A stretch of 64,000 nt of DNA, from positions 2,240,001 through 2,304,000 of the forward strand of contig OZ252149.1 of the NCBI GenBank assembly GCA_965248755.1. The letters run 5' to 3'. Both the position numbers and the translations under genes were made by a program. Below are positions 1 through 64,000 of the stretch, in pieces. The notes under the pieces are model-generated. The model saw only the letters and a list, made by a program, of their open reading frames with translations, was not told the DNA's origin and did not search any database. Origin of the DNA: Candidatus Latescibacterota bacterium (GTDB taxonomy: Bacteria; Latescibacterota; CBDEFO01). Numbering within the stretch: the first letter of the stretch is position 1; the number at the start of each line of letters is the position of its first letter.

Positions 1-2
1 GG

Positions 3-1247
3 CGCCCAGATTTGACCTTTGCCACGATGGATCACAACGTCCCGACCACGGACAGATCGCTGCCTATCCTCGACGAAATTGCAAACAGACAGATGGAAAC
101 GCTGGCCCAAAACTGTAAGGAGTATGGAGTTACTCTTTACGATCTTAACAGCCCGAACCAGGGGATCGTTCATATTATCGGCCCGGAGTTGGGGATTACA
201 CAGCCGGGCAAGACTATTGTTTGCGGCGACAGTCATACATCTACTCATGGGGCTTTCGGAGCGCTCGCCTTCGGCATAGGAACCAGCGAGATCGAACACG
301 TTCTAGCTTCTCAATGTCTCCTGCAGAATCGCCCAAAGACGCTCGAGATAAGAGTTGACGGCCAACTCTCAAAGGGCGTGACGGCCAAAGATGTCATATT
401 GACGATTATCGGGAAGATGGGTATTAATGGCGGGACAGGAAAGGTGATAGAGTACACGGGCTCTGCGGTTAGATCTATGAGTATGGAGGAACGGATGACC
501 GTGTGCAATATGTCCATTGAAGCAGGGGCAAAGGCAGGGATGGTCGCTCCAGACGATACTACGTTTGAATATCTTGCAGAACGTGAATTCTGTCCCAAAG
601 GCGAAGATTTTGACCGCGCTGTAGAGAAATGGAAAAGACTTGTGACAGATGAAGACGCAACCTACGACGCGACGCTCCAGCTCAACGCAAATAGCGTTGT
701 ACCCCAGGTGACATGGGGGACAAATCCAGGGATGGTGGTAGGTGTTACCGACGTTGTTCCTGATCCGGATAAGATGTCCAGCTCGGACGATCGAAAGGCC
801 GCCCTGCGAGCACTTGACTATATGAATCTGAAGCCGAACACGAGGATAACCGACATCAAGATTGATAAGGTCTTCATCGGCAGTTGCACCAACTCCCGGA
901 TCAGTGACCTGAGAGCGGCCACCTCCGTTATCAACGGGCGTAAAGTGGCGGATCACGTCCAAGTACTTGTTGTCCCCGGCTCGCAGTCTGTCAAGAGAGA
1001 GGCCGAAAGCGAGGGACTGGATACGGTATTCAAGGAAGCAGGGTTTGAATGGCGGGAGTCTGGGTGCAGTATGTGTCTCGGGATGAATCCAGATGTCCTT
1101 GGTGCCGGAGAGAGATGTGCCAGCACGTCCAACAGGAATTTTGAAGGCAGACAGGGCAAAGGCGGCAGGACACATTTAGTTAGCCCACAGATGGCCGCAG
1201 CCGCAGCTATTGCAGGTCACTTTGTGGATATTCGAAAGTGGGTATAA
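3..1247 (+). CDS. leuC: 3-isopropylmalate dehydratase large subunit (5' end lies outside the window)
   Basis: [28 protein letters not shown] and [12 protein letters not shown] motifs; frame is open from the window edge (RPDLTFAT). Confidence 0.98.
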
Positions 1248-1258
1248 AAGGAGTCATA

Positions 1259-1888
1259 ATGGGGAATGTTATCAAATCCCCGAACCCCGATAGACTCAAT
1301 CGGGGCTCAATCGGGGACAGACACGTCGGGCTCTGTGTCCCGTTAGATCGCGTCGATGTAGATACGGATCAGATAATCCCCAAGCAGTTCCTCAAGAGGA
1401 TCGAGCGAACGGGATTTGGAGAATACCTTTTCCACGATTGGCGCTATCTGGAGGATGGGACGCTGAATCCCGATTTCCCGCTCAATCAGGAAAGATACAA
1501 CGGTGCCAGTATCTTAATCGCAAGAAGGAACTTCGGATGCGGCAGTTCCCGCGAGCATGCCCCCTGGGCGCTTGGGGATTTCGGAATCCCGGTGATTATC
1601 GCGCCCTCATTTGCGGATATTTTTCGCGGAAACTGCTATAAGAACGGGATGCTACCTATAGTGCTTCCAGATTCTCTCGTTGACAGGATATTTGCGGACG
1701 TTCTGCGACAGGTCGGCTATAAGATTACTGTCGATCTAGAAAATCAAGAGGTAGTACTTATGGATGGTACAACATATTCATTCGATATTGACGCCTTTGA
1801 GAAATACTGTCTGTTGGAAGGACTCGACGAGATCGGCTGGACACTGCAGTACAGAAAGGAAATAGAGGCTTTTGAAGGAAAAATGTAG
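1259..1888 (+). CDS. leuD: 3-isopropylmalate dehydratase small subunit with a 13-aa repeat-derived N-terminal insert
   Basis: [32 protein letters not shown] at 1259 after AAGGAG. Confidence 0.97.
1278..1316 (+). repeat. Nested 21-bp palindrome (family A): CCCCGATAGACTCAATCGGGG at 1285-1305 inside a split outer copy
   Basis: CCCCGAA[CCCCGATAGACTCAATCGGGG]CTCAATCGGGG = 39 nt, in frame in leuD. Confidence 0.9.
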
Positions 1889-1989
1889 GGGCGCCGTGGC
1901 GCTCTGTTAGGGAGCATGAAGTGGAGGCAGCAAAGCGCCAAGTGATGTACGCGCACGAATTGGACGACCAATTTAAAGTGGAGACAAAA

Positions 1990-3051
1990 TTGTACAAAGT
2001 AGCCGTAATACCGGGAGATGGGACAGGTCCTGAGGTAGTGGTGGAAGGGCTTAAAGCGCTAGAAGCCATAGCAGATAAGGCCGACCTTAAATATGAAGTT
2101 ACAACTTTCGATTTCGGAGGGGAAAGGTATAAAAGAACCGGGGAGGTCATTCCCGATTCTGCGGTCGAAGAGTTGAGAAAGTTCGACGCCATATACTTAG
2201 GTGCTATCGGTCATCCCGACGTCGCACCCGGCATCCTGGAAAAGGGCATCCTTTTAAGACTCAGATTCGAACTGGATCAGTACATCAATCTGCGTCCCGT
2301 TAAGCTCTACCCAGGGGTTGAGACTCCCATAAAGGATAAGGGTCCAGAGGATATAGATTTTGTGGTAGTTAGAGAGAATACGGAGGGGATCTACACTGGT
2401 ACAGGTGGCTTTGTAAAGAAGGGCACACCAGATGAGATCGCCGTTCAGGAGTCGATTAATACGCGGAAAGGCGTCGAAAGGTGCATTCGATACGCCTTCC
2501 AACTGTGTGGTAGGCGCGAAAAGGAAAAGACCGTAACTCTCTGCGGCAAGACCAATGTGCTCACGTACGCCTTTGATCTTTGGGAGCGCGTCTTTCACGA
2601 AGTGGGAGCAAAGGACTATCCCGAGATAAAGCGGGAATACGCCCACGTGGACGCCACCTGCATGTGGATGGTCAAGAATCCTGAATGGTTTGACGTGATA
2701 GTCACTGACAATATGTTCGGCGACATCATAACCGATCTTGGAGCCATGATACAGGGCGGCATGGGCATAGCGGCAGGCGGGAATATCAATCCTGAGGGCG
2801 TCTCCATGTTTGAGCCTATAGGGGGCTCGGCCCCCAAGTACACGGGACAGGGCATCATCAATCCTATGGCTGCGATCTCCGCGTGCCAAATGATGCTGAA
2901 CGTTTTAGGGGAATCAAAGGCATCCCGAATACTCGAAAACGCTATAGTGGAGGTGTTGAGCACGAAACTCAAGAGCCTTTCGGCTGGGGAAATGGGCTAT
3001 ACCACTAGTCAAGTCGGCGACCTTGTGGCCGAGGCAGTAGCCAAGGCGTAG
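1990..3051 (+). CDS. leuB: 3-isopropylmalate dehydrogenase
   Basis: IPGDGTGPEV, VVRENTEG, DNMFGDIITD, FEPIGGSAP; TTG start at 1990 after GTGGAG preferred over 1921. Confidence 0.96.
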   Translation: MYKVAVIPGDGTGPEVVVEGLKALEAIADKADLKYEVTTFDFGGERYKRTGEVIPDSAVEELRKFDAIYLGAIGHPDVAPGILEKGILLRLRFELDQYINLRPVKLYPGVETPIKDKGPEDIDFVVVRENTEGIYTGTGGFVKKGTPDEIAVQESINTRKGVERCIRYAFQLCGRREKEKTVTLCGKTNVLTYAFDLWERVFHEVGAKDYPEIKREYAHVDATCMWMVKNPEWFDVIVTDNMFGDIITDLGAMIQGGMGIAAGGNINPEGVSMFEPIGGSAPKYTGQGIINPMAAISACQMMLNVLGESKASRILENAIVEVLSTKLKSLSAGEMGYTTSQVGDLVAEAVAKA

Positions 3052-3108
3052 AAGATCTAAGAAAGTGCCCGAGGGGCAAAATGATCGAAAGGTGCAGGAG
3101 GTATTGCG

Positions 3109-4704
3109 TTGGGAGCAGAAGTGGAAGTTTTCGACTCGACTTTGAGAGATGGGGCTCAGGGCGAGGGCATCAATTTCTCTTTGGAGGATAAGATCTCTAT
3201 CGCCCGAAGGCTGGACTCTTTAGGAGTCCACTATATCGAGGGTGGCTGGCCCAATCCCACCAATCCGAAGGATCTGGCCTTCTTTGAAAGATCAAAGGAT
3301 TACAAGTTCAAAAACGCCAGGATCACTGCATTCGGCTCTACCAGGAGGACGGCAAATAAGCCCGAAGACGATGCGATATTGAACACTCTCTTAAACGCCC
3401 AAACCGAGGCCATAGCCATCTTCGGAAAGAGTTGGGACCTTCACGTGACAGAGGTGTTAAGGACGACTTTGGATGAGAATCTGATATTGATTGAGGACTC
3501 GGTGCGTTATCTTAAAGACAAGGGCAAAGAGGTCATCTATGACGCTGAGCACTATTTCGACGGCTATAGAGCAGATCCTCGTTATGCAATTAAGACTCTG
3601 ATCGCAGCAGAGGAGGGAGGAGCGGATATTCTGGTCTTGTGCGATACCAACGGGGGAATGCTCACTTCAGATATCGAGGAGATAATAAAGGAGACCGTAA
3701 AGTACATTTCGATTTCCTTCGGGATACATACTCACAACGACGCTGGATCTGCAGAATCCAACACGATAGCCGCTGTGCAGTTGGGCGCCCTTCAGGTTCA
3801 GGGAACCATAAACGGCTACGGTGAACGCTGCGGGAACGCGAATCTTTGCACTGTAATTCCAAGTATCGAGCTCAAGCTGAATCTGGCATGTATCGGGAGA
3901 GAGAAACTGTCTGAACTGATGGAGGTATCCCGCTATGTAAGCGAAGTGGCAAACGTCTTTCACGATCACAGACAGCCCTACGTGGGGAAGAGCGCCTTTG
4001 CCCACAAGGGAGGAGCGCACGCGGATGGGGTTATGAAGGTGAGGCGCTCTTTCGAGCATGTCGAGCCGCAATCTGTGGGCAATGAGCGGCGATTCCTAGT
4101 CTCCGATCAGTCGGGCGGATCTACTGTAGTAAGTAAGTTACAAAGGATTAAACCACAGATCAGCAAGCAGGACCGTGACGTCGGGAAGGTCCTGGCTGAT
4201 GTGAAGCAACTTGAAAACCAGGGATACGCCTTTGAAGATGCCGATGCTTCGTTCGAAATCCGTGCAAGAAAGATCATGGGCAGCTATCAGGAGCCTTTCC
4301 GTACGATAAGCTATCGCACTGTGGTAAGACAGGACGAAGACGGACGGCTCTTCTCCGAAGCTATAGTTGAGGTATCTGTGAGTGGAGAAAACGAACATAC
4401 GGTCGGAAAGGGAAATGGGCCTGTAAACGCGCTCGATAACGCTCTGAGAAAGGCTCTCCACAGGTTCTATCCTGAGCTTGAACAGGTTCATCTTGAGGAC
4501 TATAAGGTTCGCGTGCTTTCGAGCGGAGACGGAACCGCAGCAAAGATGAGGGTACTGATCGAATCTTCAGACGGGAAAGACTCATGGGGCACTGTCGGCG
4601 TCTCTACGAATGTGATAGAGGCAAGCTGGATAGCTTTAGTGGACAGTTTGAGCTATAAGATATTAAGACAAGTAGATAGTAGAACAGACATTCTGTCTAC
4701 TTAG
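3109..4704 (+). CDS. cimA: Citramalate synthase (LeuA/CimA family)
   Basis: DSTLRDGAQGEG, GKSWDLHV, HTHND, GERCGNANL, AFAHKGG, C-terminal GNGPVNALD regulatory domain. Confidence 0.93.
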   Translation: MGAEVEVFDSTLRDGAQGEGINFSLEDKISIARRLDSLGVHYIEGGWPNPTNPKDLAFFERSKDYKFKNARITAFGSTRRTANKPEDDAILNTLLNAQTEAIAIFGKSWDLHVTEVLRTTLDENLILIEDSVRYLKDKGKEVIYDAEHYFDGYRADPRYAIKTLIAAEEGGADILVLCDTNGGMLTSDIEEIIKETVKYISISFGIHTHNDAGSAESNTIAAVQLGALQVQGTINGYGERCGNANLCTVIPSIELKLNLACIGREKLSELMEVSRYVSEVANVFHDHRQPYVGKSAFAHKGGAHADGVMKVRRSFEHVEPQSVGNERRFLVSDQSGGSTVVSKLQRIKPQISKQDRDVGKVLADVKQLENQGYAFEDADASFEIRARKIMGSYQEPFRTISYRTVVRQDEDGRLFSEAIVEVSVSGENEHTVGKGNGPVNALDNALRKALHRFYPELEQVHLEDYKVRVLSSGDGTAAKMRVLIESSDGKDSWGTVGVSTNVIEASWIALVDSLSYKILRQVDSRTDILST

Positions 4705-4769
4705 ACAGTGGACACGGGCACTTCCCCTCCTCCCCTGTATGCTTTCTACTGTTTGCCGTCTAATAATTT
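4668..4769. repeat. ~100-bp composite hairpin repeat, copy 1 (supplies the last codons and stop of cimA)
   Basis: 41-nt left arm matches 23781-23821 with 2 mismatches; right arm CTACTGTTTGC is shared. Confidence 0.88.
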
Positions 4770-4782
4770 AGGGCCTATCTAA

Positions 4783-5952
4783 ATGATTAAAACTCAGCGT
4801 TTGGAAAGACTTCCGCCCTATATGTTTGGTCGCATCAACGACCTCAAGCTCAAACTCCGACAGCAGGGCGTTGACATTATTGACCTGGGGATGGGATGTC
4901 CCGACAGACCTGCTCCCTCGCACATAATAGAGAAACTGTGCGAAGTGGCGCACGATCCCAAGGCGCATCGGTATTCAGCGTCAAAGGGAATACCCGCCAC
5001 CAGGAAGGCCATCTGCCGCCACTATAAACGCCGCTTTGACGTGGATCTGGATTGGGAGGAAGAGGTGATATCAGTGATAGGCTCTAAGGAGGGTTTGGCC
5101 CACATATGCCTGGCGCTGCTCGATCCGGGAGATCTGGCTCTGGTTCCCAATCCCACGTACCCGATCCACATCTACGGTGTGGCTATAGCTGGCGGAAACG
5201 TGGTCAGCATTCCATTGAAGGAAGAAAAGGACTTCGTTCCGGACATAGAGGAGATCACAAGAGAACTGTGGCCAAAGCCCAAGATGATGATCTTCAACTT
5301 TCCCCACAATCCCACAGCGGCCACTGTAGACATTGGGTTTTTAGAGGAGCTCGCTGCCTTCGGACGGAAGCAGGGGATAGTCGTCATACACGATATGGCG
5401 TATTCGGACATCGTGTTCGACGGTTACGAGGCTCCGAGCCTTATGCAAGTTAAGGGTGCAAAGGACGTCGGCGTCGAGTTCTTCACCATGTCCAAATCCT
5501 ACAACATGGCCGGCTGGAGGATCGGCTTCTGCGTGGGCAACAGGGACGTCATAGCGGCACTTGCAAAGATAAAGGGATATTACGACTACGGTATCTTTAC
5601 TCCTGTCCAGGTGGCTGCAATAGCGGCCCTGGACGGACCTCAAGACTGCGTAAGAGAAGCGGCACAGATTTACAAGAACAGGAGAGACGTCCTGGTGGAC
5701 GGTCTGAATCGCATAGGATGGCCTATCCAAAAGCCGAGGGCAACTATGTTCGTCTGGGCCGCCCTGCCCGAGGAATATAAGTCTATGGGATCTATCGAGT
5801 TTTCCATGAAGCTTATGAAGGAAGCGGAGGTCGCGGTGGCCCCGGGTGTGGGCTTCGGGGATAAGGGAGAAGGGTACGTCAGAATCGCCCTTGTTGAAAA
5901 CGAGCATCGCATCAGACAAGCGGTCAGGAATATCAAAAAATGCCTCTTTTGA
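4783..5952 (+). CDS. Class I/II PLP aminotransferase, AlaC / LL-DAP aminotransferase-like
   Basis: [45 protein letters not shown]. Confidence 0.92.
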
Positions 5953-5984
5953 GATTGCTTTGGGGTTGCAACTCACACAATGAC
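5951..5984. repeat. Degenerate right half of the GAGATTGCTT...CAATGAC palindromic element
   Basis: Resembles 37374-37403; overlaps the TGA stop of the aminotransferase. Confidence 0.6.
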
Positions 5985-6071
5985 CGAAGGCAAAAAACCA
6001 AGTAATGTCATTGCTTCCCATCTAGCGATTTTCATCCATACAAAATGTCACAAAGATAAAAGGACACTAGA

Positions 6072-7277
6072 GTGAACGTCATACGAGGTTCTGTAACAAC
6101 TCCCAAAGGCTTCAAAGCGGCTGGGATACGCTGCGGGATAAAGGACCATCCTGACCTTAGGGACTTGTCTTTGATATTATCAGAGAACCCTGGAAATGCG
6201 GCGGCTGTCTATACACAAAATAAAGTAAAGGCACCGCCGATTTTTCTTAATCAGAAACATTTAGAGGACGGCAGGGCACAGGCCATAATCGCAAATAGCG
6301 GAAACGCCAACGCATGTACAGGCGACAGGGGATTTAAGGACGCAGAGAGGACTGCAAAGCTGACCGCAGAAGTTCTGGGTATAAGAATTGAGGACGTGCT
6401 TGTGACATCTACGGGTGTCATAGGAGTCCCGCTACCTATGGACAAGATTGAGGCTGGGATCAAGAGAATCGCACAAGAACTTTCTGTGGACGGTGGAGAC
6501 GCAGCGGCGCTTGGAATTATGACTACAGATACTTTCCCCAAAAAGATCGCAGTCGAAATCCATCTTTCAGACGGTCTTGTATCTGTAGGAGGAATTGCAA
6601 AGGGATCCGGGATGATCTCTCCCAATATGGCTACTATGCATTGCTTTATTACTACTGACGCTTCCATAGAATCTGATCTTTTAGCAGAACTGCTGTGCAA
6701 ATCTGTTGCTCGTTCGTTCAACTGCATAACGGTTGACGGAGATATGAGCACCAGCGACACTGTGATCGTGCTGGCTAACGGAATGTCGGGGACATCTTCC
6801 CTTTTACGGGAGTCTGATGATACTGCCAAGTTTGCGGAGGCACTGGACTTCGCGACGCTTGAGCTTGCCAAGATGATAGCCAAAGATGGAGAGGGCGCCA
6901 CGAAATTTGTGACTGTCAAAGTGGAGGGAGCAAGGACATTTGAAGATGCGAAAAAGGCAGCAAAATCTGTAGCTGAGTCGAATCTGGTCAAGACGGCTGT
7001 GTTCGGAAGGGACCCGAACTGGGGCAGGATCCTGTGCGCCCTAGGATACTCAGGCGTAGATGTGGATGAGCGAACTATAAAGGTCAAGATCGGAGACATC
7101 TCAGTCTACCAGAACGGTCTCGGAGTCGATTTCGATCACGCAAAGGCAGTAGAGGTCTTGTCTGAGGAGAACGTCTGTATCGACATAGACCTGGGGCAAG
7201 GTTCAGAGAAGATAGAGTTCTACACCTGCGACCTTACCTACGATTATGTGAAGATAAACGCTGAGTACACAACTTGA
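6072..7277 (+). CDS. argJ: Bifunctional glutamate N-acetyltransferase / ornithine acetyltransferase
   Basis: NSGNANA, STGVIG, AKGSGMISPNMATM, DGEGATK, DPNWGR, YVKINAEYTT. Confidence 0.97.
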   Translation: MNVIRGSVTTPKGFKAAGIRCGIKDHPDLRDLSLILSENPGNAAAVYTQNKVKAPPIFLNQKHLEDGRAQAIIANSGNANACTGDRGFKDAERTAKLTAEVLGIRIEDVLVTSTGVIGVPLPMDKIEAGIKRIAQELSVDGGDAAALGIMTTDTFPKKIAVEIHLSDGLVSVGGIAKGSGMISPNMATMHCFITTDASIESDLLAELLCKSVARSFNCITVDGDMSTSDTVIVLANGMSGTSSLLRESDDTAKFAEALDFATLELAKMIAKDGEGATKFVTVKVEGARTFEDAKKAAKSVAESNLVKTAVFGRDPNWGRILCALGYSGVDVDERTIKVKIGDISVYQNGLGVDFDHAKAVEVLSEENVCIDIDLGQGSEKIEFYTCDLTYDYVKINAEYTT

Positions 7278-7280
7278 TGT

Positions 7281-7361
7281 CCCCTCCAAAAGTATCGGTG
7301 GGTCAGACATTCTCCCTCTGACATGGAACAGACAAAAATGTCTGTTCTACTAATTTGGGGG
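7281..7361. repeat. Inverted pair of GTAG/GTGG REP-like hairpins enclosed by an outer inverted repeat
   Basis: GTGGGTCAGACATTCTCCCTCTGAC (7298-7322, +) and GTAGAACAGACATTTTTGTCTGTTCC (7325-7350, -), flanked by CCCCTCCAAAAGTA ... TAATTTGGGGG. Confidence 0.7.
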
Positions 7362-7379
7362 AAAAAAGAAGGATCAAGA

Positions 7380-8576
7380 ATGGAAATTTCGAGGAACGTA
7401 CAGAGAATGGAGCCTTCTATAACTATGGCCGTAACAGACAAGGCAAAGGCTATGAAGGCGCAGGGGATCGATGTAATCTCGATGAGCGCGGGAGAGCCGG
7501 ACTTCGACACTCCAGAGAACATAAAGGAGGCGGCATACAGGGCTATAGAGAGCGGATTTACGAAGTACACACCGGCGGTGGGCATCCCTGAGCTGAGAGA
7601 GGCTATCTGCCAGAAATTTAAGAAAGACAATGATTTAGATTACGAGCCTTCGGAAGTTGTGGTAAGCTGTGGGGCCAAGCACTCGATATTCATAGCTGTG
7701 ATGGCCCTCCTGAATCCGGGTGATGAGGTCATAATCCCCGCTCCGTATTGGGTCACCTATACTGAACAGCCCAAGCTTGCAGGTGGGAATCCCGTGGTCG
7801 TGAAGGCTCAGAAGGAAACGGGCCTCAAGATCACCCCCAAACAGTTGAAGGATGCAGTTACCCCCAAGACCAAGCTGTTCATGCTGAATAGCCCATCCAA
7901 TCCGAGCGGTGCTGTCTACACTAAGGAGGAATTAAAGGGGCTTGCGGATGTCCTTTTAGATGCAGGCGTCTGGGTCATCTCCGACGAGATGTACGAGAGC
8001 ATAATCTACAACGGCGAGGTTCACTACAGCATCGCCGCCCTTCGAGATGGGATGAAGGATCAGACCATCACTGTGAACGGTGTGTCCAAGACCTACGCTA
8101 TGACGGGCTGGAGGATAGGATATGCCGCAGGACCTGGTGACGTCATAAAGGATATGGGTAAGATCCAGAGCCAGGAGACGTCAAATCCCTCCTCCATCTC
8201 TCAGATGGCGGCTCTGGAAGCTATAACGGGTCCCAAGGACGCTTTTAATGAGATGCTCAAAGCCTTCGGAGAGCGCCGGAGATATATTCTAGATAGGCTG
8301 AATTCTATTGAGGGAGTATGGTGCATCACTCCCAAAGGTTCCTTCTACGCCTATCCCGATGTATCGTCTTACTATGGCTCTCGCTTCACCGGGAAAGCCA
8401 TAGAAGGCTCGGTCGCCATGTGCACTTATCTCCTTGAAGAGGCGAAGGTCGCCTGCGTGCCCGGCGCAGGCTTCGGGACGGATGAAAACATAAGGCTTTC
8501 ATACGCTACGTCTATGGAGAATATAGAGAAGGCTCTGGACAGAATAGAAGAGGGGCTGAGCAGGCTGGATAGATAG
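7380..8576 (+). CDS. aspC: Aspartate aminotransferase (class I/II)
   Basis: GEPDFDTP, GAKH, NSPSNPSG, SDEMYE, SKTYAMTGWRIG, RLSYATS; ATG at 7380. Confidence 0.9.
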   Translation: MEISRNVQRMEPSITMAVTDKAKAMKAQGIDVISMSAGEPDFDTPENIKEAAYRAIESGFTKYTPAVGIPELREAICQKFKKDNDLDYEPSEVVVSCGAKHSIFIAVMALLNPGDEVIIPAPYWVTYTEQPKLAGGNPVVVKAQKETGLKITPKQLKDAVTPKTKLFMLNSPSNPSGAVYTKEELKGLADVLLDAGVWVISDEMYESIIYNGEVHYSIAALRDGMKDQTITVNGVSKTYAMTGWRIGYAAGPGDVIKDMGKIQSQETSNPSSISQMAALEAITGPKDAFNEMLKAFGERRRYILDRLNSIEGVWCITPKGSFYAYPDVSSYYGSRFTGKAIEGSVAMCTYLLEEAKVACVPGAGFGTDENIRLSYATSMENIEKALDRIEEGLSRLDR

Positions 8577-8665
8577 GCGGAACTTAGAATAAATAGAATT
8601 GTCTACACAATAGCGAAGTTAGGCAAGAATTACAGAAAGACACCTAATCAAAAAGGGATAGCAAG

Positions 8666-8887
8666 ATGCTCGATAGAGGAGTTGTGCGAGAATTTCTGGA
8701 TGAAAAACTCATAGCGATAGGAATACCTGAAGATATTTCCAACGAGGCGCTGGTAGAGACCTTCCGGAAATATACTGAGGATGATTGCTATGAGTGGCTG
8801 AAGGACAATTCCAAATCCTTCTTAACTCATGGAAAACCCGATTGGGACTGGATTAGAGGGAGGATTGAGCACTATTCAAAAGAATAG
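8666..8887 (+). CDS. Small hypothetical protein (73 aa)
   Basis: Protein-like composition, purine-rich upstream sequence, fills the gap between aspC and a hairpin. Confidence 0.6.
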   Translation: MLDRGVVREFLDEKLIAIGIPEDISNEALVETFRKYTEDDCYEWLKDNSKSFLTHGKPDWDWIRGRIEHYSKE

Positions 8888-8961
8888 CTGGTAACACTTT
8901 CCAACCCATAATTATAGCGATAGCCCCCATCGCAATAATAAGTTTTAGCGGTGTTACGCAG
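8888..8961. other. Long imperfect palindrome: attC-like site or bidirectional terminator
   Basis: CTG-GTAACAC...ATTATAGCGAT / ATCGCAATAAT...GTGTTAC-GCAG between convergent genes. Confidence 0.55.
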
Positions 8962-8975
8962 GGTCATCTACTGAT

Positions 8976-9566
8976 TCAAAACGGCACAGCGTATGTAACT
9001 TTAAAAGACATATTCCCAGGCATAAGACTAACGTCGGGAAAGATTCGCCTTTCTTCCTTTTTGGGGTAGAGTCCAAAGCCCGTGGCGCCCACAGCAAAGC
9101 TCGTGGCGATCCAGCCGATGAGCCTGCGCGTTGAAGCCTCATCCTCCAATTTCTCAGCTTGTGCTATAAGTTCTAGCTTCCCCGAGCTCCTGTTATTCTC
9201 TGCGTCTTCGTCCTTGTCGGAGGCGCTGTTGAACGCCCAGAGAGCTACGGCTCCCAATCCGACTGTGGCTCCTAAAAAGCCTATGTTAGGAAACGTGGTG
9301 ACCTCAACTGTCTTGGCCCCCGCGCCCAGGGAATCGAGGGTGACAATTTTGTCTACCTCTTCGGGTTCAAAGGTGAATATCTCTTTTTGGGCCTTCAAAA
9401 TAATCAAATCTTCGGAATGTTCGATCAATTTTCCGGTGACGATGTCTCCGTCTTTAAGATAGAGTCGAACATCGTACTCGAATTTGCCCTGGGCAAAGAC
9501 AGGACATGAGAACATAATGGTCTCAAATACCATAGCGACTGTCAGAAGAATCGAAAGATATTTCAT
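8976..9566 (-). CDS. Hypothetical exported/membrane protein
   Basis: MKYLSILL signal peptide after AGAGGAG; LKDGDIVTGKLI beta domain; two hydrophobic helices; C-terminal Phe. Confidence 0.8.
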   Translation of the reverse strand: MKYLSILLTVAMVFETIMFSCPVFAQGKFEYDVRLYLKDGDIVTGKLIEHSEDLIILKAQKEIFTFEPEEVDKIVTLDSLGAGAKTVEVTTFPNIGFLGATVGLGAVALWAFNSASDKDEDAENNRSSGKLELIAQAEKLEDEASTRRLIGWIATSFAVGATGFGLYPKKEERRIFPDVSLMPGNMSFKVTYAVPF

Positions 9567-9683
9567 CGCTCTATAACTCCTCTCTTTTTTAGCATTATAG
9601 ATAGAACTCCTTGATGACATGAAGGTCAATTACAGAACTTTTTCCGTCAACAGATAGGATAACAAGCGGGATAACAGCGACAG

Positions 9684-10202
9684 ATGAACCTGAGACACAC
9701 CCTTATCGTATCCATTCTATTTCTCGTTGTAGCCTGCGGGGGAGACGAATCTACATCGCCTACAAAGACCGGCAATCTCTCTGCCACAGTTGACAGACGA
9801 TTCCTGTTCCAGGATTCAGGGACGGCTACAGCTACGCTCACAGCGGATCAGAGTGGCCAGATAAGGTTCATACATATCCAGGCTGTGGACAACCAAGGCG
9901 ATCTTATCGGCGACATAATTGACCTCTTTATAGAGACCCACTTTGATACTCAATTCCCCACCGCTTTTGAGGCCCAATACAAGAACTACAGGCTCCTCAA
10001 AACCGGTGTATTCGGAGCGCAGGGCATCTTTTCATCGCAAAGCATCGAGTTTAGGACGGACACCGGAACTTCAGGACAGATCATCGTTGAGCAACTTACT
10101 CAGGATAATATCCAAGGCAACTTTGAATTTATAGGAATCAGCGATACGGGCATCCTCATAGAAGTTTTCGGTCTTTTTGATGTACCCATTATTACAAATT
10201 AG
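9684..10202 (+). CDS. Hypothetical lipoprotein
   Basis: Lipobox VVAC followed by GGDESTSP linker; beta-rich body. Confidence 0.8.
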   Translation: MNLRHTLIVSILFLVVACGGDESTSPTKTGNLSATVDRRFLFQDSGTATATLTADQSGQIRFIHIQAVDNQGDLIGDIIDLFIETHFDTQFPTAFEAQYKNYRLLKTGVFGAQGIFSSQSIEFRTDTGTSGQIIVEQLTQDNIQGNFEFIGISDTGILIEVFGLFDVPIITN

Positions 10203-10237
10203 CGTCAGAAAAAGAAGTTGAGGCGACACAGTCAAGA

Positions 10238-11992
10238 CTACTCAAGTATCCTGACGATATCGTTGAAGGTAACATAGATCATCAAGAATAGCAGCAGAGC
10301 CACTCCTACTTGCTGAGTAACCTCTTTCTGTCTTGTGGAAAGCTGTCGCCGGAAAATCCCTTCAAACGTCAGAAACATCAAATGTCCGCCGTCCAGAGCC
10401 GGTATGGGAAGTATATTCAAAATTCCTAAGTTAATACTTATAACGGCCATGAAGGTGAAAAGGTCCACAAGTCCCGACCGGGCGCTGTCTCCCGCCATCC
10501 GGGCTATAGTAATCGGTCCTCCTAACTCCTTCAGCGAGGCCCCGCCTACTATTAGCTTCTTGATATTAGCCCCAATAAACTTTGTTATAAGTAGAGTACG
10601 TCCTATACTCCCATGGGCTGCCTCCAGAAGTCCTATGGGAACATAAACAAAGTCTGGAGCAGGTCCTATCCCTATTATCCCATATTCCTGATATAGAGTC
10701 AGCTCCGCGACCTGCCCTTGGACACTCCTTTCGATCTCCACTATCCCCTCTAACTCTCCATTTTCCCTCACGATCGTGTATCTATCCGTCCGATTCTCCT
10801 CAATTTTCTCCATAGCCTCAGCGTAGACCTTCGACGCTGTGACGTTGAGGATTGCTAATGCCGCTTCTTTCTCATTTTGGGGACTTTCTGTAAACTCTGT
10901 CCGAATTGTCAGTTCTCCACCCTGGGATATGGAGCGCAACGATCTTTCCACCAGACTGGACATTAAGCCCTTTAAGCGATCTTCATCGCCACCTATCATC
11001 GGCATGTGAGCAAGAGATCTTGTAATTATCACCTCCTTATCTTTGATCTTCTCATCGAAAGAGGACAAAGTGCCTTCCACCAGTTTATTTATGTTTATGT
11101 ACCTTTCATCCGGTTCATAGACGACCTTTGTATTGCTCACAGCCGTTCCGGACATCTCCTTCCCGTTCCTTATCCACTCCAGGGTAATCTTTTCCATCGG
11201 CCTTTTTCTGATGCTCCTGCTCACGTCCGACCACTCTTTTATAGCTTCCCCCTCCACCGAAGTTATCACATCTCCACTTTCAAGCCCCATCTTTTGAGCG
11301 GGCCAGTCCTTTGAGACCGAACCAATCTTCGACGACACAAAAGGTTCTATCCCTAAGTCTGCTTCAAGATTAACACTTATGAATAATATCTCATCTCCTC
11401 TTTCTACCTCCACAGATGCCGTTCCTTTTGCGCTCTCTTTTTGGAATGCCTCTGCTATGTCATCCCAGTTTTCTACGCTCTTGCCGCCCACAGATAGTAT
11501 TTGATCTCCTGACTTAAAACCATCGGACTGAGCGGTGGAGTCCCAATCTATCCGGCTTATCACCGTCGTGTTATAGATCGTCTTACCCATAAAGCAGAGT
11601 ATCGTGAAAAATATCAGTATAGCTAAAAGGAAGTTCATAAGCGGTCCTGCAGCGATAACAGACATCCTCATCCAAATCGGCTTGGACATGAATTCCCACG
11701 GATCGCCGTGTACCTCCTCGTACCCTATGTCCGACATTCCTGCCAACTTGACGTATCCACCGAACGGAATCCACGAAATGCAGTACTCAGTTTCGCCTAC
11801 CTTAAAACCGAACATCTTGGGTGGAAATCCCAGGGAAAACCTCTCCACCTTGATCCCCGCTTTCTTAGCCACCAGAAAGTGTCCCAACTCGTGGAAGAAG
11901 ACCAGAACTCCCAATACGAATAGGAAGGGTATAAGGATATAAATAATGAAGGATATAACTGTAGTCATGTAGGATATAAGCATAGCCATCAT
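10238..11992 (-). CDS. rseP: RIP metalloprotease RseP with two PDZ domains and a ~135-aa insertion
   Basis: HELGH, FSLGF, IPFGGYV, AGPLMN, GGPITI, NILPIPALDGG; follows dxr. Confidence 0.96.
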   Translation of the reverse strand: MMAMLISYMTTVISFIIYILIPFLFVLGVLVFFHELGHFLVAKKAGIKVERFSLGFPPKMFGFKVGETEYCISWIPFGGYVKLAGMSDIGYEEVHGDPWEFMSKPIWMRMSVIAAGPLMNFLLAILIFFTILCFMGKTIYNTTVISRIDWDSTAQSDGFKSGDQILSVGGKSVENWDDIAEAFQKESAKGTASVEVERGDEILFISVNLEADLGIEPFVSSKIGSVSKDWPAQKMGLESGDVITSVEGEAIKEWSDVSRSIRKRPMEKITLEWIRNGKEMSGTAVSNTKVVYEPDERYININKLVEGTLSSFDEKIKDKEVIITRSLAHMPMIGGDEDRLKGLMSSLVERSLRSISQGGELTIRTEFTESPQNEKEAALAILNVTASKVYAEAMEKIEENRTDRYTIVRENGELEGIVEIERSVQGQVAELTLYQEYGIIGIGPAPDFVYVPIGLLEAAHGSIGRTLLITKFIGANIKKLIVGGASLKELGGPITIARMAGDSARSGLVDLFTFMAVISINLGILNILPIPALDGGHLMFLTFEGIFRRQLSTRQKEVTQQVGVALLLFLMIYVTFNDIVRILE

Positions 11993-12092
11993 TTCAAATT
12001 ATGAATGGGAAAATCATGCATAGCCAGAACGTGCATCTGGATACAAATCTGCTCAGATGATAGACACTCTAAAAGCGATTTGGGTTCCCGAT

Positions 12093-13301
12093 TTATGATA
12101 GATTTTCTATTATTTGTTGAGTCAGGTTCCTTGCCCACTTGTCGCTCTCAAGCACGTCCTCCAACAGCTCAGACTCTTTCGCGTCCTCCCCAAAAAGGTG
12201 GCGCGGCCGATTTTCTGTGGTTGGAGCAGGCCACGAAGAGTGTGATTCTAGAATCATTCTGTTTACCTTTGGGATGTCCGTAAACCCTATTCTGTTGCTT
12301 AAGAAAGCGTCCACTGCGACCTCGTTGGCTGCGTTTAAGGCGGCGGGGGCTGTTCCTCCTATCTTTGCCGCTTCATAGCAGAGCTCCAAACACGGGAATT
12401 TCCGAAGATCCGGTTTTTCAAACGTCAACTTTCCAAGACTGGCAAGATCCAAAGAGGGGACTTTAGCGGGGAGTCTGTCTGGATACGTCAAGGCGTACTG
12501 TATCGGGAGGCGCATATCCGCCTGGCTTAATTGAGCCATAAGGGAGCCGTCCACAAACTCCACTAATGAGTGCACAACCGATTGACGGTGGACCAACACC
12601 TCAACAGATGACGGTGACATTCCGAACAAACAGCACGCTTCTATGACCTCAAGGCCCTTGTTCATCAAAGTAGCTGAATCTATGGTTATCTTACTGCCCA
12701 TCTTCCAGGTAGGATGACAGAGAGCCCGCTGTGGAGTAATTTTTTCAAATTCTTCCTGGGGAAGGTCTACGAATGGCCCTCCCGAAGCGGTCAGAATTAT
12801 CTTGTGAACCTGCGTAGCGGGATGATTCTCCAGACACTGCCATATCCCGGCGGGTTCGCTGTCCACCGGAAGTATGTTGACCCCGTGCTCTTTAGCCTCT
12901 TCCATAAGTATGTCCCCCATCATTACGAGGGATTCCTTATTAGCCATCGCTACGTCTTTTCCGCTCTCTATGGCGCGTATAGTAGGGATCAGCCCAATGC
13001 TCCCCGCCAGGCCGTTGATCACAAGGTCGGCTTTATGCTCTGCGAGCTCTATCAACCCTGCCATCCCGAAGACCACTCCTATATTCAGAGGGGACAGATC
13101 ACGGCTGAGATCATCAGCCAGTTCTTCGGTCTCCACCCCGACTATTGCAGGGCGATATTTGCGAGCCTGGTCACAAAGGAGCTTTATGTTCTTTCCTGCG
13201 CCGAGACCTACCACTTGAAATTTGTCCGACAGGCTATCTATTATAGAGAGACTACTCGTTCCGATAGAACCGGTCGATCCTAATAGAACAACTCTTTTCA
13301 T
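12093..13301 (-). CDS. dxr: 1-deoxy-D-xylulose-5-phosphate reductoisomerase
   Basis: LGSTGSIG, ANKESL, PVDSE, LTASGGPF, KITIDSATLMNKGLE, NAANE. Confidence 0.98.
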   Translation of the reverse strand: MKRVVLLGSTGSIGTSSLSIIDSLSDKFQVVGLGAGKNIKLLCDQARKYRPAIVGVETEELADDLSRDLSPLNIGVVFGMAGLIELAEHKADLVINGLAGSIGLIPTIRAIESGKDVAMANKESLVMMGDILMEEAKEHGVNILPVDSEPAGIWQCLENHPATQVHKIILTASGGPFVDLPQEEFEKITPQRALCHPTWKMGSKITIDSATLMNKGLEVIEACCLFGMSPSSVEVLVHRQSVVHSLVEFVDGSLMAQLSQADMRLPIQYALTYPDRLPAKVPSLDLASLGKLTFEKPDLRKFPCLELCYEAAKIGGTAPAALNAANEVAVDAFLSNRIGFTDIPKVNRMILESHSSWPAPTTENRPRHLFGEDAKESELLEDVLESDKWARNLTQQIIENLS

Positions 13302-14119
13302 CTAACATACCTGATGTATAAATAGACCGAAGGAAAGACAAAGAAGTAGCTGTCGAATCTGTCTAATATTCCACCGTGTCCTGGTATGAGCGTTGAGGAG
13401 TCCTTAACTTGCGCGTCTCTTTTCATCAAAGACTCGACAAGATCGCCTACCTGTCCGACGATTCCAATTATAATTCCAATTGTCAGACCCTGGGCAAGGG
13501 ACAGAAATCCTAGTTTCTGACTCCCTATCCAGCCTATTAAGAGAGATCCCAGTAGTCCGGCTACGGAGCCTTCCACCGTCTTTTGGGGACTCACTTCTGG
13601 AAAGAGCTTGTGCCTTCCCAGAGCGACACCTGCAAGATAAGCAAGCGTATCCGAAGTCCATATTCCCACAAAGACTAACAGGACTAAATATCCCGCCGCC
13701 GAATAGTCCAACGCCCCGTTATCTACCTCCCGAAGGAGGATCGAAAAACTCCCCAGATATCCCACGTAGAATATGCCCATCATTGTCGCGCCGGCATTTG
13801 TTAAAATTTGGGCATTATCTTTTCTCCACAACTCTGCTCCCAAGGGGAGCAGGACGGAAGCTGTCAAGACCAAGACGAGATAACATTCCATAAAGCACGC
13901 CCAACTTATTGACAATGCCAAGACTGTGCCCAAAGTTCGATTCGGAAGGTGTCCTTTCTTCATCTGGAGTCTGAAAAACTCCCATATTCCCAGAGCGATT
14001 ATAACGTCTATAAAGATCAGAAATAAGATACCGCCCCAAATAGAGGATACTATTAAGGCTACTACCAGAACCGCTCCATAGAGGGCCCTTGTGATCAGTT
14101 CCTTGATCGATTCCAGCAT
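13298..14119 (-). CDS. cdsA: Phosphatidate cytidylyltransferase
   Basis: SPQKTVEG, GDLVESLMKR, KDSSTLIPGHGGILDRFD; start placed at ATG 14119 because the upstream extension is repeat DNA. Confidence 0.95.
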   Translation of the reverse strand: MLESIKELITRALYGAVLVVALIVSSIWGGILFLIFIDVIIALGIWEFFRLQMKKGHLPNRTLGTVLALSISWACFMECYLVLVLTASVLLPLGAELWRKDNAQILTNAGATMMGIFYVGYLGSFSILLREVDNGALDYSAAGYLVLLVFVGIWTSDTLAYLAGVALGRHKLFPEVSPQKTVEGSVAGLLGSLLIGWIGSQKLGFLSLAQGLTIGIIIGIVGQVGDLVESLMKRDAQVKDSSTLIPGHGGILDRFDSYFFVFPSVYLYIRYVR

Positions 14120-14171
14120 CACGCCTTTCTGCTTTTTACCCAAAAAGTTCTTCGCCCGATTCCTGGCTTGT

Positions 14172-14192
14172 CCCCGATTGACTCTATCGGGG
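14172..14192 (-). repeat. Family A 21-bp palindrome
   Basis: CCCCGATTGACTCTATCGGGG between uppS and cdsA. Confidence 0.92.
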
Positions 14193-14244
14193 GGGGCTTG
14201 CTGCCGCTCCAGCAAAGCAGCCCCAATCAAGGTGAGGAACAATA

Positions 14245-14994
14245 CTACGTCGACTCCAGTCCACCGAACCGTCTTTCTCTGGATTGATAATTCCTCATTG
14301 CTTCATAGAGGTGTTCCTTCGTGAAATCTGGCCAATATACCGGGGTGACCCATATTTCAGTGTAAGCCATCTGCCATAGGAGGAAGTTGCTCAGCCTCAT
14401 CTCTCCGCTTGTCCTTATGAGCAGATCTGGCTCAGGGAGTTCGGCAGTATAGAGAAATTGTGAAAAGAGCTGTTCATCTATCTGTGAACTTTTAAGCTTC
14501 CCTTTTTCCACTCTACTGGCGATCTCTCTTACCGCTTCAACAATCTCGCTCCGGCCTCCATAGTCCACTGCTAAGTTCAACATTAGTCCCGAGTTTTTGG
14601 AGGTGTTTTTTATAACCCTTAAAAGGGCAAGGCGGCTGGCTCTGGGGAGATGATTCATTCTGCCTATACTTACCAGTTTCACGTTATTTTTGTGAAGTTC
14701 CAGGAACTCTCCCGACACGGTATCCTTTATGAGCCTCATAAGGAACAATACTTCTTCTTTAGGACGAATCCAGTTCTCAGACGAGAAGGCGTACAGAGTT
14801 AGGACCTCTATGTGCAGCTCTCCACAGGTACGCACTATGTCCCGTACGGATTTCACTCCTGCTCTATGGCCATCATTACGCGACAGGCCTCTTTTCTTTG
14901 CCCACCTCCCGTTCCCGTCCATTATAACGGCAATGTGCCTGGGCAGATTGCCTCCCTCTACAAGCTCCTTTTGGATTTGGGCGTCAGAGTCCAA
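14245..14994 (-). CDS. uppS: Undecaprenyl diphosphate synthase
   Basis: PRHIAVIMDGNGRW, YAFSSENW, YGGR, DLLIRTSGEMRLSNFLLWQ; TTG start at 14994 with GGAG. Confidence 0.96.
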   Translation of the reverse strand: MDSDAQIQKELVEGGNLPRHIAVIMDGNGRWAKKRGLSRNDGHRAGVKSVRDIVRTCGELHIEVLTLYAFSSENWIRPKEEVLFLMRLIKDTVSGEFLELHKNNVKLVSIGRMNHLPRASRLALLRVIKNTSKNSGLMLNLAVDYGGRSEIVEAVREIASRVEKGKLKSSQIDEQLFSQFLYTAELPEPDLLIRTSGEMRLSNFLLWQMAYTEIWVTPVYWPDFTKEHLYEAMRNYQSRERRFGGLEST

Positions 14995-15174
14995 ATTATC
15001 TCCATTTTTTCTCAAAAAAGTTCTTTGCTCCCCGAAAAGTTCTTCGATAGTTTCCGGGGGATCATGCGACGGCAAACGTCGCCTGTGCACCACGGAGTCG
15101 GTATCCGACTTTTTGGAGGTCCCGATTAGCTCCAATTCCACTGGAATATCGGGATTTGCTGCACCGATGGGGAA

Positions 15175-15741
15175 CTACTTTTCATATATCCTGTCCTGTG
15201 TGATAACCCTATCCACCGTTTCGTCGTGAGGATCGGCCTCTATTTTGTCTACTATCTGAAATTCGTAAGCCAACCCAACCTTCACGGCGTCGATTTCTGA
15301 AAGGAAGCGATCGTAAAATCCACCTCCAAAACCTATCCTGTTCCCGAAACGGTCGAAAGCCACGCCAGGAAGTATCACAAGGTCCACCTTGTCTAAATCC
15401 AACTCCTTCATATCTACCCTTTCCGGCTGGGGTATCCCCATTGTTCCTGGGCGCAGAGTATCTATATCTGTTATCCGGGAATGTCGCAAGACTTTTGTAT
15501 TCACATCTGTCACTGGCACTATCACACTTATTTTTGATCTGATCATATCGCGGATTATTACACGCGTATCGACCTCGTTCCTGATCGAGACGTAGCAGTG
15601 AACCGTCGCGGCCGTTTTGTACTCCTGGGTCTCGTATAACCTTTCTCTTATAGCCTTGCTCTTGTGCTCAACGTCCTCTTCTGCAAGGGAATCTCTCATT
15701 ATTAATATCGTCTTTCTTATCAGGGATTTGTTGTGGGACAT
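15175..15741 (-). CDS. 5-formyltetrahydrofolate cyclo-ligase
   Basis: PGVAFDRFGNRIGFGGGFYDRFL, DPHD. Confidence 0.95.
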   Translation of the reverse strand: MSHNKSLIRKTILIMRDSLAEEDVEHKSKAIRERLYETQEYKTAATVHCYVSIRNEVDTRVIIRDMIRSKISVIVPVTDVNTKVLRHSRITDIDTLRPGTMGIPQPERVDMKELDLDKVDLVILPGVAFDRFGNRIGFGGGFYDRFLSEIDAVKVGLAYEFQIVDKIEADPHDETVDRVITQDRIYEK

Positions 15742-15753
15742 CCTGTTTTACCT

Positions 15754-17025
15754 TCAGTTACTGCTCAGCCAACTCATGGGATTTTGAGGTTCTTTGCCTT
15801 CGAGCAGTTCAAAGTGGAGCTTTGGACCGTCTAAAGACCCCGTCCGTCCTGAATAAGCCAGTATGTCTCCTGTATCTACCATATCCCCTTTGTTCACAAA
15901 CACTTCCGAAAGGTGGGCATAGACTGTAAGATATCTGTCCCCGTGATGGATTATGACAAACTTTCCGTAGCCTCTCATCCAATCTGTCATGACGACCTCG
16001 CCCGGCGCAACTGCTATCACTTCCGTCCCCTCTGCCACCTTAATGTCTATGCCCCTGTTGAAAGTAACGGTCTTTAGATTCTCATCCCTGTGCTTTCCGA
16101 AGCTACTCACAATCTTGCCTGCAACAGGCCAGAGCAGATTGCCTTGCATCTTGGCAAAATCCTCAAATCCGTCCCGTCCTTTTCTACTTTGTGCCTCTCT
16201 TTGAATCTCATCTAACAACTGGTTTATCTTCTGTTGCTGGAGGGCTATGGAGCGATTATGTTCATCTATTAACTGTTGTTTGAGCTCCATATCCTTCTGA
16301 ACGGAGACAAGGAGCCTTGTATGTTCTTCTCTGCTCACCTTGAGTCTTTTGTTCTCCCTTATCTTCTCCCGTTCAATCTCCACCTTTTCTTTATGGTCAG
16401 TCTCCAGTCTGCTCTTGGCCTCCTCTATCCTGGATTTGTGGAGTTTTATCTTTTCGTAATTATGTCTGTCCTGGGACGTTACTAAAGAGAGATACTTAGA
16501 CCTCCTCAAAAGATCGGTAAAAGAACTTGAGGATAGAATAATTTCAAGTCCGCCCAGTTTCCCCTTTTTGTAAATCTCCCGTAGTCTGTCCGACATCGCC
16601 TTTTCATATTGGGAGCGTCTCTCTTCTGTCTTTTTCAACGACGACTTTGTACTTTTTATCTGTGATTTAAGTTCCCACTCCTGCCTCTTTAAGAGGGCTA
16701 TGTATTTCTCAACAGAGTCTATCTCTCTTTCCATAGCGTCTATGTTATCCCCGATCTGACCTTCCACTCCTTTGAGGCTTGCCACCTGTCTTCTGTTCTC
16801 CTCCACTTCCCTCCGGAGATCTTCCTGCTCAGTCTTTCTCTCTTCCACCTTTCTTTTGAGTTCATCTGTGCGCAGTACAGAGCTGACATAAGAAGCAGAG
16901 AGAAGGATCAGACAAAGGCTCAAAAGGAAGGATAAGCTCCTTTGTTTTCCTCTATGACTTCTGGAATCATAAGGGCAAGTGCACAGCTTTTCCTCAACTG
17001 GTTGCTGGTTTCTAACTTTTTCCAT
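15754..17025 (-). CDS. envC: Murein hydrolase activator EnvC-like (coiled coil + M23 domain)
   Basis: Long coiled coil; WPVAG, NRGIDI, YAHL, LHFE; downstream of ftsEX. Confidence 0.9.
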   Translation of the reverse strand: MEKVRNQQPVEEKLCTCPYDSRSHRGKQRSLSFLLSLCLILLSASYVSSVLRTDELKRKVEERKTEQEDLRREVEENRRQVASLKGVEGQIGDNIDAMEREIDSVEKYIALLKRQEWELKSQIKSTKSSLKKTEERRSQYEKAMSDRLREIYKKGKLGGLEIILSSSSFTDLLRRSKYLSLVTSQDRHNYEKIKLHKSRIEEAKSRLETDHKEKVEIEREKIRENKRLKVSREEHTRLLVSVQKDMELKQQLIDEHNRSIALQQQKINQLLDEIQREAQSRKGRDGFEDFAKMQGNLLWPVAGKIVSSFGKHRDENLKTVTFNRGIDIKVAEGTEVIAVAPGEVVMTDWMRGYGKFVIIHHGDRYLTVYAHLSEVFVNKGDMVDTGDILAYSGRTGSLDGPKLHFELLEGKEPQNPMSWLSSN

Positions 17026-17041
17026 TTGAACTGTCTCTCCT

Positions 17042-17911
17042 CTACGAGAGGACGTTTAGAGCCTTCCTTAGGGAGGTCTGACTTCCGATTCCCCCTAAAA
17101 TCGCTCCGAGGGCGACCATAGAAAAAGAGACGAAAAGGGCCGGATACAATTTTAACGGGAGTTCAGGCAAATTGGAATAAGTCCACCTGTATATTAAAAA
17201 GAGCAAAGTGCCTGCTGCTATTCCTCCTGTTAATCCCTGGATTATCCCTCCCACCAGGAAGTGTCCTCTTATAAACCGATCCGTAGCCCCCACAAGCTTC
17301 ATAATCACTATGGACTCGCGCCGGGACAACACAGTCAATTTTACTGTATTGGATGTCACGAAGACGCACGCAGCTAAGATGATCAATCCTATAGTCGAAC
17401 CTGCTATAAAAAGGATAGTCACGATGCGATCTAACTTTCCGATCCAGTCCACTCCGTAGTGTACATCCTCTACTCCCTCTATCTTCTCTAGTTGAGAGGC
17501 TACCCTGGTGGCATAATCCAATGTCCTGAATTGATCTACGAGCGTTATCCTTATGGAGGCGGGTAGAGGATTGACTCCGACCGCATCGAGCAGGTCATCT
17601 CCGAACTCGGCTCGGAACTCCTCGGAAGCCCTTTGCTTATCTATATATCTGGCTTGCTCCACGCCGTTTATCTTCTCCACGTCGGCCTTTATCTGTATAG
17701 CTCCTTTGATGTCCACTTCATCGCTCAGGTAAGCCTCTATCTCCACGCGCTTTTTTATATCTTCTACCAAATTGTACGCGCTGATAGAGACGAGTCCAAA
17801 GATCCCCAAGACCAAAAGAGAAATAGCCATTATCCCAGAAGAGACCAGGCTCATCATCCAGGACCGCCGAAGATCTGAAAGTGCCTCCTTAAATACGTAA
17901 CCCAGACTCAT
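17042..17911 (-). CDS. ftsX: Cell division permease FtsX
   Basis: NPLPASI, SNTVKL...RRESIVIMKLVGAT; ATG 17911 preferred, TTG 17959 possible. Confidence 0.93.
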   Translation of the reverse strand: MSLGYVFKEALSDLRRSWMMSLVSSGIMAISLLVLGIFGLVSISAYNLVEDIKKRVEIEAYLSDEVDIKGAIQIKADVEKINGVEQARYIDKQRASEEFRAEFGDDLLDAVGVNPLPASIRITLVDQFRTLDYATRVASQLEKIEGVEDVHYGVDWIGKLDRIVTILFIAGSTIGLIILAACVFVTSNTVKLTVLSRRESIVIMKLVGATDRFIRGHFLVGGIIQGLTGGIAAGTLLFLIYRWTYSNLPELPLKLYPALFVSFSMVALGAILGGIGSQTSLRKALNVLS

Positions 17912-17968
17912 TCTTGGAGTGGGGGAGAAGATAAGTTTCTCGTCGAAGAATCTTTGCAACGAACAGGC

Positions 17969-18616
17969 TTAGCAGAGCCTGCCCCCCTTGATCCTTACGA
18001 CTTTGCCGTTGGATTGGTCCAGAAGTCCTTCATCGTGGGTGGCGACAAGAACAGCCGTCCCCTTATGATTGATCTTGCGCAGTATATCCATTATATCGCG
18101 CTTTGCATCGGCATCCAGATTTCCTGTAGGTTCGTCTGCCAAAAGCGCGAACGGTTCCAGAGCCAGAGCCCTTGCTATTGCGACTTTTTGCTGTTCTCCT
18201 CCGGACAGGTGGCCAGGCAGAGAATTCCTTTTGTGTCCCAGGTCCACCAAGGACAGCGACTGAATTGCCCTCCTTTTAGCCTCCTTTGCCTTTGTTCCTG
18301 TCACTCTCAGGGCAAAAACCACGTTCTCAAATACATTCCTGTCCTTTAAGAGCTTGAAATCCTGAAAGATCACTCCCACTTTCCGCCTGACTAAAGGTAT
18401 GTGCCTCTTTTTTAGAGTCGCTGAATCGTAGTCTCCGACTATGACTCTGCCCGATGTGGGACGCTCGTCGAAGTGAACCAATCTTATTATCGTGCTCTTG
18501 CCCGCTCCGACGGGACCGAATAAAAAGACCATCTGGCCTTTTTCCACGCTGAGGCTTATATCCTCTAATATAGCCGATTCCCCTATGTACTTTGAGACGC
18601 CTTCTAATTTGATCAT
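17969..18616 (-). CDS. ftsE: Cell division ATP-binding protein FtsE
   Basis: [32 protein letters not shown]. Confidence 0.95.
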
Positions 18617-18686
18617 CTTTTCGCCTTCACAAATGTGAGTTGTCCTCTTTTCCTATACCAATATTCTTGCGAAACCCATTCATTTT

Positions 18687-20429
18687 TTATATCGGAAAAT
18701 CGTCTTTAGCTCCTCGGTCCTCCTTGATTACACATTGGACTTCCAGATTATGCGTGAATATTTCTGACAGCACAGCTTGCAGAGTCTTTTTATTCCTCTT
18801 GACCTGGGTTGCGCAGAAGGCATTGTCGCTTTGAAAGGATAAGGTCAACACACCATCAGTTATACTCTCAGGCCGTCCGTCAGTAGAAAGAAAAGTCGCC
18901 AGGGATATACTTTTCTTTTTCACTTTGTCTAAAATTTTCTGCCAGTTATTCTGAAGATTTTCTAAGGTTGTCTCTATGAGATTCCTCTCAACTTCTTCGG
19001 GCCTAATAAGAAGATTAGAAATCTGTTGGAAAATGTTTGATATATCTTTTATTTGGATCGTTAGAATATACTTATTTTCAGAAATCTCTTTAACTCCATT
19101 TATGAATGGGAGCTTTAATAGACTAATAATGTACTGAATATCTTCAGGTTCTATTTGAAGTTCTTCTATCTTTTCTCTTCCTGCTAAACTATCAAAGGTA
19201 AAGTAACCCAATTTCCCATCTTGTAAAGATTGCATTTCTTGGATAATTACTTTGAATTGTTCTAATAAATTTCTTTGGGAAAGATTTTGAGTTAGTAAAT
19301 ACTCCAGTTGCGAGCTTATATCACCGCTACCAGTAAATATATCTTTTAATTCAGTTAAGGTGAAAGGGAATTTAGAATGTGTCTCTACAAGATTTATTAA
19401 ATCTTCTGTTTTTAGCAAGGAGACACCTTTCCTATTTGCTCGTTGCTCTAAATTTCCTCCAGAAAACCTTGGTCCTATTACAACTACGAAATCGGCTTTA
19501 TTTTTCTTTTTATGGTCTTCTAACGAATCCCAATCTATCTGTTGATCTGTAATTTTACCTGATTTACTTGTTTTGCCATCAATATTAACTTTGAATGACT
19601 CTTGACCGATATTTGCTGTAAGTAGGACATCAGTATTCCCCTTACCTCCAATAAGTTCACCCTGGAATCCTAAAAGATTGAAAGCGTGTTTTATTGCTTC
19701 TTCAAAATCGGTTGGAGAGTCACTCTTAAATTGTCTTTCCTTTAAGCCTTCAATAATTGAGTTTGCTTCCATTCTTACCATTTCATCCTTTTCTTCAGGG
19801 GGAGCTGCTCCTTGTTCTTTCAATCTGAATAATCCTGTTCCCACTTTCACAAATAAGGATTTTTCTCCTTTTTGCTTTATATCAGTATAAATTGTCGCCC
19901 CCATCGTTGCATCAGGAGTTTTACCATTAGATGCAATCAGTCTTTCCTTTAATGCAATTTGAGTAATTTCCTTTGCTGAGAGCGGTCTTTTCTCTTTTTT
20001 CAGAACATTATACGCAGCTTCTTTGAAATTCCTAACTATGGATCTGCCCTTAGGCTTCGATTTCCTGCCTTCGAATACCTTGGAGACTCTTACTTCTATC
20101 TCATCCGCTAATAAGGGCTTAGTAACATAATCGCAAGCACCATCTTGCATCGCCTCGACGGCGCTGTTTACCGTTCCATATGCTGCCATTATTATCACAT
20201 CTGTGGAGGGCGAAATCTCTTTGGCCGCGTATAATACTTCCATCCCATCTGCATCCGGCATCTTCAAATCTGTCAATATCAGATCGTAGGAATTTGATTT
20301 TATTTTGTTTATAGCTTGCTTTCGATCCTCTGCAAGATCAATCTGGAAACCTTTTCTTTCTAAGACTTCTTTGAGAAAATCTCTCATAAGTGCCTCATCG
20401 TCTACTACAAGTATGTAGCCTTCTGACAT
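18687..20429 (-). CDS. Fusion: response-regulator receiver + HARE-HTH + Mrr-like PD-(D/E)xK endonuclease + DnaX(tau) C-terminal-like domain
   Basis: ILVVDDE...LTDLKMP...YVTKP (REC); FKEAAYNVL...GKTPDATMGATIYTDI...GLFRL (HARE-HTH); FEEAI...LGF...TDVLL...IDGKT (nuclease); WQKILDKVKKKSISLATFL...LTLSF (DnaX-C-like); RBS AAGGAG. Confidence 0.85.
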   Translation of the reverse strand: MSEGYILVVDDEALMRDFLKEVLERKGFQIDLAEDRKQAINKIKSNSYDLILTDLKMPDADGMEVLYAAKEISPSTDVIIMAAYGTVNSAVEAMQDGACDYVTKPLLADEIEVRVSKVFEGRKSKPKGRSIVRNFKEAAYNVLKKEKRPLSAKEITQIALKERLIASNGKTPDATMGATIYTDIKQKGEKSLFVKVGTGLFRLKEQGAAPPEEKDEMVRMEANSIIEGLKERQFKSDSPTDFEEAIKHAFNLLGFQGELIGGKGNTDVLLTANIGQESFKVNIDGKTSKSGKITDQQIDWDSLEDHKKKNKADFVVVIGPRFSGGNLEQRANRKGVSLLKTEDLINLVETHSKFPFTLTELKDIFTGSGDISSQLEYLLTQNLSQRNLLEQFKVIIQEMQSLQDGKLGYFTFDSLAGREKIEELQIEPEDIQYIISLLKLPFINGVKEISENKYILTIQIKDISNIFQQISNLLIRPEEVERNLIETTLENLQNNWQKILDKVKKKSISLATFLSTDGRPESITDGVLTLSFQSDNAFCATQVKRNKKTLQAVLSEIFTHNLEVQCVIKEDRGAKDDFPI

Positions 20430-20463
20430 GTCTGCTCCTTTTCCAGCTTATAACGATAGATAA

Positions 20464-21225
20464 TCACCTCAACACAAAATGTATCCGGTCGGAGTTCTTT
20501 GAGGCGGGTCTGAGGCTGAAATCGTCGAATATACCCAAAATGTCGAATTCCGACTCTCGCACGGCCTTCTCTATTTCGTCTTTGCTGTATATCCTCTGCC
20601 TGTGCGTCTCTACAAACGTTTCATCCGATCTGTCGAAGCCTATCTTGAAGTGATTGTTCTGTATCTTCGTCTCTGGGTCATAGAAGCTGTGTCTGCTGTA
20701 CGAAAAACCATCTCCTTTTGCCTTACTGGTGTAGTCTCTAAAATACAGAAGCGAATTTCTCTCCATGCAGATGTCGAATATGAATATCCCGGCCGGCTCC
20801 AAAATTTGTCTGATGCTCTTCAGGGCCTTTTTGACCTCTTCTATCTCCATCAGATAGTTCAAACTGTCGTACAGGCACAGCACCGCCTCAAAAGAGCGGC
20901 ATTTCTTAAGGTCCCGAATATCACCGCAGGACAGATCGATTTGCACTCCTGCCTTTTGAGATTTTACCCTTGCCACCTCGACCATAGACCAAGATTCATC
21001 TATGCCTGATGTGTTGTAACCCCTGCTGTGGAGCTCCAGAGCCATAGTCCCTGTGCCACACGCAACGTCCAGAATATCTGAAGGATTAAGATCAAAGTGT
21101 GAAAAGACCGATTCTATGTAATCTGTCCATCTTTTGTAATCAAGGTGGCTCATCACAAAGTCGTATATTTCGGCTAATCGGCTGTAAGGTTCGCAATCCA
21201 CCTTTTTTCTGGATTTGATGCTCAC
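20464..21225 (-). CDS. Class I SAM-dependent methyltransferase
   Basis: LDVACGTG, GIDESWSM, CLYDSLNY, GIFIFD. Confidence 0.92.
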   Translation of the reverse strand: MSIKSRKKVDCEPYSRLAEIYDFVMSHLDYKRWTDYIESVFSHFDLNPSDILDVACGTGTMALELHSRGYNTSGIDESWSMVEVARVKSQKAGVQIDLSCGDIRDLKKCRSFEAVLCLYDSLNYLMEIEEVKKALKSIRQILEPAGIFIFDICMERNSLLYFRDYTSKAKGDGFSYSRHSFYDPETKIQNNHFKIGFDRSDETFVETHRQRIYSKDEIEKAVRESEFDILGIFDDFSLRPASKNSDRIHFVLR

Positions 21226-21231
21226 GCTAAT

Positions 21232-21513
21232 CTATCCTTCCATATCAACACCTTCATTTCTTTTTTCATCCCTTATCACACGGTAGAAATCCCCTGCAGC
21301 CTTTCTGGTGACGTTGGATTTGGGTATATCCAGGATCTCAATCTCCATAAACCTCTTCGGAAGGCAGATCGTCATAAGCTGACCGGGCGTTATCTGGTTT
21401 GCCGGTTTGATACTGTTGCCGTCTATGAGAACCTTGCCTCTTTGGCATATAGCCTTGGCCTGGGATCGCCTTTTTACTATAGAGCATTTCTTCAAAAAGA
21501 GATCTGCCCTCAT
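21232..21513 (-). CDS. S4-domain RNA-binding protein (Hsp15/YabO-like)
   Basis: MRADLFL...KRRSQAKAIC..GKVLIDG..KPA. Confidence 0.9.
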   Translation of the reverse strand: MRADLFLKKCSIVKRRSQAKAICQRGKVLIDGNSIKPANQITPGQLMTICLPKRFMEIEILDIPKSNVTRKAAGDFYRVIRDEKRNEGVDMEG

Positions 21514-21524
21514 ACAATCGACCT

Positions 21525-22808
21525 CTATTGCAGAAGAGAAATATCGTCCTCATTGAGACGTATGTCTATGTAGAGTCGCTCCCGCTCCCGCTCTAACATC
21601 TCCTCGTATGCCTTTTCTATCTTCTTGAGCCTAACTGAGTATGATATAAAATCGTCTTCATCGTTGAGTTTTATGATGTGAAATCCAAGTTCGGTCATCA
21701 CAGGAGGGCTGATCTCTCCTAACCTCATTTTCCTTATCGCCGCCTTGAAGGCAGGTGATGGACTGTCTCCTCTGGTTGGGAAATATCCTAAGAAGCCTCT
21801 TTCATCGGCGTTCTCGTGGTCATCTGAAAACTGCATCGCCAGTTCCCCAAAATCTTCGCCATCGAATGCCCTCTTGCGGATCTCCTTCATATGCTCTAAC
21901 GCTTTCTTGTTGTCCTCTTGTGTCACCTGAGTCAAAAACAGGATATGCCTTGCCCTTATCTTGTCTTTGTCTTTTTCTTCTAACTTTACGATATGATAGC
22001 CTACTTGAGTCTCAACAATATCGCTTATCTCCCCCGGGCTAAGTGCAAACGCGGCGTCCTCGAACTCTTTAATCATCTTTCCTCTCTCGAAGAACCCCAA
22101 ATCTCCGCCTCTTCGGGACGATCCCGGATCTTCAGAGTACTTTTTGGCTAATTCCTCAAAATCCTCGTCCATTCTGGCTCTCTCCAAGATCTCCTCAGCT
22201 CTTTGGCGTATCTTTTTCTTTTTCTCTAATGAACGTCCCGGCCTTATAAGGATGTGACTTATGCTGATGTTATCGGGCAGACTATCTTTGTACGTCTCTT
22301 TGAACTCCTGTATCTCCTTGCGAGACACCGATGCATTTGCAGATAGTCTGTACATCACTTCATCTCTCAGTTTGGCGTCAACTACCAACTTTTCGATCTT
22401 ATCCCTGAAATCCCTTTCTGTCATATTCTCCTGGGCCAAAGCCTCCTTGAACTGTTCGGCGGTCATATTCCTACCTCTGCTTTCAAATTCCGCCTCTACG
22501 GTCTCCGCGACCTCTTCGCTGTCCAGAACTATAGTGTCCCTTTGGGCTTTGGCTACGATTATCTTCTGGTTTATCAAGACCTCCAGCATATCCTTATACA
22601 TCTTTTTAAGCTCTTCTTCGTCTATATACTCTCTTGATTCTGATATAACCAGTTGGAGTTGCACTGCGTCCTCCAAATCTGACAACAAGATGATCTCATC
22701 CTCGACTACAGCCACTATCTTGTCCGATAGAACCTGACCGAATGCGGATGTCCAAGTCAACAGCAGTAAAACTAAAGGGAACGTTTTAGCGGTGTCCTTT
22801 AATGCCAT
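21525..22808 (-). CDS. surA: SurA-like chaperone with two parvulin PPIase domains
   Basis: DKIVAVV...IILLSD; ISHILI...FEELAKKYSED..GGDLGF...GYHIV repeated twice. Confidence 0.9.
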   Translation of the reverse strand: MALKDTAKTFPLVLLLLTWTSAFGQVLSDKIVAVVEDEIILLSDLEDAVQLQLVISESREYIDEEELKKMYKDMLEVLINQKIIVAKAQRDTIVLDSEEVAETVEAEFESRGRNMTAEQFKEALAQENMTERDFRDKIEKLVVDAKLRDEVMYRLSANASVSRKEIQEFKETYKDSLPDNISISHILIRPGRSLEKKKKIRQRAEEILERARMDEDFEELAKKYSEDPGSSRRGGDLGFFERGKMIKEFEDAAFALSPGEISDIVETQVGYHIVKLEEKDKDKIRARHILFLTQVTQEDNKKALEHMKEIRKRAFDGEDFGELAMQFSDDHENADERGFLGYFPTRGDSPSPAFKAAIRKMRLGEISPPVMTELGFHIIKLNDEDDFISYSVRLKKIEKAYEEMLERERERLYIDIRLNEDDISLLQ

Positions 22809-22832
22809 TTTCAGTTTTTCCGAAAAGTTCTG

Positions 22833-22853
22833 CCCCGATTGATTCTATCGGGG
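22833..22853 (-). repeat. Family A 21-bp palindrome nested in a TTCCGAAAAGT...ACTTTTGGGAA outer hairpin
   Basis: CCCCGATTGATTCTATCGGGG between prsA and surA. Confidence 0.9.
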
Positions 22854-22880
22854 ATACTTTTGGGAACCCCTTGAACATTG

Positions 22881-23804
22881 TTACTCTATACTTATTAGGT
22901 CTGGGGTAGAATCGAGATTTCCATCTGTCTTAGTCAAAAGATCTTTTTCTATACTGTATTTTGTCTTTTGCCGCAAATTCTCTATTAGAGCCCTGAGTCT
23001 TGCGCCATGTCTTTGGGAGCGTATTTTATTTGCTATTTGTGATCTGACCTGCTCTATATCCCTTATTGTGCCTTCATCTTTTTTGTCTATCACCTGTATT
23101 ATGTGGTAGCCCATATCGGTTCGAATCGGACGGGAGATCACATTCACCTTAAGTTTCAAACAGGCGTCCCACAGTTGAGGGTCGGCTTCACGCTTTGAAA
23201 AATAGCCCAGATCACCGCCGTCGAGCGCTGATGAATCCAGGGACTCCTCACGGGCGACGGCTGCGAACCTTTCTCCTGTGAGCAATCTTTTGCGCACCCT
23301 TGCCGCTTCGGTTTTATCCTCTACGAGAATGTGCTGCGCCCTTATTTCAAGATTAGTTCTCGTAAAGTCCTCTTTGTTAGCCTCGTAGTAGACTTGCATG
23401 TCCTTATCAGCTACTTCGGAGATTTTCTCGAACTCTCTGTCCAGAAGTTGAGCTACCAATATCCCTTTTTTTGACCTTTCCAAGAGGTCTTTGATCTTTT
23501 CCTCGTTATCTATGCCCCGGCGCAGGGCCTCCTGGTACAACAACTCCTCATCAACCCACCTTACGACCAGATTAATCTTGTCCTCTACGGATAAACTGTC
23601 GTCTAATTGAGGCGGTAGCTTCTCCTTTAGTGCATCCAGAGTCAAAACCGCGTTTCCGGCCCGGGCCACAGCAGTATCGGTCTTCTCTTTTTTGCCGCAT
23701 CCTGCAAATATGAACAAGCCTAAGGCAATAAGAGCAATCCTTGTTAAATGATAGTGATGAATAACCTTACCCCCACAAAAACAAGTAGACAGTAGAACAG
23801 ACAT
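22881..23804 (-). CDS. PrsA/PpiC-type peptidyl-prolyl isomerase lipoprotein (true start probably ~15 codons downstream)
   Basis: Lipobox FAGC; RAQHILV, GGDLGYF, GYHII. Confidence 0.9.
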   Translation of the reverse strand: MSVLLSTCFCGGKVIHHYHLTRIALIALGLFIFAGCGKKEKTDTAVARAGNAVLTLDALKEKLPPQLDDSLSVEDKINLVVRWVDEELLYQEALRRGIDNEEKIKDLLERSKKGILVAQLLDREFEKISEVADKDMQVYYEANKEDFTRTNLEIRAQHILVEDKTEAARVRKRLLTGERFAAVAREESLDSSALDGGDLGYFSKREADPQLWDACLKLKVNVISRPIRTDMGYHIIQVIDKKDEGTIRDIEQVRSQIANKIRSQRHGARLRALIENLRQKTKYSIEKDLLTKTDGNLDSTPDLISIE

Positions 23805-23875
23805 TCTGTCTAGTTAGACAGCATACAGGGATGGGGGGCGGTGCCCCTGCCTACTGTTTGCTGTTTACTATTTTT
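23781..23875. repeat. ~100-bp composite hairpin repeat, copy 2 (core inverted relative to copy 1)
   Basis: Arms match 4668-4769; core 23821-23849 is the reverse complement of 4713-4742 with a few differences. Confidence 0.88.
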
Positions 23876-23900
23876 AAAGTAGCCCCTTGAATATAATTAA

Positions 23901-26900
23901 TCAAATGATTTGTTGCAAGATGTTTTTTGAGCATTGGAGCCATTCGCGCTCGTCTTCACCCTCCAGACGGGCATCTATGGCTACCTGCTCAGATAGCGAA
24001 AATTCCAGGGGGACAGGAGAATGCTTCACAAATAGTTCCACATCTTTTGGGGAAAGTTTTCGCTCTTTCGGAAAGACTAACCTGAGCCTTGATGCCGACA
24101 TCATGATCGTCTCCAATCCCAACTGCTTTGCCAGGATCTTAAGATGTATCGTGTCCAAAAGAGACAGCACTGGATCGGGAAGATTTCCGTAGCGATCCTT
24201 CAACTCCTCCTCAATTGCCAGTATCTCGACAGACCTTGTAGTTTCAGCCAAGCGCTTGTATATTATCACCTTCTGATCTACGTCCGGAATATACTCCTGA
24301 GGGATGTATGCCGAGGCCATTATCTCTACATGAGGATCGGGTGTCTCGTCGCCTTCCTCTCCCTTGAGTTCTCTTATCGCCTCGTCTAAAAGACGACAGT
24401 ACAGGTCGAATCCCACAGCCGCTATGAATCCGTGCTGCTGGGGGCCCAGTATATTTCCACCGCCCCTTATCTCAAGGTCTCTCATTGCTATGTTAAATCC
24501 AGAACCCAGATCTTGGAATTCCTGTATAGCTCTTAGCCTCCTCTTTGCGTCGATATTCAAGGTTCTTTTGGGAGGAACTACCAGGTAAGCGTAAGCCTTC
24601 TGGTTCGATCTACCCACCCTCCCTTTCAACTGATAGAGTTGGGCAAGGCCGAAGCGATCTGCCCTGTTGATTATGATAGTGTTTACGTTTGGGATGTCCA
24701 GACCAGATTCGATTATCATTGTAGACACTAAACAGTCATATTTCTTATCCAAGAACTCCACCATGGTCTTTTCAAGCTCCCGCTCCGGCATCTGGCCGTG
24801 CGCCACAGCAAAGCGTACCTGCGGCAGAAGTCCCCTCAAAAACACCACTATAGAATCTATGGACTGAACTCGATTGTGTACGAAATAGACCTGTCCATTT
24901 CTGTGTATCTCTCTCATGATCGCCTCAGCAATTCTTTCCTCATCGAACTGAACGATCTCGCTGTATATCGGCATCCTCCCTTTAGGAGGAGTGTTGATCA
25001 CAGAGAGGTTACGCACTCCCATAAGGGACATGTGCAAGGTCCTCGGTATAGGCGTAGCTGTCAACGATAGCACATCTACCAGCCTTCTGAAACGCTTGAG
25101 TTCCTCCTTGTTCTTTACTCCGAATCTGTGCTCTTCATCTATGATCACCAGTCCTAAATCCTTAAACTGAACGTCCTTAGATAAAAGGCGCTGTGTCCCT
25201 ATGATTATATCCACTTTCCCGTTCCTTACGCCCTCGACTATTCTTTTTTGCTCCTTTCTTGTCTTAAAACGGCTCAAGACCTCCACCTTTAGGGGGAAGT
25301 TTTCGAGTCTTTCAGTAAAGGTCCTGTGGTGCTGTTGAGCCAGAATAGTAGTCGGAACCAGTACTGCCACCTGTTTGTGATCGCAGACGACTTTGAAGGC
25401 CGCTCGCACAGCCACCTCGGTCTTTCCGTAACCCACGTCTCCGCAGACCAGGCGATCGGTCGGCATATTTTTCTCAAGATCAGCCTTCACATGCTCTACA
25501 GCTAAAAGCTGATCCGGAGTCTCCTGGTACATAAACGATGCCTCAAGCTCCTTTTGCCATAGGGAATCTTCGGAAAATGCAAAGCCCGCCTTTTCCCTCC
25601 TTAGCGCCTGTAGTTCGACGAGCTCCTTGGCCATCATATAGATCGCCCTTTTTGTCTTTTGCTTCATCTTTTCCCACGCCGATCCCCCTAATTTGCTTAA
25701 GGATGGAGGAACACTTTCTTCGACCGAATAGTTCTGAACCCGGTCCAACTGATCGATCGGTACATACAGCTTATCTCTGTCCCGATACAGGATCAAGAGG
25801 AAGTCCTTCTGGACATCATCTACACATAATCTTTCCGCTTTCTGGTATTGCCCGATGCCGTAATCCACGTGAACGACAAAGTCGCCCCTTTGGAGCGATG
25901 TGTAGTTTGAAATTGGGGTCCCCTCTTTGAACTTGTGGTATCTGTGCCTCCTTTTGTAGTGCCCGAAGATCTCGTGGTCGTTCAAAAGGGCGATCTTGGC
26001 TTGCGGAGCGACAAATCCCCTGTGCAGATTTCCTATGCTCATAGAGATCAAATGCCCCACATCCTCTAGCACTTCCTCCAGACGCTCGGCCTGACCCTTG
26101 TTGTCGCACAGGATCTCTATCAGATAACCTTCCTGTGACAGCTTTTCTGTATCTTCCCTCAAGGAGCGCAGATCGCCCTCGTAGCGCCTCATATGAGAAG
26201 CCGCAAAATCGATCTTTCCGTCCGCAGCAGGGTCAAACGTCAGGTTCTCCACAACCACCAGATCCGAAAGCTTACGGTGCAAGGATTCCACATCAGGCGC
26301 AAATAGATCTTTTGGTAGAGACCTACCCTCTTTCCTTTTGCGGCTCTCAAGAGCGCGGTCTATGCGAGCCGAGAACCTGTCCGCCTGGTCATCCAATTCA
26401 TCAGGATCTTGCATAAAGACCAGCCAGTCTTCCTCCAGGTAGTCCAAAATACCTGCTCTTTCTTTGTATATGACCGGCATATATCCCTCAATCCCATCAT
26501 CTAAAATCCCAGATCTGATCTGATCTGACAGCTGATCTAAGGATAGACCTTCCTTTTCCTCTAAACTTTCGATGTTCTTAGAATAATCCTCTGTCAGTCC
26601 TTCAAGCAGAATTACCTCGCGCCGCGGAAGGACTCTAACCTCATCTTTCTGGAGAATAGACCTTTGCGAATAGAGATCGAATTCCCTTATCGACTCTATC
26701 TGATCTCCAAAAAACTCTATTCTCGTCGGATTCTCGGCTCCGAACGAATATACGTCTAATATCCCTCCCCGGATGCTCAACTGGCCTATCCCCTCGACAA
26801 TGGGAACACGCTCAAACCCGATTCCCACCAGAACTGTCGCCAGATACTCTAAATCCACTTCAGATCTAACCTTTAAAGACTGCACCGCCAACTCGAATAT

Positions 26901-27305
26901 GTAAGATGGAATTGTCCATCCCAAGAGGGCCTCCATAGTCGTCACTACTGCAACGTCCTCTTTTTCTATAAGCGAATCCAAAGCCTCCAATCTCAGCCCC
27001 GTTACGTCCCAGCTTGGGGATTTTTCCTCGTAAGGCAAGACATCACATGGTGGAAAATATCTGACCCTTTCTTGACCCAGGATGGTCTCCAGGTCATCTC
27101 TCAATTCCTCCGCCTCTTCCTCACCAACCGTCACGGCCACAAGGGGAAATGGGGTGGTAGATTTAATAGAGGAAAGGACAAAGCCTCCCAGAGATCCAGC
27201 CAATCCACAGACCTTGATCCGATTTGTGTCCGATGCTATTCTTTCCCCAAGCACATCAAAACTTAAAGAACCCTCTAACTTTGCCTTTATGGCAGAAACA
27301 GACAT
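23901..27305 (-). CDS. mfd: Transcription-repair coupling factor
   Basis: RGGILD, GDFVVH.DYGIG, CGDVGYGKTEVA, DEEHRFG, TATPIPRT, QLKGRVGR, DLEIRG, TRCF C-terminal domain. Confidence 0.99.
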   Translation of the reverse strand: MSVSAIKAKLEGSLSFDVLGERIASDTNRIKVCGLAGSLGGFVLSSIKSTTPFPLVAVTVGEEEAEELRDDLETILGQERVRYFPPCDVLPYEEKSPSWDVTGLRLEALDSLIEKEDVAVVTTMEALLGWTIPSYIFELAVQSLKVRSEVDLEYLATVLVGIGFERVPIVEGIGQLSIRGGILDVYSFGAENPTRIEFFGDQIESIREFDLYSQRSILQKDEVRVLPRREVILLEGLTEDYSKNIESLEEKEGLSLDQLSDQIRSGILDDGIEGYMPVIYKERAGILDYLEEDWLVFMQDPDELDDQADRFSARIDRALESRKRKEGRSLPKDLFAPDVESLHRKLSDLVVVENLTFDPAADGKIDFAASHMRRYEGDLRSLREDTEKLSQEGYLIEILCDNKGQAERLEEVLEDVGHLISMSIGNLHRGFVAPQAKIALLNDHEIFGHYKRRHRYHKFKEGTPISNYTSLQRGDFVVHVDYGIGQYQKAERLCVDDVQKDFLLILYRDRDKLYVPIDQLDRVQNYSVEESVPPSLSKLGGSAWEKMKQKTKRAIYMMAKELVELQALRREKAGFAFSEDSLWQKELEASFMYQETPDQLLAVEHVKADLEKNMPTDRLVCGDVGYGKTEVAVRAAFKVVCDHKQVAVLVPTTILAQQHHRTFTERLENFPLKVEVLSRFKTRKEQKRIVEGVRNGKVDIIIGTQRLLSKDVQFKDLGLVIIDEEHRFGVKNKEELKRFRRLVDVLSLTATPIPRTLHMSLMGVRNLSVINTPPKGRMPIYSEIVQFDEERIAEAIMREIHRNGQVYFVHNRVQSIDSIVVFLRGLLPQVRFAVAHGQMPERELEKTMVEFLDKKYDCLVSTMIIESGLDIPNVNTIIINRADRFGLAQLYQLKGRVGRSNQKAYAYLVVPPKRTLNIDAKRRLRAIQEFQDLGSGFNIAMRDLEIRGGGNILGPQQHGFIAAVGFDLYCRLLDEAIRELKGEEGDETPDPHVEIMASAYIPQEYIPDVDQKVIIYKRLAETTRSVEILAIEEELKDRYGNLPDPVLSLLDTIHLKILAKQLGLETIMMSASRLRLVFPKERKLSPKDVELFVKHSPVPLEFSLSEQVAIDARLEGEDEREWLQCSKNILQQII

Positions 27306-27457
27306 ATGAGAACCTTCCCAACAAAGTTCATTTCAATGCAATAATAAGAGCGCAAAAGCGGGCAACAGTATGAAAATACTTCTGACGAACCTCCAAGGGG
27401 AGTCGCTTGATTCTGGTCACGAGTAGAACGCCCAGTCATAATTGTTTGTACTTATAA

Positions 27458-27486
27458 AAGATAAATCTTGGATGTCCAAAGGTCAA
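27458..27486 (-). promoter_or_regulatory. Sigma70-type promoter for mfd
   Basis: TTGACC-N17-TATCTT on the minus strand ~150 nt upstream of mfd. Confidence 0.55.
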
Positions 27487-27755
27487 GTTAAATTTCTGGA
27501 TGCCCCACTTGCAGTGGTTACGACACCCGATACTTAACGAGACCCTGTTCTGGTGCTACCTGATGCTTGTCCAGGTCAGACGTCAGCTTACCAATGCGCT
27601 TTGCATCTGTTCTAGAACGCATCTTCTTCTGCGCCAAAAGTATCCCGATAATATCTTAAATTGTAAGAAATCAGAGAAATTCCAAAACCAAATAAGCCCG
27701 GTAATGCAAAAACTTGCAGGGCCTTAATCCTTGCCAGTTATCACCTTAATCCTGG

Positions 27756-27850
27756 CGGGCTATGCGCGATTCGCCGGGGCGATGCTTGGTTCCAGAGATT
27801 CACCTGACATTTCTTCTTTTCTTGCGGTTTCTATAACTTTTTGATTTACT
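27756..27850. repeat. Diverged non-coding direct repeat, copy 1
   Basis: 27761-27805 aligns ungapped with 31501-31545 (36/45 identical by hand count), followed by similar T-rich tracts. Confidence 0.7.
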
Positions 27851-28146
27851 TATATTAACACCCCCATAATCTTGTGCAGTGTTTTTTCTTCTTCCAGCAG
27901 AACAACAGCAGAAACTGCTGCAAAAGACCAGGTCAAGATTGACTTGCTTCTTTAGTTTGTGTGGTATTACGCAGCCATCCGCAAGGAGAATATTATTCTT
28001 GATCTATTTTATGAAGATGATTCCAAGACAAGGTCACGGTAAGGGACAGCCCAAAACTTAGCCTTTAACAGTGAACGGGGAGATCCCCATGTGAAGGGTG
28101 AACTTGCCCAAAGTCTTACTAACCCTAAGAAAGAGGGAAAGCTAAG

Positions 28147-28712
28147 ATGACACAGATAATATTCTATACTCTCCTAACACTGTTAGTCGCTTTGAATGCG
28201 CCTGCTTACGCACAGGATCTTTTAGGCCCCAAAACCGACTATGCTGTTGGGGGTATTCCAGTACCAGTCTTGCTTGCAGGTTTGGACAGAGATGGAGATA
28301 ATGACTTAGCTGTGTCGAAAGTAGGCAGAGATAGTGTATCAGCATTCTTCAAAAATGGAGATGGTACATTTGCATCTTAGGTGTACTATCTCAACGGACC
28401 GGTCCCCCTTCACTATTCAGTCCAGATTTAGATGGGGATAATGACCTGGCTGTGGCTAATGAGATCAGCGATAATGTGTCAGTGTTGTTGAATCTCACTG
28501 ATATCCCTGTTAGCGCCCCTGGCCTTGCAGGAGATTTTGACAGGGACAATGAAGTAGGTCTTTCCGATTCTGTCCCTTTCTCTGGATGTGTTCCGGACAA
28601 CAACCGGTTCAAGCAATTGGGATCCTACATTCGATTTGGACGGTAACGTAGCGGTCGGTCTCTCCGATTCTGTAACTTTTCTGGAATAACTTCGGCAGGA
28701 CCAGATAGCTTG
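28147..28712 (+). pseudogene. Decayed secreted FG-GAP-repeat protein with C-terminal EF-hand/dockerin-like motifs
   Basis: Signal peptide; LDRDGDNDLAV and DLDGDNDLAVAN repeats; GDFDRDNEVGLSD; TAG at 28378 and frameshifts. Confidence 0.8.
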
Positions 28713-28876
28713 AAGAGGTAATTCAATGCACTATTCGGTGGGCTTGCCTGGTTCTTTTTGTCTGAAGAGTTAGTGCGCTTTAGCGTGGAGTTTGGATAAC
28801 TCCATTATGGTAACTAACTTTCTTAAGCCACATTTGGCCCTACTGACCCCTTTTTACACGTTTGTCCTTCTTAAGT

Positions 28877-29188
28877 CTATGCCTTGAGGTCTAGAGTCTG
28901 CCCCTTATTCGATTCGGGGTCTTGTGAGTTCAAAGCAGTTGTATTCTGTTCTTCATCTTCTGAGTCTTGGGACTCCTCTTTGTTCTGACGCTCTTCCGAC
29001 AGAAGGAGCGTATCTTCTTCCTGGTGCTTTTCCCTGTCTGTGGGCTTGTGCATCCGGGTACTCTGAGCCTTTGCTGACGGAGTCCACTTCTTGCGATCTG
29101 CGTCCGGATGTTTTCTTTGCGATTCGACTACCCTTTCCACCATCTGGGTCTTGGAGAAGGTCTTCTCAATTTCTATTGAATCAGCCAT
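28877..29188 (-). CDS. Small hydrophilic hypothetical protein ending KGQTLDLKA
   Basis: AAGGTG upstream; the C-terminal G-x-x-L-D motif resembles small motility-associated proteins. Confidence 0.65.
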   Translation of the reverse strand: MADSIEIEKTFSKTQMVERVVESQRKHPDADRKKWTPSAKAQSTRMHKPTDREKHQEEDTLLLSEERQNKEESQDSEDEEQNTTALNSQDPESNKGQTLDLKA

Positions 29189-29549
29189 CGGACGATCACC
29201 ACCTTATAAGTGAAACAGGACAAAGAACAGGAGCCAGGCCCATCTGTACTTACACGTAACATCTGAAGATCTTTAGCAGGATGGAGATAAGACAGTTCAA
29301 GACATCTTGTTCTACCTTTATGATCGGACAAATCGGTCTCATTCTTTAATCTGTGTCTTCCAGGCAAAAGGAGCGGGAACCTTGATGGCTGCCATTTGGC
29401 ACTTGTAGTGACCAAAGGGAAGGTCCGCCATTTCTGAAACGCTATTTAATTGACGTTTCTGCCCGACATCTATTCCGCTGTTATCACATTGTAATTGACA
29501 ACACAACATTCGGAGAAAAATTATGGATGAAAAGAGGAGGAGCTCAGAA

Positions 29550-30049
29550 ATGCTAATTGCAACAATAGTAATAGGGATACTTGCAATTATTCTTCTTGCA
29601 CAGGGTACCACAACGTACGAGGAGAACACATCAGTGGTATGAAATTGGCCCTGAACATGACAGTTGGAATCCTACCATTGTTGTTTTTCTCTTTTAGTGT
29701 GGCCGGTATGATTCAGGTTCTTATCCCCCGCGAATTCTTCCAACTTGGGTGGGTGAAGAATCTGGTATTCGAGGGATATTGATCGGTACAATAGCTGGCG
29801 GTTTGGCCCCTGGCGGTCCTTTATGTCAATTTACGTATCGCTGCTGGACTCTTGCGCTCTGGAGCAAGCGCGGGGACTACGGTTGCGTTTTTGACAGGAT
29901 GGTCATTATGGGCAGCTGGAAGATTACCGATAGAAATAGGGATATTAGGTTGGAGATTTACTTTGATTCGTATTGCAAGTACATTTTTCTTTCCACCTGT
30001 GGCCGGATTGATAGCTCAGAAGTTCTTTGCAGGTGTTAAATGGATATAG
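29550..30049 (+). pseudogene. Frameshifted predicted permease (DUF318/ArsP-like)
   Basis: GGAGG RBS; pieces MLIATIVIG..., WVGEESGIRGILIG..AG...PGGP, GASAGTTVAFLTGWSLW...EIGILG in different frames. Confidence 0.8.
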
Positions 30050-30220
30050 GTGATACCAAAACGCGCAAATTACGGAGACAATGCCTTTTGCCTCCTTTAT
30101 AGGGAGCATTCTGTTTCAGAATCCAGGGCAAAAATAGATCGAGGTCACGGTTCAGATCCTGGGAAACCGACAAGGCAACCCTGTGTAAGTTTGTAGGGCA
30201 AAGGAACTGGGAAAATTTGC

Positions 30221-30249
30221 TTGACAAAGCGGTCAAATAGAAGTATTAT
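30221..30249 (+). promoter_or_regulatory. Near-consensus sigma70 promoter for the HD-GYP gene
   Basis: TTGACA-N17-TATTAT. Confidence 0.75.
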
Positions 30250-30386
30250 GTATAGTTAGGAGACAAACATAAATATGGGAGGAAAAGAGAGCGGCCAATT
30301 CGACCCCTCGGACGAATTGAAAGACTCCTGAAAGAGTAAAAACTCGATGTAATTGGGATCTCAAGCTCCATTGGAGGTTTTACATA

Positions 30387-31469
30387 ATGAGGATTATGCA
30401 GATAGATAGTGTTCCTCCAGGCTCCATAGTAGAAAGGAATATATACTCCGCTGACGGTGTGGTTCTAGTAGGACACGGAGTGGAACTTACTCCAAGGTAT
30501 ATAGAGCGACTCAAGAGCCTGGGGGTACAGTCAATGTATATATACGACAAAAGGTTTGAGGACGTGGATGTTCACGACGTGGTATCGGAAAGAACCAGAT
30601 CCTCCGTTTCCTCAGCCGTAAAGAAGATATTTTCGAAGGTTGAACAGTCACTCCAGTCCGAGTCAGATACGGCTGTAGACAAAGGTGAAGTGAGGTCAGT
30701 CGCAAGCAAGATCGTAGATGACCTGATAGTAAGCAGTACCGATATAGTTAATCTGGCAGATCTAAAGACCTACGATGACTACACGTATCAGCATTCCGTG
30801 CAGGTGTGCATCTTGAGCATTCTGGTGGCAATGGGAATGGGGTACGACGAAAATCGGCTCAAGACGCTTGCAATGGGCGTGCTCTTGCGCGATATTGGGG
30901 AGGTTATGATTCCACCTGAGATCAAAAACAAGCCCGGAAAACTGACAGACGAAGAATCTGTGGAGATGCAGAAGCATCCATCAAACGGATTCCAGATACT
31001 CCAGGACAGAGCGGATCTGGATCCTGTGGTTACATATGTGGCGCTTCAGCACCACGAGAAACTGAACGGGAGAGGCTACCCACAGGGCCTCAAAGGAGAT
31101 GAGATCCATGAGTTTTCAAAGATCACAATAGTGGCGGACATCCACGATGCCGTGACTTCAAACAGAATCTACAAAGGAAGAGTAGCTCCTCATAAGGTCT
31201 TAAACCTGTTAGCAGCAAAGTCAGGTGAGGAGTTCGACCCCAGGGTAGTGGAAATCTTTCTTTCAAAGGTCGCCAGGTACCCCGAGGGGAGCATAGTAGC
31301 ACTGAAGACTGGAGAAAGGGCAGTGGTGCTGAAGAATGTTCAGGGGGAATTGGACAAACCCCAAATTCGAATCATAGCTGACAGAGACGGCGTTGAAATA
31401 GATGAACCATACACAATAGATCTTTCCAAAAATGATGCTCCAAAGATCGTAAGAATAGTAGAGTGGTAG
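30387..31469 (+). CDS. HD-GYP domain protein with HD changed to RD
   Basis: DDYTYQHSVQV, LLRDIG, HHEKLNGRGYPQGL, VAD..DA.TS.R.Y. Confidence 0.93.
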   Translation: MRIMQIDSVPPGSIVERNIYSADGVVLVGHGVELTPRYIERLKSLGVQSMYIYDKRFEDVDVHDVVSERTRSSVSSAVKKIFSKVEQSLQSESDTAVDKGEVRSVASKIVDDLIVSSTDIVNLADLKTYDDYTYQHSVQVCILSILVAMGMGYDENRLKTLAMGVLLRDIGEVMIPPEIKNKPGKLTDEESVEMQKHPSNGFQILQDRADLDPVVTYVALQHHEKLNGRGYPQGLKGDEIHEFSKITIVADIHDAVTSNRIYKGRVAPHKVLNLLAAKSGEEFDPRVVEIFLSKVARYPEGSIVALKTGERAVVLKNVQGELDKPQIRIIADRDGVEIDEPYTIDLSKNDAPKIVRIVEW

Positions 31470-31495
31470 AGATTGAAGAAAGTAGATGAAGGTTA

Positions 31496-31590
31496 CGGGT
31501 TATGCGTGATTCGACAGCGCAAGTTTTGGTTTCAGAGATTCACCTATCCAGTTTTTCTTGTTCCATAGTTTTTCATAATCTTTTGTTTTG
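31496..31590. repeat. Diverged non-coding direct repeat, copy 2
   Basis: See 27756-27850; offset 3740 nt. Confidence 0.7.
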
Positions 31591-32444
31591 TTTAGGTTAA
31601 CAGGGTTTCACCTCCCAGAATATTTCTTGGTTTTTCACGGCCTTCCGGCCTATTCCAGTAAAAATCGACTACAAATTGGTGGAAAAGTCAAGGTCAGTTA
31701 CGATCCGAAGCGCAACCGAAGTGTAGCAAGTCTTAAATAAGGATAGCTTATTTTGTATATTTGGTTTAATAAGTATTACTGAAGTTGACTAAGCTGTGAC
31801 CGGTCAGACTAAAGGTGTGAAAATAGAGGTGTCACTAACGTAGGAAAATCAATAGAAAACAAGAAGCATAAACGTTCTGGACGAAGCATAATAGTTCTGG
31901 GAAGATTCCCCGGAGCGCAGATGTTAAGCAAAAACTCTTCATTCTGCAATGTCTTGGAGCATTCGATTCCCCCAAGGAAGCCGTAGACTAACACTGGCAC
32001 AGATTTGACTTACATGAAACAGAGGAAAAGGGTTGGATTCGTGGGAGAGTTGATTATTACAGGAACCATCCCGTGTGTATTCCTGAATTAAGAGAGTTCT
32101 TTAACGAACAGCGTCAGAAGTATGTAGCGTCCCTTGACGAACTGCGGTAGTGCTTGTGAAGCGGCTGCTGGAATACCGCATAAAGCCTGCGAAGTTTGCG
32201 GAGAACCGCAAAGACTACAAAACGGCCAACGAAATCATAGGGGATGCTACTCCAGTTCTCGTGAACGCCGAGGTTGAAGACACTGGACAGTATACAAAAG
32301 ATGGTGGTGAAGTTCCGAGTCGATCTCGTACAACAAAAGGGATGCTTCAGCCAAATCAAGGCCACAAAAAATACGGTCTGAGCCACAGCCCGCCGCCTGT
32401 TGTTAGTGTGATCGTTCCGCCGCCTTCTGGAGCATAGACCCCCA

Positions 32445-32750
32445 CCTTGGCCAAGTGTTCGTTGAGAGAGGTTCACTACTTATCGTACGGTGGTTCGGTA
32501 AGATCAGATCCGCAGATTCCGATTCCAGGTGCTCTGTATATAACTCCCGAAAGTTACCGTGTATAAGACCGCTGTTGTCGGGAAGTTCCGTTTCCTAGGT
32601 TACCTCTTCTACCTACTCCCGCTCGGCGGTTCTTTCTTCCTCCTTCACCTTAAGCAGCACATCCTTCGTACAGGGATGTTCTGCTTTGACCGCTCTTCTT
32701 CCACTAATTCTTCGATGACATCGCGGTTGTCAGTGAGGTATGGGGCGTGG
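32445..32750 (-). pseudogene. Remnant of an N4/N6 DNA methyltransferase (mobile-element type)
   Basis: Minus-strand translation GLIHGNFRELYTEHLESESADLIL-(frameshift)-EPPYDK resembles the GD...SVDLILTDPPY motif. Confidence 0.6.
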
Positions 32751-33303
32751 TGAGATTACTTTTGGGTGATACCTATCTCAACAAGAGGGATAGCTGATTC
32801 AGAAAGGGTCCTACTGGGGAAACCTTATGCGGGGAACCCCGGTTCTACTAAGGAGCGTATGGTCGGAAACTGGAGGTTACGGCGGGCTGCTGTCCGCATC
32901 GCGTGCCCTTTTCAACCGTTGGGTCGGACTGTACGACAAGGAAGGTTACGACGTTGCGTCCGTCTTACGCGCGATGATAGACAAGGACAAAGCGACTTCA
33001 GCTCGGGGCCGGCGAGTATTCACCCGGGCCAGATAGGACCGGTCGTGTGTGTGATCCACCTGTACAAGATCGCGCAGAGAATAGAGGGCAGGCAAGTATC
33101 CGCAGAATGGCCACGCTTCGCCCGAGCGAGATGCAGACAATCTGGCTCGGTTCTTGCCCCTCTATTGCAAGCCCAGGACGACCCGGAACACTGCGTGCCC
33201 GGATTCGAGGCCGGTAATATGCGTACAACTTTAGGGACTTCCAGAAGATTTTGATGAGGCTGAGTTCGTCGTCAGTTGAAAAAGCTGATATACGGAGAGC
33301 ACT

Positions 33304-34251
33304 GTGAGTCACTACGACGACATACGCAACCGAATTCACCGTCAGATGGTGCCCTTGCCCATTCTGTATCACGACGATTACTCGATCGACCATGCCGGCC
33401 TGGCCAAATATGTCTGCTGGCAGCTAGAGAACGACACCAAGAATTTTTGTCTGACTTTCATGTACAGCCAGCTCGATTTCGTGACCCCTCACGAGATTGT
33501 GGATGTGACGCGCACAGTGTTGGAGGTCGTGCGTGATGACGCGCTGTTTATCTCCTGCACTGGCGGGGGACCCGTGCACGTTGCGATCGAGACGGTCCAG
33601 GCGTTCGAAAAGCTCGGTGCGCATGCTGCTTTCGTACATCTGCCCGAACACTGTCTGCAAACTTCCTCCCGTTGCGGTGAACTCTACGTGCAATACATTC
33701 GCGCCGTGGCCAGAGAAACCGAAATCCCCCTTCTGGCAGTGGCCCTGCCGGTACCCTGGACTTCCCCCCCACAGATCATGCTCCCCGTTCAGCTCCTCGA
33801 AGATCTTTGCCAGGAGGAACAGTTCATCGGGATCAAGGACGACATTTACGTGCTGGCCAATCGGATGGAACTGGTCCGCAGGTTCTCTGGACGCATGGGC
33901 ATCACCGGCGGTGGAATTTTCACTCACTACATCTTCTTCCACCACTGGCCCAACCAGGGTGAATTTTCCGGACTCTTCAACCCCAAGCGCTGCCAGAGTA
34001 TGTTCGAGTTGCTCGATGAGAACAACTATTTGGAGGTGCTCCAGATGATAGAAGAGGATCAACAATGTGGCTTCTCTCCGCCAAACATCCATGGGATGGC
34101 ACGCAATCAGGTCGTGGTGTACGGAATGGGCTTTGCCGAGACGTACCTTATGCGTCCCCCGATTGCCTCAGCCACCGAAGAACAGGCGAAGGCCGTCATT
34201 AGACACATGCGCCAGACGCCGACACTTTTTGAGCGCGTGGCCGCCCGATAG
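33304..34251 (+). CDS. Atypical dihydrodipicolinate synthase / N-acetylneuraminate lyase family protein
   Basis: DYSIDHAGL..YV.WQLE, YIRAVA.ET.IPL, FIGIKD (Schiff-base Lys), RPP near the C-terminus. Confidence 0.8.
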   Translation: MSHYDDIRNRIHRQMVPLPILYHDDYSIDHAGLAKYVCWQLENDTKNFCLTFMYSQLDFVTPHEIVDVTRTVLEVVRDDALFISCTGGGPVHVAIETVQAFEKLGAHAAFVHLPEHCLQTSSRCGELYVQYIRAVARETEIPLLAVALPVPWTSPPQIMLPVQLLEDLCQEEQFIGIKDDIYVLANRMELVRRFSGRMGITGGGIFTHYIFFHHWPNQGEFSGLFNPKRCQSMFELLDENNYLEVLQMIEEDQQCGFSPPNIHGMARNQVVVYGMGFAETYLMRPPIASATEEQAKAVIRHMRQTPTLFERVAAR

Positions 34252-34584
34252 ACTCAAGCGGGGACCAGCAGCTACGGCATCAGCAAGAGTTGGTTGACCC
34301 AGATTTCACCCTCGACAGCAGGGAGGGGTCCCTCCACGTCGATAATACACTCTGGCACGGAGGTCGCACCCTACACTCACCCTCCGGTCCAATACCACCA
34401 AAGAGCACACCCAGCCTCTGGATCCAAGGCAAATGCACGAAACCTCATACCTGCCGCACCAGCCACGTTAGTGTCTGCAAATTCGAGGGAGTACCACTTT
34501 TCCCTTGAATACGGAACCTGATTTCCGTACCTTCTAGGTGTGAAACCTCAAAAGACCTTAATCCACCACCAACCAGGAGATAGA

Positions 34585-35340
34585 ATGAAGCTCAGGCCCA
34601 ACCGCATCAAACACAAGCTGGCCGAGGGCGGCACCGCCTTCATAGTCTGCGGCATCACCCACCCTGACGACATCGACGCCTTTGGCCCTGTCGGATTCGA
34701 CGGCGTGTGGCTGGAAGGGGAACACGGAGCCGCAGGCCCGGAGGAGCTGGGAAATCTGACCCGCGCCTGCGATATCTGGAGCATGACTTCGGTGGTACGC
34801 GTCAACCGGAACGACCAGGCCCTCATCTACCAAACCCTCGACTGCGGAGCCCAGGCGATTGTAGTGCCGCACGTGAACACCAGGGAGGAAGCCCAAAACG
34901 TGGTGGATGGCGGCAAGTTCGCCCCTATCGGCCATCGCGGCATGTACACCAGCCGACAGGGCTATGGCGTCCCAGATTATTTCCAGGTAGCCAACGACGA
35001 AAGCCTGTTGATCATCCTGATCGAGGACATAGCCGCGGTCCGCAACCTGGATGAGATCCTGACGGTAGACCACGTTGACGTGTTCTTCGTAGCGCCCTCC
35101 GACCTGGCCACATCCATGGGCCATATAGACAACAGCCAGCACCCGGACGTGCAGAAAACAATTGACGACAGCCTAGCCCGCATTCAGAAAGCCGGCGGCG
35201 TTGCCGGTTACGTTGCCACAAACGAAACGGTTGAAAAGTACGCCGCAGCGGGCGTCCGCTTTTTCCTGACCCGCATCGACTCCTGGATCGCCGCCGGGGC
35301 CGCCGAATTCATACGCCGCGCCGAGAATGGAAGGAGGTAA
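34585..35340 (+). CDS. HpcH/HpaI class II aldolase family protein
   Basis: GFDGVWLEGEHG, VVRV, LDCGAQAIVVPHV, IED, PSDLA.SMG. Confidence 0.92.
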   Translation: MKLRPNRIKHKLAEGGTAFIVCGITHPDDIDAFGPVGFDGVWLEGEHGAAGPEELGNLTRACDIWSMTSVVRVNRNDQALIYQTLDCGAQAIVVPHVNTREEAQNVVDGGKFAPIGHRGMYTSRQGYGVPDYFQVANDESLLIILIEDIAAVRNLDEILTVDHVDVFFVAPSDLATSMGHIDNSQHPDVQKTIDDSLARIQKAGGVAGYVATNETVEKYAAAGVRFFLTRIDSWIAAGAAEFIRRAENGRR

Positions 35341-35342
35341 AA

Positions 35343-36218
35343 ATGAAAAACACAACTGTAAAAATCGAACCGGAAGAGGAAATCAGCTTCATGCACATTG
35401 ACCGGACCGACTTCGATTCCTTTACCCTGGCCCAGCGCATCCGCCACCTAGAGGTGGAGGGCTACGTTGCCCTTCCCGACGTGCTCGACGCCTCACAGAT
35501 TAAAAGACTCAAGGCCGAACTGTCCGACGTACCCATGCAGCACAAGGACTACAGCGAGGCGCAGACCTATGCTATGGAACCTCAGTGGCTGAGTCGCGCC
35601 GCGGCCGAACTTATCGCGCACCCGCCCGTCATCGAGTTTTTCGAGGCCCTGATGGGACCGGACGTCGTGTTCACGCACGGGCTCTTTACCCGCACTCTCT
35701 CCGGCTCTCCGGGCATCTCCATCCACACCGACGGCCAGCCCTTCGGCTCGTCCATCTTTGGCTATGAAGGCAGCTCGCCGCGCCTGTTGAGGGTACTCTA
35801 CTACCTCGATGATCTGATCCCTGAACGGGCGCCTTTCCGGCTCATACCCCGCTCGCACCTGTCCTTCCACGCCGAAGCCAACCCATACCGGCGCTACAAG
35901 TCGCATCCTCAGGAGATCACCCTGTGCATGAAGGCCGGTTCAGCCGTCATCGTTCCAGTGACCCTGTTCCACGGCACACATCCCAACAGGGACACGGTGC
36001 CCCGGGAGTTGATTCAATTCGGCTACCGGCCGGCCTGGGCAGGACCGATCCAGCCCATGGAGGAGTGGGACCCAGCACTGGTGGAGGCTGCGCCCGCAGC
36101 AGCCAAACCCTTCCTGCAGAGCCTCAACACCACCGGCAAGGAGTGGGAACAGCCGCACAAGCCCGAGGGCATGACAACAGAGGCGCCGGGGATCAATCCG
36201 GACCGCTGGGGGAATTGA
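35343..36218 (+). CDS. Phytanoyl-CoA dioxygenase (PhyH) family Fe/2OG enzyme
   Basis: EGYVALPDVL, HTD, IPRSH, FHG..PN...R. Confidence 0.9.
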   Translation: MKNTTVKIEPEEEISFMHIDRTDFDSFTLAQRIRHLEVEGYVALPDVLDASQIKRLKAELSDVPMQHKDYSEAQTYAMEPQWLSRAAAELIAHPPVIEFFEALMGPDVVFTHGLFTRTLSGSPGISIHTDGQPFGSSIFGYEGSSPRLLRVLYYLDDLIPERAPFRLIPRSHLSFHAEANPYRRYKSHPQEITLCMKAGSAVIVPVTLFHGTHPNRDTVPRELIQFGYRPAWAGPIQPMEEWDPALVEAAPAAAKPFLQSLNTTGKEWEQPHKPEGMTTEAPGINPDRWGN

Positions 36219-36502
36219 GCGCCGGGGAGCTGGAAGGAGCCTTCCGGGGAGGAAAGCTTCCACGAAGCGTCAGAAGACAAAATCAGGTGATGCAGGGTAC
36301 TGCCGCGTGGTTGTAGTACAAGGCGATACTGGTTCCTCTCAATGGTCGGCGCGGGACGAGTCGCTGACGTCGGCACATCGGATCAGGGTTTGAGCCATAG
36401 TCTCTTGATTCCAGGCTCACTTAACCCGTCCGCCGGTCACAAGTGCCGCGGCGACCCCCACGCGCAATTGCCGGTTGCAACCAATCATGGGGGATTTGAA
36501 AA

Positions 36503-37255
36503 ATGTGCGAAGGCAAATTATTAATGGATAGAGTAGCGCTCGTCACAGGCGCTACCCGGGGCATGGGGAGACACATTGCTTTAGCGCTGGCGAAAGAGGG
36601 AGCACAGGTAGCCATCAACGATTTGGAAGAAGAAAAGATAAGACAGGCAGCAGAAGAAATCGGTCCATCGGCGCTACCTTTCCAGGTTGATGTTAGCAAT
36701 TATGGCCAAGTTGAGAAAATGGTAAGGGAGATAGAAGAAAAATTCCACCGCATAGATATTCTGGTCAACAATGCAGGTGTATTGAGACCAACAGAATTTG
36801 ACCAGATTGATGAGGAGGAATGGGATTATGTATTGGATGTTAATCTCAAAGGCGTCTTTATCGTCTCACGGCTGGTCGTTCCCATAATGAAGAAAAGGAG
36901 ATATGGAAAGATCGTGAGTACGTCTTCGCTGGCAGGTAAGACAGTGAGCGATCTGGGAGGAGCACATTACACCGCTTCCAAGGCCGGGGTTTTGGGCTTG
37001 ACCAGACATATGGCGAAAGAGTTAGGTCCTTTTGGGATAAATGTTAATGCTATCTGCCCGGGCATGATTGATACCGAGATGGCCAGAGAAAACTCCTCAC
37101 AAGAACAACTGGAAGCTTACGCCAGGAGCTATCCTCTTCCAAGATTGGGGACACCAGAAGATGTGGCCCGCCTGGTGTTGTTCCTGGTCTCTGACCAGTC
37201 TTCTTACATCACCGGTGCCGCTGTAGACATAAATGGCGGAGATTTGATGATCTAA
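36503..37255 (+). CDS. SDR family oxidoreductase (FabG-like)
   Basis: TGATRGMG, NNAG, YTASK, PGMIDT. Confidence 0.95.
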   Translation: MCEGKLLMDRVALVTGATRGMGRHIALALAKEGAQVAINDLEEEKIRQAAEEIGPSALPFQVDVSNYGQVEKMVREIEEKFHRIDILVNNAGVLRPTEFDQIDEEEWDYVLDVNLKGVFIVSRLVVPIMKKRRYGKIVSTSSLAGKTVSDLGGAHYTASKAGVLGLTRHMAKELGPFGINVNAICPGMIDTEMARENSSQEQLEAYARSYPLPRLGTPEDVARLVLFLVSDQSSYITGAAVDINGGDLMI

Positions 37256-37488
37256 CCCGATTAATTCATAAACTTGATGGAAGTCATTGCGAGGAGCAAA
37301 GCGACGAAGCAATCTCAAGGTTTTATAGTGGTCTCCTATGAGAGCCGGAGAGTATTACATCTACCACATAATCGAGATTGCTTCGCCTCCGGCTCGCAAT
37401 GACACCGAAGATGGTTAAACGGCATAACTATAATCTAATACAATCCCTTAATTAATACACAGCCTTTTTTTGTGAATTATTCGGGCTA
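37253..37488. mobile_element. MITE-like element with ~18-bp imperfect terminal inverted repeats flanked by TA
   Basis: TA-ACCCGATTAATTCATAAA ... TTTGTGAATTATTCGGGC-TA; non-coding; left end overlaps the SDR stop codon. Confidence 0.7.
37283..37403. repeat. GTCATTGCGAG...GAAGCAATCTC / GAGATTGCTTC...CTCGCAATGAC palindromic element nested in the MITE
   Basis: Two perfect 11-bp inverted arm pairs are visible. Confidence 0.88.
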
Positions 37489-37541
37489 CTACGATCAAGG
37501 ACAGTTTATCAGATACGATGGAATAGGAAGGGAGACGCCTT

Positions 37542-37889
37542 GTGATACTTCGCGGCCACCATAACATCGAAGAACAACTGGGAGATAGCAGCCACGGCGG
37601 TTCGGGGAAATTCGCGGTTCGGACCCTGTTGGAAGAGGAGTTCCAGAGTAACCTAGCCTATGTCAGGGAACTCGTGTTGAAACCTAATTCCTCAATCGGG
37701 ATTCACGAACACCAGGGAGATGAAGAGATCTACTATATTGTCTCCGGACAGGGGCTTATGACAGTGGACAATGAGAAGCGCAATGTCAAGCCTGGAGACG
37801 TGATTCTGACTAAATCAGGAAGCAGTCATGGGCTGTTGAACGAAGGCAATGAAGACCTCAAGATATTTGTTGCTTGCGCGAAACTGTAG
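37542..37889 (+). CDS. Cupin domain protein
   Basis: GIHEH..DEEIYYIVSGQG ... PGD......SHGL.N. Confidence 0.92.
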   Translation: MILRGHHNIEEQLGDSSHGGSGKFAVRTLLEEEFQSNLAYVRELVLKPNSSIGIHEHQGDEEIYYIVSGQGLMTVDNEKRNVKPGDVILTKSGSSHGLLNEGNEDLKIFVACAKL

Positions 37890-38282
37890 CAGCTCTATAC
37901 TCGGCACCGCTCAAATGACGGCCTGCAAGCCGTTGAACAGAAAGAAGAAGGAGAGGTAAGACCTTGGTATTATCGAGTGGGCCTACTTCCTGCTGACAAA
38001 CAGTTACGGAGGCACGACCAGTACGACCCCTTTATCAGTAACGTTTTACAAAACAACAGTTTATGTATTTGACCCCGTACTAGTCGTACTAGTCGTACTT
38101 GCAAAAAGCAGATGGGAAGATGGCAGGGGCGAGCCAAAGGGATTAAGAAAACGACATTGAAAGTGTTTCTCAAAAGGAGGAAAAGATGGATGTTGAAGCC
38201 CTGCTTACAGTCAAACAGGGAACCAAGTTCTTAAGAAAGGCACGCGTTTCATGCAACAAAACCTATTCGAGGTGCAGATACC

Positions 38283-39872
38283 ATGAGTGAGAGACACGAA
38301 ATCATGTTCGAGACGGATGGTCGTCACTCAAGCGTCTACCTATACGAACCTCCGATGGGCGTGAGGCAGTACGTGGAGCCTATAGACGAGGTCCTGGATC
38401 TGGGCATCGATACCATCAGCTACGTGGTGGGAGATTGCAGCGTGCTGCTCTACGACACCAAGGTAGGCGAGCGATGGGGGCACAACGTTGACCTGGCCAA
38501 CCATGAAGTCTATTACAAAGCCGCCCAGAACTGCGAGGCCATGATCAAGAGCGGCTACGACCCACTCATGGTCGTCTGCGAGCATGCCCATAAGCGGGAC
38601 CTCAAGTTTCTACCCCATCTCCTTCTGAATATGTCTCACGTAGACCACGATCGGGTAACCAGCTGCCGCGTCGCTGACTTTACCACTGAGCACCCTGAGT
38701 GGCAGGTCGGTGAGGAACTCGACTACCCCGAAGCAGAATTCGACCAACCAAGCCGCCTGTCGTACACCGTGCCCGAGGTTCGGGAAAACCGGATGGCGGT
38801 CATCCGAGAACTGCTAGGCGACTACCCGACCGACGGTATTGAGATTAACTTCCATGACTACGCACCCTTCATAGCCCGCAGGGAAGTGGCCGAGCACACC
38901 GACACCGTGACCGACTGGGTGCGGCAGATCAGCCAGGCTTGCGACGAGGCCGCCCGGACACAGGGCCGGCAGAAGCGGCTGGTGGCCCGAATCTCCGCGA
39001 CCCTGGAGGGCAGCAGGCTTATTGGCCACGATGTCGAAACGTGGGTAAAGGAAGGGCTGGTAGACACTATTGTGGCGATGACGGTCGGCGGCGACTTCTC
39101 CAGCGAGACGGCGCGGCTTCGGGAGATCGTAACGCTCGCAGAGGACACGGGCATACCAGTTATTGCCGGTCTGGACAGCGTCGGTCAGGAGCAGACGGCA
39201 GAGGTGCATCGCGCCGCCGTCGTCAATGCCTACAACGCTGGTGTGCAGGGCATTCTCTATCATCGGTACTATCCGCCGCCACATCGCTACCCGTACACGA
39301 CCCAAGACACGGACCGCCTTCGCTACCTCGCCTACCCGGACGTTGTGGCACACAAAGACAAGACCTTCCACGTAGGACCTGGAGCAGACCGACCTAAAGC
39401 CGCCACATATGGCCTCACAGAACAGCTACCGCAGGAGCTAAAGGTCGGTGATCGGGGTAAGGAGATCACCATTGACGTGGCCGACGACATCGCCTCCAAG
39501 CAGGCAGCAGGCGAGTTATGGCGCTGCGAGCTACGGATCATGCTACACGAAATGCTTCGCGCCGATGAGGTACGAATGTACTGGAACGGCGCAGTGGTGC
39601 CGGAGGATCGGATTCGCAAGGTGGACTGGGTGTTCCAGATGCGGCCAAGCGCGGGCGTACGGGGCTACCGTCTCCATGTCGATCTAACGGACGGATTGCT
39701 GCCAAACAAGGACACCAACAGGCTGCGCGTCGACCTGCTGAAGAAGGACGAGACGCTCATCCACCCGATCTCGATCACCGACGTGGACGTGCTGGTTGAG
39801 TACCTGCCACACCGCAACGCTCTCCGCAACGACGAGACATATGCGGGTGCAGCAGTGACTTTCACGCCGTAG
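38283..39872 (+). CDS. Glycoside-hydrolase-like TIM-barrel protein (GHL10-like) of unknown specificity
   Basis: GYDPL....EHAH..., HPEW, Y.VPEVR, YPTDGIEINF, DVETWVKEGLVD. Confidence 0.75.
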   Translation: MSERHEIMFETDGRHSSVYLYEPPMGVRQYVEPIDEVLDLGIDTISYVVGDCSVLLYDTKVGERWGHNVDLANHEVYYKAAQNCEAMIKSGYDPLMVVCEHAHKRDLKFLPHLLLNMSHVDHDRVTSCRVADFTTEHPEWQVGEELDYPEAEFDQPSRLSYTVPEVRENRMAVIRELLGDYPTDGIEINFHDYAPFIARREVAEHTDTVTDWVRQISQACDEAARTQGRQKRLVARISATLEGSRLIGHDVETWVKEGLVDTIVAMTVGGDFSSETARLREIVTLAEDTGIPVIAGLDSVGQEQTAEVHRAAVVNAYNAGVQGILYHRYYPPPHRYPYTTQDTDRLRYLAYPDVVAHKDKTFHVGPGADRPKAATYGLTEQLPQELKVGDRGKEITIDVADDIASKQAAGELWRCELRIMLHEMLRADEVRMYWNGAVVPEDRIRKVDWVFQMRPSAGVRGYRLHVDLTDGLLPNKDTNRLRVDLLKKDETLIHPISITDVDVLVEYLPHRNALRNDETYAGAAVTFTP

Positions 39873-40030
39873 AATGCTGGAAACTCCGTTGGAGCCGCGT
39901 TCCGCATACCGCATAATCGCGGTGCGCTAAGGGCGTAAAGCAGGGCTGGATGCCGTCTGATGCGATAGAGGGTATTCGGATTCAGACTTACATTGTCGAG
40001 TCCTGAGCAGCTATCACTAAGGAGAAACAA

Positions 40031-41845
40031 ATGCCCTATGTAACAACTTTGCTCGTTCTATTGCAAGCTTCCTTCGCAGCCGCTGCTCCCAGAGGGGTCA
40101 GAATTAGTCAATTAGGGGACTGGGATATCGTCATTGCTAAGGATGCCATTCCCAGCGAGGGATATGCAGCCAAGGAGTTCCAGAATTTCTTGAAGCAAGC
40201 CACTGACATTCATCTGCCCATCGTCACTTCGGTGGATAAGGGAAGTAATTTTCATATCTATATCGGAAGCGGCACATCGATGAAATCCAGCCCGGTTGGA
40301 TTTGATGTTCAGGATTTCGGACCGGAAGATCTGCGGATTATCGTTAGCAAGAAGAATATTGCAATTGCCGGGGGCCAGCCCAGAGGAACGCTGTACGGCG
40401 TCTATACGTTTCTTGAAGATTACCTGGGCGTGCGTTTCCTGTCTCAGGACCACACGTATGTGCCTCGTGCAAAGAAACGAGCCATGATCAGCCAAGTGGA
40501 TCGGTCGTATAATCCTCCAATGTCATACCGCTTTAGCGCGTATAAGGTAAACGCGGATCATCCCGAGTTTGCGGCCAGGTTGCGCTGTAATACAGTAACA
40601 CATGACCCCATGCTTGGCGGCACAAGTGATATTATGCTTTTCGGCCATAGCTTCTACCGGCAGGTTCCCTGGAGGGAATACTCGAAGTCAAACCCGGAAT
40701 ATTTTGGCATGCGTGACGATAAGTACATCACCGAAGAAAAAGATGCTCAACTGTGTCTGTCGCATCCCGAAGTGCTTAAAATTGTCACTCAGGCTGTACT
40801 CGACGAGCTTGCGGCTAATCCCGACCAGAAGAGCATCGCCGTTAGCCAAAACGACGGGGGACACAAATGTCGCTGCCCGAAATGTGAGTTAACAGATCAG
40901 CGCGAAGAATCGGGCATGGGGACTCTCTTGCTTTTCGTGAACGCAGTGGCTAAAGAGGTGGCGAAGAAATATCCGGACGTGAAAATCGGCACGCTCGCAT
41001 ACAAGTATTCGCAGAAACCGCCAAAGACAATTAAGGCGCATCCCAATGTAATCGTTCAACTGACGACTCATGATTGCAGCGTAACGGATCTGATTGAAAC
41101 GTCCACGTATTCGGAAAGCGTGAAATTCCGTCAGGACTTAGAGGGCTGGGGTCGAATCTGCGATTATATCAACCTCTGGTATTACAATACCAATTTTGCG
41201 ATATATCAGTTGCCGATACCCAATATGCGCGTTGTTGAGCCAAACATTCGTTATTTTCTGGATAATGGCGTTAAGGGCATCTTTATGCAGGCGGTATATA
41301 ATGCGCCGCAGTCCGGGCTTTCTGATCTGAAGAACTATATGACCAGCCGATTACTGTGGGATCCCAATGAAGATAGCAACAAAGTGATGGACGAGTTTCT
41401 GGATATGCACTACGGCAAGGCCGGTCGCCCGATTCGAAGGTTCATAGATCGTTTACACGAGAGTGCGGAAGAAAAGGGCATACAGTATGGGTGGTCGGGT
41501 ATAGGCGAGAATTTCGGGATTGATGCATCGGTCGTTCGTGCTGGCGTGCAGGCTTTAGATGAGGCTTTTGCATTGACCGATGATCCGACAATTCGTGCTC
41601 GTCTTGAGAAGGCCTCGATTGCCATCCACGCTGCAGCTATGAGCGAGGCCCTTCCCTGGGCATGGTCCGGAAAGGATGGAAAGGTCCCTCCTGACATTGC
41701 TGCACGCACCCGTCCACATTTCAGAGAGTTCTTCAGATTGTGCCAGAAGTACGGCATAACGATGTGGAATGAAGCTGTGCCTATGGATGAGATGTATTAC
41801 TTCCTGAAGGTGGATTTTGGCATGAAGCGCGATGAGCCCTGGTGA
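40031..41845 (+). CDS. Secreted DUF4838-like protein
   Basis: Signal peptide; GG.PRGTLYGVY.FLEDYLGVRF, PEYF, QLCLSHP, SQND...C.C..C, TLAY. Confidence 0.85.
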   Translation: MPYVTTLLVLLQASFAAAAPRGVRISQLGDWDIVIAKDAIPSEGYAAKEFQNFLKQATDIHLPIVTSVDKGSNFHIYIGSGTSMKSSPVGFDVQDFGPEDLRIIVSKKNIAIAGGQPRGTLYGVYTFLEDYLGVRFLSQDHTYVPRAKKRAMISQVDRSYNPPMSYRFSAYKVNADHPEFAARLRCNTVTHDPMLGGTSDIMLFGHSFYRQVPWREYSKSNPEYFGMRDDKYITEEKDAQLCLSHPEVLKIVTQAVLDELAANPDQKSIAVSQNDGGHKCRCPKCELTDQREESGMGTLLLFVNAVAKEVAKKYPDVKIGTLAYKYSQKPPKTIKAHPNVIVQLTTHDCSVTDLIETSTYSESVKFRQDLEGWGRICDYINLWYYNTNFAIYQLPIPNMRVVEPNIRYFLDNGVKGIFMQAVYNAPQSGLSDLKNYMTSRLLWDPNEDSNKVMDEFLDMHYGKAGRPIRRFIDRLHESAEEKGIQYGWSGIGENFGIDASVVRAGVQALDEAFALTDDPTIRARLEKASIAIHAAAMSEALPWAWSGKDGKVPPDIAARTRPHFREFFRLCQKYGITMWNEAVPMDEMYYFLKVDFGMKRDEPW

Positions 41846-41924
41846 GAGAGAGTATGTTTAGGCACGAACAGAAGCGCACTTCGAGATTTTCGGCTACGTC
41901 ATGATGCGCCAATGCTACTCGCCG

Positions 41925-42142
41925 TTGAGATCGAGGTGCTCGGCCGGGAATTCCAGTCCATTATCTCCTAGCACCTGAACAAGCCCGATCTAGTCCAGAT
42001 ATGGTCTTGCGTGATTGACTTGGCCCTGGAGCATCCAGAGTTGATCGAAATGTTCGTTGAAGACGATCACATGTTCCACGTGATCGAAACGCTGCTGGGA
42101 TCGGACTTCGTCTGGTGTGGGGCCAACATGCAAGCCGTTTAA
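41925..42142 (+). pseudogene. Fragment resembling a PhyH-family dioxygenase
   Basis: LEHPEL...VEDD....IETLLGSDFVW.G; internal TAG, no clear start. Confidence 0.45.
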
Positions 42143-42208
42143 TAGAATAGTAGGGGCGGGAGTATTATGCACAATTCACACACAGATTTGGCAATCGTAC
42201 CTGGCAAT

Positions 42209-42229
42209 CCCCGATTGACTCTATCGGGG
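42209..42229 (-). repeat. Family A 21-bp palindrome
   Basis: CCCCGATTGACTCTATCGGGG, identical to 14172-14192. Confidence 0.92.
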
Positions 42230-42261
42230 GTCGGGCGGTACAGCGTTAGGAGGTATGACAA

Positions 42262-43017
42262 ATGAGTTCATTCGGGAAGATAGCCATCGTTACGGGAGCG
42301 GGAACCGGTATTGGCAGGCGAACGACTCTCGCTCTTCTGCAGGAGGGGTATTCCGTTGCACTGGCTGGACGCCGCATGGAGCCCTTAGAGACAACTGCGG
42401 CAGAAGCAGAGCCGTCTGGATCGAAAACACTGGTTGTTCCTACGGACGTGACAGACCCCGCCTCCGTTCGAGCCTTGTTCACCAAGACGAAGGAGACCTT
42501 TGGCCGGCTCGACGTGCTGTTTAACAACGCGGGGATCGGAGCGGGGGGACCCCTGGAAGATCTGACCTACGAGAAATGGAAATCCGTCGTGGACACCAAC
42601 CTGACCGGCACATTTCTGTGTACGCAGGAAGCGTTCAAGATCATGAAGAGTCAGAAACCCAGGGGCGGGCGCATCATCAATAACGGCTCCATATCGGCTC
42701 ACGTACCACGTCCCAACGCTGCGCCCTATACGACCGCTAAGCACGGCGTGACAGGTCTTACTAAGTCGACCGCTTTAGAGGGACGCCAGTACGATATTGC
42801 CTGCGGCCAGATAGACATTGGCAACGCCGAGACTCAGATGACCGACGGAATGCAAGACGGCGTTCCGCAGGCCAATGGATCACTCAAGGTTGAACCTACT
42901 ATGGACGCAGATCATGTAGCGCGCGCAGTGGTGTACATGGCCAATCTCCCTTTGGACGCCAACGTGCCATTTATGACCATCATGGCGACCAAGATGCCCT
43001 ACATCGGGCGAGGCTGA
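42262..43017 (+). CDS. SDR family oxidoreductase
   Basis: [30 protein letters not shown]. Confidence 0.95.
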
Positions 43018-43025
43018 TCCTCGAT

Positions 43026-43062
43026 CCCCCCCCGATAGATTCAATCGGGGACTCAATCGGAG
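43026..43062 (+). repeat. Nested family A palindrome
   Basis: CCCC[CCCCGATAGATTCAATCGGGG]ACTCAATCGGAG. Confidence 0.9.
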
Positions 43063-43544
43063 ACAAGCGTTGAGGAGGGTTATAAACTGAGCTACTGCTG
43101 AAGCGCTTCCGCTCTCCAAAGGGGAGCGCAAAGATTGGTTTTTTGAACTCTTATAGATGAGGTCTATTGTACAACAAGAATGTTTTTTGAAAAGTCATTG
43201 TAACACAGGAGCTTGGGAGAAGCTTCAAAATTGTCCAATATTGTGCTTCAAGCTTTTGATTTCTTACTGGTTCATAACAAATACCTCTACTATTACGGAA
43301 TACGTCTAATATAATAAGGGTAATCTCTGGGGTAGCGGTGCTGGTCGCTATCTCCTATCTGACATGAGAGGACTTTAACTTTCCGCATTTACTTTCAGCG
43401 GGGATACGGTTCTTTATATCGCTGTCGGATGTCCTTATACTCAACGTCGGAGATAACTTTCTTATTCTTCTCGTATTCCACAGTCTCGACCGAGGTACCC
43501 TGGATTTCATCTCGCTCAGACGGTCCTTGCGGTTGATACGGCTT

Positions 43545-45101
43545 TCAGTCGTGGGCTGGGGCCATGCGCCATGCCTCGAAGGATTCGAAGTTTGTGCCTC
43601 CGCCACGGGAGAAGAGGCGCACGCCCAGGCTGTCGGGGTGGGTCGGGTAGATCCGCTGCGTGATGCACTGGCGTCCGTTCGCAAACACCTCCAGAACCGA
43701 CCGGTCTAGGAAGATGCGGAGCTTGAGTGGCTCTCCGGCAGCCAGGTCAAACGGAGCCTCCTGGGCCTGGACAACCCTCGCCTCTTCAGGCAACCGTTCG
43801 AGCGCCTGTGAGTTGCGGTAGTGGTTGTATCGGATGCCCTTATCCAGAGTCGATTGGCTTATGTCCACTTTCAGCTTCCCGGCAGACGCATTGTACACAA
43901 CAGCCGTCTGCTCTGCGCCGTCGGGAGAGCATCGCACCTTCACACCGAATTCTTGGGCGTCCTCCGGTTCCATCTCCACCGCCAATTCCAGGCAGTCGCC
44001 TCGGACATCGTCCACGACCAGCTCTGAATCAGCTGTCAGTCGCATTTCCCGGCAAACACTGGGATTCATCCGGAGCACCTCCAGTTCGGGCGCCGGCTCA
44101 ATGCGCAACGTGCCGTCCTTGTCCAACCGGAGAATCCTCGGCAGCGTCATCACCCCGGACCAGCCCGACGCTCGTTCCCTTTCGGGATCTCGAAGCTCGC
44201 GTATCCAGTCAAAGAAAATACGGCGTCCCTTCCCGTCCAATAACGTTCTGGGACCACCAAGTTGACCGCCGGGCCAACTCATCCAGCCATGGCTTTCCGG
44301 GGAGTACCGACTGCCCTCCAACCGCCCGAGATAGTACTGAGTAGTCTGCAGATGACTCGTAAACAGCAGCATGTGCCTGTCTCCCAATGGGAAGAAATCA
44401 GGCACAGCGCAGTCCTCGTCGGCTTCGGTCCACCGCCGCTCCGATTGGTAAAAGGGCCCGACGTACTCCCAGTGGACCAGATCCGGTGATTTGAACAGGG
44501 ACGTCCCATCGCCCTGGACGCCCGGAATACGATTGCCAATAAGCGCATAATAGTTTTCACCGTCCACCCACGCGCACGGATCGAAAACTTTGTACTTCCC
44601 GTGGCCGGGGTCACCCGGCTTCGGCACCCGAATCACCGGGTTGGCCGGGTGCTTGGTCCAGCTAATTAACGTGTCGTCGTGGCTTGTGGCGATACACGTC
44701 CCTTCGGGTATTCCATGGTAGATAACGGTCGGAACGCCTTCTCTGTTCACGAATGCCCCCCCGCTGTAACAACCATCGCGATCAGGTCCATCGAGTGTCG
44801 GCGTAAGCGCGATGGGATGTTGGACCCAGTGCACCAGATCCACGCTGGAGGCATGTCCCCACTGTATCCATTTCCAGTAGCCGCCCTCGGGGTTGTGCTG
44901 GTAGAAGATATGGTATCGGCCTTTCCAGAAGATCGCCCCATTGATGTCATTCATCCAGGCCCACAGCGGCATGAAATGATACCCCGGCCTATGGGGATCA
45001 CGGTAGAATCCTTCTTTCAACTCCTGGGCAGAGCCGATCAGTTTTTCCTTCCGCTGGATTTCGGCCTCGAAGTCCATTGAGTGTTTCTCCCCTTTTGCCA
45101 T
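43545..45101 (-). CDS. Glycoside hydrolase family 32 (beta-fructofuranosidase-like)
   Basis: WMNDING, WGHASSVDLVHW, SGGA, FDP, DCAVPDFF, DRSVLEVF. Confidence 0.92.
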   Translation of the reverse strand: MAKGEKHSMDFEAEIQRKEKLIGSAQELKEGFYRDPHRPGYHFMPLWAWMNDINGAIFWKGRYHIFYQHNPEGGYWKWIQWGHASSVDLVHWVQHPIALTPTLDGPDRDGCYSGGAFVNREGVPTVIYHGIPEGTCIATSHDDTLISWTKHPANPVIRVPKPGDPGHGKYKVFDPCAWVDGENYYALIGNRIPGVQGDGTSLFKSPDLVHWEYVGPFYQSERRWTEADEDCAVPDFFPLGDRHMLLFTSHLQTTQYYLGRLEGSRYSPESHGWMSWPGGQLGGPRTLLDGKGRRIFFDWIRELRDPERERASGWSGVMTLPRILRLDKDGTLRIEPAPELEVLRMNPSVCREMRLTADSELVVDDVRGDCLELAVEMEPEDAQEFGVKVRCSPDGAEQTAVVYNASAGKLKVDISQSTLDKGIRYNHYRNSQALERLPEEARVVQAQEAPFDLAAGEPLKLRIFLDRSVLEVFANGRQCITQRIYPTHPDSLGVRLFSRGGGTNFESFEAWRMAPAHD

Positions 45102-45284
45102 ACTCCTGTCCTAGTAAGTCGTAACGAAAGTCTCAGTTGCTGCGCCCGTGGGTGCATACGATCCTGGCTGCTCCTTTCCGCTTTACTTTCCTTATCGTAC
45201 CTGCCAATAGATAACTGGCCTTTGGTTTCAGATTCAGAGATGTCCGTCTCCCCACGAACTCAGAAAGTATCGCCTTATCGGTCT

Positions 45285-45389
45285 CCAGAAAGGTAATATC
45301 CAAACTACCGATGAACTGGCCCAGAACGTTTTGAGTTACCTAAGTAATCGGAGCTGATGTCTGCTCATTAAAGGCGGAGTTGGAAACTC
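45285..45389. repeat. Conserved non-coding block downstream of a Nif3 gene, copy 1
   Basis: 45310-45375 is identical to 46340-46405 (66 nt). Confidence 0.95.
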
Positions 45390-45409
45390 CTTGTTATCCA
45401 CAGTTTCAT

Positions 45410-46219
45410 TCACAAATTACTATAAGGGAACTCAACATCCACATATTCAACGGGCACTCCCGGGAATATCCCTCCAAGGTATACCGCCATTTCCTGCATG
45501 CCTGGCTTCTCTGAAGTGGCATGATTGACTATGAGAACAGGTATGCCTAAATCTACAGCCCAAAGACCTCCATCCCAGAAGTTCATGCCATCATCGGTTG
45601 CCAGAATAAGGTCGGCATTCAGCTCATACATAGTCGGCAGACGGGTAACAGCCCCTGTGCCGACAGCCATACGACTGACCCGTTTCTGCCTGTCACCGAA
45701 TATGAGCACCGTATCTTGTCCAAGGCTCCTCACTCTCTGGAGAACATGCTGGGCCGCCTCCTCCACGGTCATATTCCCCAACAAGCAGATCTTGTAGTAG
45801 GATTCCGATGGACGCGGCTCCGTCTCGAAACCCAGAAAAGCAGCCCATGTATCGGGGATTCCCACGTCCGGCATAAGGGTCCATGTGTCGTGACAAAGCA
45901 TCAAAGTAATGTCCAGATCGTCGAGCAACTGCCTCTTTGCTCTTGCGAGTTGATCTGTTGAGGGGCTTCCGTGGTAATTATCGATTGCCGATTTCGCCCT
46001 GGCAAGCATAAGATGGTAGAACGCGGGTTGATGGCTGATGAACACGTTGAGTCCCTTGTCAGAGGCCTGCTTCAAAGCGGAATTAGTTGGACTCCAGGCC
46101 GTCGCGATCCCCTTTACTTCCGCATCTGGATCCCCGTGCAGGAACTGGTCATTCGTGTTATCCCAGTCCACCCAGGTTCCGACCTCCTGAAAGTGCTCCA
46201 TAATTTCCTTAGCTTTCAT
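45410..46219 (-). CDS. Nif3-like dinuclear metal-centre protein, paralog 1
   Basis: GDPDAEVKGIA, SHQP, HD.W, GTGA, NHATSE.PG. Confidence 0.88.
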   Translation of the reverse strand: MKAKEIMEHFQEVGTWVDWDNTNDQFLHGDPDAEVKGIATAWSPTNSALKQASDKGLNVFISHQPAFYHLMLARAKSAIDNYHGSPSTDQLARAKRQLLDDLDITLMLCHDTWTLMPDVGIPDTWAAFLGFETEPRPSESYYKICLLGNMTVEEAAQHVLQRVRSLGQDTVLIFGDRQKRVSRMAVGTGAVTRLPTMYELNADLILATDDGMNFWDGGLWAVDLGIPVLIVNHATSEKPGMQEMAVYLGGIFPGVPVEYVDVEFPYSNL

Positions 46220-46314
46220 TGGACTTCTCCTTATCTAAGCCGTAATGAATTCTCCGATCTTTCCATTGCAGTGTTAATATCCCAAGATAGATCTCTCTGC
46301 GTGAAAGTCGGTCG

Positions 46315-46419
46315 CCAGAAATGTAATACTAAAATTACTGATGAACTGGCCCAGAACGTTTTGAGTTACCTAAGTAATCGGAGCTGATGTCTGCTCATTA
46401 AAGGCAGAGTTGGAGACTC
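46315..46419. repeat. Conserved non-coding block downstream of a Nif3 gene, copy 2
   Basis: See 45285-45389; period 1030 nt. Confidence 0.95.
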
Positions 46420-46439
46420 ATTTTTGTCGAGAGTTTCGC

Positions 46440-47228
46440 TCATAAACTACTATAAGGGAACCCAACATCCACATACTCAACACGTAATCCCGGGAATATC
46501 CTTCTAAGGTATGGTGCCATCTCCTGCATACCCGGCTTCTCTGCAGTGGCATGATTGACTATGAGAACAGGTATCCCCAAATCCGCAGCCCAAAGACCTC
46601 CGCTTTGCCATCCACCCCAGAATCTCATGCCATCATCGGTTGCCAGAAGAAGGTCGGCGTTCAGCTCATACATACTCGGCAGATGGGTAATGGCCCCTGT
46701 GCCGACAGCCATGCGACTGATTCGTTTCTTCCTGTCACCGAATATGAGCACCGTATCTTGTCCAAGGCTCCTCACTTTCTGGAGAACACGCTGCGCTGCC
46801 TCCTCCACGGTCATATCGCCCAACAAGCAGATCTTGTAGTAGGAGTCCGATGGACGCGGCTCCATCTCGAAACCGAAAAGAGCTGCCCACGTATCGGGGA
46901 TTCCCACTTCCGACATAAGGTCCCACAGGTCGTGACAACGCATCATTGTAATGTTTAGCTCATCCAGCAACTGCCTCTTCTCCCTTACCAATCGATCCGC
47001 TGAGGGGGTTCCCTGGTAACCGTGGTAGAACGCCGGTTCATGGGTGATAAACACGTTGAGCCCTTTATCAGAGGCCTCCTTCAAAGCAGCATTAGTTGGG
47101 CTCCAGACCGTTGCAACCCCTTCTACTTCCGCGTCCGGATCGCCGTGCAGGAACTGGTCACCCGTGTTCTCCCAATCCACCCAGGTTCCGATCTCCTGAA
47201 AATGCTCCAGAATCTCCTTAGCTTTCAT
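46440..47228 (-). CDS. Nif3-like dinuclear metal-centre protein, paralog 2
   Basis: THEP, HDLW, NHATAE; collinear with paralog 1. Confidence 0.88.
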   Translation of the reverse strand: MKAKEILEHFQEIGTWVDWENTGDQFLHGDPDAEVEGVATVWSPTNAALKEASDKGLNVFITHEPAFYHGYQGTPSADRLVREKRQLLDELNITMMRCHDLWDLMSEVGIPDTWAALFGFEMEPRPSDSYYKICLLGDMTVEEAAQRVLQKVRSLGQDTVLIFGDRKKRISRMAVGTGAITHLPSMYELNADLLLATDDGMRFWGGWQSGGLWAADLGIPVLIVNHATAEKPGMQEMAPYLRRIFPGLRVEYVDVGFPYSSL

Positions 47229-48066
47229 TGTATTTTTCCTCTCTAAAGGAATACAGTTTTGGAAAAACTAAATCTGCAGCAGCGGAAGTTTTCCTTTTCC
47301 AATCAGGTAATCCGAATTCTAACACATTTTCTCCCTGCGGTCAACAAAAATCTTGACTCTTCCTTGATCCTTCTGGACTTCTGGCACATATCTCCCGGCA
47401 CTCCGGCGTGTCACGGTTGTCCCAGTACACCGTCTCTTCTATGGGAGCGTCGTAGACAAGGGCGATCAGACGATCCATATCCTTGCTGGGCCACTAAGAT
47501 GCCCAGATCCATTTTGGATCTTCGAAAAAATAGGTCCTACAGACTGTAGTGACCGTATCGGCATATCTTGATCTAAAAGCTGCGTGGCGAAGGTGCGCTG
47601 CTGGTCTCAATGAGAAAAGCTTGTTATCCTTCTGCCCAGAAGCTCACGGAGGATTGAATACACAGCCCGTCAGACATCATCACGATCTATTCCTTTTGAT
47701 TATTACAAGGGTGCTTATCTTAGACAAGCTGAATAGTGTGAAAATGTCTTGAACTGAGAAGTTTTCATTGACTTCCACTATTTGCTTATGTATCTTCCCT
47801 CCTGATGAACATATGACCTTGTATCCTTCTTTTCGTAACATATGCTATACATACTCTGTATTAGCTGCACATAGTTCGTCTGAAGCAAGGAAGTCCCTGA
47901 AATGAGACAGAACGGTTCATATACTGTCTGACACGATTAGTCTCTTTGCGTCTGATTGGCTGTATACAAGTTTTGCTGGGACCAACTGACTCTTGTCCTG
48001 GGGATATTCCCAGAATTGTGAAATGGTGGAGAGGCAGAGAGATAAGGTCTTCTATGGAGGTATGTC

Positions 48067-50040
48067 ATGAACAGCAACAACTCGAAACCCGCATCGCGGC
48101 GTGGCCTGGTTGAGCACATTCGTCAGACAATACCGTCGTTTGACGTCCCGTCCTACGGCGGGCGTTCTTACGAGGTAATGGCACCCGACACGCTCGACAT
48201 CCAGCAGCGCATCGCCCTGGCGGTCAACGGCCTGACCGGTCCAACGGACCCCGATAAGGACTACCTGCTTTACTTCCGCGTCAACTTCCGCTCGAATCCG
48301 CCGAGCATGTCGCATGGGCCTTCGGATATCTGTCAAATCAAGTTTATGGAATCGTTGCCGCTGATGCGGTTGGCCAGCGGAGCCGCCCTCAACGACCGCG
48401 TTGATCCGGTATGGATGAAGACAGCGCTGGGGATGATCGGCCCAGATGGTCTGGTCTATTGGCCAACTTTTCCATGGAGTAGATACCCAGACTGGTGTGA
48501 GCCATGTCCCAAGGGAGCCAAACACTATTCGGTGGCGATGTTTTGCGGCAGGATGATTGGTGCTATGACAATTTACATGCTGCGCGATTCCTCTGGCCCT
48601 TGGGAGAAAGAGATTCAGAAGGTTGTCCATGGCCTGCGGAGTATCGCAATCCAGAAAGATGACTATGCCTTCTTCCCTCAGGGCGGGTTTTCTCCCGGTA
48701 CGCGGCGGGTGCGCGAGGCCTCGCTGCCTTTGGGTGTATGGGCCAGTCTGGTCGGCTGGACCATACACGGGTTGGCACAATATCACCGCGTAAGCGGTTT
48801 CGAACCAGCGGTAGACCTGGCCAGCAGGCTGACCCGTTACCTCGTCCATCACGGCCGGTACTATGGGCCTGACGGCGAATTCCTACCCAATTACGGCGGG
48901 CAAGGAGAGATGGACGAAGGATGGGCCCGCGACAGCCAAGGCTTCAACCCGGGCCCGCCGCCGGTTAACAACCTGATTCATTTCCAGCATCACATGGTGC
49001 CGCTGCTGGGCACGCTGGATCATGCACTGGCAGTGGGCGACGCTAATCTGGCGGATTTTGTGCGACACTCATTCGAATGGGCCAGGACCAAAGGCAATGC
49101 TCTGTTGGGCTATTTCCCCGAGAACATAGACAACTACGCGGAGCTTGAGACCTCCGAACTTTGCGAGGTGGCGGGGATGATCGGCTTGGCGCTGAAACTC
49201 AGCGCCGCCGGCCTCGGCGATTACTGGGACGATGCCGACCGCTGGATCCGCAATATGTTCGCCGAAGGGCAGCTACTTCGACCGGAATGGGTTTACCACA
49301 GTGCCGAAGGGGGAATGGTCACCAGCAAGACCCGGATTCCACCCTCGGCCATGGGCGAAGGAATTAGTGACATCGATACCAGTCGCGAGGACCCTAAGGC
49401 TCCCGCACCCATGTCGATCTTATCCGATACCTGTGATCGTGTGCCCGAGCGCAACGTTGGAGCCTTTGCGGGTTGGCCGACCGCTAACGACTGGTTTATC
49501 GGACACGGCTCGGGAATCATGCACTGCTGCACCGGCAACGCCACCCGCGCCCTCTACTACATCTGGGAGCACATGCTCACCTATGATCGAGGCACACTCA
49601 CCGTGAACCTGCTCTTGAATCGTCCGTCCAAGTGGGCCGACGTGCATAGCCATATTCCGTATACCGGTCAGGTGGACATCGTCGTCAAGCGGGCGTGCAA
49701 AGAGTTGCGCGTCCGAATCCCTGAATGGGTAACTCCCCAGCAGGTATCGTCCAAGATCAACGGCAAGAAACGCCAGCTCAACTGGGACAAGAGATATGCC
49801 CTTGTGGGGCCGGTTGCCGGGAAGGACGAGGTGACGATGTCGTTCCCGATCTCAGAACGTAGAAGGGAAACTGATATCGAGTGCCAGCACTACCACTTAA
49901 TCACACGTGGCAACGAGGTGGTGGACATCTACCCTCGCGGTCGGTTTTGCCCACTCTACCAGCGGGATTATTACCGAACTGACACAACCCGATGGAAGAA
50001 GGTTCAGCGGTTCGTCTCAAATGAATCGATAGCATGGTAA
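48067..50040 (+). CDS. GH127/GH146-like (beta-L-arabinofuranosidase-like) protein
   Basis: SELCEVAGM, HCCTGN, PYTG.V, LRVRIPEW, GNEVVDIYP. Confidence 0.75.
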   Translation: MNSNNSKPASRRGLVEHIRQTIPSFDVPSYGGRSYEVMAPDTLDIQQRIALAVNGLTGPTDPDKDYLLYFRVNFRSNPPSMSHGPSDICQIKFMESLPLMRLASGAALNDRVDPVWMKTALGMIGPDGLVYWPTFPWSRYPDWCEPCPKGAKHYSVAMFCGRMIGAMTIYMLRDSSGPWEKEIQKVVHGLRSIAIQKDDYAFFPQGGFSPGTRRVREASLPLGVWASLVGWTIHGLAQYHRVSGFEPAVDLASRLTRYLVHHGRYYGPDGEFLPNYGGQGEMDEGWARDSQGFNPGPPPVNNLIHFQHHMVPLLGTLDHALAVGDANLADFVRHSFEWARTKGNALLGYFPENIDNYAELETSELCEVAGMIGLALKLSAAGLGDYWDDADRWIRNMFAEGQLLRPEWVYHSAEGGMVTSKTRIPPSAMGEGISDIDTSREDPKAPAPMSILSDTCDRVPERNVGAFAGWPTANDWFIGHGSGIMHCCTGNATRALYYIWEHMLTYDRGTLTVNLLLNRPSKWADVHSHIPYTGQVDIVVKRACKELRVRIPEWVTPQQVSSKINGKKRQLNWDKRYALVGPVAGKDEVTMSFPISERRRETDIECQHYHLITRGNEVVDIYPRGRFCPLYQRDYYRTDTTRWKKVQRFVSNESIAW

Positions 50041-50699
50041 TGCGCACGTATTTGGTTTTCAGATTACGGAGATGGAGAATAATCGTGGATTCCGAACATG
50101 CCAGGCCTATCAAAGGATATGTGGCCGATCATTCAGTCTATGCTTGTGGGATTCGACCTACATAGGGTAACAGCCACGTACGAATCGTCTGTTATGCTCC
50201 AAGTGGGTAATTCCAACGCCTGGCTGCCGATTACGCCCTGGAATTGCAGACAGGGTGTATTGACTTTCATCTTGCTTCGTGTTATTCTATAGAATCGCTG
50301 CTTGTTCCAGTAGAAATTCAGCGGAAGTTGATAGAAAAGGCAAGGACAAAATTGCTCATGCATATTCAGCTTTTTCGGAAGCTCTGCCCTAGCAGGAGCC
50401 AAGCAATGTATCAAGACCGAGCAGGACTGGCTCAGCCTCGGATTAACAACTGAATGACCCTGTTCTCCGCAATTCTCTATTGACATGCGCTATTTTATCT
50501 CTATCTTCTCACCAAACTATCCACAAGCTGCCTTTGTACCTGTACACCAGAATATAAGACCCGCGTCTCTGCCCTAACATAAGGGTAAATTAGGTGAAAC
50601 ACTTCGTGGCTTGTTGCCACATTTCCCCTTCCACCGCGGCTTGGGTTCGCACCTATATAGAATAGTAGACACAAGAACAGACAGAGGAGAAAATACCCT

Positions 50700-51569
50700 A
50701 TGTTATATTCACCTGTTGTGATCTCTACATGGGACTTCGGTAAAGCGGCAAACGAAGACGCAATGAAGGTACTCTTGCAGGGAAGGAGCGCACTGGACGC
50801 CGTAGAGGAAGGGATATGGGTGGCAGAGGCCGACCCTTCAAATTCCACCGTGGGATTTGCCGGGACTCCCAACGAAGAAGGCGTGGTGCAAGTAGACGCA
50901 GCGATCATGTGGGGTCCGGGTAAGAAGGCGGGCAGTGTCGCTTGTCTGGAGAATATCCTGCACCCCATCTCCGTGGCCAGGAGAGTGATGGAGGAATCGC
51001 GCCACGTAATGTTAGTCGGAGAGGGAGCTCTGAAATTTGCTCTTTCAAAGGGATTCGAAAAGTGGAATCTGACGACAGAGGAGACCAGACGTAAGTGGCA
51101 GGAGTGGAAAAAGGAGCAGGAAGTAAAGAGCCAAGGTCACGATACGATCGGGATGGTAGCGCGGGATCAAAACGGAGACCTTGCTGTGGGCTGCTCGACA
51201 AGCGGCGCTGGATACAAGGAGCCGGGCAGGGTGGGAGACTCCCCCTTAATAGGATCGGGTCTCTATGTGGATAACGACGTGGGCGGAGCATCCGCCACAG
51301 GTCTCGGTGAGGACATTATGAGGTACTGCTCAAGCTTTATGGTAGTGGAGAATATGCGAAATGGAATGCATCCCGAACAGGCGTGCAAAGCTTTATTAAG
51401 GAGGATACTTGAGGAAGACCCGGAAAATAACAAGAATATGTGGATAGCGTTGGTGGCTCTGAACAAACAGGGCGAATACGGAGCTGCAGTTATGCACAAA
51501 GGGTTCCCATTTGCCGTTTTCGCTGACGGAGTAAACGTGGTGAAAGAGGGCGCCTATGTCGCGGAATAG
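50700..51569 (+). CDS. N(4)-(beta-N-acetylglucosaminyl)-L-asparaginase (Ntn hydrolase)
   Basis: ISTW, HPISVAR, GHDTIG cleavage site, PGRVGDSP, ATG.GE. Confidence 0.93.
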   Translation: MLYSPVVISTWDFGKAANEDAMKVLLQGRSALDAVEEGIWVAEADPSNSTVGFAGTPNEEGVVQVDAAIMWGPGKKAGSVACLENILHPISVARRVMEESRHVMLVGEGALKFALSKGFEKWNLTTEETRRKWQEWKKEQEVKSQGHDTIGMVARDQNGDLAVGCSTSGAGYKEPGRVGDSPLIGSGLYVDNDVGGASATGLGEDIMRYCSSFMVVENMRNGMHPEQACKALLRRILEEDPENNKNMWIALVALNKQGEYGAAVMHKGFPFAVFADGVNVVKEGAYVAE

Positions 51570-52312
51570 TAAGTATAAGGTTCAAGGATGGCAAGAAACG
51601 GACTGTCCCCGCTATGATGATTTTTAGAGCGATCTGCGTCATCTAATCGATACACGCAGGAGCTGGACCTTTTGTGTTAGCAGACAGAGCGGGGCACTCA
51701 AAGGGAAGGTACTAAGCAACCTGATGGCCAAAGTAGGTAGATTAGGTTGCACATGTGCAATCGGAGAGTGGACAAGCTCTATCTTCCGACACGAGATTGT
51801 TACTACGGCTGTCGCATCTGCTATGATCTTACCAATACCTCCTGCCAGCAAAGCCTCAAACTGTATTCCCATGTATAAGCGCCTTTCCGAACGGACAGCA
51901 CAGCCACTCGAAATAATAAGGCATATTCTGGGAAGATAGCAGCGAGCCTGGAGGAAGAGACGTTCCGTGATGAGAGCCTTCTCCGTTTCACAGACAACAC
52001 AAAACAAACAGAAAACCCACTATTTCCGAAAGGTTGTGGAAGACTACGGGTGGCTTTGGCCGGCCCGCAAGCCGGAGACCAACTCTGACTGCATCGGTAT
52101 ACCTAAGACGGACCCACCAGGCCGGCAGGTGCCTGGCGACTCGAAAGCGCCGCCCAGGGGTTCCCTGTGGAAAACAGATGTTTCGAAGATCAAGTCGAAG
52201 CGTGCAGCCTGATGGTACCAGCGAACGACGGCTACGTGCGGATCGCAATTCAAAGCGCCGGGCGCGCAGTGCTGCCACGTAACCAGATAACGATCGATCA
52301 CTTCCGGAAGAT

Positions 52313-53509
52313 TCACTGATCGACGATCTCGACCTCCAGCGGATGGAAAAGCCGTTGTGCCGTATCTTCAACCGGGGCCAGCATCTTCTCCGGACGTCCC
52401 TCGGAGTCCTCGGCAAGCAGGAACGGTAGCCAGGCCTCCCTTTCGAAGTACACGTTGCCAGCCGGGACGAGCGTTTCAGAATCATCCCTGGGCCAGACCA
52501 AGACCCTTGCCCAGTAGGCGTAATTGTCGTATCGAGTGATTTGCATTCTATAGTCGCGCAGGGTCGCTTCCGTCCCGCTGGGTCCCTTGTTCTCAACTTT
52601 CAGGCGTATGGTCGCCATACCGTGACCAGTTTTGGGGTTATAAAACGCCAACCAGTCGTCGTCCGGCAGGGACGGAAACTCCATTTCCTCTGCGGCTGGA
52701 ATCTCAGCCGCGTGGATCTTTCCTTGTCGATCCTTGCGCGCCACATGGGTGAACAGATCCGGGGAGAAAACCTGTTCGCCGTTGCGAAGAACCTCGAGCG
52801 TCAGAGGTTGCTTCATCGTCGTCTTGGACTGCATGATCACATACGGCTCGGTGGCTGAAAACCAGTAGCGCAGATCGACGTCGATCTCGGGGTATTTCTG
52901 CATATCACCCTTGCGCCGCGTCTCGAACACGAGCTCCCCGCGCCACTCCTTCAGACCCGGGGGTGGATCCCACTGGTATGTATGCAACCACCCGCGGTCC
53001 GCCTTCACCCCCGGGTTCCAATGGACCGTGCCGATCGAATTGAAAAACTCCGGCTTTCCGTGCAAGGTGATGCGGTCGAAGTTGCCGCTCGGGGCCTTGA
53101 GCTTGGCCTCGTAGAAGGCGTTAGTGATCGAGACATCCTCTTGCTTGGCCGTATCGCCCTCGATCTTCAGGGGTCGTTCTGGTGCTTGGGTCTTTCCGGG
53201 AACGATGCGATAGACGCGGCTATGCGTCGCTGCTATATTCACCGGGAACCAGATCGCTCGCTCTTCTCCGTCGCCCACCACCTGTGATGCGACAGGGTCT
53301 CCGTCCTCCTCCCGAACCATCAGCGGTCCCTCCGCTTTCACCGGCACGCTGACCAGCTCTCCGCTGCGCTCCAGGCCGTGCGGCTCATGGACCCGAACGA
53401 CCGTGCCCTCCTCATCACATCCCAACAGACCGATTACCGCGGCAAGCGCGCCGAAAAGACATCCAGGCTTCGCACCGTGTAAAAAGGGCTTTCTCCAGAT
53501 TCTCGTCAT
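52313..53509 (-). CDS. Hypothetical lipoprotein, beta-sandwich, possibly carbohydrate-active
   Basis: Lipobox LLGC; V.EP.GL.R..E.V...V.SQV and ITN.FY motifs; AAGGAG RBS. Confidence 0.75.
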   Translation of the reverse strand: MTRIWRKPFLHGAKPGCLFGALAAVIGLLGCDEEGTVVRVHEPHGLERSGELVSVPVKAEGPLMVREEDGDPVASQVVGDGEERAIWFPVNIAATHSRVYRIVPGKTQAPERPLKIEGDTAKQEDVSITNAFYEAKLKAPSGNFDRITLHGKPEFFNSIGTVHWNPGVKADRGWLHTYQWDPPPGLKEWRGELVFETRRKGDMQKYPEIDVDLRYWFSATEPYVIMQSKTTMKQPLTLEVLRNGEQVFSPDLFTHVARKDRQGKIHAAEIPAAEEMEFPSLPDDDWLAFYNPKTGHGMATIRLKVENKGPSGTEATLRDYRMQITRYDNYAYWARVLVWPRDDSETLVPAGNVYFEREAWLPFLLAEDSEGRPEKMLAPVEDTAQRLFHPLEVEIVDQ

Positions 53510-54023
53510 ATCTTGTGCTCCTTTCAGTCAGGTAGCAGAAGCATACTCGATTAGTGGCTTCGCGACCCAGACGTTATGCAATTGGGCATCAATGATATGC
53601 AGCTTGTCATCACGCTCGATGCGGATGACTCAAGGATGCGCATCAGTATGAGAAATCACAGCCTCTGCTCCAGTTACGGCAAGGTCGTTCACAAGATGAT
53701 AGTTGTAGACTACCTGGCCGTCGGCGTTTTATTAGACAGCAGAGTTGGGCGACCCATCAAACACGACGAATACACGTCCTGCCGCGACAGGTGGTATTCT
53801 GAGTCTTTAAGTTGCTGCCTGTGCATATTTCCTACTTTAGAATGGGAAGTTCATTTCCTGGTTACTTCAATTTAGGCGAGGCAATAGTTTAGCACCTGTT
53901 TCTGAAGTTACTCTATATCTGGTGTTTTAGCTACAATGGTGCACTATATATAGAACCTAATAAAGACTAAACAGAAAAGCAAGGAAAAAACGCGTGTTGT
54001 CTGAAAATGGATATCTTAACAAG

Positions 54024-54056
54024 AACAAGCCCCGTGAACATCGCACAGGGCTTGTT
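54024..54056. terminator. Stem-loop, probable intrinsic terminator
   Basis: AACAAGCCCCGTG-loop-CACAGGGCTTGTT with A/T-rich flanks. Confidence 0.6.
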
Positions 54057-54279
54057 TGTATCTGAAAATATAACCACTATATAGAATTAAGTCAAGGGAA
54101 CAGGGTGGAAGAAAGGATGTGCTATTCACCTAGACGAGATGTCTATGCGTCTTCATCGTGAAATACTGCAGGGAGATTAGAGAGGCTTTGGTCCTAATAC
54201 GAAATAGATTTATGTCACCAATCTGTCACCACAATAACAACGGGCTACGACTCAATCTTTGTAACTCATTAGTTATTTA

Positions 54280-54358
54280 TGGTGGGCAGTACTGGATTTG
54301 AACCAGTGACCTCCTGCTTGTAAGGCAGGCGCTCTAAACCAGACTGAGCTAACCGCCC
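54280..54358 (-). tRNA. tRNA-Val (TAC)
   Basis: GGGCGGTTAGCTCAGTCTGGTTTAGAGCGCCTGCC-TTACAAG-CAGGAGGTCACTGGTTCAAATCCAGTACTGCCCACCA; cloverleaf with encoded CCA. Confidence 0.98.
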
Positions 54359-54482
54359 ACTCTCCTGTAGATTGTGTTGTGACCGCTCCCACGAAATAAT
54401 TTCGTGGACTTTTAGCCTAAAGTCTGAGTGTGCGTGTCCAGACGCAGACAGAACAGAGAGTTCAGGCCCAACTTCCGGAGGT

Positions 54483-54511
54483 AATATAATTAATTACTCA
54501 CCAGTTGTCAA
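54483..54511 (-). promoter_or_regulatory. Sigma70-type promoter for tRNA-Val
   Basis: TTGACA-N17-TATATT on the minus strand. Confidence 0.7.
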
Positions 54512-54786
54512 CACATAAAAGCGATTTATGCTCCGCATAAACCCTGTAGCTTTTTTGAGGGGTTCTGTAAGCTGTAAAGTCAAGGATCATCTTATGTTTC
54601 TTGTTATGAATAAGACAAAAGGGATATATCTGTTTCCACTATTACCCTGTAAAATGTGGCAGAAAAACTACTTGATTTTCGTATGAAAGGAATATATATT
54701 GTTTTCCAGTGAGATTATTAGCCGGTTCGACTATAAACCAGACGTTCAATTTTTTTCTGACAATTAGCTTATTTTGAGGAGGAAAT

Positions 54787-55890
54787 ATGCCAGGTGTAGA
54801 AAATGAGATATTAGGTATAGACAAGATGGAAATAGACACTCCAGCTCTTCTTTTGGATTTGGATTTATTCGAAAGCAATATCAAAAAGATGGCCGATTTT
54901 CTAAGGGCATCAGGATGTTCTCTCAGACCTCATTTCAAAGCCCACAGAACACCTGAGATATCTAAAAGGCAATTTGAGGCCGGAGCCATAGGCGTAACCT
55001 GCGCAAAATTAGCAGAAGCAGAGCTTATAGCAGAGTGCGGTATGGATGACATCCTGATTGCTAACGAGATTGCAGGAGAAAAAAAATGGAGGCGTCTGGC
55101 TAAGTTGGCTGGCCAAGTCGATGTATCTGTCGGAGTCGATAGCTTCGAGGCTGTAAATGAAATATCAAAGACTGCAGTTGAGGAAGGTACACAGGTGGGA
55201 CTGGTCGTGGACGTGGATATAGGTATGGAGAGGTGCGGAGTCCTTCCAGGTGAGCCCGCGTTGGACCTTGCAAGGTTTGTGTGCGAAAGGAAAGGAGTCA
55301 GGCTCAAAGGGGTGATGGGATATGAATCTCACGTAGTCTTGCTGCCCAGAGGGAAGGAGAAAGAGAAAAAAGTTAAAGAGTCAATAACGCTACTGATCGA
55401 CACTGCGGAACTGATAAGGTCCGACGGCATAGACGTAGAGATCGTAAGTTGCGGAGGGACAGGCACATACTATATTTCAGGTACCTTACCGGGGGTAACC
55501 GAGCTCCAGTGTGGAACATATTGTATATGCGACGTTGTATTCTGGGAGATAGACACCGGATTTGAGATGTCTATGACCGTCCTTTCAACGATTATATCGA
55601 GACCTTCAAAAGATAGGGCAATTCTGGACGCCGGCAGAAAATCTTTGCACCTGTCAAAGTCGGCATCTCTGATTAAAGACGTAGAGGGCGCTCAAGAGAT
55701 CTACAAGAGCGCAGAACACGGTATTTTAACGTTGGAAGGTGCAGCACAGGATTTGAAGATAGCGGATAAGATTGAATTATATCCCCACTATGCGGACGGA
55801 ACTGTCAATTTACACGACAGATTCTATTGCATCAGAGACGGCAAGTTAGAAGATATATGGGAGATCAGCGGAAGAGACAAAAGCAGGTAA
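54787..55890 (+). CDS. DSD1-family PLP enzyme (D-threonine aldolase / D-serine dehydratase-like)
   Basis: DTPALLLD, RPHFK.H, CAKL.EAE, GYE.H, GGTGT, DAG.K, AEHG. Confidence 0.92.
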   Translation: MPGVENEILGIDKMEIDTPALLLDLDLFESNIKKMADFLRASGCSLRPHFKAHRTPEISKRQFEAGAIGVTCAKLAEAELIAECGMDDILIANEIAGEKKWRRLAKLAGQVDVSVGVDSFEAVNEISKTAVEEGTQVGLVVDVDIGMERCGVLPGEPALDLARFVCERKGVRLKGVMGYESHVVLLPRGKEKEKKVKESITLLIDTAELIRSDGIDVEIVSCGGTGTYYISGTLPGVTELQCGTYCICDVVFWEIDTGFEMSMTVLSTIISRPSKDRAILDAGRKSLHLSKSASLIKDVEGAQEIYKSAEHGILTLEGAAQDLKIADKIELYPHYADGTVNLHDRFYCIRDGKLEDIWEISGRDKSR

Positions 55891-56014
55891 CCATCTGAAA
55901 TTATACAGGATCTACATTGTTCGTGAACCGAGCTTGTAGGCAACGAGCGTGTCAGCGTTTAGCTGATAGTTGACCTCTTTCTGATAGAATGAGTCTTAAC
56001 GGTTAAAATTATAT

Positions 56015-56043
56015 TAAACCATTTCGCCTTGCTATGCGTCTAA
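56015..56043 (+). promoter_or_regulatory. Candidate ECF sigma-factor promoter
   Basis: TAAAC-N17-CGTCTAA upstream of two Spy-like genes. Confidence 0.5.
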
Positions 56044-56115
56044 AATAGGTGAAAGTAGGAGCGCTCTCTACATACTGTAGCTGTATAAAACTCACAAAAC
56101 AAGGAGGAAAAACCG

Positions 56116-57531
56116 ATGCTCAGACGTATTTTCACCTTCGGATTTCTTGCAGTAGGGCTTTTTGTTCTCTACGGATGCGGCCAGGACACAACCGGTATCC
56201 CCACCGGCGCCAGCACAGGATTAGAGAACATAAGCAACTCAGCGCTTACGGGTGATCTCGATGCCGCAGATCCCGCCGGACGCCCAATTATAGATGGCGA
56301 GGCAGAGGGACGTTGGGAGCGTATAGCTGCTTCTCTCGGCCTTTCCGAGGAACAACTGGAGGCCATCAAGCAGATCAGAGAAACGAGCCAACAAGAGGTG
56401 AAGGCTCTCATTCAGCAAAATAAGGACAGCGGAGTGCCTCGTGACCAGATCAAAGAGGCTGTGGAAGAACTCCTCCAGAAAGAAAGAGAACAGATAGTGG
56501 CCCTTCTGAACGAAGAGCAAGGCGCCCAATTTACAGAGCTCATCGAGAGAATAAGACAAGGACGACGTGAACACACAAAGGAAAAAGGACGACCAAAGAG
56601 ACATCCCCTATTAAGGGCCATCAACGCTGTCCATCCTACAGATGAACAACTGGAGGATATAAAACAGATATTGGAAGACCAGAAACACCAGATAATGGCC
56701 TTGAGAGAAGAGTTCGGATCAGATAACGTTGACAAAGACGCCTTCAGAGCCCAAATAAAAGACATCGAACAGGCCGCACTGGAGAACATTCTGGGCATAC
56801 TCGACGAAGAGCAAGGCGCCCAATTGACACAACTCATTGAGAGAATAAGACAAGGACGACGTGAACACACTAAAGAAGAAGGACGACCAAAGAGACACCC
56901 CCTATTAAGGGCCATCAACGCTGTCCATCCTACAGATGAACAACTGGAGGATATAAAACAGATATTGGAAGACCAGAAACACCAGATAATGGCCTTGAGA
57001 GAAGAGTTCGGATCAGATAACGTTGACAAAGACGCCTTCAGAGCCCAAATAAAAGACATCGAACAGGCCGCACTGGAGAACATTCTGGGCATACTCGACG
57101 AAGAGCAAGGCGCCCAATTGACACAACTCATTGAGAGAATAAGACAAGGACGACGTGAACACACTAAAGAAGAAGGACGACCAAAGAGACATCCCCTATT
57201 AAGGGCCATCAACGCTGTCCATCCTACAGATGAACAACTGGAGGATATAAAACAGATATTGGAAGACCAGAAACACCAGATAATGGCCTTGAGAGAAGAG
57301 TTCGGATCAGATGACGTTGACAAAAACGCCTTCAGAGCCCAAATAAAAGAGATCCAACAGGCCACACTGCAAAACATACTCGACATACTTGACGAAGAGC
57401 AAGGCGCCCAATTGACCGAACTCTTCCAGGGGCCCAGGGAGTCCAGAGAGAGAATGAGACGAAGGCACGGCGAGCATATGGGGGATCTCGTACAGGGTCA
57501 TAGAACAGCAGGAAGTACGCTTTCAAGATAA
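56116..57531 (+). CDS. Lipoprotein with four Spy/CpxP-like (LTxxQ) modules
   Basis: Lipobox LYGC; LSEEQ / PTDEQ / LDEEQ motifs; AAGGAGG RBS. Confidence 0.85.
   Translation: MLRRIFTFGFLAVGLFVLYGCGQDTTGIPTGASTGLENISNSALTGDLDAADPAGRPIIDGEAEGRWERIAASLGLSEEQLEAIKQIRETSQQEVKALIQQNKDSGVPRDQIKEAVEELLQKEREQIVALLNEEQGAQFTELIERIRQGRREHTKEKGRPKRHPLLRAINAVHPTDEQLEDIKQILEDQKHQIMALREEFGSDNVDKDAFRAQIKDIEQAALENILGILDEEQGAQLTQLIERIRQGRREHTKEEGRPKRHPLLRAINAVHPTDEQLEDIKQILEDQKHQIMALREEFGSDNVDKDAFRAQIKDIEQAALENILGILDEEQGAQLTQLIERIRQGRREHTKEEGRPKRHPLLRAINAVHPTDEQLEDIKQILEDQKHQIMALREEFGSDDVDKNAFRAQIKEIQQATLQNILDILDEEQGAQLTELFQGPRESRERMRRRHGEHMGDLVQGHRTAGSTLSR
56511..57410 (+). repeat. Three tandem near-identical 294-bp (98-aa) units plus a partial fourth start
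   Basis: CGAAGAGCAAGGCGCCCAATT recurs at 56511, 56805, 57099 and 57393. Confidence 0.97.
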
Positions 57532-57726
57532 CCCGTGATTAAGTCAATAGGGATCTAAACGTCCATCAGGTCGAATTTACAGATGTTAGATCCCTTTTTT
57601 TCTCTTTCTCCAAGAAAGTCAAATCTACGCTGACAAAGCGTATAACGATTTTGCCTTTGAAGATCTGTTCGAAGAAGCCGCATAATCATCGGCCTCTGTC
57701 TGAGGCTAAAAACTAAGGAGGACATC

Positions 57727-58215
57727 ATGAATAGCACCTCTTTTGTAAACCGCTTAGCCCAAATGGGTGCCTTCATCTTTCTCCTCAGCGTCCTGGCGAC
57801 CTCGCTGGTTTACGGACAAGGCAACGCACGTGCACGACGCGACACCACCGACAAAGTTACTGATAGAATCATGTCCAGGATGAAAGAGCAGCTCAAGCTC
57901 ACCGAAGATCAGGAGGACAAGGTTCTTCAAATTCTTAAAGAACAGGGCCAGAAGCGGCAAGAGATCCTAAAGAAAGCTCGGAAACAGGGCCGCCAGGGCA
58001 TGAGCGGGTTAAGGGATGAGATGGAGAAGATTCAGAAGGAAACCGGCGAGCGGCTTGAGAAGATCCTTACCGAAGATCAGATGAAAGAGTACAGGAAGAA
58101 CCAGGCGGAGATACAGGAGAAAAGGCAGAAAAGGCGTGAAGAAATGGGTCGACGTCAGGAAGGACGTCGACGTCAGTCCAGTCGGAAAGCTGGCGGCAGA
58201 TCAAGAGCCAGATGA
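57727..58215 (+). CDS. Periplasmic Spy/CpxP-like (LTxxQ) protein
   Basis: Signal peptide; LKLTEDQ and ILTEDQ motifs; basic helical body. Confidence 0.85.
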   Translation: MNSTSFVNRLAQMGAFIFLLSVLATSLVYGQGNARARRDTTDKVTDRIMSRMKEQLKLTEDQEDKVLQILKEQGQKRQEILKKARKQGRQGMSGLRDEMEKIQKETGERLEKILTEDQMKEYRKNQAEIQEKRQKRREEMGRRQEGRRRQSSRKAGGRSRAR

Positions 58216-58559
58216 AGTAGGCTTCCCCGACGACCGCTTGCCCTCGTCCCACAATGAAGACATCGAGTTGAAGACGATTAGACGAGCTGAGGCGTGAGTG
58301 AGGATTTGTGTGACGTCAGAACGGCACGGAGCTGAAGACCATGCCCCGTATCACAGTTTAGTACCCGAAGATATGGGACATCAACCCCACGTAGAAGTAG
58401 GAATCGATTGACCCCGCCCGTACAAAAGGAAGCGTTGGAAGGATGCGTAGGAGATGGAGATAAGGCGTATCGTTCCGATAATCTATGGCCTGCTGTTACT
58501 GGCTTCCATAGGCTGCTCGGCTGGGTACAGCGGTGGTCTCGGCGCCTACGGCGCCGGGA

Positions 58560-58691
58560 GAAGAGGTGCTCACTGGGGCCTTTGAAGATGACCGGAAGGT
58601 TGCGCTCTTCACAGAGTTGACGTACACGCTCGCGCCAGCCGCCGTGGATGTGCCCGGCCAGGTAGACGAGCGGGGAATCAGAACGAGCCAT
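58560..58691 (-). pseudogene. N-terminal fragment of a YtoQ-family protein
   Basis: VYLAGHIHGGWRE...LPV.F.GP; similarity is lost after ~40 aa. Confidence 0.6.
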
Positions 58692-59259
58692 TTTCATTCC
58701 TTATCTGAGTATAAGAATAGACAGTTTTATTCACACGCTGTTTCTTTGTATTTCCTGTGACTGCCTGCTTTAGTTAGAGGGATTCTGACCGTGCAGACTG
58801 CGCCGAGCAATAGGCAGCCTCCAGAACTCCTCTTGCTGTGGCAGGGCTCCTGGAGCCGCCTACGACCCGAGTCCCTGAGGTGGAGCGATAAATGTCCCCT
58901 TTTCAGGCCTCTCGCGTCTGAGGTCTTTGCTATTTTCACTTTTGGTTAGATTATCCATCTCCTTCTCCTTGTGGTCTTCTCTCTCTCCTTAAGGAAGTAT
59001 GTCCGTAATATAGCGTTTACGGACATACTTAAGCCTTCAGCTCCGGGGAGGGATTGAAAAAATACTTGAGGCTCCCCTCAGATACATACCACTTAGTCCC
59101 TATCTTTTGTCCCTTGATCCTACTTTGTTGAATATACCTGCGAAGGGTAACGGGGTTATGTCGAAAATCTTAGAGAGCTCCAAGATTGAATAGAGCTTCA
59201 TTTCTCCTACCGTGATCGGCATAGTTACTCATCTCGCTTTATCACATGGCTTCTGGGGT

Positions 59260-59598
59260 TCACCGCATCAATATCAGCTTCCGCGTCAGCGCAATTCCAT
59301 CCGCCTCCATCCGATAGAGATAGTATCCGCTGGCAAGGCTCTTTTCATTGTCATCTTTGCCATCCCACACTACAGAATAGCTACCGGCTGGTCTGTGTCC
59401 ACCCACTAACGTTACTACCTTCTGCCCGATTAGATTGAAGACAGATATATTGATGTGGCCTCCAACAGGAAGATCGTAATGGATCACAGTCTCAGGATTG
59501 AACGGATTGGAGTAGTTATGACTGAGCCGATACACTGTGGGTGGCTCAGACTCAACTCCCTCGATGCGTACCGGTATCCTCCCTTCGTTCAGCGACAC
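59260..59598 (-). pseudogene. Orphan FlgD-Ig / secretion-tail C-terminal domain
   Basis: NY.NPFNPET.I.Y.LP...VFNLIGQKV..L...WDGKD....ASG.Y.YR; no upstream cargo domain or signal peptide. Confidence 0.75.
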
Positions 59599-59685
59599 GC
59601 TCCAGCCTCAGGGTTCTCAGGAGGAGATGACTCAGGAGACGACCACCGTAGAACATTATGGAGAAGTGTACCCCCTCATATACCA

Positions 59686-61114
59686 TCAGGACACCGGAGG
59701 CCTGCGCTGTATCCATGGCCTCGCGCGCTCAAAGGCGGCCGACGCGGCCAGGACCGTCTCCTCGCCAGCCTTTCTCCCCACGATGTGAAGACCGATGGGC
59801 AGGCCGTCACATGAGAAGCCTGCGGGGACGGTGGCGGCGGTGTGTCCGATAATGTTGATTGGTAATGTGAACGCGCCGTTCCAGTACTGGTCGGGGTAGG
59901 CTGTTTTACCCGACATTTGACCAGGAAACTCGCCATTGGGGAAGGCCGGGAAGCACGCTGTCGGCGAAAGCAAGAGGTAGTATTTCTCGAACAGGTCGGT
60001 CATACGGGCTTTCAAACGGTCGATCAGACCGAGCGTTCTGGCGTATTCGGCCGCAGTTACCTGTGCTCCCCGTTCAATGAAGAACCGGGCAAAATCGGTC
60101 AATTGGTCTCTGTGCATCTCCAGATACGCGCCGTAGACGGCATACGAGTCCGCTGCTAGAATGGTCCCGAAGGTGTCGTATGGAGGGTCCAACACCAGGT
60201 CTGACTCCTCGACGTGGCAGCCCAGTTCCTCGAACACTTGGCCCGCCGTCAAGGTTACGTCCAAAACCTCGGGGTCCACATCCGCAAACCCGAAGTCCGG
60301 GCTCCAGGCGATGCGCAGACCCGCGATCTCCTGGTCTACTGCGGCGACGAAATCGGGTGGAACTTCCCGGAGTGAAATGGGGTCTCTCGGGTCGTACCCG
60401 GCAAGAGTCTGGAGCAGTAGGGCCGAGTCCCGCACGGTGCGGCTAAGGGGCCCGTTCTGGGAGAATATGTTGGGCATCGGATGGCCTTCCTGGCCAGTGT
60501 AGCCTGATACTCTGCCCTGTGTGGGCTTGATACCGTAGATGCCGCAGAAGTTGGCAGGTATGCGGATGGACCCTCCACACCATCACTACCGGTGGCCAGG
60601 GGACACAAGTAGGCGGCCACCGCCGCCGCACTGCCGCCGCTGGGGACCCTCCCGGCGTATAAGCTGGTGTTCCAGGGGTTGCATCCAGGGTCGCCCAGTC
60701 GGTTCTCACTGGTGCCGACCATGCCGAACTCCGGAACGTTGGTTTTGCCCAAGATGATGGCCCCGGCATCCCGTACCCGCTCCACCACGGCTGCATCCCT
60801 CTCCGGTATCCGGTCCTTGAAGACCAGCGAGCCCGAGGTCGTCCGTACACCCCTGGTCATTTGAGTGTCCTTGATCGAGATGGGCAGTCCGTGTAGCGCC
60901 CCCAGCTCGTCACCGCGGATTACCGTCTCCTCAGCAGCCTTGGCCGTCTCCATCGCCTCGTCGTGGGTCAAGAGAAGGAACGAGTTCAGCTGTGAGTCCA
61001 GTCTATCGATGCGTCTGAAGTACAGCTCAGTCAACTCCACCGGGGAAATCTGTTTTGTTGAGATAAGCTCCAAGAGATCGGTCGCTGAAACGAAAGCAAC
61101 TCTTCGTTTACCAT
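59686..61114 (-). pseudogene. Amidase (GatA-like signature family), frameshifted
   Basis: GALHGLPISIKD, GKTN.PEF, broken GGSSGG and GSDGGGS motifs, GLPIGL; ATG 61114 with GAGGAG; at least three indels. Confidence 0.88.
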
Positions 61115-61421
61115 GATATCTCCTCTCTTCACGTTTGGTGGAGGCATCTACGTCGTCGATGACAGCGAGTGTATCCACCTCAAAGGCTTTGGCCACCTGG
61201 CGCAAAACCGGGGACTTCCTGAACGGCATCGTGCCTTCGTACGGAGTCCCAGTGACGGTTGTTGCGCTGAAGCTCTTATCCTGGCGGACGCTCACGGCAA
61301 GCTCCGGCGTCCCGGCCGGGTTGGCGGGATTGCTGCACGGCGCATCGTGACAGGCACCCAGTACGGCATTAATATGTCGGCCTTGCTGTAGACTTTAATA
61401 GGCAGGTGGAGGCCGGCCTTC

Positions 61422-62426
61422 TCACGGCTGTGCAGCCTTGGTCCGCCCGTCCGTCAACCCTTTGTCGTAGCTCGGCCGAAGCAGCTCCGTGAGGACAGCT
61501 GGGAGTTCGCCCCGCTGCGCCTTCAGAGCCCATACCGGCGGGACGGAGTGCGGTGGCTGGGCGTGACCGCTCATGCCGTCCACTTTCTTGTAGCAGTAGA
61601 GCGAGCACCAGCGGGTAGGCCAGCCCAAGGCTTTGGGAGCCACCGCATGCGCGGCGTGCGACAGGCAGCAGACGACCGAGCCCGGCTCAAGCGAGAGGTG
61701 TTCAATTTGAAGCGGCTCGGATGTGACGGGATGCACCCGCCCAGCCAGCCAGCCCCGCCGCATCTCTTCGTCGTCGGCAGCCCGGCACCCCGCCGGATCG
61801 CGAAAGAGATGGCTGCCCCGAACGATTTTCAAGCCCCCGTCTAAGCCGGCTTCGAAGCCTTGAGGGTAACAGAGCGTGAGGTTTGAATTCGACTGCGCCT
61901 GGTACTCCGACAAGGAAGCGACGCCGCAGTTGTCCGTCCCACCGCCGATTTTGTGACTGTGCCATGCGCCGCCAGGATAGCCGGCCGGCCTCATCAACAG
62001 CTGGTTGTAGTCGAAATAGATGTCGTTGCAGCCGAGGCACATCCGCTGCAGTTGGTGCATCTGTGGGTGTATGAGCACGTTCATAAAGAACTCGACGTGC
62101 CCCGCCGGGAAATACTCGGCGAAAACACTGGGCTGCCGTAGCGTCTTCACACCCGCATTATCGTCCGACTGCGGCACCCTCTGGCTTCCTCCGAGCGCGT
62201 TGTTGATCTCATCTGCGGTGAGAGATTTTGTCGGCGGCGTTCGGCCGAGGCCATGCCAGTCGATCTCCCCCCAGTCCGACGTCAGCAGCGTGTCGTTGAG
62301 CTGCTGGCCGTATTTCAGCGCTGCCATCCACTCCTAGACGGCTTTCGGTGTCATGACCCCTCTAAGGACAGCGTATCCATCCCTGAGAAAGCTTGCGTGG
62401 TCGAATTGCGCAGCAACCGCCGACAT
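61422..62426 (-). pseudogene. PhyH-like dioxygenase interrupted by one in-frame TAG (62334-62336)
   Basis: FD.ASFLRDGYAVLRGVM in frame with the downstream part (WHSH, GLKIVRGSH, PGSVV, HAV). Confidence 0.75.
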
Positions 62427-63152
62427 GTCGAATATATCCTCGTGATTCGCTTCTAACCGGTCCCAGTCGTTGCGAGACCACTGCACGGGGGATTGCTCGT
62501 TGGCCAAAAAGCCTGGGCGGGTGGCCTGCGCGAGTTCGCTGCTTGGGCGCAGCAGAAGCCTGGCTAACGTCGGGTCTAACACTTCGGGGGCGAGAAGCGG
62601 GTTCTGTGGCATTGCGGGAGCACGTTTAGGACACGATACACTTTCCTTCATAGCAGGACTCTCTTCTTTCGAGCTGGCAGTCACTTTTGTCTAACGACTT
62701 ATATAACGAACTTTTTCTTGACTTGTAACGGCTGATAATCGAAATATTTCGTTTAAGTTTAACACTGACGTGAACCCCAAAGACTGGACAAATGACTTAG
62801 CAAGTTTTATAATCATGTAAGAGTTCAAACTCGAGTGTGTACTGGATGTGTTGATTGGGTCGGGTATTCGAAGGCCAGTGGGAGGGAAAACAAAGCAATG
62901 TTGGTCTTTGGCACAGAGGGGTGTGTGTACGAACTTCGGTATTACACCGAAATGGATAAATTGTAAAACTATCCAAGTGCACCTTTTAGACTGCTCTAAG
63001 CTCCTAATCCTGCCAGTTAAAAATGACGCCCAACATCGACTTCTCCCGGCGGTAGGCCATCTCGGTATAGTGGAAGCGGTGTGTGATCAAGCGTATGGGC
63101 TCCAGGCGATCCTCTTCCAGCCTGGCTCTTGACGCTACTTGTCACCGTCCAG

Positions 63153-64000
63153 TTATCTGTTCTGCAGGATGATCGGCTGGCTTTCCACCTCTGAGAACGA
63201 AACCGATGTTTCTAATGTCTCGTATTGACCGCTGTACCGCTTGTAGGCTCGCAAGGTCACCTGCTCCGGCGCGGGCGCTTCGACCGACCAGTGAAAGAAT
63301 CCGCGGGGGTCGGTGTGGCAGTGCCAGAGATTCAGCAAGACGCAGACGCCGCCGATAGTTTTACCGCGCTCATCCACGACCTTTCCGCGCACGAGCCGCC
63401 CCGGCTTGAGCCTGAAGTCCTGCGGCCTGGCTTCTGGCTCTACCTTGATGTGACGTTGCTCTGGGGCGAAACCCTCGGCTTCAACGGTCAGGACATATTC
63501 GCCGAGTTTGACGGACTCGAACCGTAACTCTCCCTCAGCATCCGTCTGCACTGTTGGATAGCCGTTCTCCTTTCGGATAGATCTGTATCCCAGTGCCGGA
63601 GAGCCGATGGTAAGTGGGGTTGCTTTCCAGGGTCCCAATTTGGTGGGGTGCTCCAGCCAATCGTCGGCCGTATATCGGTTGGGGCCTAGTTCGAACCAAG
63701 GCGCCCGCCACCTGCGCAAGTCCTTCACCCGCCACTCGGCCGGTCAGAGTGACGTGCGCAGGCGAGACCATGATCCTTTCAACAGATAGCGGCCACACCT
63801 TCACACCGTCCTTGTCGCTTCCGATAGCGACCAACTTGTTGGGGCCGACTTTGATCATATCAAACTGACCCGTAATGAAAGGATCGGGCAGATGGGAAAA
63901 GCTGACGCGGTCGCGCCATGTACGCCCGTCGTCCGTGCTGAAGGCGATATGAAACCCCGGCCGACCGTATTGACAGGCCACCACACCGTTGTCCAGCGCG
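63153..64000 (-). pseudogene. 3' part of a BNR/sialidase-repeat protein with carboxypeptidase-regulatory-like domains, frameshifted near 63700-63740
   Basis: FSTDDGRTW Asp-box; LTGRV, TDAEG, GEYVLTVEAEGFAP, VRGKVVDE.G in two frames; runs off the window. Confidence 0.75.

Follow-up and report, generated by a model that had tools for sequence, protein, structure and literature searches.

The open reading frame at positions 18687..20429 (minus strand) of the window, the stretch of 64,000 nucleotides that was analysed, is a three-way chimera of the receiver of a sigma-54 regulator, a HARE-HTH-nuclease core and the tail of dnaX. The encoded protein (P0001, 580 amino acids) is a methyltransferase-free nuclease with an intact catalytic motif, which stands in a defence slot and has been rebuilt with two host domains. 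As described in an earlier note on this DNA, the ORF is uninterrupted and has its own ribosome-binding site, AAGGAG, 5 nt upstream of the ATG. The four domains claimed there were all detected by Pfam above the curated cut-offs and in the same order: Response_reg at residues 6-114 (E 1e-27), HARE-HTH (PF05066) at 135-205 (E 2e-21), Mrr_cat at 238-347 (E 4e-5) and DnaX_C (PF20964) at 486-569 (E 7e-13). The HTH-nuclease middle was indeed more AT-rich than the ends. GC content was 42% in the receiver, 38% in the HARE-HTH, 35% in the nuclease, 30% in the helical/winged-helix part and 41% in the tail (genome, 48.9%); GC3 was 0.24-0.28 in the middle (HARE-HTH 0.28, nuclease 0.24, helical/winged-helix part 0.24) versus 0.42-0.45 at the ends (receiver 0.42, tail 0.45).

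The ORF was present in single contigs of four of four sequencing runs, with no differing letters; the runs come from one sample and one study, probably the source sample, and are not independent samplings. Because these contigs spanned the ORF without differences and crossed every joint between the domains, an assembly chimera, an objection foreseen in the earlier note, was ruled out; moreover, identity to the donor genes is 80-85%, not 100%. Insertion of the nuclease into a pre-existing REC-DnaX_C gene was likewise ruled out: each donor is a separate, intact gene, at a distance of 1 Mb or 2.2 Mb, and no such gene is present in the one other genome of the genus, G001. In the protein search the fusion was found as one sequence on one contig, making the exact architecture a singleton, and none of the best 120 of 1245 matches covered more than 66% of the query. 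No described system with this architecture was found in the literature searched, in line with the earlier note. Pieces of single-copy host genes of this kind were carried by one of the 206 low-GC ORFs of the genome (those of at least 200 amino acids and below 44% GC, out of 3832), and no genome-wide process of chimera formation was found among these 206. Promoter and terminator scans at the fusion gene gave only chance-level results.

The 5' part of the gene (20062..20440, minus strand), comprising the ribosome-binding site and the receiver domain (residues 1-123), is identical at 321 of 379 nt (85%) to the gene of a 456-amino acid sigma-54 regulator, which is intact in the same genome (G000:C1:3440549-3441919) and adjoins genes for an AtoS-like kinase, motA, motB and flgF. 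The similarity covers the first 123 codons of the donor and 11 upstream bases, and the borrowed DNA starts exactly at the Shine-Dalgarno sequence. The G001 orthologue of the regulator (G001:C7:34157-36050) is split after approximately codon 24 by an insert of ~1.5 kb, probably an IS element.

The receiver had been described as a complete NtrC-type domain. Its phosphorylation pocket (D10, D11, the phospho-acceptor D54 and K104) is kept, and helix 1 is nearly unchanged from the donor, but the domain is not fully canonical. The switch Thr/Ser after beta-4 is lost (T82A; the donor has Thr, and T or S is found in 33 of 36 outgroup rows), G36R introduces an Arg present in none of 35 outgroup rows, and K95Q, F106L and S107L are further changes. 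The Pfam score is 97 bits for the fusion receiver versus 109 bits for the donor. Since both retain 21 of 25 conserved columns, so that the loss is no greater than the donor's, degeneration of the receiver is no more than suggested. The PADLOC models SduA and PD-T4-6 also match the fusion receiver, the SduA match being limited to residues 6-63. A 10-codon junction linker follows (20031..20060, minus strand); its last codon, Arg133, reads AGG at the position of the ATG of the parent family (see below). With the parent start codon gone, the receiver piece now supplies the translation start. Origin of the linker from the parent's 5' untranslated region was unsupported (326-1600 of 2000 shuffles scored equally high).

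The core consists of a HARE-HTH winged helix (residues 135-205; 19815..20027), a candidate reader of DNA or its modification, a PD-(D/E)xK nuclease domain with a predicted FokI-like fold (residues ~223-370; 19320..19763; Pfam Mrr_cat and the parent model), and a region (residues ~371-477; 18999..19319), all on the minus strand. The last region, called helical in the earlier note, does contain a helical part, but according to the parent model it combines a long helix with a winged helix, with winged-helix matches at parent residues 259-327. Core residues 134-477 correspond to the N-terminal ~345 residues of a stand-alone HARE-HTH/FokI-like/winged-helix family of ~495 amino acids (490-498), to whose top members among the best 120 of 1245 matches the core is 70-81% identical. 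Hosts of the family, among the same matches, are an archaeon and unrelated bacteria; the fusion's own genome has no paralogue of the core. The Mrr-like nuclease had been credited with apparent catalytic residues, and the candidates E243, D267, D284 and K286 do fall on conserved columns of the family. The fusion retains 110 of 113 conserved core columns, and carries three private changes, D265N, L364I and D377Y, present in none of 72 relatives. Most parent-family relatives extend 125-170 residues past the end of the match: a C-terminal domain of ~140 amino acids, found in most of the 119 relatives listed (best of 1245 matches), is absent from the fusion.

In the model of the parent (pLDDT 85.7) the HARE-HTH, the nuclease and the helix with its winged helix are followed by a disordered linker (347-366) and then by an additional mixed domain, which was barely covered by the fold search. 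This search matched the model to FokI (Z 15.4, rmsd 12.8 over 216 aligned residues) and BspD6I (Z 14.1, rmsd 3.1 over 163). No solved structure related by sequence to the 495-residue family and, in the literature searched, no named description of it were found. Precomputed PF09254 was present on most relatives among the matches listed, and the N-terminus varies among family members (HARE-HTH, Mrr_N or none). As read from the sequence, some of the genes are solitary, and others have type I RM, GmrSD-like, SIR2-like or integrase-like genes as neighbours. The wider family (P0002-P0120, 410-530 amino acids), with a FokI-like nuclease and two winged-helix-type regions, is widespread and apparently unnamed; its archaeal and bacterial members are up to ~87% identical.

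A fusion that is a singleton showing no sign of selection had been named as a further objection. The exact fusion is a singleton, but codon comparisons indicate that the core is under purifying selection, slightly relaxed. Its dN/dS was 0.18-0.24 against seven of eight relatives and 0.11 against the most distant one; on the fusion's side it was 0.22-0.34, compared with mostly 0.13-0.18 among relatives. In the fusion-side splits (dS 0.2-0.36) the upper bounds of dN/dS were 0.37-0.38 in three of four and 0.86 in the fourth. The two borrowed pieces, compared with the host genes, had dS values of 0.55 and 0.85 and dN/dS of 0.16 and 0.13, respectively (range 0.13-0.17); these low ratios may have built up before the fusion, while the pieces still belonged to native genes of a sister species outside the sampling.

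The C-terminal segment (residues 478-575; 18705..18998, minus strand) is the KH-fold C-terminal domain of DnaX (tau), identical at 233 of 290 nt (80%) to the intact host dnaX (G000:C1:24792-26447). This bears out the tail of ~85 residues resembling the gamma/tau C-terminus that had been noticed earlier, and removes the objection that the tail might have no DnaX similarity. Its Pfam DnaX_C score (48.9 bits) is above that of the host DnaX (43.9 bits). The whole folded core is kept, whereas a disordered stretch and the terminal FDGE motif, which lies in the missing last ~25 residues, are dropped; the fusion tail ends at profile position 137 of 172, whereas 116 of 120 native DnaX matches reach at least 165. 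The FDGE motif probably marks the terminal amphipathic helix that binds the polymerase, equivalent to F631-L635 of E. coli. E. coli tau is reported to bind alpha via its last residues, the free C-domain being lethal and a form lacking 11 residues not (available text of PMC1888804). The model of the host counterpart of the tail matched DnaA domain I, DciA (in complex with DnaB) and E. coli tau domain V (5FKU_E/2AYA). Each joint of the chimera coincides with a domain edge. The disordered linker of the parent begins at the 3' joint, where a short stretch is common to the parent and dnaX.

The gene occupies a variable slot (18630..20463) extending from the stop codon of a methyltransferase gene to the ribosome-binding site of ftsE. 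The upstream flank (20464..21225, minus strand) encodes a housekeeping class I SAM methyltransferase, by Pfam of the small-molecule type and not a DNA methyltransferase, and downstream are ftsE (17969..18616, minus strand; ORF list and Pfam), ftsX and an envC-like gene; the neighbours thus include neither a DNA methyltransferase nor a kinase, as stated before. The earlier note had proposed to check whether the locus is empty in related genomes. G001, which matches the window to 99% upstream and 94-90% downstream of the slot, carries between the same boundaries a different insert of 1.9 kb encoding a GmrSD nuclease (L023:4117-5805 (+), G001:C8; PADLOC HEC-06, E 8e-209). No match to the core was found in G001 (96% complete). 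Both flanking genes of this defence slot, between methyltransferase and ftsE, stay in place when its content changes. Other sequence connects 18629 to 20464 in a contig of runs X3 and X4. Since the X3 contig is exactly as long (1990) as the G001 insert and the matched flanks together, the fusion and GmrSD alleles probably coexist in one sample, the identity of the insert being judged from length. Relative to G001, dS rises across the slot from 0.025 in the methyltransferase to 0.27 in ftsX, as expected if either allele came by homologous recombination from a more distant congener; the downstream divergence is likely a recombination tract. The envC-like and ftsX genes (15754-17959) had dS of 0.20-0.27 to G001, compared with 0.02 for genes upstream of the slot.

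When the tail was compared with 1.84 billion representatives, 99 matches were obtained. The 54 longer ones were scanned: 44 had other DnaX domains, nine were DnaX_C-only fragments, and one, P0172 of Paenibacillus oryzisoli, had two tandem DnaX_C copies followed by a PLD domain matching Mokosh MkoB (PADLOC). Its repeats are ~45% identical to DnaX proteins, many from Paenibacillus. Both keep the terminal motif, so truncation of the tail is not universal. In the 168 genomes of the fusion's own phylum, DnaX_C matched in 150 and twice in two, G000 and G103; with a lineage DnaX profile two matches were again found in two of 125 genomes. The second match in G103 is the end of a SIR2-like protein of 461 amino acids (L052:4970-6355 (-), G103:C11). 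This tail is below the Pfam DnaX_C cut-off (23 versus 26.2 bits) and scored 42.5 bits on the DnaX profile versus 15.5 on a four-sequence DnaA profile; it also stops short of the terminal motif. Three SIR2 relatives of 343-361 amino acids have no DnaX_C tail. The G103 gene has a GC content of 40% in a 63% GC context and is located near IS genes. DnaX_C is thus fused to three unrelated effectors (nuclease, SIR2 and PLD), each fusion a singleton.

Among 301 genomes of Bacillota and 201 of the Neomarinimicrobiota phylum, in which those with two matches were inspected, no second copy of DnaX_C was a fusion. In four of the 301 Bacillota genomes the second match, as read from the sequence, was DnaA domain I and not a fusion; this cross-matching of Pfam DnaX_C in some Bacillota (L055-L062) is a trap for domain-architecture screens. 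A plasmid search gave one weak match (E 0.1) with no Pfam support, a phage search with P0172 gave no match, and ESM Atlas yielded only hypothetical or known-family clusters. Neither DnaX_C on an immune effector nor a phage protein binding tau domain V was found described in the accessible part of the literature.

A defence role of the fusion protein is likely, and there is about an even chance that the captured tau core is functional. The occurrence of DnaX_C on other effectors raised the idea of a decoy. With somewhat less than even probability, the protein is a defence nuclease whose captured tau domain serves as bait or as a sensor of the state of the replisome. In favour of this are the defence-like neighbours of the parent family, the alternation with GmrSD in the slot, the conserved core, the joints at domain edges, the Pfam score of the tail, the two other DnaX_C fusions and the E. 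coli data on the tau C-domain; against it count the singleton status of all three fusions, the terminal motif kept in P0172, the three private core changes with slightly relaxed selection and the sub-threshold score of the SIR2 tail. It would have begun as a single-gene anti-phage or anti-plasmid nuclease of the mobile, methyltransferase-free HARE-HTH/FokI-like family, which two in-frame fusions, both illegitimate, remodelled in this lineage. One would have added, at the 5' end, the sigma-54 regulator's ribosome-binding site and receiver, which provide the start of translation and may offer a surface for dimerisation. In the other, at the 3' end, the native C-terminal DNA-binding-type domain would have been swapped for the folded host tau core minus its polymerase-binding end, a loss that may avoid poisoning the cell's own polymerase. 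FokI-type domains cut as dimers. Proteins attacking the host replisome might be baited or sensed by the tau core, and this binding would pair or activate the FokI-type domains, leading to DNA cleavage. More generally, it is possible, but doubtful, that bacteria repeatedly graft their own tau C-terminal domain onto unrelated immune effectors as an integrated decoy for replisome-targeting phage proteins; this gene would then be a recent capture, its donors still recognisable in the DNA, and the receiver perhaps a bait too. Of the suggestion in the earlier note that a defence protein uses host-derived domains as decoys, the defence-type nuclease, the ends from the lineage's own genes and the defence slot were found, while the decoy itself is an idea raised by the recurrence of DnaX_C.

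The borrowed ends could also be passengers on an ordinary modification-dependent or type IIS-like restriction nuclease, in which the core works, the receiver is kept for its ribosome-binding site and start, and the tau piece caps a truncated gene. Replacement of the parent ATG by DNA beginning exactly at a Shine-Dalgarno sequence, the T82A and G36R changes, microhomology at the 3' joint as in chance recombination, the variable N-termini of the parent family and the singleton status all fit this explanation, which we hold to be possible rather than probable: whole folded domains were captured in frame twice, each time at a domain edge, such pieces occur in just one of 206 low-GC ORFs, and DnaX_C is present on two other effector types, all of which speaks against it. 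A chimera that is inactive or decaying, its frame not yet disrupted, would account for the missing C-terminal domain, for the loss of two invariant aspartates (D265N and D377Y) and for a dN/dS higher on the fusion's side than the 0.13-0.16 typical among relatives, but is very unlikely in view of the open 580-codon frame, the retained catalytic residues and a dN/dS that stays far under 1 in all but one of the four splits.

The other two mechanisms considered in the earlier note came out weaker than proposed, since the FDGE motif is missing and the switch threonine is lost. The tau core might dock at forks via DnaB or a residual alpha contact, and the nuclease would then cut replicating foreign DNA or abort a hijacked fork. 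In favour are the fold matches of the tail given above, among them DciA bound to DnaB, the suggestion that tau domain V affects DnaB as well (available text of PMC11869525), and the terminal motif retained in P0172; this motif is, however, cut off in the fusion and gone from the SIR2 fusion, the E. coli form lacking 11 residues binds alpha at ~0.9 mM (available text of PMC1888804), and a nuclease on the cell's own forks would demand tight control, making tethering unlikely. Still less probable is a nuclease gated by phosphorylation, in which the donor's kinase or cross-talk would phosphorylate D54 and the dimerising receivers would bring the nuclease domains together, a mechanism proposed for Shedu type 1F. 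Receiver-nuclease fusions are known in Shedu (main text of bioRxiv 2023.08.10.552793), the SduA and PD-T4-6 models match the receiver, the pocket and helix 1 are preserved and the AtoS-like kinase is present in the genome. Against this, there is no kinase beside the fusion gene, and the five substitutions are accompanied by the lower Pfam score.

HARE-HTH/restriction-endonuclease fusions were reportedly described by Aravind and Iyer in 2012. The fusion shares with HARE-HTH/winged-helix type IV endonucleases the HARE-HTH reader-type domain, the PD-(D/E)xK nuclease, the extra winged helix and the lack of a partner methyltransferase, and differs in having a receiver in front and a tau domain in place of the native C-terminal domain; in the available text on these enzymes the reading of modified DNA by HARE-HTH is a proposal only (PMC11037411). 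With its intact catalytic motif and no cognate DNA methyltransferase in the locus, the fusion resembles type IV enzymes, its modification dependence being putative. The cleavage domains of the type IIS enzymes FokI and BspD6I are the best structural match of the catalytic domain as modelled. Unlike in FokI, the catalytic domain is central, and there is no cognate methyltransferase and no FokI recognition domain (none by Pfam in P0001 or P0002). Shedu type 1, especially 1F, is similarly a single-gene PD-(D/E)xK nuclease with swappable add-ons including a receiver, whereas the fusion has no DUF4263 (Pfam) and no adjacent kinase, and its add-ons were copied recently from host genes; the main text of the Shedu paper makes no mention of DnaX (bioRxiv 2023.08.10.552793). 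The fusion belongs neither to Shedu nor to FokI systems. The GmrSD/BrxU protein (PADLOC HEC-06) of the sister genome is a stand-alone defence nuclease in the same slot, but is unrelated; only the locus is common.

Plant NLR receptors contain integrated decoy domains. As in these, a copy of a host protein domain is fused into a probable immune protein and appears to recur on unrelated scaffolds; here the system is bacterial, the domain is fused straight to the effector and the pathogen ligand is hypothetical. A tau domain that does act as bait would be the bacterial equivalent of the plant decoys. It would also imply that phages make replisome inhibitors of a class not yet described, and would give a simple rule for genome mining, according to which core-gene domains on effectors mark phage targets. 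The decoy hypothesis is testable and possibly general. Even if the domain is not bait, the gene is an unusually clear snapshot of a defence nuclease gaining host-gene domains, and shows how such a nuclease moves through a slot that takes one gene and is flanked by housekeeping genes, two alleles probably occurring together in one population.

The surrounding housekeeping region contained other irregularities. In G001 the run is broken between mfd and the peptidyl-prolyl isomerase gene by a transposase-like ORF (L014:2-712). In an RseP-like protease of 584 amino acids encoded in the window (10238-11992), an internal stretch of ~130 amino acids resembles, as read from the sequence, a fragment of a histidine-kinase ATPase and is possibly another inserted host piece.
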